A DNA stretch of 42,047 nt from an uncultured bacterium (GCA_963978095.1 CAXBQP010000028.1:1-42047), one strand, 5' to 3'. Shown: positions 1 to 42,047, numbered from the stretch's first letter. Notes: a model not told the origin generated them from the letters alone. Made by a program: numbers and translations.

Positions 1-54
1 GGCATACGAGATAAGGCCACGTGACTGGAGTTCAGACGTGTGCTCTTCCGATCT
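1..54 (+). other. Illumina TruSeq/NEBNext P7 indexed adapter (sequencing artefact)
   Basis: GGCATACGAGAT (P7 tail) + AAGGCCAC (index, reverse complement GTGGCCTT) + GTGACTGGAGTTCAGACGTGTGCTCTTCCGATCT (Read 2 primer site). Confidence 0.99.
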
Positions 55-56
55 AG

Positions 57-2072
57 CCTCTCGCGTTCATGGCGGCACTCGCCCGACGGCTGATGAAACT
101 CCCGGGGGCTGCCGGCATCAGCCCGGAGTCGAGTCGCTTGCTGACCGATTCGGTGGCGGGCATCACGCCTGAGTCTCACGATCTTCTTTTTGTGCGCCGA
201 TTTGCTGCTGCCACGGTCGACCTTCTCAGTGCGGTGTCGGAGGAATCACCGCTGGTACTTCTGATCGACGATGTCGATGCCATTGATCAAGAATCCCGGG
301 ATGTTTGGCAGCGCGTCAAAAGCAATCTCCCGGCCATCGCTATCACTCTGGTCGAGGCGTCCGCGGAGAGCAGTGCTTTGGATAGCGAACGTTCGGCACG
401 CATTACCCTCCCTCCTCTGGCGGAGGTAGATATCGCGCCGATCTTTCCGGGGATTGAGTCAGCCCCCGTCGTCGAACGCGTCTCGTCCAATAGGCGAGCA
501 CTCCAGGAGCAACTCCTCCGGGAGTCCGGAGGAGTTCCGCGCTGCCTTGAACAGCTCCTGACGCTCGGTGTGAACACCGGCGTGCTAGAGAATATTGGCG
601 GACGGTGGCACGCGTCTGCGGAGGCCGATGTCGCATCGATGACGCTTGCGGCGGCGTCGCGCGCGCTGTACGCGCGTCTCAACGACACCGAACGAGACGT
701 CTTGACCAGCCTATTGTGCAACCGCGTTGCGGTCTCAACATCCGTCGTCAGCGAAATGCTTGGGATTCGGCCGGGTCGAGTGTTTGATGCGTTGTGTCAG
801 TTGCGCACTGCGGGCGTCGTCGTGTGCGTTGACACCGACCAGTGGAATGTCGCGCCATCTGGTCTTCGCGCCGAGACGGCTGCGGATACCGAGCGCATGG
901 TGCGTGTAGCGAGCCTGTGCGGCGAGCACCTGTCCCGCACCGCGAGCAACGCGGCGCAACGGCAACAAGCATTGCGGCTCTTGCTGCTAGGGAAACGCGA
1001 GGCGCTCGTCCGAGAGCTCGCGTTCGACTGGATTCGGGCTCTCGAACGGACTGGGATTCCCGCTCGACTCGGCGTACAACAGGTCGTGCCAGAGGAAGCG
1101 GAGGCTGCGCTCACTCGCGAAGTTCTGAGCAGAGTGGAGGCGAAGGGGCGACAGAAACGGAGCTATCGACTCGTGCTGTTCGCTCTCGTATCGTGTTGCA
1201 CGATCGCTCCATGGTTGTGGTTGTCGCGCCCCGCAGAGATCGTCAGCCTGAGTCAGGTCGATCCGGCCTCCATCGACTACGCCGACACGCCGTTCGAGGT
1301 ATTCCCTCGTTTCGAAATACGCACGCGCCTAGGTACTCTTTCGCATGCCCGAGATGGGGACACTGCATGGGCGCGATCCTCGTTCCCTGGGGCGCTCATC
1401 AGGGGGCGGACCTCAGCGGTCATCCGGGATGGACGTATGGTGTTCGATTCGCTGTATCCTCCGGTGTTAGCGACCGGAGCGGTTGTGCACGACCTCGAAA
1501 TCGCGGTGGCCGGACTTCCATCGCTCGTGCTCCGTGGAAAGTACGGTGAACGGGCAACATTGAAACTCGTCACCACTCTCCTCAACGGGCGTCGGTTCGA
1601 CGGGGGAATCCCCAACGTCGAGGTCGCGCCGTCGGGAGAAATCAACGCAATCCTGCGTTGGCGCTACTCAACTCAGGCTAGTACGGCTGCCTATCAGATG
1701 GGATATGCGACCTCATGGGAACCTCGAGCTCGGAGCACACACACAACGCGTGCGCTGCTTGTCGGCGTTCGGGATGCGGAGTTCGTCGATTCGCTCCATC
1801 AGCGCGCTCCGCGCAAGCCGGGTCATTATTGGGTGGTCTGGACGCTGGGCGCCGAGCCGGACTCCAAGTGGTTGCTGTCGGGAACGAACTGGGTGTGTGG
1901 AACTCCGCGCTGGAATGACAGCAATAATGTGCAGATGCTTCCCGACAGCGTGTTGCGGCAATCGGCGAAGCGCGGTGTCGTTCAAATCCCGTACGACTAT
2001 TGCGATGCAGGCTCGCATCAGCGTCGAGTAGTGGCTCTGCCGCTTGCTGCTATCGAAATCACGGTCCGATAA
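57..2072 (+). CDS. 5'-truncated AAA-ATPase (STAND/SARP-like) membrane protein with a C-terminal extracytoplasmic beta-rich domain
   Basis: Walker-B-like PLVLLIDDVDAID, ESGGVPRCLEQL motif, helical region, one TM (LVLFALVSCCTIAPWLWL), then a beta-rich tail. Walker A is absent. The frame is open back to the adapter junction (PLAF-M). Confidence 0.7.
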   Translation, partial: PLAFMAALARRLMKLPGAAGISPESSRLLTDSVAGITPESHDLLFVRRFAAATVDLLSAVSEESPLVLLIDDVDAIDQESRDVWQRVKSNLPAIAITLVEASAESSALDSERSARITLPPLAEVDIAPIFPGIESAPVVERVSSNRRALQEQLLRESGGVPRCLEQLLTLGVNTGVLENIGGRWHASAEADVASMTLAAASRALYARLNDTERDVLTSLLCNRVAVSTSVVSEMLGIRPGRVFDALCQLRTAGVVVCVDTDQWNVAPSGLRAETAADTERMVRVASLCGEHLSRTASNAAQRQQALRLLLLGKREALVRELAFDWIRALERTGIPARLGVQQVVPEEAEAALTREVLSRVEAKGRQKRSYRLVLFALVSCCTIAPWLWLSRPAEIVSLSQVDPASIDYADTPFEVFPRFEIRTRLGTLSHARDGDTAWARSSFPGALIRGRTSAVIRDGRMVFDSLYPPVLATGAVVHDLEIAVAGLPSLVLRGKYGERATLKLVTTLLNGRRFDGGIPNVEVAPSGEINAILRWRYSTQASTAAYQMGYATSWEPRARSTHTTRALLVGVRDAEFVDSLHQRAPRKPGHYWVVWTLGAEPDSKWLLSGTNWVCGTPRWNDSNNVQMLPDSVLRQSAKRGVVQIPYDYCDAGSHQRRVVALPLAAIEITVR

Positions 2073-2092
2073 ATTGGCGTGCTTAAGCGGAA

Positions 2093-2121
2093 GACGCCGG
2101 CCACCTGAGGTGGCCGGCGTC
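2093..2121. terminator. GC-rich hairpin between convergent genes (probable bidirectional terminator)
   Basis: Perfect 13-bp inverted repeat GACGCCGGCCACC-TGA-GGTGGCCGGCGTC. Confidence 0.75.
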
Positions 2122-2145
2122 CCTCTCGTCGCGTGGAGCCCCGAC

Positions 2146-2574
2146 TTACTTGCAGTTCAGCACCTTCACCGCGTTGCCCGTGTTCGGCGGCGCCGCCGGA
2201 TTCATGGTGGACATGGTGCAGGTCAGCCCGCGCGGCAGATCCTTCATGTTCACGAAGACGCCTTTGTAGCAGGACACCGAATGCACATAGGGTGCCTTCA
2301 CCGTCAGCGGATTCCAGTGCGACTGGGCCGCGCCCGTGTGCGAGTCGGTGAAGTGGATCTCCGTCGTCGACATCGCGTAGGGGTCGCTCACCGTCTGGGT
2401 CGCCGTCCCGCTCGGGATCACGCACTCCATCGGGCCCGGGATCGCAATCGCGACCGGCGCGGAGATGGTCGCGCCCGCCTTGGCGGGAGCTGAACCCGTT
2501 TTCGTTTGGGCACGGGCCGGCTGAGACGCCAGTCCGAGCGTGAGCAGCGCAAGGAACATCACACGAGTGGTCAT
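2146..2574 (-). CDS. Small secreted hypothetical protein (4 Cys, His/Met-rich)
   Basis: AAGGAG SD upstream of ATG 2574. Signal peptide MTTRVMFLALLTLGLASQPARA-Q. GC3-rich codons. Confidence 0.8.
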   Translation of the reverse strand: MTTRVMFLALLTLGLASQPARAQTKTGSAPAKAGATISAPVAIAIPGPMECVIPSGTATQTVSDPYAMSTTEIHFTDSHTGAAQSHWNPLTVKAPYVHSVSCYKGVFVNMKDLPRGLTCTMSTMNPAAPPNTGNAVKVLNCK

Positions 2575-2715
2575 CGTCGACTCCTTCTGGGTGATTGAGA
2601 TGATGATGCGACGGAACCGCGGTTCGAATATACGGCGCGAGCACCGAGCGGCCAAACGCGTTGGCTCCGACGGTGCCGGCACCACTCACACTTGGACCAT
2701 CGCCCCCGAGGGCGC

Positions 2716-2758
2716 TGTGACGCGCATCACGAAATCTCATGTTGTGCGACCGTAGATT
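2716..2758 (+). promoter_or_regulatory. CRP/FNR-family-like site plus -10 element (class II geometry)
   Basis: TGTGA-CGCGCA-TCACG at 2716-2731. TAGATT at 2753-2758. Confidence 0.5.
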
Positions 2759-2798
2759 CTTCAGTACCTTCCAGTCGCCACTCAACCCTGAGGCTCTC

Positions 2799-3584
2799 AT
2801 GCATCGTGCCCTTCGCCAGACCGTTCGCAGCGCAGTTCTCGCCACGGCGGCCGCGCTCATTGCCGCGCCTGCCTTGATGGCGCAGATCCCCGGCATGCCG
2901 CTCTACACCAACCCCCGCTACGGCTCGGGCGTCCGCGTGCACGCCGACCTCGGCAACTCCTCGGAACCGTCGATCGCGCACCAGACGCTGCAGGCCGGTG
3001 TCTCGATGGCGCTCGGACCGGTCGGGTTCAGCGCGAGCCTCGGGAGCACCACGGAGAACCTCACGTCGCTCAATACGTGTGCCACGCATCCGACGGCTGA
3101 CTGCAGCCGCAAGAAGTTGAGCGCCGCCGCCCTCGGCCAGTTCCGCGTGCTCGGCGATGGCAACTCCGAGGTGACGGTCGCGATCTTCGGGGGGCTCGCC
3201 ACTGACCTCTCGATGACGGACGCCGTGGATTGCGGCCAGTATACCGGCATCGCGGCGACGGTCTGCAACATCGACAAGAAGAACAACTCGGCCAAGCGTC
3301 TGACCATCCCGGTCGGTGCCTCGGTCTCGGCGCACATTCCGTTGCTCATCACGAGCGTGAATGTCTGGGCCGCGCCGCGGTACAGCTTCAACACCATGAT
3401 GAACTGCCCGGATGGCGCCTCCTGCGGGAGCAATGGCGGCGATATCCGCTTTGCCGTCGGCGCGGACATGCCGATCCTGGGCCTGTTCGCTTTGCGCGCG
3501 GCGTACGACATGGGGAAGGTCGGAGGCCAGAGCGCGAACTTCTTCGGCTTGGGCGGCTCCATCGGCTTCGGCGGCGTGCACTAG
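2799..3584 (+). CDS. Secreted, probable outer-membrane beta-barrel protein with Cys-paired loops
   Basis: Signal peptide ending ALMA-Q. Alternating amphipathic strands (GVRVHADLG, IRFAVGADM, FALRAAYD, FGLGGSIGF). Three Cys pairs. Start moved to ATG 2799 (GAGG upstream). Confidence 0.75.
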   Translation: MHRALRQTVRSAVLATAAALIAAPALMAQIPGMPLYTNPRYGSGVRVHADLGNSSEPSIAHQTLQAGVSMALGPVGFSASLGSTTENLTSLNTCATHPTADCSRKKLSAAALGQFRVLGDGNSEVTVAIFGGLATDLSMTDAVDCGQYTGIAATVCNIDKKNNSAKRLTIPVGASVSAHIPLLITSVNVWAAPRYSFNTMMNCPDGASCGSNGGDIRFAVGADMPILGLFALRAAYDMGKVGGQSANFFGLGGSIGFGGVH

Positions 3585-3595
3585 TCCTCGAATGT

Positions 3596-3656
3596 TCGAC
3601 CACCGCGAGGTGGTCGAGAACGGCAACGGGCGCCCGACAGTGTCGGGCGCCCGTTG
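3596..3656 (+). terminator. Tandem hairpins after the barrel gene
   Basis: TCGACCACC-GCGA-GGTGGTCGA (3596-3617) and CAACGGGCGCCCGACA-G-TGTCGGGCGCCCGTTG (3624-3656). Confidence 0.7.
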
Positions 3657-3864
3657 TGCATCCCCACCGGTCGGTCAGGGGAGCGTGGGCGCGCACATCG
3701 ACCGTCGGGTCGTGAAGGAGTTCCGACGCGCCGGCGTGCGTTAGCAGTGGCAAAAAACCGAACGGCGGTTACTTTCGAGGCAGTGCACTAGTCCTGCGCG
3801 GCTCGCTGTTGCGCTGGGCTTCCTTTGCAACCCCTCGCATCCGAGCCGAAGGAGGTTCGCGGCA

Positions 3865-5784
3865 ATGAAAGGAGTGGACGCCGGGCGCGTGTTGGCGTCG
3901 CGCACGTACCGATCCCTGCTGCTCGGTGTGTGCGTGGTGAACGCAATCGGCCTGCTCTCGAGCGCGGAGTCTGCCAGACTGCGGATGAGCCGCGGGGTTG
4001 TTGGCTTGGCGAGCGCGCTACTGCTGTTGCTGGCGCGCGACGGTGCGCCGTCGCGACTGGTGCGCCGGTGGGTGCTCACGGCCAGCGTGTGTTGGATGCT
4101 GATCACCGTCGTCACCACCATCCAAACGGCGTGGCCGAGTGGGCTCGATCTCGCGGTGGTGTTGGGTTGCTGCGCGGTGTTGGACGAGAGCCTTGGCGTG
4201 GGTGTGTTGATCGTGGGGCTCGCGGCGGTGCCCGTGCTCTCCGTGGAGGTCTTCGGCGGCGGTCCGCTGCGCCCGATCACCGCCCACTTTGCGGTGGGAT
4301 GGTCGCTGGCGTGCTCGTCCATGATGTTCGTGAGTTACCGGCTGGCTCGTGCGTTGAATGAAGGGGGGCGTGAGCTCGCCGCGTCGGCGCGTGGTCTGCG
4401 TGAGCAGGAGGCGGCGCTCGCGGAGGTCACGCGGCTGTTGGCTGCGGACATGACGATGGCCGTGACCGCGGTGCGGGCGTCGGTGACGCAAGGGCGGCTG
4501 CAGGTGCGCACGGCCGCGACCGCGTTGGCCACTGCGCTCGGCGTGACGCGGCGCGCGATGCCATCGGAACCCGAGCTTCCGCCGGGGAGGATCGAGGAGC
4601 GGCTGCGCGAGGTACGGGCGGACAGCTTCCGTGCGATGCTGACACTCGGCCTGTGTGTGCTGCCGATCGTCGCGTGGTCCAATGAGGCGTTGGCGTATCG
4701 GCGTCCGCTCGTCATCGGGCAGTGGGTGCTCTCGCTATTGGCCGCGGTGATGTTGCGCCTGCGGCCCGAGCGGTGGGAAGAGACGATGCGCTGGTTTGCC
4801 TACGTGATCGTGGGTTCCGCGTTGTTCGCGCTGGCGTGGTGGTATCGCACGCCGGTGGGCGAACTGCCGCCGAACGTGTCGCCGCTGGCCATCGCGATCG
4901 TGCTGATGGCCTATGCGCTGGGATCGCGGCGCGTTCTGGTGGGGACCGTGCTGACTGCCCTGCTGATTGTGGTGTTCGTGTGGCTGAAGCACCCCAATCT
5001 GCAGGCGGTGCGGATGATCACGCGGGTCGTGATGTTCGCGATCCTGGGCGACATGTTGATCGTATTGCCACGACAGTTGATGTCCTGGTTGGAGGACACT
5101 CGCCAGGCGGCGGGCGCGGCGATCAGTCGACAGCGGCGCGTGATCGGCACGTTGTTCCATGACTTGGGGAATCCGGCGCAACTCGTGCTGCTTTCGGCGC
5201 ACGACTTGGCGGCGGACGGCGTGGGGGAGCCGAGTGCGGTGGAGGCGACCGCGCTGGAGGAGATCGACGCGATGGCGGCGCGCATGCAGGAGACGTTGGA
5301 CGCGGCGATTCGCGGCGAGCGGGCGGACGGATTGGTGTCGATCCAGGCGGTGTGTCGTGCGGTGCCTCGGGTGTTCGCGCGGGCGTTGAGCGAGAAGCAG
5401 GTGACGTTGGAGGTGCGGGCGGACACGGCCGCGTTGGTGCGGGCCGATCCCGTGATTCTGCGGGACTCGGTGTTGTCGAACCTGGTGTCGAACGCGTTGA
5501 AGTTCAGTCCACGCGGCGGGACGATCACCGTGGAGGTCACCGAGGGGGTTCAGTGGGTGGAGATTTCGGTGTCGGACCGTGGCGCCGGACTCGCGGCGGA
5601 TGTGCAGGCCGCGTTGGCGACAGGGAGCGCGATTCCGTCGCACGCGGGGACCGCCGGCGAGCCGGGTTCCGGGTTCGGCGTGCGGCTGGTGCAGGACTAT
5701 GTGAAGCAGATGCGCGGAACGGTAGCGTACGAGGCGCGCAGCGGGGGCGGAGTGGTGGTGCGGGTGAGACTTCCGTCGGTGTGA
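3865..5784 (+). CDS. Multi-pass membrane sensor histidine kinase
   Basis: AAGGAGG SD. Two hydrophobic TM blocks. H-box LFHDLGNP, N-box NLVSNALKFS, G1 DRGAGL, G2 GEPGSGFGV. Confidence 0.9.
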   Translation: MKGVDAGRVLASRTYRSLLLGVCVVNAIGLLSSAESARLRMSRGVVGLASALLLLLARDGAPSRLVRRWVLTASVCWMLITVVTTIQTAWPSGLDLAVVLGCCAVLDESLGVGVLIVGLAAVPVLSVEVFGGGPLRPITAHFAVGWSLACSSMMFVSYRLARALNEGGRELAASARGLREQEAALAEVTRLLAADMTMAVTAVRASVTQGRLQVRTAATALATALGVTRRAMPSEPELPPGRIEERLREVRADSFRAMLTLGLCVLPIVAWSNEALAYRRPLVIGQWVLSLLAAVMLRLRPERWEETMRWFAYVIVGSALFALAWWYRTPVGELPPNVSPLAIAIVLMAYALGSRRVLVGTVLTALLIVVFVWLKHPNLQAVRMITRVVMFAILGDMLIVLPRQLMSWLEDTRQAAGAAISRQRRVIGTLFHDLGNPAQLVLLSAHDLAADGVGEPSAVEATALEEIDAMAARMQETLDAAIRGERADGLVSIQAVCRAVPRVFARALSEKQVTLEVRADTAALVRADPVILRDSVLSNLVSNALKFSPRGGTITVEVTEGVQWVEISVSDRGAGLAADVQAALATGSAIPSHAGTAGEPGSGFGVRLVQDYVKQMRGTVAYEARSGGGVVVRVRLPSV

Positions 5785-5795
5785 GGGGCGATGGC

Positions 5796-5824
5796 TAGAC
5801 GTTCGTGGTCCCGCGGAGTAGATT
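5796..5824 (+). promoter_or_regulatory. Sigma70-like promoter of the tRNA
   Basis: TAGACG-N17-TAGATT ending 27 nt before the tRNA. Confidence 0.5.
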
Positions 5825-5851
5825 CCGCTGTCTGTCCGCGAGAGCGGCGGA

Positions 5852-5925
5852 CGGGACGTAGCGCAGCCCGGTAGCGCACCTGAATGGGGTTCAGGGGGTC
5901 GCGGGTTCGAATCCCGCCGTCCCGA
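5852..5925 (+). tRNA. tRNA-Pro(GGG), CCA not encoded
   Basis: Acceptor stem CGGGACG/CGTCCCG. D arm. Anticodon arm CCTGA-AT-GGG-GT-TCAGG. T arm GCGGG-TTCGAAT-CCCGC. Confidence 0.97.
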
Positions 5926-5936
5926 TTTGATGAGAT

Positions 5937-5981
5937 AAGCTAGGCGGCGGTTCCTCGATCCGAGGGCCCGCCGTCTTGCTT
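5937..5981 (+). terminator. Long hairpin downstream of the tRNA
   Basis: Imperfect stem AAGCTAGGCGGCGGTTCCTCG-ATC-CGAGGGCCCGCCGTCTTGCTT. Confidence 0.6.
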
Positions 5982-6079
5982 CATGTTGCCGCGGTATCGC
6001 CGACGCGCACCCCCCAGCGCTGGCTGGCGTCGGCTGTGGCCGACGCGTTAGCTTCAGGGGTGCGTCACCCCTCTCTGCC

Positions 6080-7141
6080 ATGACGACCCTACTCGTGACC
6101 GGTGGCGCCGGCTTCATCGGGTCGGCCCTCGTACGACAGTTGCTCGCCGAGTCCCATGTCGCGATCGCGAACGTGGACCTCCTGACGTATTCCGGGAATC
6201 TCGACTCGCTCGGCGCTTGCCTGGACGACCCGCGCCACCGATTGCACGCGGTCGATATTGCGGACGGGGAAGCGGTGCGCGAGGTCTTCGCGCGTGAGGC
6301 CCCGGCTGCCGTGCTGCATCTCGCGGCGGAATCGCACGTCGATCGCTCGATCGATGGACCGGCCGCGTTCGTGCGCACGAACCTCGTCGGGACGTTCACC
6401 ATGCTGGACGAAGCGACCCGGTACTGGCGTGGGCTGAGCGGTGCCAAGCGCGAGGAGTTCCGGTTCGTGCACGTGTCCACCGACGAAGTGTTCGGGTCGC
6501 TCGGCCAGACGGGCTACTTCAGCGAGACGACCGCCTACGATCCCAGCTCACCGTACTCCGCGAGCAAGGCGGGAGCCGATCACCTCGCGCGCGCGTGGCA
6601 TCGGACCTACGGCCTCCCCGTCATCGTGACGAACTGCTCGAACAACTACGGCCCGTGTCAGTTCCCCGAGAAGTTGATCCCGTTGATCATCCACAAGGCC
6701 GTGCGCGGTGAGCCGCTGCCGGTGTACGGCTCGGGGCAGCAGGTGCGGGACTGGCTTCACGTGGACGATCATGTGCGTGCGCTGCGGCTTGCGCTCGAGC
6801 GTGGAACCGTGGGGGAAAGCTACGCCTTCGGCGGCACGAATGAGCGGACGAACCTCGAAGTGGTGCACGCGGTGTGCGGACTGCTCGACGAACTGCGGCC
6901 CGATCCGCGCGGGACGTATGCGCGGTTGATCACGTTCGTCGCGGATCGACCGGGGCACGACCTGCGCTACGCGATCGACGCGACCAAGGCACGCACGCAA
7001 CTCGGGTGGGCCCCGGTCGAGACGTTCACGAGCGGCCTTCGGAAGACCGTCCAATGGTACCTCGAGCACGCCGGCTGGGTGGAACGCGTGATGCGGGGCG
7101 AATACCGCGGCGAGCGACTGGGAGCGCTGCAGAACTCGTGA
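6080..7141 (+). CDS. rmlB: dTDP-glucose 4,6-dehydratase
   Basis: [48 protein letters not shown]. Confidence 0.97.
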
Positions 7142-8013
7142 AGGGGATCATCCTGGCCGGCGGCACCGGGAGTCGCCTGTGGCCGATCACACGCGTCGTG
7201 AGCAAGCAACTGCTTCCGGTGTACGACAAACCGATGCTGTATTACCCGCTCTCGGTGCTGATGCTGGCAGGACTGCGGGAGATCCTCATCATCTCGACGC
7301 CCTCGGACCTGCCGAGGATGCAACAACTGCTCGGCGACGGTTCACGCTGGGGGCTCGCGTTCCGGTACGCGGAGCAGGCAGAGCCGAACGGGCTGGCCCA
7401 GGCGTTCGTGATCGGTCGCGAGTTCATCGGCAACGACAGTGTCTGCCTGATCCTCGGCGACAACATCTTCTACGGCGCCTCGCTGACGAACCACCTGCGA
7501 GACGCGGCGGCGCAGCAGACCGGTGCGACCGTATTCGGATATCGTGTCAGTGATCCGGAGCGGTACGGCGTGGCGGAGGTCGATCCCAGCGGATTGGTGC
7601 GTTCGATCGAGGAGAAGCCGAAGGTTCCGAAGTCGAACCTGGCAATCACCGGACTGTACTTCTACGACAACGATGTCGTGAGGATCGCAGCGGGGCTCAC
7701 GCCGTCGGCCCGTGGCGAATACGAGATCACGGACGTGAATCAGGCGTACCTGGCGAAAGGGGCACTACGCCTCAAGGTGCTCGGGCGGGGCACGGCGTGG
7801 CTTGACACCGGCACGCATGACTCGCTGCACGAGGCGTCAAGCTACGTGGCGACGATCGAGCGGCGGCAAGGGCTGAAGATCGCGTGTGTGGAGGAAATCG
7901 CCTTTCGGAATCGGTGGATCGATGCGGCGCGCCTGTTGGACCTCGCCTCGGAATTCAAGGCGAATCCCTACGGCGAGTATCTGCGGCGCATCGCGCGTGA
8001 GGACCGTGCATGA
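7138..8013 (+). CDS. rmlA: Glucose-1-phosphate thymidylyltransferase
   Basis: GTG start overlapping the rmlB stop (GTGA). [49 protein letters not shown]. Confidence 0.97.
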
Positions 8014-8576
8014 CGCGTGTCGAGCGGATGCCGATGCCCGGGCTGTTGCTGATCCGTCGCACGGTGATCGGCGATCTGCGCGGCTCGTTCAGCGAGCTGT
8101 GGCGTGAGGGAGAGTATCGCGCGACGGACATAGGTCCGTTCGTGCAGGAGAATGTGTCCGTGTCGCGGCAGCACGTCCTCCGAGGAATGCATCTGCAGAA
8201 CCCGGCGGGACACTCGAAGCTGGTGACGGTGGTGCGCGGGCGCGTCTGGGACGTGGTTGCCGACCTTCGCGTGGGATCGCCGACGTTCGGGAAGTGGCAC
8301 GGGCAGGAGCTCTCCGACGAGAATGGCTGCCAGTTGTACATCCCCGTCGGATTCGCGCACGGGTTCGTGACCTTGTCGCCGGAGGCGGTCTTCGTGTACC
8401 AGATGGGGGGCTACTACGCGCCGCAACACGAAATCGCGGTGGCGTGGAACGACCCGGCGCTCGCCATCACGTGGCCGATCACGGACCCCATCCTCGCCGA
8501 GAAGGACCGGGGGGCGCCCACGCTTGATCGGATCCCGCGCGAGCGGCTGCCGGTCTACGACCCTTCGGCGGGGTAG
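8010..8576 (+). CDS. rmlC: dTDP-4-dehydrorhamnose 3,5-epimerase
   Basis: [54 protein letters not shown] overlap with rmlA. Confidence 0.95.
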
Positions 8577-8683
8577 CGCGGTAGCGCGCGACGTGGCTTG
8601 CGGGAGACGCCCGGAACGAACAATATAAAATTAGGGTCGGTGAACAACCCGTCATCGGCCCTTCACTCAAATCCGAGGAGACC

Positions 8684-9298
8684 ATGCTGCTCAACTTTCG
8701 CCGTGGGCTACCCGCCTTGTGTGCATTACTCCCGTGGTCGGACGCGCTCCCCTTCGCGCACCATGATGCATCGCGACACCGGATGAGTGTTCCTGTGGAA
8801 TATTCGCAGGAAAAACCGACGAAAGAGCAGACGGAAGCATTGAACAAAGCGATGGAAGCTGCGCGCGCTGCTGAACGGAAGGCCGTGATAGCACCGGCGA
8901 AGCCGAAGGCGCCGACCACCACGACCAACTACTCGACAATGTCGGCCGACCGGTCCGCTGGTGCATCGGCCCCGGTGATTACCGTTTCCAAAAGGGCCGT
9001 CCTGAACGTGGTCAACGGCACCATGCGGCCGTGGGTGGACGGCATCAAAGCGCTGAACGAAGGTGCGGCCCGGTCGTTTGATTTCGCGGCGAGCCTGACC
9101 TTCTTTGACCCAGCCGGAAAGGCGGAGAAGCAACGTCGGGCAGCCGAGCTCCGTTCTTGGAACAATGACTGGGATTCCCTCGTCCAAAACGTCATCAACA
9201 CCGTGAACGGATTTGTAGTCGGAACCAATCAGACCTACGACTTTCCGATCGGTCCCAACAATAACGTGTACCGTATTTCCGGAAAAATCGCGCCGTAG
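8684..9298 (+). CDS. Hypothetical protein, possibly exported
   Basis: GAGGAG SD. 204-aa ORF with protein-like composition. More A-rich than the flanking genes. No family recognised. Confidence 0.7.
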   Translation: MLLNFRRGLPALCALLPWSDALPFAHHDASRHRMSVPVEYSQEKPTKEQTEALNKAMEAARAAERKAVIAPAKPKAPTTTTNYSTMSADRSAGASAPVITVSKRAVLNVVNGTMRPWVDGIKALNEGAARSFDFAASLTFFDPAGKAEKQRRAAELRSWNNDWDSLVQNVINTVNGFVVGTNQTYDFPIGPNNNVYRISGKIAP

Positions 9299-9318
9299 CG
9301 TGAGCCTGCTGCGGTTCG

Positions 9319-10269
9319 ATGACCTCGGACAGCAATCGCCCCTTCACGCACACAACCCTCATCCACGTGACACATCCTGCCGGCATCCTTCGAGCAACGG
9401 CTTGTGCGCTGGTGATCGCTGCGGTGGACCCAGCGGCGCTGATGGCACAATCTGCGACGGCCTCGACCGTCGAACGTTTTGATCTGTCAGGCGTGGCGCC
9501 CCGCGGCGTGACTGAGCAGTCGTTGCGCGATCGGGTGGCCCGCCATCACGCAGGAGACATGGCCGACGCGATTGCCATCCAACGCGCGTTGGCCGCGTAC
9601 TATCTGACGCACGGAGACACCCTGCGCGCGAACGCAGCCGCGGCACTCCGTGATGGAGGAAAACCCGCGGGTGCCATGGCGCGGTATGGCGACGTGCCGG
9701 CGAAGACGTACGGCGAGGTGCCAGCGAAAAAGTATGGCGACGTCCCGGCGAAAACGTACGGTGAGCTGCCAGCGAAAACGTATGGCGACGTGCCGGCGCC
9801 GCGCTACGATGCCCCGGCGTCCTCGGCCGCGCCTACGACGCGAGGCACCACCGGCCGGGATCCGGCGCCTGTTCGCGAAAGGGCGTCAACAGCACCCACG
9901 CCTCCGGGTGCCTCGCCGTCCGGCGCACAGGACATGCATTTCTTCCACATGGCGGATCCTGCGCACGAAGACCTGTGGGATTTCAAGGCGGACGGGAGTT
10001 TTTCGCACACCGAGGTCGGCGGGCAAGGCGGCGTTTCCGCGCGAACGTCCGAGACCGGCACCTACGCGATCGCGAATGGCACGCTGGTGGTCAACGTGAC
10101 GCAACGTATCGGCGCAGCCGCGGTCACCGGCAGTGGACAGCGCAACACGTTGACGGCGGACCAATCCGCGACGTCGGAGACGCGCAAGTACACGATCTCC
10201 TTGCTCGGTGTCCGAGGGGCAAGTGGCATGTTGCTGAACGGCGTTCGTTACTACGTCAAGAACTGGTAG
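9319..10269 (+). CDS. Hypothetical exported protein with Tyr octapeptide repeats and a lipocalin-like C-terminal domain
   Basis: Hydrophobic leader ending ALMA-Q (start uncertain). Repeats. P/A/T linker. C-terminal WDFKADGSF...ETGTYAIANGTLVV. Confidence 0.8.
   Translation: MTSDSNRPFTHTTLIHVTHPAGILRATACALVIAAVDPAALMAQSATASTVERFDLSGVAPRGVTEQSLRDRVARHHAGDMADAIAIQRALAAYYLTHGDTLRANAAAALRDGGKPAGAMARYGDVPAKTYGEVPAKKYGDVPAKTYGELPAKTYGDVPAPRYDAPASSAAPTTRGTTGRDPAPVRERASTAPTPPGASPSGAQDMHFFHMADPAHEDLWDFKADGSFSHTEVGGQGGVSARTSETGTYAIANGTLVVNVTQRIGAAAVTGSGQRNTLTADQSATSETRKYTISLLGVRGASGMLLNGVRYYVKNW
9685..9804 (+). repeat. 5 x 24-nt in-frame tandem repeat (YG[D/E][V/L]PAK[T/K])
   Basis: Units start at 9685, 9709, 9733, 9757 and 9781, e.g. 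TATGGCGACGTGCCGGCGAAGACG / TACGGCGAGGTGCCAGCGAAAAAG. The fifth unit diverges to YGDVPAPR. Confidence 0.95.
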
Positions 10270-10308
10270 ACCCGCTGGCGGGTGTTTGTACGGCGGCCTC
10301 TCGTCGCG

Positions 10309-11622
10309 TTACTGCACCCGCCCGAACCGCAGATACTCCAGCGCCATCCCCGCCATCACCCGCATCCCCGTCGGTAGCGCGGCATCGTCGCCCTCGAACA
10401 GCGGGGAGTGATTGGTCGCCGCGGTCTTCCAGTCCTTGGTCGGCGGGGTCACGCCGAGACTCACGAACACCCCGCCGCGCGGGGCCTTGGCCGCGAAACG
10501 GCCGAAGTCCTCGCCGGCGGAGCTGGGGTCACTCACCCGAAAGAGTCCCGCGCCGGCCGCGCGCTGCAGCGTGGGCGTCAGGCGCGCCACGAGGTCGGCG
10601 TTGTTCACGGTCACATCGTAGCCGCGGGTGACGGTCACCGTCGCCGTTGCGCCGCTCCCCTGCGCAATCGACTCGGCGGTGCGGGCCAGCCGTTCGTGAA
10701 TCGTCTTCCGCATGGACTCGTCGTACGTGCGGATCGTGCCGATCATCCACGCCGAGTCGGGGATGATGTTCTCCCGCAGCCCGCCCTGGAAGGCTCCGAC
10801 TGTGACCACTGCCGGTGCGGTGGAGAGGTTGATTTGCCGGCTCACAATGGTCTGGATGCCGATCACGATCTGCGCGCCGATCACGATTGGGTCCACGCCG
10901 CCGGAGGGAAAGGCGCCGTGCGTCTGCTTGCCGTGGACCACGATCCGGAACTGGTCCGAGGCCGCGGTGATGCCGCCGGCACGCACCGCGACTTCGCCGA
11001 GCTTGCCTGCGCCGACATGCAACCCGAACACCGCCTCGACGGCGGGGTCACGCAGCGCCCCCGCGTCGATCATCGGCGCCGCGCCGCCGAGCGGGGGCGC
11101 TTCCTCGGCCGGCTGGAAGAGAAAGACCACCGTGCCCGGCAGTTGTGCGCGCATGTCGCTGAGCAGCTCGGCCGTCCCCATGAGGATCGCCACGTGCATG
11201 TCGTGACCGCAGGCGTGCATCACCCCCGTTTCGACACCGTTGTACGTGGTCCGCGTCGTGGACTTGTAGGGGAGATCGACCTGCTCGACGACCGGCAAGG
11301 CGTCCATCTCGGCACGTAGTCCGACGACCGGGCCCGGTTTCCCTCCGCGCAGGATCCCCACCACGCCGTTGCCGCCGACCCCGGTGCGGACCTCGAGCCC
11401 GAGTTTGCGCAGGTGCGCGGCCACCAAGGCAGCGGTGCGGGTCTCCTGGTTGGAGAGCTCCGGATGTTGATGGATGTCGTGCCGCCACCCGGCGACTGTT
11501 CCCGCGAGCGCGGCGGCGCGGCGCTCGATCTCGGAGGTGAGCGCGTCCTGCGCGCGGCCGGCGGACGTGAAGAGTCCTAGGGCGAGAGCGAGCCGGGCGA
11601 GACGGGGAAGGGGAGCGCGCAT
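10309..11622 (-). CDS. Secreted M20D amidohydrolase
   Basis: HQHPELSNQE, LRAEMDALP, MHACGHD, FQPAEE, GEDF, NHSP. Signal peptide from ATG 11622. Confidence 0.93.
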   Translation of the reverse strand: MRAPLPRLARLALALGLFTSAGRAQDALTSEIERRAAALAGTVAGWRHDIHQHPELSNQETRTAALVAAHLRKLGLEVRTGVGGNGVVGILRGGKPGPVVGLRAEMDALPVVEQVDLPYKSTTRTTYNGVETGVMHACGHDMHVAILMGTAELLSDMRAQLPGTVVFLFQPAEEAPPLGGAAPMIDAGALRDPAVEAVFGLHVGAGKLGEVAVRAGGITAASDQFRIVVHGKQTHGAFPSGGVDPIVIGAQIVIGIQTIVSRQINLSTAPAVVTVGAFQGGLRENIIPDSAWMIGTIRTYDESMRKTIHERLARTAESIAQGSGATATVTVTRGYDVTVNNADLVARLTPTLQRAAGAGLFRVSDPSSAGEDFGRFAAKAPRGGVFVSLGVTPPTKDWKTAATNHSPLFEGDDAALPTGMRVMAGMALEYLRFGRVQ

Positions 11623-11721
11623 GGGCGGTTGGTGGAGAGAGGGAGGGATGGACCCGCGGTACGATAGTTTCGCGGCGCGCGATTGACGAGGGGGCGGGGC
11701 TCGCGCAGGGTTGCTATTCGA

Positions 11722-11746
11722 TGTTATAACAGTCATTGTTATAACA
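11722..11746. promoter_or_regulatory. Double palindromic operator (probable MarR site)
   Basis: TGTTATAACA-GTCAT-TGTTATAACA, 34 nt upstream of marR. Confidence 0.75.
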
Positions 11747-11780
11747 GGTAGTAGTCCTTCTTTCGACCGGTGGTCGCCAC

Positions 11781-12245
11781 ATGCCCGTCACACGTCGTTC
11801 TGCGCCTCGTGCCTCCCGCGCGGGACCGGTGCTCGAATCCGACAGCTACCTCGCCATCCTGCGGACGGCGGACCTCCTGCGCCGACAGTCGGCGGACGTC
11901 CTGAAAGGGCATGGGCTCACGCTCGCCCAGTACAACGTGCTGCGGATCCTGCGCGGGGCGGGCAGCGAGGGGCATCTCACCGGCGAGATCGGCGCGCGGC
12001 TCGTCGTGCAGGAGCCGGACGTGCCGCGCCTGATTGACCGGTTGGAGCAGAAGGGGTGGGTGACGCGCCGTCGCGAAGTCGAGGATCGGCGGTGCGTGCG
12101 CGTGCACCTCACCAGGACGGGGCGCACGCTCGTCGACGGACTCGATGCCCCGATTCTCGCGATGCACCGGCGCCAGTTCGCCGCGCTCTCCGCGTCCCGC
12201 CTGCAGTCACTGCTCGATGCATTGCTCACCATTCAGACCACCTGA
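11781..12245 (+). CDS. MarR-family transcriptional regulator
   Basis: GLTLAQYNVLRIL, DVPRLIDRLEQKGWVTR, EDRRCVRVHLT. Confidence 0.95.
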   Translation: MPVTRRSAPRASRAGPVLESDSYLAILRTADLLRRQSADVLKGHGLTLAQYNVLRILRGAGSEGHLTGEIGARLVVQEPDVPRLIDRLEQKGWVTRRREVEDRRCVRVHLTRTGRTLVDGLDAPILAMHRRQFAALSASRLQSLLDALLTIQTT

Positions 12246-12248
12246 CCC

Positions 12249-13235
12249 ATGACCGCCCACCGCGACCTCGACGCCCTCGACGGCGTCTCATTTCCCGCCG
12301 ACCACACAGGCGTGACCCCCGGCTCGTACGGAATCGCCCCCACCGGATTCCGGTTGCCGGACTCCACACGGCTGGGAGCCGTCACGCTGCGCATTGCGGA
12401 TCTGGATCGCTCGGTGGCGTTCTATACTGACCTGCTGGGCTTTCGCGTGGTGGAGCGCACGGCATCGCGCGCGGTGCTCGGCGTGGCGGGTGACGATCGG
12501 GCGTTGGTGGTCCTGGAGGAACGCCCTGGGGTCGCGCCGCTCCCGGCGCGCGGACGGACGGGGCTCTTTCACGTGGCCATTCTGCTCCCGACGCGCGGTG
12601 ATCTCGGACGGCTCGTGCACCATCTCGCGTCGCGCGGAGTCGCCGTCGGCGCGGGGGATCATCTGGTGAGTGAAGCGTTCTATCTGCATGACCCGGACGG
12701 ACTCGGTCTTGAGCTGTATCGCGACCGGCCGCGAGCGGAGTGGCGGCGCATCGACCGTGAACTCGTGATGGCGACCGATCCTGTGGATGTCGGCGCCGTC
12801 GTCGCGTCGGGGGCGTCGCGCCCGTGGGAGGGGATGCCGGCGGGCACGACGATCGGGCATGTGCATCTGCGGGTCGGTGCACTTGACGCGGCCAGGGCGT
12901 TCTACGCCGACCAGCTCGGCTTTGACCTGATGGTGTGGAGCTATCCCGGCGCGTTGTTCTTCGGTGCGGGCGGCTATCACCATCATCTCGGGGCGAACGT
13001 GTGGGGCGGGGGCAGTGCCGGGCCGGCGCGGGAGAACGAAGCGGCGCTGGCGGAATGGGTGATCGAAATGCCGGGGATGGAGCGCGTCGCGGCCCAGGCG
13101 GCGCTGGATCGGGTCGCCGAGGGATTGGCGCGTGGCGGGTATGTCGTGGCGCGTGACGCTGAGGGTGGCGTGAGCACGCAGGACCCGTGGGGGACTGCCG
13201 TGCGTCTCATCGCCGGGGGGAGCACGAGCCGGTAG
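12249..13235 (+). CDS. VOC/glyoxalase family protein, CatE-like ring-cleavage dioxygenase
   Basis: GLFHVAILLP, GDHLVSEAFYLHDPDGLGLELYRD, IGHVHL, GGYHHHLGANVW. Confidence 0.9.
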   Translation: MTAHRDLDALDGVSFPADHTGVTPGSYGIAPTGFRLPDSTRLGAVTLRIADLDRSVAFYTDLLGFRVVERTASRAVLGVAGDDRALVVLEERPGVAPLPARGRTGLFHVAILLPTRGDLGRLVHHLASRGVAVGAGDHLVSEAFYLHDPDGLGLELYRDRPRAEWRRIDRELVMATDPVDVGAVVASGASRPWEGMPAGTTIGHVHLRVGALDAARAFYADQLGFDLMVWSYPGALFFGAGGYHHHLGANVWGGGSAGPARENEAALAEWVIEMPGMERVAAQAALDRVAEGLARGGYVVARDAEGGVSTQDPWGTAVRLIAGGSTSR

Positions 13236-13247
13236 ATTCCTCGGCAT

Positions 13248-14429
13248 ATGCCACCCTATCGATTCTCGATCATCGCCGCAGCACGCGTAGGCGTCTGCGT
13301 GCTGGTCGGCGCCTGCGGGACGCGCACCGCGCCGGCGCCAAGGTTTTCGGCACCGGCGCGTTCGGTGGCTGACACGATTGTCACGCGGCAATTGGCGCCC
13401 GGTGTGATGCAGCATGATCTGGTGCGCAATGCGGGACCGCTCCGGGCGCATGTGCTGGACATCGATTTGTCGCAGTGTGTGCGCATCCAGGTGGTGAAGG
13501 GCTTCCCGACCGCGGTGGGGCGCACGACCACCACGGCGTTGCTGCAGGGGGTTCCGGCGGCCGACCGCGCGATCGCTGCGGTGAATGCGGATTTCTTCGT
13601 CTTCACGCCCCCCGGGGTGCCGGTGAATGCTCTGGTCGTCGACGGCCGCGTGTTGTCGGGGCCGGTAAAGCGTCCGGTGCTCGCGTTCGATACGGCGCAG
13701 CGTCCGTACATCGGTACGCTCGCGGTGGAGGGAGCGGTCGTGTCATCACGCGCGCGCCAACCGGTGTCGGGGTGGAATCGTCCCAGCGCGACGGGGCTTG
13801 GCGTGGTGGATGCGTTGTGGGGGCAGCCGCTGGACACGGCGGTTCGGCGGACGGCATTGCAGTTGCGTCCGACCCAGCCGGCGACGGGCGCGGTGGGCGT
13901 GCCGCGCTACGTGCTCACCGCGCTCGCGGCTTCGCACGACGGCATGGCACGCGGCGATACGCTCGTGCTCGTCGGCCGGGCCCGCGGTGCGCTCCAGGTG
14001 GGCGACACGGTGACGGTGCATCGCACGATGGTGCCGTTCCTGCCGACGCAGGCGGTCGGCGGCTTTCCGCTCCTGCTCCGCGACAGCGTGATCGTCCCGA
14101 CCGTGGATACGGACGGCGCGGAGAGCTTTCGTGGGCTGAATCCGCGGACGGCGGTCGGCTACGCGGCCGGTGGGCGCCGCCTGATGCTCGTGGTGATCGA
14201 TGGTCGCCAGCCCGGCTACAGTGTGGGGACCACGATCCGGGAGACCGCGGCGCTCCTTCGCGATCTGGGGGCGCGTGAGGGGGTGAACCTCGACGGGGGC
14301 GGGTCGACGGCGATGGTGGTGCGAGATCCCGCGACAGGCCGGACGCAGACGGTGAACAAGCCGTCCGACGCCACCGGCGAGCGGCCGGTGGGTAATGCGG
14401 TGGTCGTCGCGGGGCGCTGTCGCGAGTAA
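13248..14429 (+). CDS. Phosphodiester glycosidase (NAGPA) family lipoprotein
   Basis: Lipobox LVGAC. AAVNADFF, NPRTAVG, VIDGRQ, NLDGGGST, ERPVGN. Confidence 0.9.
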   Translation: MPPYRFSIIAAARVGVCVLVGACGTRTAPAPRFSAPARSVADTIVTRQLAPGVMQHDLVRNAGPLRAHVLDIDLSQCVRIQVVKGFPTAVGRTTTTALLQGVPAADRAIAAVNADFFVFTPPGVPVNALVVDGRVLSGPVKRPVLAFDTAQRPYIGTLAVEGAVVSSRARQPVSGWNRPSATGLGVVDALWGQPLDTAVRRTALQLRPTQPATGAVGVPRYVLTALAASHDGMARGDTLVLVGRARGALQVGDTVTVHRTMVPFLPTQAVGGFPLLLRDSVIVPTVDTDGAESFRGLNPRTAVGYAAGGRRLMLVVIDGRQPGYSVGTTIRETAALLRDLGAREGVNLDGGGSTAMVVRDPATGRTQTVNKPSDATGERPVGNAVVVAGRCRE

Positions 14430-14492
14430 GCGGCCGCGCGGGGCTCGAGATCGCGCTTACCTGCAGGTCGATCGACGCCTAACTTTCACCGG

Positions 14493-15098
14493 ATGGAAAG
14501 CCGACCGACATCCAAGGGGTTCGCTGCGCAGGCCGGCACCGTACCGCGTCTCATCTCCATGCGACTGCGTGGCGGTGAAACCGCGAGCGGGACCGCGTAT
14601 CTGTTGCCGATCCAGTCGCTGGGGCCGTTCCTGAGCTCACGCAAAGGGGGGCTGCTGTCGCTGGCCGAGCCGAAGGGTTTCGACGCCAGCAAGACCGCGA
14701 GTCATGTGATCATTCGGACGTCGACCGTGTTGTTTGCGTGGGCCGATGACTTGAATCTTCCGGTGGATCACCGTCCGGCGGGCTCGGCGCGGCGGCGGAT
14801 TCACGTGGCGTTCGACGACGGCAGTTCGGTGGACGGCGTGATCACCTTCCCGGTGGGGATCCGCGTCAGTGATTTCCTGGCGCGTGCGGAAGAGTTCATC
14901 CCGTTGCGCGAGGTCAAACTCGCGGGGGCGTCGCGCGAGTTCGTGGATCTCGCGGTGAACTTCAATGCGGTGACGACGATTCGCGATCTTGGTCCGGTGT
15001 CATCGATGATGGCGACCGCGCCTGCGGCGCCGCTGCTGAGCACGGTGATCAAGCGGCGGCGGTCGAGCATCACCCTCCACGCGCCGGCGGATCTGTAG
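14493..15098 (+). CDS. Hypothetical protein with two similar ~70-aa beta domains (DUF6812-like)
   Basis: Halves ISMRLRGGETASG...LGPFLS...HVIIRTSTV and IHVAFDDGSSVDG...VSDFLA..EEFIPL...LAVNFNAV. Confidence 0.7.
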   Translation: MESRPTSKGFAAQAGTVPRLISMRLRGGETASGTAYLLPIQSLGPFLSSRKGGLLSLAEPKGFDASKTASHVIIRTSTVLFAWADDLNLPVDHRPAGSARRRIHVAFDDGSSVDGVITFPVGIRVSDFLARAEEFIPLREVKLAGASREFVDLAVNFNAVTTIRDLGPVSSMMATAPAAPLLSTVIKRRRSSITLHAPADL

Positions 15099-15113
15099 GA
15101 GCGGTGGTGCCCG

Positions 15114-16649
15114 TCAGGGCACCACGCGGGGCCACTTGGCGTCCAGGCGCGTCATGATGGCGGCAAAGGCGTCGATCCCGTCCCAGAGATTCTGAAGGCG
15201 GAGGTTCTCGTCCTTCGCGTGCTGGTTGTCGTCATGGTTCGCGATCGGAAAGACGATCAGCGGCACGTGGAGCGTACGCTCGAACACGCTGGTCGGGAGC
15301 GACCCTCCCATGGTCGGGAGGCGCAGGACGGGCTTGCCGAGCAGTTCGTCGAGTGTGCCGGTGAGGGCGATTGCGACCGGTTCGTCCTGGCGCACGCGGG
15401 AGGCTTCGTCGCCGCCGCCCCAGGTGACGCGGACGACCTTGGGGTGGGCGCGCCGCTCGTCGTCCGTCGCTGCGGCGTGCGTGACGTACCACCCCGTGGC
15501 CTTCAGGTGCGCTTCGACGAGTGCGCGAATGCGCTCGGGGCTCTGCTTGGGTACGAGCCGGAAGTCGATCGATGCCTTGGCTTCTGTCGCGATCGCGTTG
15601 GCGGCGAGTCCTTCCACTTGGCCCACTTTCAGCCCGCGGATGTTGAGCCCCGGCAGCATGATGCGTTCGGCGAGCAGGGCTCCGTCGGCTTCGGTGGCGC
15701 CGAGCAGGAGTTCGTGTCGGAGGGCGGCGTCGGTGTTGGGGAGCGCGCGCACCGCTGCGAGTTCCTCCGGTGTCGGTGGGACGACGTCGTCGTAGAAGTC
15801 CTTGATCAGGATGCGCCCGTCGGCATTGCGCAGCGATGTCACGAGTTCGGCGACGAGGATCCCCGGGTTCGGCACCCAGTTGCCGTAGTGGCCGCTATGC
15901 ATGGCGCGGGCCGGGCCGTAGACCGTGAGTTCAAGCCCCATGGTGCCGCGGACGCCGTAGACCACTTGGAGTTGGCGGCTGGCGTGCACGGGACTGTCGC
16001 AGAACAGCCACGCGTCCGCCCGGAGCAGACTCGCGTTGCGCTGCAGGAGATCGGCCAGATGGGCGGAGTTGGATTCTTCCTCTCCTTCGAAGAAGAACTT
16101 GAGATTGACGGTCGGTCGCTGGCCGGTGGCCTTCAGCGCGTCGAGCGCGTTCAGGATGGCGGCGATGGGGGCTTTGTCGTCGCCGGCGCCGCGCGCAAAG
16201 ATGCGGGCCTCGGGGTTCAGTCGGCCGGCGGTGGGGAAGGGGATGTCGACCCATTCCGCGCCGCGTGATTCGCGGAGCACGGGGGAGAAGGGGGCGCCGC
16301 CCTTCCACTCCTTGGGCTCGACCGGTTGGCCATCGTAGTGCGCATAGAGGACGATCGTGCGGGTGGCGCCGGGCGCGGTGAGTTCGCCATACACCACCGG
16401 GGGCCAGGTTCCGTTGCGCAGGAGCCGCGCGTCGACGCCGCGTCGTGCGAGCATCGCGACGATCTCGGTGGCGTTGCGCCGCAGGTTGAGGGAATCGGCG
16501 GCGACATTCGGGATGCGCAGGAACTCCGCGAATTCCTGGACGATCTGGGGCTCGCGGGCTTCGCGCCACTGACGGATCTGGTCGCGGGCGGACTGCCCAG
16601 CGAGAGCGAGGGGGAGCGAGAGGCCGAGGAGCACCGCACGAGCGCGCAT
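15114..16649 (-). CDS. Secreted M20/M25/M40 metallopeptidase
   Basis: YAHYDGQP, ARGAGDDK, FEGEEE, HSGHYG, NHDDNQH. Real start is MRARAVLL; the upstream extension in the ORF track is antisense shadow. Confidence 0.93.
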   Translation of the reverse strand: MRARAVLLGLSLPLALAGQSARDQIRQWREAREPQIVQEFAEFLRIPNVAADSLNLRRNATEIVAMLARRGVDARLLRNGTWPPVVYGELTAPGATRTIVLYAHYDGQPVEPKEWKGGAPFSPVLRESRGAEWVDIPFPTAGRLNPEARIFARGAGDDKAPIAAILNALDALKATGQRPTVNLKFFFEGEEESNSAHLADLLQRNASLLRADAWLFCDSPVHASRQLQVVYGVRGTMGLELTVYGPARAMHSGHYGNWVPNPGILVAELVTSLRNADGRILIKDFYDDVVPPTPEELAAVRALPNTDAALRHELLLGATEADGALLAERIMLPGLNIRGLKVGQVEGLAANAIATEAKASIDFRLVPKQSPERIRALVEAHLKATGWYVTHAAATDDERRAHPKVVRVTWGGGDEASRVRQDEPVAIALTGTLDELLGKPVLRLPTMGGSLPTSVFERTLHVPLIVFPIANHDDNQHAKDENLRLQNLWDGIDAFAAIMTRLDAKWPRVVP

Positions 16650-16796
16650 GGAGAATCCCGTCTGGAGGTGTGCCGTGAAGATGCCCTCTGGGGGAGCCCG
16701 TAAACAAGCGTCGCGGCGTGGCGGGACGTGCCGTGAGCGAGGGGGCGGCCGTGGGGTGTGGTTGCCGAAGGGGGAACCGCGCGCGAAATTTTCCCT

Positions 16797-17945
16797 ATGG
16801 CTCCCAAAGTGCTGGTCAGTGGCACGTTCGACCTCCTGCATAGCGGGCATGTGGCCTTCCTCACCGAGGCGGCGTCGTACGGGACGCTGCATGTGTGCGT
16901 GGGGCGCGATGAAGTGGTGCGCGAGCTCAAGGGGCGGTATCCCGTCAACTCCGAGATCGAACGGCAGTATCTGATCGCCGCGCTCAAGTGCGTGCATGAG
17001 TGCCGGATTTCGCGTGGCGATGGACTGCTGGATTTCGAGCCGGAGTTGCGCGAGCTCCGCCCGGACATTCTGGTGGTGAACACCGACGGTGCCCACGAGT
17101 CCAAAGCCGCATTGTGCCGAGCACTCGGCGTGCGCTACGTGGTGCTCGAGCGGGTTCCTGCCGGCGCCTTGCCGGCGCGCAGCACGACGACGCTCCGGAC
17201 GGAATGCGTGATTCCGTATCGGATCGACCTCGCGGGGGGCTGGCTCGACCAGCCCTGGGTCTCCAAGCACCACCCCGGGGCGGTGCTGACGATTTCCATC
17301 GAGCCCACGCACATGTTCAACGAGCGCAGCGGCATGGCCACGAGCACGCGGAAGAAGGCGATTGCGCTCTGGTGCAATCAGCTGCCCATGGGAGATCCGG
17401 AGCAGATGGCGAAGGTCCTGTTCAGCTACGAGAACCCGCCCGGCACGGTGGAGATCGCGGGGTCGCAGGATGCCATCGGGATCGTGATGCCCGGATTGAA
17501 TCGGTCGGAGTACGCGGGGGGGCATTGGCCGCGCGCGATCACGAGCGATGGTGATGAGTCGCGTCTGGCCTGGTTGGAAGCGCGACTGTGGCTCGTGCCT
17601 CTCGACCCTCGGGAGTCGGGGTACCGGGTGCTCTCGGACACGAATGTCAGTGTGGCCGGTGCCACGGCGCTCGCCAACGCGGCGGACGCCTGTTGGCACG
17701 GGATCCAATCCATGGACGCTGCGCGGACCGGGGCTGCCATGGCAGCCTCGTATGACGCGCAGATTGCGATGTTCCCACACATGGCGGCTCGCGATGTGCC
17801 CGCTATGATCGAACGATACCGCACGACCGCGCTCGGCTGGAAGCTCAGTGGGGCCGGCGGCGGCGGATATCTCACGCTGTTCTCGGAGCAGCCCATCACA
17901 GGAGCTTTGCGCGTGAAGATCCGCCGTCGGCATGCGGGGTTGTGA
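16797..17945 (+). CDS. Cytidylyltransferase-like (HIGH) nucleotidyltransferase fused to a GHMP sugar kinase
   Basis: N-terminal GTFDLLHSGH and RSTT. C-terminal PYRIDLAGG, SGMATST, GSQD, GWKLSGAGGGGY. Confidence 0.88.
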   Translation: MAPKVLVSGTFDLLHSGHVAFLTEAASYGTLHVCVGRDEVVRELKGRYPVNSEIERQYLIAALKCVHECRISRGDGLLDFEPELRELRPDILVVNTDGAHESKAALCRALGVRYVVLERVPAGALPARSTTTLRTECVIPYRIDLAGGWLDQPWVSKHHPGAVLTISIEPTHMFNERSGMATSTRKKAIALWCNQLPMGDPEQMAKVLFSYENPPGTVEIAGSQDAIGIVMPGLNRSEYAGGHWPRAITSDGDESRLAWLEARLWLVPLDPRESGYRVLSDTNVSVAGATALANAADACWHGIQSMDAARTGAAMAASYDAQIAMFPHMAARDVPAMIERYRTTALGWKLSGAGGGGYLTLFSEQPITGALRVKIRRRHAGL

Positions 17946-19264
17946 TGGCCGTGTCTCCCCGCTGGTTCGAGCGACACACTGGATATCAGCCCGCTGACCG
18001 CGCGCGTCGACGTGCATTCGTGATGGTCACGACGCTCTTCTTCTTCTGGGCGTTCGTCCACAACATCAACGGCACATTGATCCCACACTTGCGGAAGGCG
18101 CTGCTGTTGACCGACACGCAGTCGGCGTTGATCGACGTGGCGATCTACCTGGCCTACTTCCTCGCCGCGCTTCCGGCGGGGATGGTGATCGCGCGGCGTG
18201 GATACCGGTTCACGATCATCGCCGGGCTGTCGCTCTTTGCGCTGGGCGCGGTGCTGTTCGTTCCTGCCGCACTCTCCCGGACGTACGGCGTGTTCCTCCT
18301 GGCGTTGTTCGTCTTCGGATTCGGGGCGGCGTTCCTCGAGACCGTCGCCAATCCGTACATCTCCGGCCTGGGCGATCGTGAGCACTCAACGTCCCGCCTC
18401 AACTTCGCGCAGTCGTTCAATGGCGTGGGTGCCGTGCTCACGCCGCTCATCGGGAGCGGGTTGATCCTGTCGGGTGTCACCTACTCGGATGCGCAGCTCG
18501 CGGCGTTCACGCCCGCGCAGCTGGACGCCTATCTGCAAGGGGAGGCGCGCAGCGTGGTGCTGCCGTACCTGGTGCTCGCCGCGGCGATCGTCGCGATGAT
18601 CGTCCTGTTCGTGCGTCAGCCGATTCCGGAGGTCGGCGGGATCTCGGGGGACGAGGGTGGCCTCCCCTGGGGGTCGCTGATGCGGCATCCGCGCCTCATC
18701 CTCGCGGTGATCGCGCAGTTCTTCTACGTGGGGGCGCAGGTGGGCGTCGGCAGCTTCTTCGTCCGCTTCTCGCAGCATGCGGCCGGCATGTCCGACAAGC
18801 AGGCCGGCTTCCTCTGGGGGAGTCTGGCGATGGTCGGGTTCATGCTCGGGCGTTTCGCCGGAACGGCGGCCATGCGAACGGTGGCGCCGCCTCGACTGTT
18901 GGCGATCGTCGCCGTGGCCGCTGCGGCGGCACTGACGGGCGCGATCAACCTGACCGGGGTTCCCGCTGTCGCGCTGCTGATGACCGTCCCGTTCTTCATG
19001 TCGATCATGTTCCCGACGATCTTCGACCTCGGGATCACGGGGACGGGCTCCGTGGCAAAGCTCGGATCCTCGCTGATCATCATGGCGATCGTCGGTGGGG
19101 CCGTGATTCCGGTGGCGATGGGGCGCATCTCCGATGCGACGCACGATATCCAGCGCGCCTTCTACGTTCCCGTGGCCTGTTTCGCAGTCGTTGCGCTGTT
19201 CGGGCTGTACGCGGCGCGTGTGACGAGCGATGCACCGGATGATGCCGTGGAGAGGGCCGCCTGA
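17945..19264 (+). CDS. fucP: L-fucose:H+ symporter (FucP/GluP family MFS)
   Basis: LFFFWAF..N.N..LIP, FLETVANPY, RLNFAQSFNG, AQFFYVGAQV, MSIMFPTIF, IMAIVGGA. TGATG overlap with the upstream gene. Confidence 0.88.
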   Translation: MAVSPRWFERHTGYQPADRARRRAFVMVTTLFFFWAFVHNINGTLIPHLRKALLLTDTQSALIDVAIYLAYFLAALPAGMVIARRGYRFTIIAGLSLFALGAVLFVPAALSRTYGVFLLALFVFGFGAAFLETVANPYISGLGDREHSTSRLNFAQSFNGVGAVLTPLIGSGLILSGVTYSDAQLAAFTPAQLDAYLQGEARSVVLPYLVLAAAIVAMIVLFVRQPIPEVGGISGDEGGLPWGSLMRHPRLILAVIAQFFYVGAQVGVGSFFVRFSQHAAGMSDKQAGFLWGSLAMVGFMLGRFAGTAAMRTVAPPRLLAIVAVAAAAALTGAINLTGVPAVALLMTVPFFMSIMFPTIFDLGITGTGSVAKLGSSLIIMAIVGGAVIPVAMGRISDATHDIQRAFYVPVACFAVVALFGLYAARVTSDAPDDAVERAA

Positions 19265-19587
19265 TGCCGCGGTTCGTGCTCGCACTGGACCTGGTGGAAG
19301 ACCCTCGGCTGATCGCCGAGTATGAGGCGCACCATCAGGCCGTCTGGCCGGACATCCAGGCCAGCATCCGCGACGCCGGGATCACGTCGCTCCAGATCTT
19401 CCGACTCGAGAATCGACTGATGATGATCCTCGAAGCCGGTGATGGTTTCAGCTTCGAGGCCAAGGCTGCGGCCGACGCGGCGAATCCCGCGGTGCAGCGG
19501 TGGGAACAACTCATGTGGACGTACCAGCGTGCGATTCCGGGCGGTGCGCCCGGTGAGAAGTGGCGGCTCATGACACGGATTTATTAG
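19264..19587 (+). CDS. L-rhamnose/L-fucose mutarotase (RhaM family)
   Basis: IAEYEAHHQAVWP..GI...IF, NPAVQRWEQLM, W..M..I. TGATG overlap with fucP. Confidence 0.9.
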   Translation: MPRFVLALDLVEDPRLIAEYEAHHQAVWPDIQASIRDAGITSLQIFRLENRLMMILEAGDGFSFEAKAAADAANPAVQRWEQLMWTYQRAIPGGAPGEKWRLMTRIY

Positions 19588-19618
19588 GTCGACGGCTACG
19601 ATTGGAGGCACCACGTCC

Positions 19619-19873
19619 ATGCTGACTCATCTCGCCCCCGCGATGCACGCGCTGTTCGTGCCGGGGAGTCTCACCGATGCGACGGTCACGCGTGACCCGC
19701 TGGTGGTGTGCACGGTATGCACCGCACGCTCCGCGGCGGAACCGGGCCTACGGGCTCACATCCGTGCTTACGTCGGCGCCGCGGTCGAGGGCATTGCCTG
19801 GGCTGGTGAGAACGTGCGGCAGCGGAAGGCGGGAGACGCGTCCCCACATAGCCCTAACGCGCTCCTGCGATGA
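19619..19873 (+). CDS. Possible small hypothetical protein
   Basis: GGAGG 10 nt upstream of ATG. Stop overlaps the next ATG (ATGA). One CxxC. Codon usage is unconvincing. Confidence 0.3.
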   Translation: MLTHLAPAMHALFVPGSLTDATVTRDPLVVCTVCTARSAAEPGLRAHIRAYVGAAVEGIAWAGENVRQRKAGDASPHSPNALLR

Positions 19874-21456
19874 CGGCGTTCGACTATGACTGGCTGATCG
19901 TCGGGTCCGGCTTCGGTGGGAGCGTGTCGGCGCTGCGTCTGAGCGAGAAAGGGTATCGGGTCGGTGTGCTCGAATGCGGCCGGCGTTTTGCCGACGACGA
20001 GTATGCCGCCACCACGTGGGATCTGCGTCGGTTCCTCTGGGCCCCGGCACTCGGGATGCGGGGAATCCTGCGCCTGACCCCCTTCAAGGACATTTTCATC
20101 GCGAGCGGATCCGCAGTGGGCGGCGGCAGCGCCGTCTATGCCAACACGCTCTACCGGGCCAAGCCGGCCTTCTTCGAGAATCCGCAGTGGCACGGCCTGG
20201 AGAACTGGGCGGAATCGCTGGCGCCCCACTACGCGACCGCCGAACGCATGCTCGGGGTCGCGACGGTTCCGTTCGCGAGTGGAGGCCAGGCACTGCTCCA
20301 GGAGGTCGGCGCCCATTTCGGAAAGCGGGAGACTTTCACGCGCACGCCGGTCGGCGTCTTCTTCGGTGCGGCGGGCCAGACGGTGGCGGATCCGTACTTC
20401 GGCGGCGAGGGGCCGGACCGCACCGGCTGCACTCGCTGCGGCGCCTGCATGGTGGGATGCCGGGTCGGGGCCAAGAACACTCTGCTCAAGAACTATCTGT
20501 GGTTCGCGGAGAAGCGGGGCGCCGAGGTGATCGCGGAGCGCGAGGTGACGGATATCGTCCCGATCGGCGCGCCCGACGGCAGTGATGGGTATCGCATCAC
20601 CACGCAGCGCCCGGGCGCCTGGTTCGCCAAAGCGCGGCGCACTTTCACGGCGCGCGGTGTGGTGATCGCCGCGGGGGCGCTCGGGACGAACCGCCTCCTC
20701 CTCCGGTGCAAGACCAATGGCTCGCTCCCTCGACTGAGCGATCGCCTGGGGGAACTCGTGCGCACCAACAGCGAGAGCATCCTGGCCATCACCTTGCCGG
20801 ATGACTCATCACGCCCGTGGAACGACGTGGCCATCAGTGCCAGCGTGCATCCCAACGCCGATACGCACATCGAGTTCTGCACGTATGGCCAGCACGGCGA
20901 CTTCATGAGTTTCCTGCTCGCGCCGCTGACGGGGCAGGGCACGCGGCTCACACGACCCCTGATGATGGTGGGGAGCATCGTGCGTCACCCGCTCCGGTTC
21001 CTGCGCGCGCGATTCCCGGTGGGCTGGAGTCGGAAAACGTTGGTGATCCTCGTGATGCAGTCGAGCGACAACGCGATCGCCTTCCGCCCGAAGCGCGGGA
21101 TCTTCGGATTCGGGCTCCGCACCGAACAGCATGCCGAAAAGCCGAATCCGACCTTCATCCCGGAGGCGAATGCCGCGGCGGAGTTTCTCGCGGCGCACAC
21201 CGGGGGAATCGCCTCCAGCGGCGTGCTCGAGGCCGCGGCGAACATCCCCACCACGGCGCACATCCTGGGCGGTGCTCCGATCGGGCGCGATGCGACGACC
21301 GGAGTGGTGGACAGCCGCCACCGGGCATTCGGCTATGAGAATTTCATGATTTGCGACGGCTCGGCGATGCCCGCCAACCCAGGAGTGAATCCATCGCTCA
21401 CCATCACCGCGCTGGCGGAGCATGCGATGGCCCATGTGCCGGAGGCGCCGCGCTGA
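19870..21456 (+). CDS. GMC oxidoreductase, ChoD/cholesterol-oxidase-like
   Basis: GSGFGGSV, VGGGSAVYANT, CTRCGACMVGC, KNTL.KNYL, TAHILGG, GVNPSLTI. Confidence 0.9.
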   Translation: MTAFDYDWLIVGSGFGGSVSALRLSEKGYRVGVLECGRRFADDEYAATTWDLRRFLWAPALGMRGILRLTPFKDIFIASGSAVGGGSAVYANTLYRAKPAFFENPQWHGLENWAESLAPHYATAERMLGVATVPFASGGQALLQEVGAHFGKRETFTRTPVGVFFGAAGQTVADPYFGGEGPDRTGCTRCGACMVGCRVGAKNTLLKNYLWFAEKRGAEVIAEREVTDIVPIGAPDGSDGYRITTQRPGAWFAKARRTFTARGVVIAAGALGTNRLLLRCKTNGSLPRLSDRLGELVRTNSESILAITLPDDSSRPWNDVAISASVHPNADTHIEFCTYGQHGDFMSFLLAPLTGQGTRLTRPLMMVGSIVRHPLRFLRARFPVGWSRKTLVILVMQSSDNAIAFRPKRGIFGFGLRTEQHAEKPNPTFIPEANAAAEFLAAHTGGIASSGVLEAAANIPTTAHILGGAPIGRDATTGVVDSRHRAFGYENFMICDGSAMPANPGVNPSLTITALAEHAMAHVPEAPR

Positions 21457-21493
21457 CCCTTCGCGCGGCGCCTCCGTTCCCACGGGACGCACG

Positions 21494-22246
21494 CTACTGC
21501 GCCAGATAGCCGCCGTCGACCGGGTAGTACGCGCCGGTGGCGAACGAGGCCTTGTCCGACGCGAGCCACGTGACCAGTTCCGCGACCTCTGAGGGCTCGC
21601 CGAGGCGCCCCATCGGATGCATGCCCGCGAGCCGTCCCATGATTTCCGACGGGATACTCTCGAGCAACGGTGTGTTGATCACGCCCGGACCGACGCAGTT
21701 GATCCGCACGTTCCTGGCGGCGTACTCGAGCGCCGCGTTCCGGGTGAGTCCGATCACGCCGTGCTTCGCCGCCGCATACGCGGGTGACCCGCGGAATCCG
21801 ACCGCGCCCAGGATCGAAGCCATGTTGATGATCGCCCCTCCGCCGGCGGCCACGATCGCGGGAAGTTGCGCGCGCATGCCATAGAAGACGCCGGAGAGGT
21901 TCACCGCGATGACCTGGTGCCATCCGTCCAGCGGATAGTCGGCCGTGAATGCCGCCGGGCCGCTGATCCCCGCATTGTTCACGGCGAGGTGCAGTGCGCC
22001 GTAGGCTTCGACCGCACGGGCAACCAAGGCGACGCCGTCGGCTGGGTTGGAGGTATCGCAACGCACCGCGATGGCGCGTCCTCCCTGGGCGTGCACGCGC
22101 GCGAGGGTTTCGGCATTGCCGGCGTCGTCGATGTCGGCGATGACAAGGTGCGCCCCTTCGCGCGTGAACTGTTCGGCTACGGCACGACCGATCCCCGAGC
22201 CCGCACCGGTAACGATCGCGACTTTGCCTGCCAGAATTCCGGACAT
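21494..22246 (-). CDS. Classical SDR oxidoreductase, probably NAD(H)-dependent
   Basis: TGAGSGIG, IADID, NNAGI, YAAAKHG, VDGG. Confidence 0.95.
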   Translation of the reverse strand: MSGILAGKVAIVTGAGSGIGRAVAEQFTREGAHLVIADIDDAGNAETLARVHAQGGRAIAVRCDTSNPADGVALVARAVEAYGALHLAVNNAGISGPAAFTADYPLDGWHQVIAVNLSGVFYGMRAQLPAIVAAGGGAIINMASILGAVGFRGSPAYAAAKHGVIGLTRNAALEYAARNVRINCVGPGVINTPLLESIPSEIMGRLAGMHPMGRLGEPSEVAELVTWLASDKASFATGAYYPVDGGYLAQ

Positions 22247-22277
22247 CGGTGCCTGTCTGAGGGTGCGCGGTGACGAA

Positions 22278-25200
22278 TCAGCAGTGCGGAGGTGGTGCGA
22301 CCTTTGGCGCGCTGATCGCTGGCCTCCCGTGCGTGGTGAGCACGGCGTTGAGCGCGGTGAGATCCTTGCTCGCGATGCGCGCCCAGAGGGCGAGGACCGT
22401 CGTGAGGTCCTTGCATGTCGCCGCGAAGGCGGCTTGTGAACTCGCGGTCGGCGCGTGGTCGGCGTTCTCCTGCGTCGTCAGTTGTGCCGCGAAGGCGCCA
22501 TTGACGGCGCTGAAGGTTGGGTTCGCACCACTGCCGCCACCGCGTCCGCCACGCCCACCGCTCGCCCCGGATACGGAGTCCAGCTTCGCGGAGAAGGCGG
22601 TGATCGCACTGGTCACCTCCGGTGCGCCCGCGGTCGCCGCCGCGGAAGCCGCCGCGCTCACCGCGGATCGGAGTTCCGCCACCTGTGTGGCCGCGCGCGC
22701 CGCGAGCGTGATCCCGTCGTTGATGCCCACGAGCAGCGTGTGCTGCGCGATGACGGCGGTCGCCGTCGCTGGTGAGCGGGGATCATTCGTGACCGTGAGC
22801 GGTTGCGAGTAGCGCGTGCCGTCGACCGTGAGGGTCACCGTGTAGCGCCCCGGTGCGGCAAGGATTCCCTCCGGCGACGCGGGCGTTTCGCCGGGGTTGG
22901 CGTTGATCTCGAAACTGTGCGCGGTGACCGCGGGCGGATCGTGGCGGAAATCCCACGTGGCGCGGTTGAGTCCGACGGCCGTGGGGATGCGTTGCGGTTC
23001 CGCGACCCACCAGTTCGGATGTGGCGGGCGCGCCGCTTCGGCGACCGGCGCCGCGGGCACGCTCGACAGATGGCGCACCGGCTTTCCGGCGGCGTCGCTG
23101 ATGTCGATGGTGACCTCGCCGGTCGGCGTGCGCTCGAGGGCGTAGTAGATGATCGCGCCGTTCGGGGGATTCTTGGCGTGCGGGATCTCCGGCGGAAGGG
23201 GCGTGTCGGCATTGACGTTCCGGCGCGTGCGGATCGCGGTGCCCGGAGCGAACAGGTGGACGGACGCGCTCGCCACGACGGGGGTGAGCTGGCGCAGCGG
23301 CGAGATGTCATCGAGCACCCAGATGCCGCGGCCGTAGCTGCCGGCGATCAGGTCGTTGCCGGCGATGGTGAGGTCGCGGTACGAGGTGTTCGGGAGGTTG
23401 AGCGCGAGCGACTGCCAGTGGTCCCCGTCATCGAACGAGACCTGTACCCCCGTTTCGGTGCCGGCGAACAACAGTCCCGCCCGCTTGGGATCCTCGCGCA
23501 CGACCCGCGTCACGCTGCCCGCGGGTTCCTTCACCGGGAGGCCGTCGACGATCTTGGTCCATGTTTTTCCGAAGTCGCGGGTCCGGTAGATGTACGGCGC
23601 GAAGTCGCCGAGCCGTTGGAACTCCACCGCCACGTAGGCTTCGCCGGCGTTGACGTGCGATGCTTCGATGCCCGAGATGTTGGCGCGTCGCGGGTTGGGG
23701 AGATCGGCGATGCTGACATCAGTCCACGTCTTCCCCTCGTCGCGCGTGACGTGGATGAGCCCATTGTTCGTGCCGACCCAGATGATCCCGCTGCCGACCG
23801 TCGACGCGGCGAGTGACTCGATGGCACCGCGTCCGCCGCTGGTGTTGGCCGCCGTAGCGGAATCGAGTCCCTTGGGGATGCCGAGCTCACCGCTGATCTT
23901 CCTCCAGTGGCTCCCGCCGTCCGTGGTGGTGTAGACCACGTTCATCGCCGCGATCAGAAGCTTGGGATTCCACGGGGCGAAGGTGATCGGAGCCGATGAG
24001 GTCGAGCGCGCCTTGGCGGCGGGGTCCAATGCCGGACTCACGTTGATCCACTGTTCACTCGGATAGTTGATTTTCACCACTCCCGCGCCGCTCGCGAACA
24101 CCACGTTCGGGTTGGTGGGGTCGGGAATGATCGTTCCCCATTCCCACCCGTTGACCGAGTTCCAGTCGAAGATCGTCACGGCCCCGTAGTTGCCGCGGGC
24201 GCGAGTGCGGATGGCGCCAGCGTCCTGCTGGGTGGCGTAGATCCAGTAGGGGTAGGAGTTGTCGGTCGAAATGTGGTAGACCTGCTCCACCGACTGGTTG
24301 TACCACGAGCTCCAGGTGGCGCCACCGTCGAGCGTGATGGTCGCGCCTTGATCGACGCCGAGGAAGATGCGCTGGCCGTTGGTGGGATCGATCCAGATCT
24401 GCTGCGGGTCATCGCCACCCGGTGCTCCCTTGAAGCCCGTGAAGCTGTTGCCGCCGTCCGTGGACTTGTAGCTCGAGGTGCTCAGGACGTACACGATATC
24501 GGGGTTTTTCGGGTCGACGGCCACGCCGCAGTTGTAGCCGCCCTGTCCGTTGCGGATTCGGCTGTCGGAGGCGGCCATCTGCTTCCAACTGCCTCCGCCG
24601 TCGTCGGAGCGGTACAGGCCGGTGTTGGTGACCAGGAAGAGCCGTTGCGCATTGGTGCCCATGGCAACGGCGATCGAGGTGCGACCGGCGAGCCGTGGCA
24701 GCCCGGTCCCCTTGGATTCATTCCAGGTGAGACCGCCGTCGGTGGACTTGTAGATGGCCGTCCCTGTCGCGCCGGTCGTCGCAGCGCCTCCAGAGGCTGG
24801 CGGCGTCGCCGGCGTGGGGGCGTTGTAGTGCCGCACGGTCGTCGCGAAGATCGTGTTGGGGACATCGTTGGCGCGCGCCAGTTTCTGGACGCCCGTCTCA
24901 CGGTCCACGAACAGCACGCGCGTCCAGGACTTCCCGCCGTCCTCCGTGCGGAAGATGCCGCGATCCTCCGTCGGCTGATGGATATCGCCTTGGGCGGCGA
25001 CCAGGACGACATTCGGGTTCCTGAGGTCGACGAGCATCGACGGGATCTGTTTGCTCGCCGCGAGTCCGGCGCGTTGCCAGCTCTTGCCCGCGTCCGCGGA
25101 GCGGTAGACACCATCCCCTTCGTTGATCACGCCCCCGGTGATCATGTCGCCGGTCCCGACGTAGACCACATTGGGATCCGAGGGGGCAACTTCCACCGCG

Positions 25201-25505
25201 CCGATCGACGACACGCTCTTGATGTCGTCGAAGATGGGGGTCCATGTCATGCCGGCGCTGGTCGTTTTCCAGACGCCCCCGGCGGGAAAGCCCGCGTAAT
25301 AGACTCCCGGCTGGCCAGCGACGCCAGCGACCGCGGCGACGCGACCGGAGCGAAAGGGGCCGACATTGCGCCATTCGAGTCCGGCCAACAGGCGGGGATC
25401 GACGGTCACGCGTCGCGCGGGGGTGAATGCCGCGACGCCAACGGCAACGAGCCCAACAGCCACACCGGCCAGCGGCCAGCGACGAAGATTCAACAGAGCA
25501 TTCAC
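22278..25505 (-). CDS. Secreted BNR/Asp-box beta-propeller protein (VPS10/sortilin-like)
   Basis: WRNVGP..SGR, many S/T-x-D-x-G-x-S/T-W repeats, C-terminal APGRYTVTL. Start assigned to GTG 25505, before the signal peptide. Confidence 0.9.
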   Translation of the reverse strand: MNALLNLRRWPLAGVAVGLVAVGVAAFTPARRVTVDPRLLAGLEWRNVGPFRSGRVAAVAGVAGQPGVYYAGFPAGGVWKTTSAGMTWTPIFDDIKSVSSIGAVEVAPSDPNVVYVGTGDMITGGVINEGDGVYRSADAGKSWQRAGLAASKQIPSMLVDLRNPNVVLVAAQGDIHQPTEDRGIFRTEDGGKSWTRVLFVDRETGVQKLARANDVPNTIFATTVRHYNAPTPATPPASGGAATTGATGTAIYKSTDGGLTWNESKGTGLPRLAGRTSIAVAMGTNAQRLFLVTNTGLYRSDDGGGSWKQMAASDSRIRNGQGGYNCGVAVDPKNPDIVYVLSTSSYKSTDGGNSFTGFKGAPGGDDPQQIWIDPTNGQRIFLGVDQGATITLDGGATWSSWYNQSVEQVYHISTDNSYPYWIYATQQDAGAIRTRARGNYGAVTIFDWNSVNGWEWGTIIPDPTNPNVVFASGAGVVKINYPSEQWINVSPALDPAAKARSTSSAPITFAPWNPKLLIAAMNVVYTTTDGGSHWRKISGELGIPKGLDSATAANTSGGRGAIESLAASTVGSGIIWVGTNNGLIHVTRDEGKTWTDVSIADLPNPRRANISGIEASHVNAGEAYVAVEFQRLGDFAPYIYRTRDFGKTWTKIVDGLPVKEPAGSVTRVVREDPKRAGLLFAGTETGVQVSFDDGDHWQSLALNLPNTSYRDLTIAGNDLIAGSYGRGIWVLDDISPLRQLTPVVASASVHLFAPGTAIRTRRNVNADTPLPPEIPHAKNPPNGAIIYYALERTPTGEVTIDISDAAGKPVRHLSSVPAAPVAEAARPPHPNWWVAEPQRIPTAVGLNRATWDFRHDPPAVTAHSFEINANPGETPASPEGILAAPGRYTVTLTVDGTRYSQPLTVTNDPRSPATATAVIAQHTLLVGINDGITLAARAATQVAELRSAVSAAASAAATAGAPEVTSAITAFSAKLDSVSGASGGRGGRGGGSGANPTFSAVNGAFAAQLTTQENADHAPTASSQAAFAATCKDLTTVLALWARIASKDLTALNAVLTTHGRPAISAPKVAPPPHC

Positions 25506-25732
25506 AATTTCACTGGGGCAGGAGTGGGGTTGTTGCCAACCCAGTATGCACCTCGTATTGAAGGGCAGGCAAGGAGCGACCAACGGGTGCTCGGCTTCTC
25601 CGCGCCGAATGGCAGCTGAATAGAAAATGAACGGCGTATAACTACTTTACGGACGTACGGCTCGCCTGTAGCTTTAGTACAGAACGGCGATACTCCAAGA
25701 CATCGCGACCACTCAGCCCCCGTCATCAGTCG

Positions 25733-26791
25733 ATGCTCCGAAATCGTTCCGCTACGCTGTTGCTCGTCGTCACTGGTTCGGTCGCGCTGGCCATTGCCGC
25801 GTGCTCGGAGTCCGCCACTTCCCCCGCGGCCCCGGCGCGTTTCCAGGTCGCCGGCGCGAACGCGGTCGCCTCCATCGAAAGTGAGGGGCGGAGCTCGCGC
25901 TTCAAATTTCACGAGCCGCGGGATGGCGCACAGGTCTCCAGTGAGGCGAGCGCCCAGGCGACCACCAGCACGACCTCGTCGAGTGCGGGGGCGGGGATCA
26001 GCTTCCACGGCGGCGCGGTGCTGCAGGCCGCGACGAACGTCGTCGCGATCTACTGGGCGAGCACCCCGATCTTCGTGAACGGGCCGCAGCCCGGAACGGG
26101 ACTCGGGACGGCCGACGGGTCCATCGTCGGCTTCTTCCTGCGGAACCTCGGGGGATCCCCCTGGTCCAACATCAACACGACCTACACCAGCGCGACCGGT
26201 GCCAAGATCGCCAACGTCGTGAAGTACACGAGCTATTGGGCGAACGCGACCAACGTGCCCGCTGCGGGTTCCTCGGTCACGGACGCGGCGATCCTCACCA
26301 TGCTCCAGAGCGGCTTCACCGCGGGCACTCTCAAGTACGACTCGAGCACGGTGTACACGGTCTTCACCGGCCCGAAGGTCAATCTGGGTGGAGGCGCGGG
26401 CACAAGCTACTGTGCATACCACTCGGCCGCGAAGCTCACGATCGGCGGCGTGTCGCGCACCGTGCTCTACACCGCGCAGCCGTACGCGGCATCGTGGCCG
26501 TCGGCCTGCACCGCCACGAACGTCTCGGCGAATGGCGACCTCGGTGCCGACACCCAAGTCAATTTGATCGCGCACGAACTCACCGAGACGACCACGGACC
26601 CGCTCGGCAATGCCTGGTACGATGCGGTCGGCCGGGAGAACGCCGACAAGTGCGCGTGGAACTTCGGCAGCACGTCCAGCAATGCGCTGAGCAAGAACAT
26701 GAAGTACAACGTGGTGCTGGGCGGGAAGTACTTCCTTGTCCAGACGAACTGGCAGAACTACGGTAGCGGGGGTTGCGTCATCAAGTTCTGA
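25733..26791 (+). CDS. EXORDIUM/Phosphate-induced protein 1 (Phi-1)-like lipoprotein
   Basis: Lipobox AIAAC. FHGGAVL, YCAYHS, IAHELTETTTDP.GNAWY, ENADKC, FLVQTNW. Confidence 0.85.
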   Translation: MLRNRSATLLLVVTGSVALAIAACSESATSPAAPARFQVAGANAVASIESEGRSSRFKFHEPRDGAQVSSEASAQATTSTTSSSAGAGISFHGGAVLQAATNVVAIYWASTPIFVNGPQPGTGLGTADGSIVGFFLRNLGGSPWSNINTTYTSATGAKIANVVKYTSYWANATNVPAAGSSVTDAAILTMLQSGFTAGTLKYDSSTVYTVFTGPKVNLGGGAGTSYCAYHSAAKLTIGGVSRTVLYTAQPYAASWPSACTATNVSANGDLGADTQVNLIAHELTETTTDPLGNAWYDAVGRENADKCAWNFGSTSSNALSKNMKYNVVLGGKYFLVQTNWQNYGSGGCVIKF

Positions 26792-26869
26792 GCCGAAGGT
26801 GACATGAACCACGAGCGCCGCTGCCCGAGTTCGGTCGGCGGCGCTCGTGCCATCATCCCCTCGGCACCG

Positions 26870-29134
26870 TCAGACCGGGTGCGCGAGCTGCCTGGCGAGT
26901 GTTTCGAGCAGTGTGCGGCTGGAGAACGGCTTCAGCAGGAAGGGGACGCCGAGCGATGGGTCCGCCTCGCGACGATCGAGCCCGCTCATCGCGACCACGC
27001 GAATCGCCGGTGCTGCCGCGCGCAACTCCGCGATGAGGGACTGCCCACTCGCGCCGGGCATCATCAGGTCCGTGAGTACCAAATCCACGGCGATGCCCCC
27101 CTGGATGAGATTCATCGCGTCCGTGGGAGAGCTCACGGCGATGACGCGATAGCCGAGCCGTTCCAGCGTTTGGAGCGCGATCTCGCGGATCATGGATTCG
27201 TCGTCCACGATCAGGATGCGCTCGCCATGGCCCGCGAGTTCGGCCAGTCGTGCTTCCTCTGTCACGACGACATCGGCCGCCGCTGCTCCCGCGACATCGA
27301 CGGCGGGGAGAAAAACGGTGAAGGCTGTCCCGTTTCCCGGTTCACTGTAGGCGCGCAGGAACCCCCCGTGCCCCCTGATGATGGCGTCAACCGTCGACAG
27401 CCCAATGCCGGTGCCGCCGCTGCTACCCTTCGTCGTGAAGAAAGGCGTGAAGATCTGTTCGAGCAGCTCTGGTGACATGCCCACGCCGGTGTCGGCGACG
27501 CGCAGCAGCACGTAGGGCCCCTCCGTCGCGTCCGGATGACTGCGGCAGAACGCGGAGTCCGCGATCATGTTCTCCGCCGCGATCGACAACCGCCCGCCGT
27601 CCGGCATGGCATCGCGGGCATTGATGGCCAGATTCATGACCAGCTGATGCATCTGCGTCGGATCGGCCGACACGTGACGAAGGTCGGTCGCGTGCGACAC
27701 GGTGATGCTGATGTTCGGGGGGAAGGCGCCGCGCATGATCTTCACCGCCTCGGTGAGGATCGCCCCGATCGAGGTGTCCACGCGGGTTTCCTCTCCGCCG
27801 CGTGCGAAGGTCAGCACGCCGCGCAGCAGCTCCGCCCCACGCGCCGCACTCTGTGCGGCGAGGCTCAGCCACTGCCGTTGCTTGGGGTCGACGATGAGCT
27901 GGTCGAGCATGTCGAGCGTCATCATGATCGGCTGCAGCACGTTGTTCAGGTCGTGTGCGACGCCAGAGGCCATTTCCCCGATGCTCTCGAGGCGCTGGGC
28001 GCGCGCAGCCTTGAGCCCCACATCCCGTACTGCGGGTCCTTCCGTTTCGCTGCAGAGGACGCTGGTGGGGCGGCCGAGGCCGTCACGCACCACGCCCCAT
28101 TTGGCCTGAACGGTGACGCGCTGGCCGTCCCGGTGACGGCGCACGAGTTCGCCCTCCCAGCGGCCATGTTCCAGAAGATGTCCCCACGCGCGGTCGAACC
28201 GATCGCGCCCGTCATCCGTTTGCAGGAAGGCGAGTGAGGGCTGGGCGGTCGCGTCGGCGCGCGTCCAGCCGTAGAGGCGTGTCGCGCTCTCGTTCCAGAG
28301 GATCGGCCGTTGGTCCAGATCGGTCTGAATGATGGCGGTGACGTCGAGCGTGATCAACATCGCCGTCTCGCGCGCCGCCTGTTCGGCGAGTTTCTGGCTC
28401 GTGAGATCCGTCAGGATACCGACCAAGCCGCGGACTGTGCCGTCCTGAGCGAGCAGCGGGGCGGTCCGGACCAGGGCCCATGTGGTGTCGCCGCCGGGTT
28501 TCACGAATCGGAACTCTTCGACACGCCCGGTGCCATGTGGGTAATCGGTCCGCCACTGGTTGAGTCGCGGGCGATCGTCCGGATGCATGCACTGGCGGAG
28601 GTCATCCAGGCTCAGTGCCTGTGGGGTCAGGCCGGTGATGTCGAGGTAGCCGCGGTTCGCGAAGGTGAGTTTCCCGTCGAGGTCACGGTGGAAGTAGCCG
28701 TCCGACGTCAACTCGCCCAGCGTGCTGAGATAGCGGTCGTGCAGCTCGAGACCGGCCTCGATGCGGCGCTTCTCGGTGACGTCGGTGTGCTCGCCGACGA
28801 AATACGAGAGCGTCCCGTCCGCTTTCAGGACGGGCAGGATCCGGACGACATTCCAATACGGTGTTCCGTCCTTGCGAAGATTCTGGAGCGTGGTACGGCT
28901 TTCCCGTCCGGCGCGGAGCGCCGCATCGAGCCGGGAGATCTCCGCGGGGTCGTTGTCGGGACCGCGCAGCACGCGCATCCTGAGGCCCTTGAGCTCCGCG
29001 AGCGAGTAGCCGCTCATGCGCTCGAAGGCCGCGTTGCAATAGGTGACCACCGCAGCGCCGTCACGAAGCTCGACAATGCTGATCGCATGGTCGAGGTCGG
29101 CAATCACTCGGCTATCGCGCTCGGTGTCCCACAT
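26870..29134 (-). CDS. Cytoplasmic hybrid histidine kinase (3 PAS-HisKA-HATPase-REC, CckA-like)
   Basis: AHDLNNVL, NLAINARDAM, PFFTTK..GTGIGL, REC IVDDE/DLVLTDLMMP/KPF. Confidence 0.95.
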   Translation of the reverse strand: MWDTERDSRVIADLDHAISIVELRDGAAVVTYCNAAFERMSGYSLAELKGLRMRVLRGPDNDPAEISRLDAALRAGRESRTTLQNLRKDGTPYWNVVRILPVLKADGTLSYFVGEHTDVTEKRRIEAGLELHDRYLSTLGELTSDGYFHRDLDGKLTFANRGYLDITGLTPQALSLDDLRQCMHPDDRPRLNQWRTDYPHGTGRVEEFRFVKPGGDTTWALVRTAPLLAQDGTVRGLVGILTDLTSQKLAEQAARETAMLITLDVTAIIQTDLDQRPILWNESATRLYGWTRADATAQPSLAFLQTDDGRDRFDRAWGHLLEHGRWEGELVRRHRDGQRVTVQAKWGVVRDGLGRPTSVLCSETEGPAVRDVGLKAARAQRLESIGEMASGVAHDLNNVLQPIMMTLDMLDQLIVDPKQRQWLSLAAQSAARGAELLRGVLTFARGGEETRVDTSIGAILTEAVKIMRGAFPPNISITVSHATDLRHVSADPTQMHQLVMNLAINARDAMPDGGRLSIAAENMIADSAFCRSHPDATEGPYVLLRVADTGVGMSPELLEQIFTPFFTTKGSSGGTGIGLSTVDAIIRGHGGFLRAYSEPGNGTAFTVFLPAVDVAGAAAADVVVTEEARLAELAGHGERILIVDDESMIREIALQTLERLGYRVIAVSSPTDAMNLIQGGIAVDLVLTDLMMPGASGQSLIAELRAAAPAIRVVAMSGLDRREADPSLGVPFLLKPFSSRTLLETLARQLAHPV

Positions 29135-29279
29135 GTCGGCGTCCTGGTTTCCACAGGGGCGTCATCGCTACCCAACCTAAGCGAAACGCGGGTCGGCGTG
29201 TTCTTCTGCGATGAATCCGTCCGGATATCTTACGGTTTCGTCATCTGGTTCGCTGAACCGGAGCGGGAGAGCTCCGGCG

Positions 29280-30413
29280 CTATCGCTGCTGGATCCGTTG
29301 CTCGACGAACACTGGCGCCAAGAGCCCCCGGGCGGACCGGCCGTGGGGGTCCTGCTCGGCGCGATACGCGTTGACGATGTCGAGCGCGGTCTGCGTCAGC
29401 GGTGGGAGTTCACGGTCCGAGACTCCGAGGGGGGTGACGCGAGCGCCCCAGCGGACCAACAAGGAGCAGAAGGTGAGCCCGCCGCCGAAGGCCGGCATGA
29501 GCAGCAGATTCCCGGGGCGCACGCGCCCCTGCTCCAGCGCGTCGACCAAGCTGACCGGTACCGTGGCGGCGCTCATGTTCCCGTACTTCTCGACGGTGAC
29601 CATCACTTTGTCCATCGGGAGGCCGGCATACTTCGCCACCGCCTCGATGATCCGCAGGTTGGCTTGATGCGGGACGGCCAGATCGATCTGTTCGGCCGTG
29701 ACGCCACACTGCGCGAGGACGGAGGCGGAGGCTTCGCTCATGCCCTTGACGGCGCGCTTGAAGATCGCCTGCCCGTCGAAGTCCCAGAGCGTGTCGCCGT
29801 AGGAGATGCCGAGTCCGGCGTAGCCGCACCCCATCCCCCGCACGCGCAGGGTCTGGCGCCCCTCGGCGTCACAGCCGAGGACCGAGCCCAGGACACCGGA
29901 TTCTTCGTCCGAGGCTTGCAGCACGACGGCCGCCGCACCGTCGCCGAACAGCACCGCGACGTTGCGGTTGCTCCAGTCCATGTACCGCGTGATGAGTTCC
30001 ACGCCGATGACCACGGCATTCTGCACGACGCCGCTCCTGATCATCGCGGTGGCGGTGCTGAGGCCGTAGAGGAAGCTCGTGCAGGCGGTGTTGATGTCCA
30101 TCGCCGCGGCGCGGGTGGCCCCGAGTTCGATCTGGACGCCGCTGGCGGAGTTCGGGACCAACTCCTCGTTGCTGCACCCGCCGTAGATGATCAACTCCAG
30201 TGCGGCCGGGTCCAGCCCCGCGCAGGCGAGCGCCCGCGCCGCGGCCGTGGAGGCGAGCTGGATGGCGGGCACATGCGATACCCGCCGTTCCCGCATGCCG
30301 GTGCGCGAGACGATCCACTCGTCCGAGGTATCCAGGAAGGTGGAAAGGTCAGCATTGGTGAGAACAGCGGGGGGGAGACATTTCCCCCAACCCGTGATGG
30401 CGGCGAAGGTCAT
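29280..30413 (-). CDS. fabH: Beta-ketoacyl-ACP synthase III
   Basis: DTSDEWIVSRTG, ACTSF, LFGDGA, PHQAN, YGNMSAA, AFGGG. Confidence 0.93.
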   Translation of the reverse strand: MTFAAITGWGKCLPPAVLTNADLSTFLDTSDEWIVSRTGMRERRVSHVPAIQLASTAAARALACAGLDPAALELIIYGGCSNEELVPNSASGVQIELGATRAAAMDINTACTSFLYGLSTATAMIRSGVVQNAVVIGVELITRYMDWSNRNVAVLFGDGAAAVVLQASDEESGVLGSVLGCDAEGRQTLRVRGMGCGYAGLGISYGDTLWDFDGQAIFKRAVKGMSEASASVLAQCGVTAEQIDLAVPHQANLRIIEAVAKYAGLPMDKVMVTVEKYGNMSAATVPVSLVDALEQGRVRPGNLLLMPAFGGGLTFCSLLVRWGARVTPLGVSDRELPPLTQTALDIVNAYRAEQDPHGRSARGLLAPVFVEQRIQQR

Positions 30414-30443
30414 GGCTCCCCCCTGCGGGATGAATCGCGGTGA

Positions 30444-32498
30444 CTACTCGGACGTCGTCTTGGTGGCGGGCTTCGAGGAGTAGCGGTCGAACCAGCTGCG
30501 CAAATACAGTTGCGAGCGGAGGAAGTTCGAGGGGATGCTGCTCGTCCCGTGGTATTCACCGTTCATGCGGATCAAGGCCGTGGGGATCCCACGCAGCTTG
30601 AGCGCGCGATAGAACTCCTCAGACTGCGGCATCGGCGTCCGGAGATCGAGCACGCCGGTCATGAGCATCGTCGGCGTCGTGACGTTGCCGACGTACATGA
30701 TCGGCGAGCGCTTGAGATATTCGCTCGGGTCGACCCAGAACGGCTTGTCGAAGTTCTGGTACCAGCCCGCGCCGTCCGTCTCGCCGACGAAGCTCATCCA
30801 GTTGATCACCGGGCACTCGCTGCTCGCCGCGGCGAAACGCGACGTGTGTCCGACGATCCACGCGGTGAGGACGCCACCACCCGAGCAGCCGTGCACGAAG
30901 AGATTCTTGCTGTCGATGTAGCCGCGGTTGAGGACGGTGTCGACGCCGGCCATGAGGTCGTCGTAGTCCTTGTCCGGATAGGCGTTCTTGATCTCGTTGG
31001 TGAACTTGGCGCCGTAGCCGGTGCTGCCGCGCGGATTCGTGTAGAGCACCACGTACCCGTTGGAGGCCTGGTCCTGCCGAGCGAAGTTGAATGCCACGTT
31101 GTACATCGACTGCGGGCCGCCGTGGATGTCGAGGATCAGCGGGTACTTCTTGCTCTTGTCGAACCCGGCGGGCTTCACGATCCACCCCTGGATCTTGAGG
31201 CCATCGCGCGAGGTGTACCAGATCTCCTCGGTTTCCGCGAGCGCCTTTCCGGCCAGGACGTCGTCATTGACGGCGGTGAGCTGGGTGAAGGTCGTCACCG
31301 GGGCGTTGGTCTTCGGGATCGTGAACGCGACCACGTCGTTGGGTTTCGTGGGGGTCGAGCGAACGCCGACGGCCACACCGTTCGCCGACACGTCGGCAAC
31401 GGTCAGCACCTGCTTGCCGCTGGTCACGGCGCGCACCGCGCCGCCGGTGGACGCGAACATGAAGTTCTTGGAGCCTTCGCTCTCGGCGCTGAAGTACACG
31501 CCGCTGTTGTCATGCGCCCAGATGAGGCCGGAGATCGGGCGGTCGAGGTTGCCGGAGATCGCGTGCGGGTTCGACCCATCGGCGTTCATCACCCAGAGCT
31601 TGGCTTCCGCCCACGCCGAATGGTCGACCGAGTCGGCGTTCATGAAGGCGATCATCTTGCCATCCGGCGAATAGATGGGCGACGCGTTCGTCCCGTTGTT
31701 CTTGGTCAGCGCGCGGATCTCGCCGGTTTCGGTGTTCGCGGCGTAGACGATCGACTTCCGGAAGACATGCTCCGGGTCCGGCACCCTCAACGACGAGAAG
31801 GCGAGCCACTTGCCGTCGGCCGAGAAGGAGGGGGCGCTATGGTTCCAGTCGCCGTCGGTGATCTGGCGCGGCGTACCGCCGTCCGCGGGGACGACGAAGA
31901 TGTGCCGGTACGATTCGTCGGTGTAGCCGACGCGGTCGGAGCGGAAGTTCAGTTTGGTGAGGATCTTGGGCGCCTCCGTCCACTTGGCGCCCTTGGGCGC
32001 GGCGGGCATGGCGATGCGCCAGTTATCGTGCGTGGGGACCGCCATCGTGAAGGCGAGCTGCTTGCCGTCCGGCGACCACTCGAGCGACGACGGGGCTTCC
32101 GTGAGGTGCGTGACCTGCGAAGTGGCTCCTTCCGCGTCCATCCAGCGCACCCAGATCTGCGGCCCGCTCGGCTCCCCCTTGTAGATGTACGCGATCCGTC
32201 GGCCGTCCGGGGACCATTTCACATCCGAGCCGTTGCCCAGCTGCCGCGCGTGCGAGCCGTCGGCGTTCATGACCCAGAGCGTGGTCTCCCACTTGTCATT
32301 CATCTTGTCCACCCAGCGACGGGTGTAGATGACCTGCGAGCCGTCCGGTGAGAGTTGCGGCGACTGGGCGTCCTCCCAGTCGAGGTACTGATCGAGGGTC
32401 AGCTTGCCCTGCGGGGGACGCGCCTGGCTCACCGCGGGCTGCGCGACGGTCGCCGAGAGCAGGGTCAGGGCGGCTACGACACGGAACGTGCGAGACAT
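30444..32498 (-). CDS. Secreted S9 family peptidase (PD40 propeller + alpha/beta hydrolase)
   Basis: SPDG repeats, IHGGP, NPRGSTGYG, GCSGGG, DLRT, YHG. Confidence 0.95.
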   Translation of the reverse strand: MSRTFRVVAALTLLSATVAQPAVSQARPPQGKLTLDQYLDWEDAQSPQLSPDGSQVIYTRRWVDKMNDKWETTLWVMNADGSHARQLGNGSDVKWSPDGRRIAYIYKGEPSGPQIWVRWMDAEGATSQVTHLTEAPSSLEWSPDGKQLAFTMAVPTHDNWRIAMPAAPKGAKWTEAPKILTKLNFRSDRVGYTDESYRHIFVVPADGGTPRQITDGDWNHSAPSFSADGKWLAFSSLRVPDPEHVFRKSIVYAANTETGEIRALTKNNGTNASPIYSPDGKMIAFMNADSVDHSAWAEAKLWVMNADGSNPHAISGNLDRPISGLIWAHDNSGVYFSAESEGSKNFMFASTGGAVRAVTSGKQVLTVADVSANGVAVGVRSTPTKPNDVVAFTIPKTNAPVTTFTQLTAVNDDVLAGKALAETEEIWYTSRDGLKIQGWIVKPAGFDKSKKYPLILDIHGGPQSMYNVAFNFARQDQASNGYVVLYTNPRGSTGYGAKFTNEIKNAYPDKDYDDLMAGVDTVLNRGYIDSKNLFVHGCSGGGVLTAWIVGHTSRFAAASSECPVINWMSFVGETDGAGWYQNFDKPFWVDPSEYLKRSPIMYVGNVTTPTMLMTGVLDLRTPMPQSEEFYRALKLRGIPTALIRMNGEYHGTSSIPSNFLRSQLYLRSWFDRYSSKPATKTTSE

Positions 32499-32613
32499 GG
32501 AAACTCCAGTTCAGGGGTCGAATAATCCTGCACGCTGCACCGGCTGGCGTCCAGAGCCCCGCGTGCGGACGGGGCGCTCAGCATCTCGTGGGGCTTCGCC
32601 GTAGTATCCAGAC

Positions 32614-33828
32614 ATGCAACTCACGGAAACCATCCGGGTCGCCCTGAACGCGCTTCGGACCAATGCGATGCGGTCGTTGCTCACCATGCTCGGCATCGTG
32701 ATCGGCGTCGGCGCGGTCATCGCCATGATCGCGCTCGGGAATGGCGCGCAGAACTCCGTCAAGGAGCGTATCGCGCGGCTCGGAACGACCGTACTGCAGG
32801 TCAATGCGCAACGTGTGCAGCAGGGCGGGGTCGGGACCGGGACCCAGGCGAAACTGACCTTCCAGGACGTGAACTTCATCCTCGACCGGTCGCCGGCCGT
32901 GCAGGATGTCAATCCGCAGCAGGACCGCAACCTGCAGGTCGTGTGGAAGAACAAGAACACGAACGTCCAGATCACGGGCACGTTGCCGAATTTCCTGACC
33001 GTGCGCGGCTTCACGATCGCCAAGGGTGCGATGTTCTCGACCGCGGACGACAATGCCCGCAAGAAGGTGGCGGTGCTGGGCGGGGGGGTCGCGGAGCTGC
33101 TTGGCGTGGACAACCCCGATGCGTTGATCGGGGAGCAACTGCGGATCGGCGGGCGTCAGTTCACGGTGGTCGGCGTCCTCGAATCCAAGGGGGCCACGGG
33201 CTTCGGTGACGGCGACCAGCAGATCCTGATCCCGTTCCAGACCGGGCGGTTCGGCACCTTCGGCACCGACCGCATCAATGACATCTGGGTACGGGCGGCC
33301 GGTGAGGATTCCGTGGAGGCGGCCATGGGGGAAGTGCAATCCGCCATGCGGCGTTCGCACAAGTTGCTTGCCGGCAAACCCGATGATTTCTCGATTCGCA
33401 ATCAGGCCGACTTCCTGCAGACGTTGAACGAGACGACCCAGACCTTCACGCTGCTGCTTGCGGGAATCGCCGGCGTGAGTCTTCTGGTCGGCGGGATCGG
33501 CATCATGAACATCATGCTCGTGTCCGTCACGGAGCGCACCCGGGAGATCGGGATCCGCAAGGCGCTTGGTGCGACGAAGGTGAACATCATGCTGCAGTTC
33601 CTGACGGAATCGGTGGTGCTGTGCCTGCTGGGGGGCGCGGCCGGCATCGGCGCGGGGATGATCGCCGCCTACGAGTTCCAGAAGCTGGCCGGCTGGAATG
33701 CTGCGGTGGATTTCCAGAGCATCGTGCTGTCGTTCGGTTTTGCGAGCGCCATCGGTCTGGTCTTCGGCGTGTGGCCGGCGCGACGCGCGGCCTCATTGGA
33801 TCCGATCGAAGCCCTGCGCTTCGAGTAG
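32614..33828 (+). CDS. MacB/FtsX-like ABC transporter permease
   Basis: RSLLTMLGIVIGV, GGIGIMNIMLVSVTERTREIGIRKALGA, PARRAASLDPIEALR. Confidence 0.96.
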   Translation: MQLTETIRVALNALRTNAMRSLLTMLGIVIGVGAVIAMIALGNGAQNSVKERIARLGTTVLQVNAQRVQQGGVGTGTQAKLTFQDVNFILDRSPAVQDVNPQQDRNLQVVWKNKNTNVQITGTLPNFLTVRGFTIAKGAMFSTADDNARKKVAVLGGGVAELLGVDNPDALIGEQLRIGGRQFTVVGVLESKGATGFGDGDQQILIPFQTGRFGTFGTDRINDIWVRAAGEDSVEAAMGEVQSAMRRSHKLLAGKPDDFSIRNQADFLQTLNETTQTFTLLLAGIAGVSLLVGGIGIMNIMLVSVTERTREIGIRKALGATKVNIMLQFLTESVVLCLLGGAAGIGAGMIAAYEFQKLAGWNAAVDFQSIVLSFGFASAIGLVFGVWPARRAASLDPIEALRFE

Positions 33829-33846
33829 CCGCGCCCGCGTCGGGGC

Positions 33847-34401
33847 TCAGCCCTGAACCGATGCGGCGAGGCGTCGCCGGTGGACCGCATAGGCCTTGAA
33901 GCCGGCCCAGATCACCAGCACGGTCGCGGCGAGCACCCAGCCCAGGGCACCGAAGGTGATCGCGTCCTTGAAGACCACGAGCAGGACCACGAGCACGAGC
34001 ACGAGCGTCGGGGCTTCGTTGGCGACGCGGAAGAACTCTCCCGTCCTGCTGGAGTCGCCGCGCGCCAGCTCGCGCATCACGCGTGCGCACAGCCCGTGGT
34101 ACGCTGAGAGCAGCAGGACGAGCGAGAACTTCGCCAGGAACCAGGACTGGCGGCCATAGCTCGGCTGGGTGGCGACCATCGCGAGTCCGGTGAGCCACGT
34201 GAGGACCATCGCCGGCGTCGTGATGATCCGGTACAGTCGGGATTCCATCAATGCGAACTGCGGCCCGAGAACTGCCAGTCGTGCGGCATCGCCCCGGTTG
34301 GCATCGGCGTGATAGACGAACAGGCGGACGAGGTAGAAGAGCCCCGCCATCCAGCTCACGACGAACACGATGTGGAACGACTTGATCCAGAGATACGTCA
34401 T
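33847..34401 (-). CDS. hemJ: Protoporphyrinogen IX oxidase HemJ
   Basis: WIKSFHIVFVVSWMAGLFYLVRLFVYH, MESRLY.II.TPA, FRVANEAP. GGAG SD before ATG 34401. Confidence 0.88.
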   Translation of the reverse strand: MTYLWIKSFHIVFVVSWMAGLFYLVRLFVYHADANRGDAARLAVLGPQFALMESRLYRIITTPAMVLTWLTGLAMVATQPSYGRQSWFLAKFSLVLLLSAYHGLCARVMRELARGDSSRTGEFFRVANEAPTLVLVLVVLLVVFKDAITFGALGWVLAATVLVIWAGFKAYAVHRRRLAASVQG

Positions 34402-34501
34402 CGGCACTCCGTGAACGCACGTGGACCGGGAATGGCGTCCTTACACGCACCCCCGACTCCGCAACATATTAGGGGAACTCTCGCTTTCGGAATGGTGCCC
34501 C

Positions 34502-35989
34502 GTGATTCGTCGTCCGTGGATCGTGTTGACCGCGTTGGTCTCCGCCTTCGCCACCGTGCGTGCGCAAGGCGTACCTGCCGCCGGTGCGGCGCCGTTGGAT
34601 CGGCTGACCGCCGCGTTGCTCGGCGCGACACCGCTCGAGCAGGACCTGCAGGCGCTCACCGACAAGATCGGGGGGCGTGCGACCGGTTCCGCGGCGAACG
34701 TGCGGGCTGTGGACTGGGCGCTCGCGCGATTCGAGGCGGCCGGCGTGAAGGCCCGCAAGGAGGCCTTTCAGATGCCGAATCGCTGGTTGGAGCGTTCCGC
34801 GCGTGCCGTGGTCGCCGGTGAAGGGGTGGAGTTCGCGCCGCGGATCGCCGCGATGCCGTTCTCGGTGGCGACACCGGCGAGTGGCGTGACCGCTCCCCTC
34901 GTGGACGTCGGGCGCGGATCCAAGGAAGACTTTGCCCGTCTCGGGACGAAGGCCAAGGGAGCCTTCGTGCTCGTGGAGCAGGACGAACTGAAGGACATCG
35001 AAGGGTTGTTCAAGGAGTACGCCGAGACCGCCGAGATCGAGCCGCGGGCCTTTGCGGCCGGTGTGGCAGGGGTGGTGTATGTGGGATCACGGGCCAACGC
35101 GTTGCTGTATCGGCACAACGTGGCGATCGGGGCCAAGAACACGCGCCCGATGATGGTCATGGAGCGTGACGCCGGGCTGCGGGCGTTGCGCCTGCTGCGC
35201 GGCGGCACCGCGTTGCGCCTCACCGCCACGCTGGATCTGGACACTGGCGCCGCGTACGAGAGCTGGAATGTCGTGGGGGAGATTCCCGGCACGACCAAGG
35301 CCGACGAGATCGTGGTGATCGGTGCGCATCTGGATTCGTGGGATCTGGGTGACGGTGCGCTCGACAACGGCGCGAACGCGGTGATGCTGATCGATGTGGC
35401 CCGTCAGTTCCAGCGTCTCGGGATTCGTCCGGCACGCACGATCCGCTTCGTGATGTGGAATGGCGAAGAGCAGGGGATGGAGGGGTCGTTCGGCTATGCC
35501 CGCAGCCATGCCGCGGAGTTGGACCGGCATGTGATGGCCACGAGCTTCGACATCGGTTGTGGTCGCGTCCAAGGGTTCTTCACCGGCGCACGGCCGGAGC
35601 TGGTGCCGTTGGTCGCGAAGGCCATCGCGCCGGTCGCGGGGCTCGGACCGTTCAAGCAGACCGATGCGCCGTTGGTCGGGACCGACAATTTCGACTTCAT
35701 GCTCCACGGGGTGGCGAATCTCGTGGCGGATCAGGAGCCGGCGACGTACGGCCCCAACTACCACGCGCGGAGCGACACGTACGAGAAGTGCGACACGCGG
35801 GTGCTGCGCCAGAATGCCGTTGTGGCTGCGGCGCTCGTCTACGGGTTCGCGACGATGCCCGAGGCCCTCCCTCGTCAGACGCGCGCGCAGATCGACGCGA
35901 TCATGAAGAGCACGGACCTGGAAGCCCAGATGAAATCCATGGGTGTCTGGGACGGCTGGGCGGCGGGAACGCGCGGTCGGCGTCCGTAG
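34502..35989 (+). CDS. Secreted M28 peptidase with PA domain (carboxypeptidase Q-like)
   Basis: GGRATGS, GAHLDSWD, GALDNG, NGEEQG, GTD, YH..SDT. Start assigned to GTG 34502. Confidence 0.92.
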   Translation: MIRRPWIVLTALVSAFATVRAQGVPAAGAAPLDRLTAALLGATPLEQDLQALTDKIGGRATGSAANVRAVDWALARFEAAGVKARKEAFQMPNRWLERSARAVVAGEGVEFAPRIAAMPFSVATPASGVTAPLVDVGRGSKEDFARLGTKAKGAFVLVEQDELKDIEGLFKEYAETAEIEPRAFAAGVAGVVYVGSRANALLYRHNVAIGAKNTRPMMVMERDAGLRALRLLRGGTALRLTATLDLDTGAAYESWNVVGEIPGTTKADEIVVIGAHLDSWDLGDGALDNGANAVMLIDVARQFQRLGIRPARTIRFVMWNGEEQGMEGSFGYARSHAAELDRHVMATSFDIGCGRVQGFFTGARPELVPLVAKAIAPVAGLGPFKQTDAPLVGTDNFDFMLHGVANLVADQEPATYGPNYHARSDTYEKCDTRVLRQNAVVAAALVYGFATMPEALPRQTRAQIDAIMKSTDLEAQMKSMGVWDGWAAGTRGRRP

Positions 35990-36067
35990 CAGAGACTGGC
36001 TGCGCATGCGGGGCGGGCGCCATCCAGCGGCCGCCCCGTCGTGCCACCGGAAGGTGCGCCGTCCGGT

Positions 36068-36937
36068 CTACCGGTCGGGGGGCGGCTTCAGTGTCATGTG
36101 CGAGACCGTCCAGATCACCACCGTGCCGCAGAGGTCGTTCCCATTGATCACATGATACGCGGCCGGGGTGTACTCGGCGCGGGGATACACCTCGACCGCG
36201 TACACCTCATCCTTCGACACGATCTGGTCGAAGGTCTCGCCGGGGTTGATCTTGATGAGCATGCCGTCCTTGATGACGTTCATCATGCAGACGAGCTGCA
36301 CCCCTTTCTGGATCGATCCTCCGCCCGAGGGCTTGCCCTGGAGATTCGCGCCGCCAGTGCGCTCGCGGCGCAGGGTCACCCCGAGCACATCGCGGAAGAT
36401 CGACGACGCGTCGTTCACCGATTCCTTCTTCTTCTCGATCTCTTCCGGCGTGAACAGGGTGCCGAATCCGGCGCGCTTCTGGGCGTAGAAACCCGTGGCG
36501 GCGAGCGCCGGGTGCGACTCCTCTTCCTTCGTGAGTACCGTCACCGCGCCGAGCGTTTGCGCCACGGGTTGGAGTTTCACGCCGATATGGACCGTGGAGT
36601 CGGCACGCAAGTCGAGCTCGAAATCGACGCCATCGAAGCCGATCTTCTTGATGCGGATGGTGCGTGCACCGGCCGGGATGTTCCGGAGCCGGAAGAAGCC
36701 CGACTCATCGGTGAAGGTCGCCATCGCCGGCTCTTCGATTTCGATGATGACTTTCGCGAGCGGGTTGTCCAGCGGATCGAGGATCGTCCCCTGGAGGTGC
36801 GAGATCGGAACGCTTGGCGTGACGGACTGGGCCGACAGCGCGCGCGGCGTTGACGCGCCCCACGCAAGGAATGCTGCGAGCAGGAGTCCGGAGTGCCGCG
36901 CCGCGTACCGCGCGACAGGAAGGAGCGTAGCAGTCAT
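36068..36937 (-). CDS. Carboxypeptidase-regulatory-like domain + TonB plug-like domain, no barrel
   Basis: GTILD...TDESGFFRL...KIGF, then GFY..K..G.G, DG, EVYAVEVY, CGTVVIWT. Confidence 0.8.
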   Translation of the reverse strand: MTATLLPVARYAARHSGLLLAAFLAWGASTPRALSAQSVTPSVPISHLQGTILDPLDNPLAKVIIEIEEPAMATFTDESGFFRLRNIPAGARTIRIKKIGFDGVDFELDLRADSTVHIGVKLQPVAQTLGAVTVLTKEEESHPALAATGFYAQKRAGFGTLFTPEEIEKKKESVNDASSIFRDVLGVTLRRERTGGANLQGKPSGGGSIQKGVQLVCMMNVIKDGMLIKINPGETFDQIVSKDEVYAVEVYPRAEYTPAAYHVINGNDLCGTVVIWTVSHMTLKPPPDR

Positions 36938-37005
36938 GGTGGGAGCATGGGAGAACCCCGGACTCCTCGAAAGGCGCCCGGGGTCCGACGTGCCGGCCGC
37001 GAGAG

Positions 37006-37524
37006 TTACGGCTTCTTGACGGCGGGAGTTTTGACGGTGAGATCGAGGTACGTGGAGTTCGGCTCGTCTCCCGGCTTCGCACCGCGCGGGATGCGCTCGA
37101 CCGTCGCGGTGCCCAGCGACTTGATGTACTTGTACATGTTGCGGATATCTTCCTCGTTCATGAGCGCCGTGTTGTGATACGGCATCGGGAGATTCCCCTC
37201 GCCACCATCGGCGGTGGTCATCACCTGGTACCAGTGGTTCTCGTCCTGCCGCGCCGCGATCGAGCGGAGATTCTTGGCATAGTTCGTGCCCCACGGCCCC
37301 TTGAAGCCGAGCGCGCGTCCCGTCATGAGCGAGTCCTTGCTGACCTTGCCCTTCGATTCCACCCAGTTCGGGGTGTGGCAATCGTGGCAGCTGCCGAGGA
37401 TCAGCAGGTAAGCCCCGGCCTCTTCCGGTGTGGCAGCGACGACCTTGGGCTTGGCCTGCGCCTGCGCGACAGGCGGGATGGTGAAGGCGGCAACGGCAGC
37501 GAGCGCGACAAGGCGACGAAGCAT
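37006..37524 (-). CDS. Periplasmic monoheme cytochrome c
   Basis: Signal peptide, CHDCH, GPWG..YAKNL, distal Met in LPMP. GAGGA SD. Confidence 0.9.
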   Translation of the reverse strand: MLRRLVALAAVAAFTIPPVAQAQAKPKVVAATPEEAGAYLLILGSCHDCHTPNWVESKGKVSKDSLMTGRALGFKGPWGTNYAKNLRSIAARQDENHWYQVMTTADGGEGNLPMPYHNTALMNEEDIRNMYKYIKSLGTATVERIPRGAKPGDEPNSTYLDLTVKTPAVKKP

Positions 37525-37650
37525 CGAATCCTCGGGTTGGTGAGTGTTCCGGCGAAACTTCCCAAAGAATAACGGATTACCCGGCGTGGCCGTTAGGGGG
37601 AGGGGGTTACCGGCTCGTCGTCCCCCATGCGGGATCGTATCTTGCCGGAT

Positions 37651-38484
37651 ATGATCACCGTGCACCACGCCGAGAATCTCGAGATCCTGCCCACCTTTCG
37701 GGCCGGGTCGTTCGGGCTGATCTACATCGACCCGCCGTTCAACACCGGGCGCACCGTTCGGCGCTCGCGCGTCACGTCGCGGAAGGCGGCCGCGGGTGAA
37801 ACCGGCACGCGAACCGGATTCGGCGGCAAGCGCTACGTGTCGACGCTGCGCGCGAGCGAGAGCTACGCCGACCAGTTCGACGATTACCCGGCCTGGTTGG
37901 CACCGCGGCTGGTAGAGGCACGTCGGCTCCTCTCCGTGCGGGGGAGCCTGTTCGTGCATCTCGATTACCGGGAAGTGCACTACGTAAAGGTGCTGCTCGA
38001 CACGATTTTCGGTCGGGCCAACTTCGTGAACGAGATCATCTGGGCCTACGACTACGGCGCGCGCGCCAGCACGCGGTGGAGCCCGAAGCACGATACGATC
38101 CTGTGGTACGCCAAGACGGCGGGCCGCCACATTTTCAATGCGGAGGCGGCTGATCGGATTCCGTACATGGCGCCCGGACTCGTGACGCCCGAGAAAGCGG
38201 CGCGCGGCAAGATGCCCACGGATACTTGGTGGCACACCATCGTCAGTCCGACCGGCAAGGAGAAGACCGGCTACCCCACGCAGAAACCGCTCGGCGTGCT
38301 CGAGCGGTTGGTGAAGGTGCACTCAAGGCCCACGGACCACCTGCTGGATTTCTTTGCTGGCAGCGGAAGCTTCGGGGACGCCGCGGACCGGAACGGGCGC
38401 GATGTCACCCTCGTCGATTCCTCGGCGGCGGCGATTCGCGTGATGAGGAAGCGCTTCGCCGGACGCGACGCATCCTTTCGCTGA
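37651..38484 (+). CDS. N4/N6 site-specific DNA methyltransferase (beta class)
   Basis: IYIDPPFN (motif IV) precedes YPTQKP and DFFAGSGS (motif I). Alternative start at 37627. Confidence 0.93.
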   Translation: MITVHHAENLEILPTFRAGSFGLIYIDPPFNTGRTVRRSRVTSRKAAAGETGTRTGFGGKRYVSTLRASESYADQFDDYPAWLAPRLVEARRLLSVRGSLFVHLDYREVHYVKVLLDTIFGRANFVNEIIWAYDYGARASTRWSPKHDTILWYAKTAGRHIFNAEAADRIPYMAPGLVTPEKAARGKMPTDTWWHTIVSPTGKEKTGYPTQKPLGVLERLVKVHSRPTDHLLDFFAGSGSFGDAADRNGRDVTLVDSSAAAIRVMRKRFAGRDASFR

Positions 38485-38514
38485 TCCGCCCTCGGCGCGC
38501 ATCGCGATGCGCGC

Positions 38515-39606
38515 TTATTGATATTGGATGTAGAGGGGGCGCGGATGCAGCTTCATGATCTCGGGGATCGTCGTGCGCGGGTTGTCGTTGCGCGGCTTGT
38601 AGAACTGCTTCCAGCCGACGAACTGCACCGGCTCAGCCTTGATCCACTTGCGGAAGGTGTTCCGCTTGAGCCATGGCGGGCCGAAACCGTCCATGTCCAT
38701 GACGATCTGCACGCGCGGGTCGAGCTTGATCTGATGGGAGTTGGTGACGCCGCGCTGCGTGAACCGATGCACCACCAGCACTTTGGGCGGGAGTTTGAAC
38801 TGGGTGACGACGTCCGCCAGCATCGTGGCGGCGTAGTTCACGTCCGCGGCATCGAAGCTTCCGATCTTCTTGCCCGGCACGGTTCCATCCTTCAGTGAGA
38901 ACTCCGGGTCGATGCCCAGGTGGAAGTTGGGGCGTTGCAGGAAGCGCACCAGCCGCGGCAGCTCCTCCTGCAGGGTCGCGTGTCCGACCTGGACATCGAG
39001 GAACACGAGCGCGTTCCGCTTGGCGGCCCATCCCGCGACCTTCTCGATCAGCGACGAATCCATGCGCAGGCGATACTTGCCATCCTTGCCGGGGGCGCCT
39101 TGGGCGACCACGGCAATCAGGTGGAGCGCAGGCTGGACGGGCGTCGATGGATCCGCCTTGGTCCAGGCCGCGACCTCGGCGTCCAGCATCTTCAGCATCT
39201 CGTTCGGCTCGTACTCGCCGAGCACACCCATCTTCTTGGACAGTGGATTGCCGTAGTAGGCCACGATCCGCTTGCCGGGAAGGATGGATCCCGGCAGGGG
39301 ATCGGGTCCCTTGACCGGCCATTTCGCGTCGAGGATCGAGTCTTGGCGCGCTTGGGCGATCGAATCCGCATCGGCCGGCGGCTTGAGCGCGCCAACGGAT
39401 TTCTTGCCCTTGCCGGTGCCCGCGCCTTTCGTGCGAGCGCCCTGCTTTTGAGCGGTTTTCTTCGGGGCACGGGCCGTGCTGTCGCCCGACGGCGCGGGCT
39501 TGGCTGGCTTGGCGGACGAATCTCGCTGGCCGGCCGCCGGCGAGGCGGCCACGATCAATACGAAGAGCGCGCGCCGGAGCGCGCGCAAAGCTGCGGAAGA
39601 GGGCAC
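38515..39606 (-). CDS. Conserved-looking exported hypothetical protein
   Basis: Signal peptide, Lys-rich linker, globular domain RIVAYYGNP...LDVQVG...HLGIDPEF...MDGFG. Confidence 0.85.
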   Translation of the reverse strand: MPSSAALRALRRALFVLIVAASPAAGQRDSSAKPAKPAPSGDSTARAPKKTAQKQGARTKGAGTGKGKKSVGALKPPADADSIAQARQDSILDAKWPVKGPDPLPGSILPGKRIVAYYGNPLSKKMGVLGEYEPNEMLKMLDAEVAAWTKADPSTPVQPALHLIAVVAQGAPGKDGKYRLRMDSSLIEKVAGWAAKRNALVFLDVQVGHATLQEELPRLVRFLQRPNFHLGIDPEFSLKDGTVPGKKIGSFDAADVNYAATMLADVVTQFKLPPKVLVVHRFTQRGVTNSHQIKLDPRVQIVMDMDGFGPPWLKRNTFRKWIKAEPVQFVGWKQFYKPRNDNPRTTIPEIMKLHPRPLYIQYQ

Positions 39607-39706
39607 GGCGTCGTGACGGGTTGAGAGCGGAAAGTGTACACTCCCTAGACCATCAGCCCCTCCTCGACGTCACTCGCGACGCGGCGGTGACGCCGAGCCC
39701 CCCGAC

Positions 39707-41461
39707 TCAGCGCCCGATGATTTCGATGCGATGGTCCGCCCGTACCACGTACTGTCCAGCGACCTCGATCTCGAGTTGCACCACGTAGGCGCCTTTGGAC
39801 AACGTGGAGATGTCGAGTTGCAGGGCCCGCGGCGAGGTGGTGGACCCACGCGCCGACATGTCCTGCACGGTGATGCTGACGGGCGTCGCCTCGCGCACCA
39901 CGCGAAGGGTCTTCGCTTGCCGGCGCAGAAAACCGCTCTCCTCCACTTCGCGCACGACCGTGAGCGAGACTTTCATGGGTTCACCCGCAGGTTCGGTGCC
40001 ATAGGCTTCCCAATAGACGCCGAGCTTTTCCCCGGCGCGCACCTTCTCCGTCGTCAACGCGTGCGGGGCGACCTCCTCCACGGTCGTCGGGAAGTCGCCG
40101 TACGGTTCGTAAAAGAGCAAGTCGGACACCGTCACGCGCGTCCCGACGGCGAACGGCGGCGCCATCCCGTAGCGCGCACGCCGCACCGCCGCGCGATCCG
40201 GCGACCACACCTCGGCGCTCATGATCAACGGCGCCCATGGCGCTTTGGCGGTGATGACGTCCGTGCGCGGCGCTTTCGTGCGGACGGTGCGGAAGGCGTG
40301 CGTCCCCGTCGCCGGGGACACGACCAAGGCGGCGGTGATGGCCGTGCTGTCGAGCTCCGGCATGTTCCGCGCATCGTAGGCCATCACGACGAGCGCGCTG
40401 TCGCCGCGGCGGAACATCGCTTTCTGATGCACCAGCGGCTTCAGCGTCTTGGCGTATGGCGGCGAGTACCGGCCGACGACCGGCGGGAGTTGCACCGCCC
40501 AGTCGGTCGAGTCGGAGATCGTGGGATTGTTCAGCACGTAGCCCGGCGGAATGAACCGATATGCGGGGGACGGCTCGTGGCCGACCGTGTTGAACTCGCC
40601 GGTCCGCGGGTCACCGCGCCCGCGCGACCACGCCCGGGGCCAGCCGAACCGGAGCAGGAGTTCGCGTTCGTCGTCGTCGAAGCCGAACTGATACACGCCG
40701 GCGGCGTCACGCATCATCTCGACGAACGTCATGCGTGCGTACCATTCGGTGCGCGAGTCGTTGCCCTCCATGGAGTAGAGGACCTTGGCCAGGAACCAGA
40801 CATGGTCCTCGTAGGCGATCCGTTCCTTGCTGGCGCACGGGAGCCGGCGGTAGGCTTGCCGTGTGTCGTCGTCGATCAGGTAGCCCAAGTCGCGCCACAC
40901 GCAGCGATCGCGGACCAGCATCTTGGCGATCCCCACCTCGTACACGCTGTCGGCAGCCTTGTACCGGCCGAGCATGTGGAGGGCGAAGCCGGTCATGATG
41001 TCGCAGTACCAGCCACCGACTTTGCACTCGGTGGCGGCGTTGAGCGCGTCGGCGCGACGATCCGCCTCGGTGAGATACCGCACCCGTTGCGCGACGAGCC
41101 AGCGCTCCTCGGGCGCGACGCGCGCGAGCGAGTCCAGCAGTGCGATCAGCACGGCACGCTTCGCCGTGATCTCGGCGGGTTCGGGCGGTGCGGCGGCGGC
41201 CCGCTCGTCGTACCAGTAGCAGAATCGACCGACCCGCTCATCGCACTGACTCGGCGAGCGTCCGGTGGACTGGAAGGGAAGGTGCAATCGCCGAAAGAGC
41301 TCGAAGTCGCGCTGGGCGCGTCGGCCGAGGTCATAGGGCGACAGAGAGTCCTGAGGGGATGCCGGAGGGACGGTACCCCCTCGGACGATCTGTGCCGACG
41401 CCGTCGGCGCGAGGCCGGCAAGCAGGAACAGGATTGGGAGCAGTCGACGGTGCATGGTCAT
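39707..41461 (-). CDS. Secreted GWxTD-like protein with TPR-like N-terminus and Ig-like C-terminus
   Basis: Signal peptide. EGNDSRTEWYAR...DDERELLLRFGWP. C-terminal LSKGAYVVQLEI. Confidence 0.75.
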   Translation of the reverse strand: MTMHRRLLPILFLLAGLAPTASAQIVRGGTVPPASPQDSLSPYDLGRRAQRDFELFRRLHLPFQSTGRSPSQCDERVGRFCYWYDERAAAAPPEPAEITAKRAVLIALLDSLARVAPEERWLVAQRVRYLTEADRRADALNAATECKVGGWYCDIMTGFALHMLGRYKAADSVYEVGIAKMLVRDRCVWRDLGYLIDDDTRQAYRRLPCASKERIAYEDHVWFLAKVLYSMEGNDSRTEWYARMTFVEMMRDAAGVYQFGFDDDERELLLRFGWPRAWSRGRGDPRTGEFNTVGHEPSPAYRFIPPGYVLNNPTISDSTDWAVQLPPVVGRYSPPYAKTLKPLVHQKAMFRRGDSALVVMAYDARNMPELDSTAITAALVVSPATGTHAFRTVRTKAPRTDVITAKAPWAPLIMSAEVWSPDRAAVRRARYGMAPPFAVGTRVTVSDLLFYEPYGDFPTTVEEVAPHALTTEKVRAGEKLGVYWEAYGTEPAGEPMKVSLTVVREVEESGFLRRQAKTLRVVREATPVSITVQDMSARGSTTSPRALQLDISTLSKGAYVVQLEIEVAGQYVVRADHRIEIIGR

Positions 41462-41524
41462 ATATACCCCTGACAACGATAATGGCGCCTACCCAGCCGC
41501 GTAGGCCCCCGATAATTTCGTATC

Positions 41525-42028
41525 GTGGAATCCATCGTCTTCGAATCCCTGCATCCCGACGTGTCCCCTCCGCGCCGTGGCACCTTGGGGAGCGCGGGCT
41601 ACGACCTCGCGGCCTGTCTTGACGGCCGATCCGCCAGGGTGTTCCGGGCCGGCCGGATGCGCGAGGTGGCTGCTGAGGGGGAGGGCGCTGCCGCGACGCT
41701 CACCCTGGCGCCGGGCGAAAAGGCGTTGGTACCTCTGGGCTTCAAGGCCCGGCTCCCCGTTGGGTACGAGGCGCAGATCCGCCCTCGCTCCGGAACGAGC
41801 GTGAAAACGGATCTGGTGATCGCGAACGCGCCGGGGACGGTGGACGCGGATTATCCGGACGAATGGTGTGTCCCCGTCAAGAATGGCGGGCCCGAGCCAC
41901 TCGTGATCACGCACGGCGAGCGGATCGCCCAGATGGTCCTGGCCCGCTTCGAGGTGCTCGATTTCTCGGCAGGTACGGTCGACCGGACGACCGAACGTGC
42001 CGGCGGTTTTGGATCCACCGGTCGATGA
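41525..42028 (+). CDS. dut: dUTP diphosphatase
   Basis: SAGYDL, QIRPRSG, NAPGTVDADY, GERIAQMV, RAGGFGSTG. Confidence 0.96.
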   Translation: MESIVFESLHPDVSPPRRGTLGSAGYDLAACLDGRSARVFRAGRMREVAAEGEGAAATLTLAPGEKALVPLGFKARLPVGYEAQIRPRSGTSVKTDLVIANAPGTVDADYPDEWCVPVKNGGPEPLVITHGERIAQMVLARFEVLDFSAGTVDRTTERAGGFGSTGR

Positions 42029-42047
42029 GACCTGTTTTGGGGATCCC

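Follow-up and report, generated by a model that had tools for sequence, protein, structure and literature searches.

A probable L-fucose salvage operon built around a compact nucleotidyltransferase–kinase-like fusion in an uncultured bacterium

L-Fucose is present on many bacterial surface glycans and on host mucins. To our knowledge, the 949-amino-acid FKP is the only characterized bacterial enzyme that salvages it. In the available text of Lin 2025 (PMC11982464), FKP contacts fucose-1-phosphate through Arg592, Trp599, Asp601, Thr602, Gly759, Gln761, Asp762 (the general base), and Ala900, with the Trp stacked against C4-C5-C6 of the sugar and the Asp binding O3 and O4. According to the same text, four of the five residues modelled as contacting adenine (Asp644, Met645, Pro666, and Ile669) lie in the segment between motifs I and II. 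More recently, Lakey et al. 2026 (Gut Microbes, PMC13313206) proposed that Amuc_1591 of Akkermansia muciniphila is a “fucose-nucleotidyltransferase.” As described in the accessible part of that paper, Amuc_1591 begins with an adenylyl/cytidylyltransferase domain, which a flexible linker connects to a C-terminal domain; the latter can be superposed on the FKP fucokinase (9IIP) and retains the fucose-1-phosphate contact residues. The transcription unit of Amuc_1591 includes murJ. The authors tied it to L-fucose scavenging for glycan synthesis. All 12 of 12 suppressors of D-arabinose toxicity fell in Amuc_1591, growth was rescued by L-fucose, and D-arabinose is apparently accepted by the protein. 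The accessible text gives it no kinase assignment and contains neither a named nucleotide nor an enzyme assay.

Here we describe a three-gene unit (positions 16797 to 19587, plus strand) in the genome of an uncultured bacterium. The window, i.e., the whole stretch of DNA analyzed, spans 42,047 nucleotides (GCA_963978095.1, CAXBQP010000028.1:1-42047). The first gene (16797 to 17945) encodes a 382-amino-acid protein, P0001, which matches both PF01467 and the FKP fucokinase. It is followed by a gene for a FucP-family MFS permease (P0002, 439 amino acids; 17945 to 19264) and one for a RhaM-family mutarotase, probably an L-fucose mutarotase (P0003, 107 amino acids; 19264 to 19587). Our reading of the ORFs bore out the earlier note on this DNA, in which the three genes are chained by TGATG stop/start overlaps at 17943 to 17947 and 19262 to 19266. 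We place the start of the fusion gene at ATG 16797 rather than GTG 16758 because full-length homologs of 382 amino acids cover 100% of P0001. A scan of positions 16500 to 20000 for promoters and terminators gave no promoter-like site, and all three terminator-like sites lay within fucP. In the one congener that carries the operon, all three genes are kept, at 80 to 84% identity. The earlier note had presented the operon as a candidate undescribed one, a claim that is not supported because, as far as the accessible text goes, Lakey et al. had already proposed a protein of the same design as a fucose nucleotidyltransferase. The two-domain design of P0001 is thus already tied to fucose in print. 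A protein search seeded from Verrucomicrobiota listed 120 matches, none of them named Akkermansia, and a literature search on such a cytidylyltransferase–GHMP kinase pair with fucose and a mutarotase brought up nothing relevant, judged by titles and abstracts.

We consider it probable that the three genes form a self-contained L-fucose salvage (activation) operon that supplies NDP-L-fucose, most likely GDP-L-fucose, for glycans. In the pathway we propose, FucP would bring in free L-fucose, probably freed outside the cell by two GH29 alpha-L-fucosidases, and the mutarotase would accelerate the interconversion of alpha- and beta-L-fucose. The C-terminal GHMP domain of P0001 would then phosphorylate beta-L-fucose at O1, with Asp225 as the putative general base and the phosphates held by Arg142 and the RSGM..STR loop. 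Finally, the N-terminal HIGH-fold domain would combine beta-L-fucose-1-phosphate with an NTP to give the NDP-L-fucose used in glycan synthesis; the nucleotide sugar formed would most likely be GDP-L-fucose. What we observed is gene order, domain folds, the conservation of motifs and contacts, how often neighbors and fusions recur, and which genes the source genome carries; we infer each catalytic step, the sugar, and the anomer logic, and least firmly the nucleotide.

The N-terminal domain (amino acids 1 to 133; 16797 to 17195) matches PF01467 over residues 7 to 97 with 35.1 bits (cutoff, 21). Its HSGH (residues 15 to 18) and RSTT (residues 128 to 131) motifs are invariant in all 26 homologs of a set 374 to 396 amino acids long, aligned end to end. 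A structural search with the AF2 model of P0001 (mean pLDDT, 79.7) gave a Z score of 17.0 and an rmsd of 1.7 to 1.8 to TagD and 3glv. The closest folds, with Z scores of 15.9 to 17.0, are TagD (2b7l), 3glv, the CyTase domain of Fom1, and HldC (5xf2), the last with 35% identity over about 117 residues at a Z score of 15.9. The best NCBIfam match is domain II of rfaE, heptose-1-phosphate adenylyltransferase (TIGR02199), at 55.4 bits, which is below the cutoff of 181.5. The PF01467 match, the invariant HSGH and RSTT motifs, and the Rossmann-like fold place the domain in the HIGH (cytidylyltransferase-like) superfamily.

The C-terminal domain (amino acids 136 to 382; 17202 to 17942) is a shortened version of a GHMP sugar-1-kinase. 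It has the fold of that superfamily, with a motif II loop and a motif III GAGGGG, and so fits the GHMP superfamily. The FKP fucokinase model matches this C-terminus. The closest structural comparisons are with the heptokinase WcbL (Z score of 19.8, with 232 of 345 WcbL residues aligned), the galactokinase 1s4e (17.6), and FKP itself (17.3 to 17.6, with 21 to 22% identity over 226 to 237 residues). In the HMMER alignments, seven of the eight FKP contacts are kept, as R142, W149, D151, G222, Q224, D225, and A353, and the eighth, Thr602, corresponds to Q152, which is invariant in the fusion family. R142, D225, the phosphate loop (RSGM..STR, residues 177 to 185), and the GAGGGG motif (A353-GGGG) are the same in 26 of 26 sequences. 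Key residues of the domain, including W149, D151, Q152, G222 and Q224 (of the G222-S-Q224-D225 stretch), and A353, are invariant in both homolog alignments.

Is this domain still a kinase? The spacing between motifs I and II is only about 26 residues (D151 to R177), versus about 110 in FKP (Asp601 to the loop at 712 to 720). The domain is therefore without about 85 residues, i.e., the segment that contacts adenine in FKP, and P0001 lacks a full-size N-terminal lobe with adenine-binding elements. It follows that ATP binding must differ, or that kinase activity could be lost. One might then see a sugar- or sugar-phosphate-binding module, with phosphorylation occurring elsewhere, or a role in sensing or regulation. 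In keeping with this, a Pfam search matched P0001 itself to neither PF00288 nor PF08544 (PF08544 is recorded for some of its close homologs), and the AF2 model has low confidence at the motif II loop, residues 173 to 191. We nevertheless judge it very improbable, given the strict conservation of the D225 base, Arg142, the phosphate loop, and GAGGGG. In addition, a search of the source genome limited to PF07959 found no FKP-like enzyme, and the accessible text of the Akkermansia study places all 12 D-arabinose suppressors in one gene (PMC13313206). The name “fucose-nucleotidyltransferase,” as it appears in the accessible text of Lakey et al., is close to a nonkinase description of this domain.

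The other two proteins have clearer family assignments. P0002 scores 309.6 bits against the fucP (L-fucose:H+ symporter) model TIGR00885, above its equivalog cutoff of 280.4, and aligns with E. coli FucP (3o7q) over amino acids 23 to 425 (E = 2e-75). The equivalent of Glu135 is retained as E132, and that of Asp46 is lost, with Gly43 in its place. Asp46 is said, in the FucP structure paper, to have a role in proton coupling. This position is Gly or Pro in the six closest neighbors of the fusion and Asp in the group of Bacteroidales- and Bacteroidota-labelled loci. P0003 matches PF05336 (RhaM) with 95.4 bits against a cutoff of 23.4. Its best solved relative is 7byu/7byw, an “L-fucose mutarotase” (E = 1.5e-7), followed by E. 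coli YiiL/RhaM (3.4e-4), and it falls short of the model for the E. coli-type L-rhamnose mutarotase (TIGR02625, YiiL_rotase; 23.9 bits, with a cutoff of 99.6).

The earlier note had also suggested surveying homologs of the fusion for co-occurring fucP and rhaM, and we did so in 80 species-representative loci. FucP is present in 18 loci, RhaM in 14, and one or the other in 23 of the 80. GH29 occurs in 15/80 loci, class II aldolase in 6/80, and FucI and FGGY kinase in 4/80 each; an L-fucose dehydrogenase-type SDR in 10/80 (375.6 bits against NF052481 for one representative, with a cutoff of 300); a fuconolactonase-type amidohydrolase in 4/80; and an FAA-type hydrolase in 5/80. With the SDR left out of the count, 38 of 80 loci hold at least one fucose-linked gene, and 42 hold none within the flanking sequence available. 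The evidence favors L-fucose over L-rhamnose as the substrate. The true substrate might still be a different sugar that resembles fucose, for instance L-galactose, D-arabinose, or some other 6-deoxy-L-hexose, with FucP and RhaM being mere family labels; Q152 at the Thr602 position would allow for this, as would the apparent acceptance of D-arabinose by the Akkermansia protein in the available text (PMC13313206). This is improbable in light of neighbors that are specific to L-fucose across phyla (GH29, FucI, an L-fucose dehydrogenase over its cutoff, and the fuconolactonase type), an invariant fucose-stacking Trp and O3/O4-binding Asp, and the kinship of P0003 to a solved L-fucose mutarotase.

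Gene fusions and nucleotide-sugar genes bear on which nucleotide is used. The mutarotase, transferase, and kinase domains occur in a single polypeptide in 8 of the best 120 matches. In three loci (L053, L064, and L068), gmd-fcl adjoins the fusion on the same strand, and two of these (L064 and L068) also have rhaM and fucP. A Gmd–kinase-domain fusion (P0339) was found, as were fusions of the kinase domain to GT2- and DXD-glycosyltransferases. Three further loci (L055, L073, and L077) have an unassigned extended-SDR nucleotide-sugar enzyme near the fusion, whose best match is Fcl at only 94 to 118 bits. ATP and CTP are the known substrates of HIGH-fold transferases, and we know of no member that uses GTP. 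The pathway could thus be the same with an ATP- or CTP-using domain that makes ADP- or CDP-L-fucose, which has no described role, for dedicated transferases. The nearest folds and models (HldC, TagD, the Fom1 CyTase domain, and ECT) are all ATP or CTP enzymes, the top NCBIfam match is an adenylyltransferase, and the extended SDRs could be taken the same way. Even so, we think this variant unlikely: the gmd-fcl clusters (3/80 loci) and the Gmd fusion link the family to the GDP-L-fucose pool, a literature search on ADP-/CDP-fucose and on fucose-1-phosphate adenylyl-/cytidylyltransferase found no paper linking such terms, and known fucosyltransferases take GDP-fucose as donor, as stated in the available text of Lin 2025 (PMC11982464). 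We found no positive evidence for the unusual CDP- or ADP-sugar that had been proposed, and we predict GDP-L-fucose as the more likely product. It is possible, and we suggest it tentatively, that P0001 is something other than a small copy of FKP. It might make ADP- or CDP-L-fucose, neither of them a nucleotide sugar known from living organisms, or be the first GTP-using sugar-1-phosphate transferase of its fold, with a GHMP domain that has lost the adenine segment and binds the phosphoryl donor in a new way, perhaps helped by the transferase domain.

The source genome, which is 91% complete, carries two GH29 genes and gmd. Its best Fcl match reaches only 60 bits, so fcl is not recognizable, and the operon could be the sole source of activated L-fucose. 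A profile search found no PF07959 domain and therefore no FKP-like enzyme. Family searches for FucI and fuconolactonase found neither, and no L-fucose dehydrogenase scored above the cutoff; the catabolic search combined these family searches with a single-representative tblastn, a weak test, and covered neither L-fuconate dehydratase nor KDF aldolase. A GT10/GT11 fucosyltransferase search gave zero matches, as did its controls in every genome. The scheme of the earlier note, in which the sugar is imported, converted between anomers, 1-phosphorylated, and activated, is thus backed by active-site conservation, gene neighborhoods, the RhaM fusions, and a source genome without detectable fucose catabolism. 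It is tempting to see in the mutarotase, GHMP kinase, and nucleotidyltransferase a parallel to GalM, GalK, and GalT, in which NDP-fucose would be an intermediate on the way to central metabolism rather than a glycan donor, particularly as no other catabolic route for fucose was found in this genome. We regard such Leloir-like catabolism as most improbable: neither an epimerase nor any other enzyme for onward conversion is encoded in the operon or close to it, the fusion partners are glycosyltransferases and Gmd, and some fusion loci adjoin complete FucI/K/A or non-phosphorylating fucose pathways that already serve catabolism. Because the fusion sits inside fucose catabolic clusters in many other genomes, the lack of catabolic neighbors is a trait of the source genome and not of the family.

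The genes just downstream of the salvage operon deserve separate mention. A small ORF (19619 to 19873, plus strand) begins 31 nucleotides after the mutarotase gene, followed by a GMC oxidoreductase gene (19870 to 21456, plus strand), nearest to a cholesterol oxidase model at 590 bits (cutoff, 850), and an SDR gene on the minus strand (21494 to 22246). An absence of adjacent isomerase, aldolase, and dehydratase genes was therefore correctly noted, and that of a dehydrogenase was not. We rejected the GMC oxidoreductase, the small ORF, and an M20 peptidase as operon members, as none of the 80 homologous loci contains any of the three; the GMC gene is unrelated to the three-gene unit. It lies about 2 kb from rhaM in the one operon-bearing congener. 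Comparison with congeners that retain GMC, made with the operon considered as an insertion, yielded no boundary because the congener flanks have no further window gene in common.

The fusion family is large, with 189 clusters at 50% identity (E ≤ 1e-30) and at least 7,935 at 90% identity. Judging from record titles, its members include Bacteroidota, Verrucomicrobiota (L003, L004, and L077), Acidobacteriota, Chloroflexota, and Ignavibacteria-type bacteria. We sampled 151 genomes from the order of a Bacteroidales-labelled genome (G061, which carries locus L037). The fusion was found in 23 and Fkp in 17; the single genome with both compares with a chance expectation of about 2.6, a trend that does not establish mutual exclusion. 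Fkp was found in none of the five genomes with Bacteroidales-labelled fusion loci. Among 30 genomes of the genus, 10 have Fcl-like genes, at 283 to 480 bits, all under the 500-bit cutoff; neither of the two fusion-carrying genomes is among them, two being too few to have statistical weight. The fusion of about 380 amino acids is far more widespread than FKP, which is confined to few lineages (17/151 genomes in this order), and it may therefore be the main route by which bacteria of the gut and the environment reuse fucose to build glycans of their own. A compact enzyme of this kind, if verified, would also serve the chemoenzymatic production of fucose nucleotide sugars.

How does P0001 compare with known systems? 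It shares its two-domain order and length of about 380 amino acids with Amuc_1591, a likeness drawn from the accessible published description rather than from sequence, but the Akkermansia unit includes murJ as described there, whereas P0001 is joined by fucP and a mutarotase gene. Like P0001, domain II of HldE and HldC are HIGH-fold enzymes that act on a beta-sugar-1-phosphate, and in HldE this enzyme is also joined to the kinase of its own pathway. In contrast, P0001 falls below the TIGR02199 cutoff, and its family context is fucose rather than heptose. The HldE kinase is a ribokinase-fold heptose-7-phosphate kinase, not a GHMP kinase. Among solved structures, P0003 is closest to FucM (PDB 7BYU/7BYW), reportedly described by Watanabe et al. 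in 2020 as a RhaM-family L-fucose mutarotase of a non-phosphorylating pathway; both belong to PF05336. FucM serves a catabolic pathway, whereas the partner of P0003 is a putative activating enzyme, and the two are fused in some organisms. FKP, the bifunctional L-fucokinase/GDP-L-fucose pyrophosphorylase of Bacteroides fragilis (PDB 5YYS, 9IIP, and 9IIT), likewise has an N-terminal transferase and a C-terminal GHMP fucokinase, and P0001 is proposed to share its overall conversion of L-fucose into an NDP-L-fucose. The two differ in size and in the transferase, which is PF07959 in FKP and PF01467, with no PF07959 match, in P0001; these folds are non-homologous, as the earlier note had anticipated. 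If the salvage reading holds, P0001 would be a 382-amino-acid functional analog of the 949-amino-acid FKP, with a non-homologous pyrophosphorylase domain.

Three plus-strand genes occupy positions 16797-19587 and encode, as read from their ORFs, proteins of 382, 439 and 107 amino acids: a fusion of a HIGH-type nucleotidyltransferase with a shortened GHMP kinase (P0001; 16797-17945), a FucP-family permease (17945-19264) and a RhaM-family mutarotase (19264-19587). We place the start of the first gene at 16797 because homologues of the full 382 amino acids exist. The TGATG stop/start overlaps that the earlier note had described were read directly, at 17943-17947 between genes 1 and 2 and at 19262-19266 between genes 2 and 3. 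The third-position GC of the three genes (0.79-0.86) is similar to that of the remaining genes in the window. The same note had placed no dehydrogenase beside the operon, which does not hold: a small ORF (84 amino acids, no family hits) and a GMC oxidoreductase gene (528 amino acids), joined by an ATGA overlap, begin 31 nt beyond the operon in the same orientation (19619-21456, +), and an SDR gene follows on the opposite strand. The best model for the GMC oxidoreductase is the cholesterol oxidase ChoxAB (590 bits; cut-off 850). Neither this gene nor the small ORF was found beside gene 1 homologues in any of 80 loci (the best 80 of 525). Six congeners retain the oxidoreductase (71-89% identity), among them G020, the sole congener with the operon, where it lies 2 kb from rhaM; a seventh has a weaker, partial match.

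Elsewhere in the window, about 9-10 kb upstream of the operon, are genes for a dTDP-glucose 4,6-dehydratase (6080-7141, +; TIGR01181, 448.9 bits) and a dTDP-4-dehydrorhamnose 3,5-epimerase (8010-8576, +; TIGR01221, 190.3 bits), separated by an unassigned gap; the organism therefore makes its L-rhamnose de novo. We also noted a 352-amino-acid protein (25733-26791, +) with a Phi_1 (phosphate-induced protein 1/EXORDIUM-like) domain, a family known mainly from plants. A DNA methylase gene (PF01555; 37627-38484, +) and the two large minus-strand ORFs beside it (38515-39606 and 39707-41476, no Pfam match) may form a restriction-modification or defence locus.

The fusion protein joins a cytidylyltransferase-like domain (PF01467, amino acids 7-97) to a C-terminus that matches the fucokinase part of the Bacteroides L-fucokinase/GDP-L-fucose pyrophosphorylase, FKP (NF009948, amino acids 301-368; PDB 9iip and 5yys). 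An alignment of 26 homologues (60-86% identity) shows invariant HSGH (15-18) and RSTT (128-131) in the N-domain, and PxRxDxAGGWLDQP (140-153), RSGM..STR (177-185), GSQD (222-225) and GWKLSGAGGGGY (347-358) in the C-domain. The AlphaFold model (mean pLDDT 79.7, pTM 0.61) has low confidence in the linker at 124-139 and the loop at 173-191. In structural comparison, the N-domain matched TagD, 3glv, HldC and the cytidylyltransferase domain of Fom1 (Z 15.9-17.0, rmsd 1.7-2.0), and the C-domain matched the GHMP sugar-1-kinase WcbL (Z 19.8) and FKP (Z 17.6 and 17.3, 21-22% identity). The heptose-1-P-kinase-like 3k85 (Z 15.7) did not outscore galactokinases and mevalonate kinases (Z up to 17.6).

One pointer to the substrate comes from the FKP active site. 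According to Lin et al. 2025 (PMC11982464), FKP holds a beta-configured sugar, contacting beta-L-fucose-1-phosphate through Arg592, Trp599, Asp601, Thr602, Gly759, Gln761, Asp762 and Ala900, with Asp762 as the general base. In HMMER alignments, R142, W149, D151, Q152 and A353 of P0001 fall on Arg592, Trp599, Asp601, Thr602 and Ala900, and the G-x-Q-D motif (G222, Q224, D225), which also aligns with GxQDQ of 3k85, is spaced as Gly759, Gln761 and Asp762. Thus, seven of the eight fucose-1-phosphate contacts are identical, and these are invariant among the aligned homologues of P0001. The distance from motif I to the phosphate loop is about 110 residues in FKP but only about 26 in P0001, whereas the other two motif spacings agree (37 in P0001 and 39 in FKP; 128 and 138). 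Approximately 85 residues are missing from the GHMP domain at amino acids 152-177 (window 17250-17330), and in FKP this stretch contains four of the five modelled adenine-contact residues (PMC11982464). In this one feature, P0001 departs from a simply miniaturized FKP.

The other two operon proteins have fucose-related matches. Gene 2 passes the FucP equivalog model (309.6 bits, cut-off 280.4), and its amino acids 23-425 align with E. coli FucP (E = 2e-75). At the position of E. coli Asp46, which we take to have a role in proton coupling, it has a Gly (amino acid 43), but it retains the equivalent of Glu135. The FucPs most closely related to it at fusion loci, six in number, carry Gly or Pro at this position, and the FucPs of loci labelled Bacteroidales or Bacteroidota keep the Asp. 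The subgroup lacking an Asp46 equivalent may differ in transport coupling. Gene 3 is a PF05336 (RhaM) protein whose closest solved relative is 7byu, labelled an L-fucose mutarotase (E = 1.5e-7), with E. coli RhaM ranking behind.

The fusion family is large, with at least 7,935 matches at E <= 0.001 among 8,000 scored candidates; clustering at 50% identity yields 189 groups with E <= 1e-30. A scan limited to a single genome for each species confirmed 525 loci, of which the best 80 were retained; most of these are Bacteroidota, and the record titles of others name Verrucomicrobiota, Acidobacteriota, Chloroflexota and Ignavibacteria-type organisms. One Vicinamibacterales locus (Acidobacteriota) has the identical three-gene order. 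Neighbours were counted by tblastn (E <= 1e-10, query coverage of at least 50%), and the counts among these best 80 of 525 loci are lower bounds, as the sequence per side was a median of 8 kb and some contigs were shorter. FucP occurs in 18 loci (15 directly adjacent), RhaM in 14 (7 adjacent), GH29 fucosidase in 15 (3), SDR in 10 (7), FGGY kinase in 4 (2), and, never directly adjacent, class II aldolase in 6, FAA-type hydrolase in 5, and FucI and Amidohydrolase_2 in 4 each. NCBIfam identifies the SDR representative as an L-fucose dehydrogenase (375.6 bits, cut-off 300), and the best model for the amidohydrolase representative is L-fucono-1,5-lactonase, below cut-off (254.9 bits against 400). 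Of the 80 loci, 38 have at least one fucose-linked gene (FucP, RhaM, GH29, FucI, FGGY kinase, aldolase, FAA-type hydrolase or amidohydrolase). FucP or RhaM occurs in 23 of the 80 and both occur in 9; 42, more than half, have no gene of the fucose-linked set in the sequence examined.

Same-strand gmd and fcl join the fusion in three of the best 80 loci, with the orders gmd-fcl-fusion-rhaM-fucP in L064 and rhaM-fusion-fucP-gmd-fcl in L068. MarR and acyl-CoA dehydrogenase genes, which have no obvious fucose link, lie near the fusion in 10-11 of the 80, mostly labelled Chitinophagaceae. Another lineage-specific neighbour with no obvious fucose link is a divergent gene for a GT-C-like membrane protein of about 480 amino acids, 150-750 nt upstream of the fusion in nine loci with Saprospiraceae, Lewinellaceae or Bacteroidota labels (L002, L005, L010, L011, L012, L018, L022, L026 and L029); its sole match is a weak one to PF03901 (Alg9-like), and it may act at the glycan stage of the pathway or reflect only lineage synteny. 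In L055 and L073, about 200 nt upstream of the fusion, and in L077, about 2 kb downstream of it, the same strand encodes an unassigned extended-SDR nucleotide-sugar enzyme. Fcl is the best model for this enzyme, at only 94-118 bits against a cut-off of 500, and it may modify the NDP-sugar product in these lineages.

There are also further fused forms, which are metagenome predictions open to gene-calling errors. Of the top 120 matches, 8 combine RhaM with the transferase and the kinase in a single protein. Among single cluster representatives, the kinase domain is joined to Gmd (P0339), a GT2 glycosyltransferase (P0283) or a DXD glycosyltransferase (P0305), and in P0260 the whole fusion is joined to a PNP_UDP-type domain. 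Stand-alone kinase-domain proteins of about 240 amino acids occur as well. P0252, P0313, P0328 and P0348 have two tandem cytidylyltransferase-like domains, as does ethanolamine-phosphate cytidylyltransferase, and P0252 also has the kinase domain.

The source genome (91% complete) has two GH29 genes and a gmd (422.7 bits; contig C33:5877-7800 region, locus L081) directly followed by a gene for an SDR reductase other than Fcl (best model LegB-like, 119 bits; Fcl, 32 bits), possibly of Rmd type and giving GDP-D-rhamnose. Fcl was not found in this genome (best match 60 bits, cut-off 500), family searches found neither FucI nor fuconolactonase, no L-fucose dehydrogenase was above cut-off, and tblastn gave no FGGY fuculokinase, aldolase or lactonase. 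Within the scope of these searches, the organism would import and activate fucose without catabolizing it or making it de novo. The fusion is present in only 1 of 60 relatives, the congener with the whole operon (80-84% identity), and this rarity suggests that the operon is an accessory module gained by acquisition. Of 30 genomes of the genus, 10 have Fcl-like genes, neither fusion carrier among them, although two carriers are too few to give this weight; GH29 occurs in 19 of 30 (a tally that takes in the unpublished genome G006). Fkp was found in none of the five genomes holding Bacteroidales-labelled fusion loci. Across 151 genomes sampled from the order of G061, the Bacteroidales-labelled genome with locus L037, 23 have the fusion and 17 have Fkp, with an overlap of one against about 2.6 expected by chance, so the two are not clearly mutually exclusive.

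We infer every catalytic step of the salvage pathway, in which FucP would import L-fucose that the two GH29 fucosidases probably release extracellularly, the GHMP domain would form beta-L-fucose-1-phosphate, and the HIGH-fold domain would couple this to an NTP. GH29 enzymes act with retention of configuration and liberate the alpha anomer, and since FKP holds the beta form, a mutarotase is a sensible partner for the kinase, whether as a neighbour or as a fused domain. The nearest relatives of the HIGH-fold domain use ATP or CTP, and no GTP-using enzyme of this fold is known to us. However, associations with Gmd and Fcl, by gene clustering and fusion, favour a product that enters the GDP-L-fucose pool, and we consider GDP roughly twice as likely as ADP or CDP. 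Within the library searched, no paper connected fucose-1-phosphate with cytidylyltransferase-like/adenylyltransferase enzymes, ADP-fucose or CDP-fucose. The salvage interpretation of the earlier note is supported for L-fucose by the seven FKP contacts and the fucose-linked genes at 38 loci, and its suggestion of an unusual nucleotide sugar is weakened by the Gmd/Fcl associations.

FKP is a functional model for P0001, although its pyrophosphorylase domain has a different fold; a profile search for that domain (PF07959) found no match in P0001 or anywhere in the source genome. Another counterpart is Akkermansia Amuc_1591, whose two-domain design resembles that of the fusion by description rather than by sequence alignment. 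In Lakey et al. 2026 (PMC13313206), all 12 suppressors of D-arabinose toxicity hit Amuc_1591, growth is rescued by L-fucose or mucin, and the protein is named a previously uncharacterized fucose nucleotidyltransferase. This proposal weakens the earlier view of the fusion as undescribed. The operon is instead an unusually clean context for a member of a widespread family whose function has been proposed in print.
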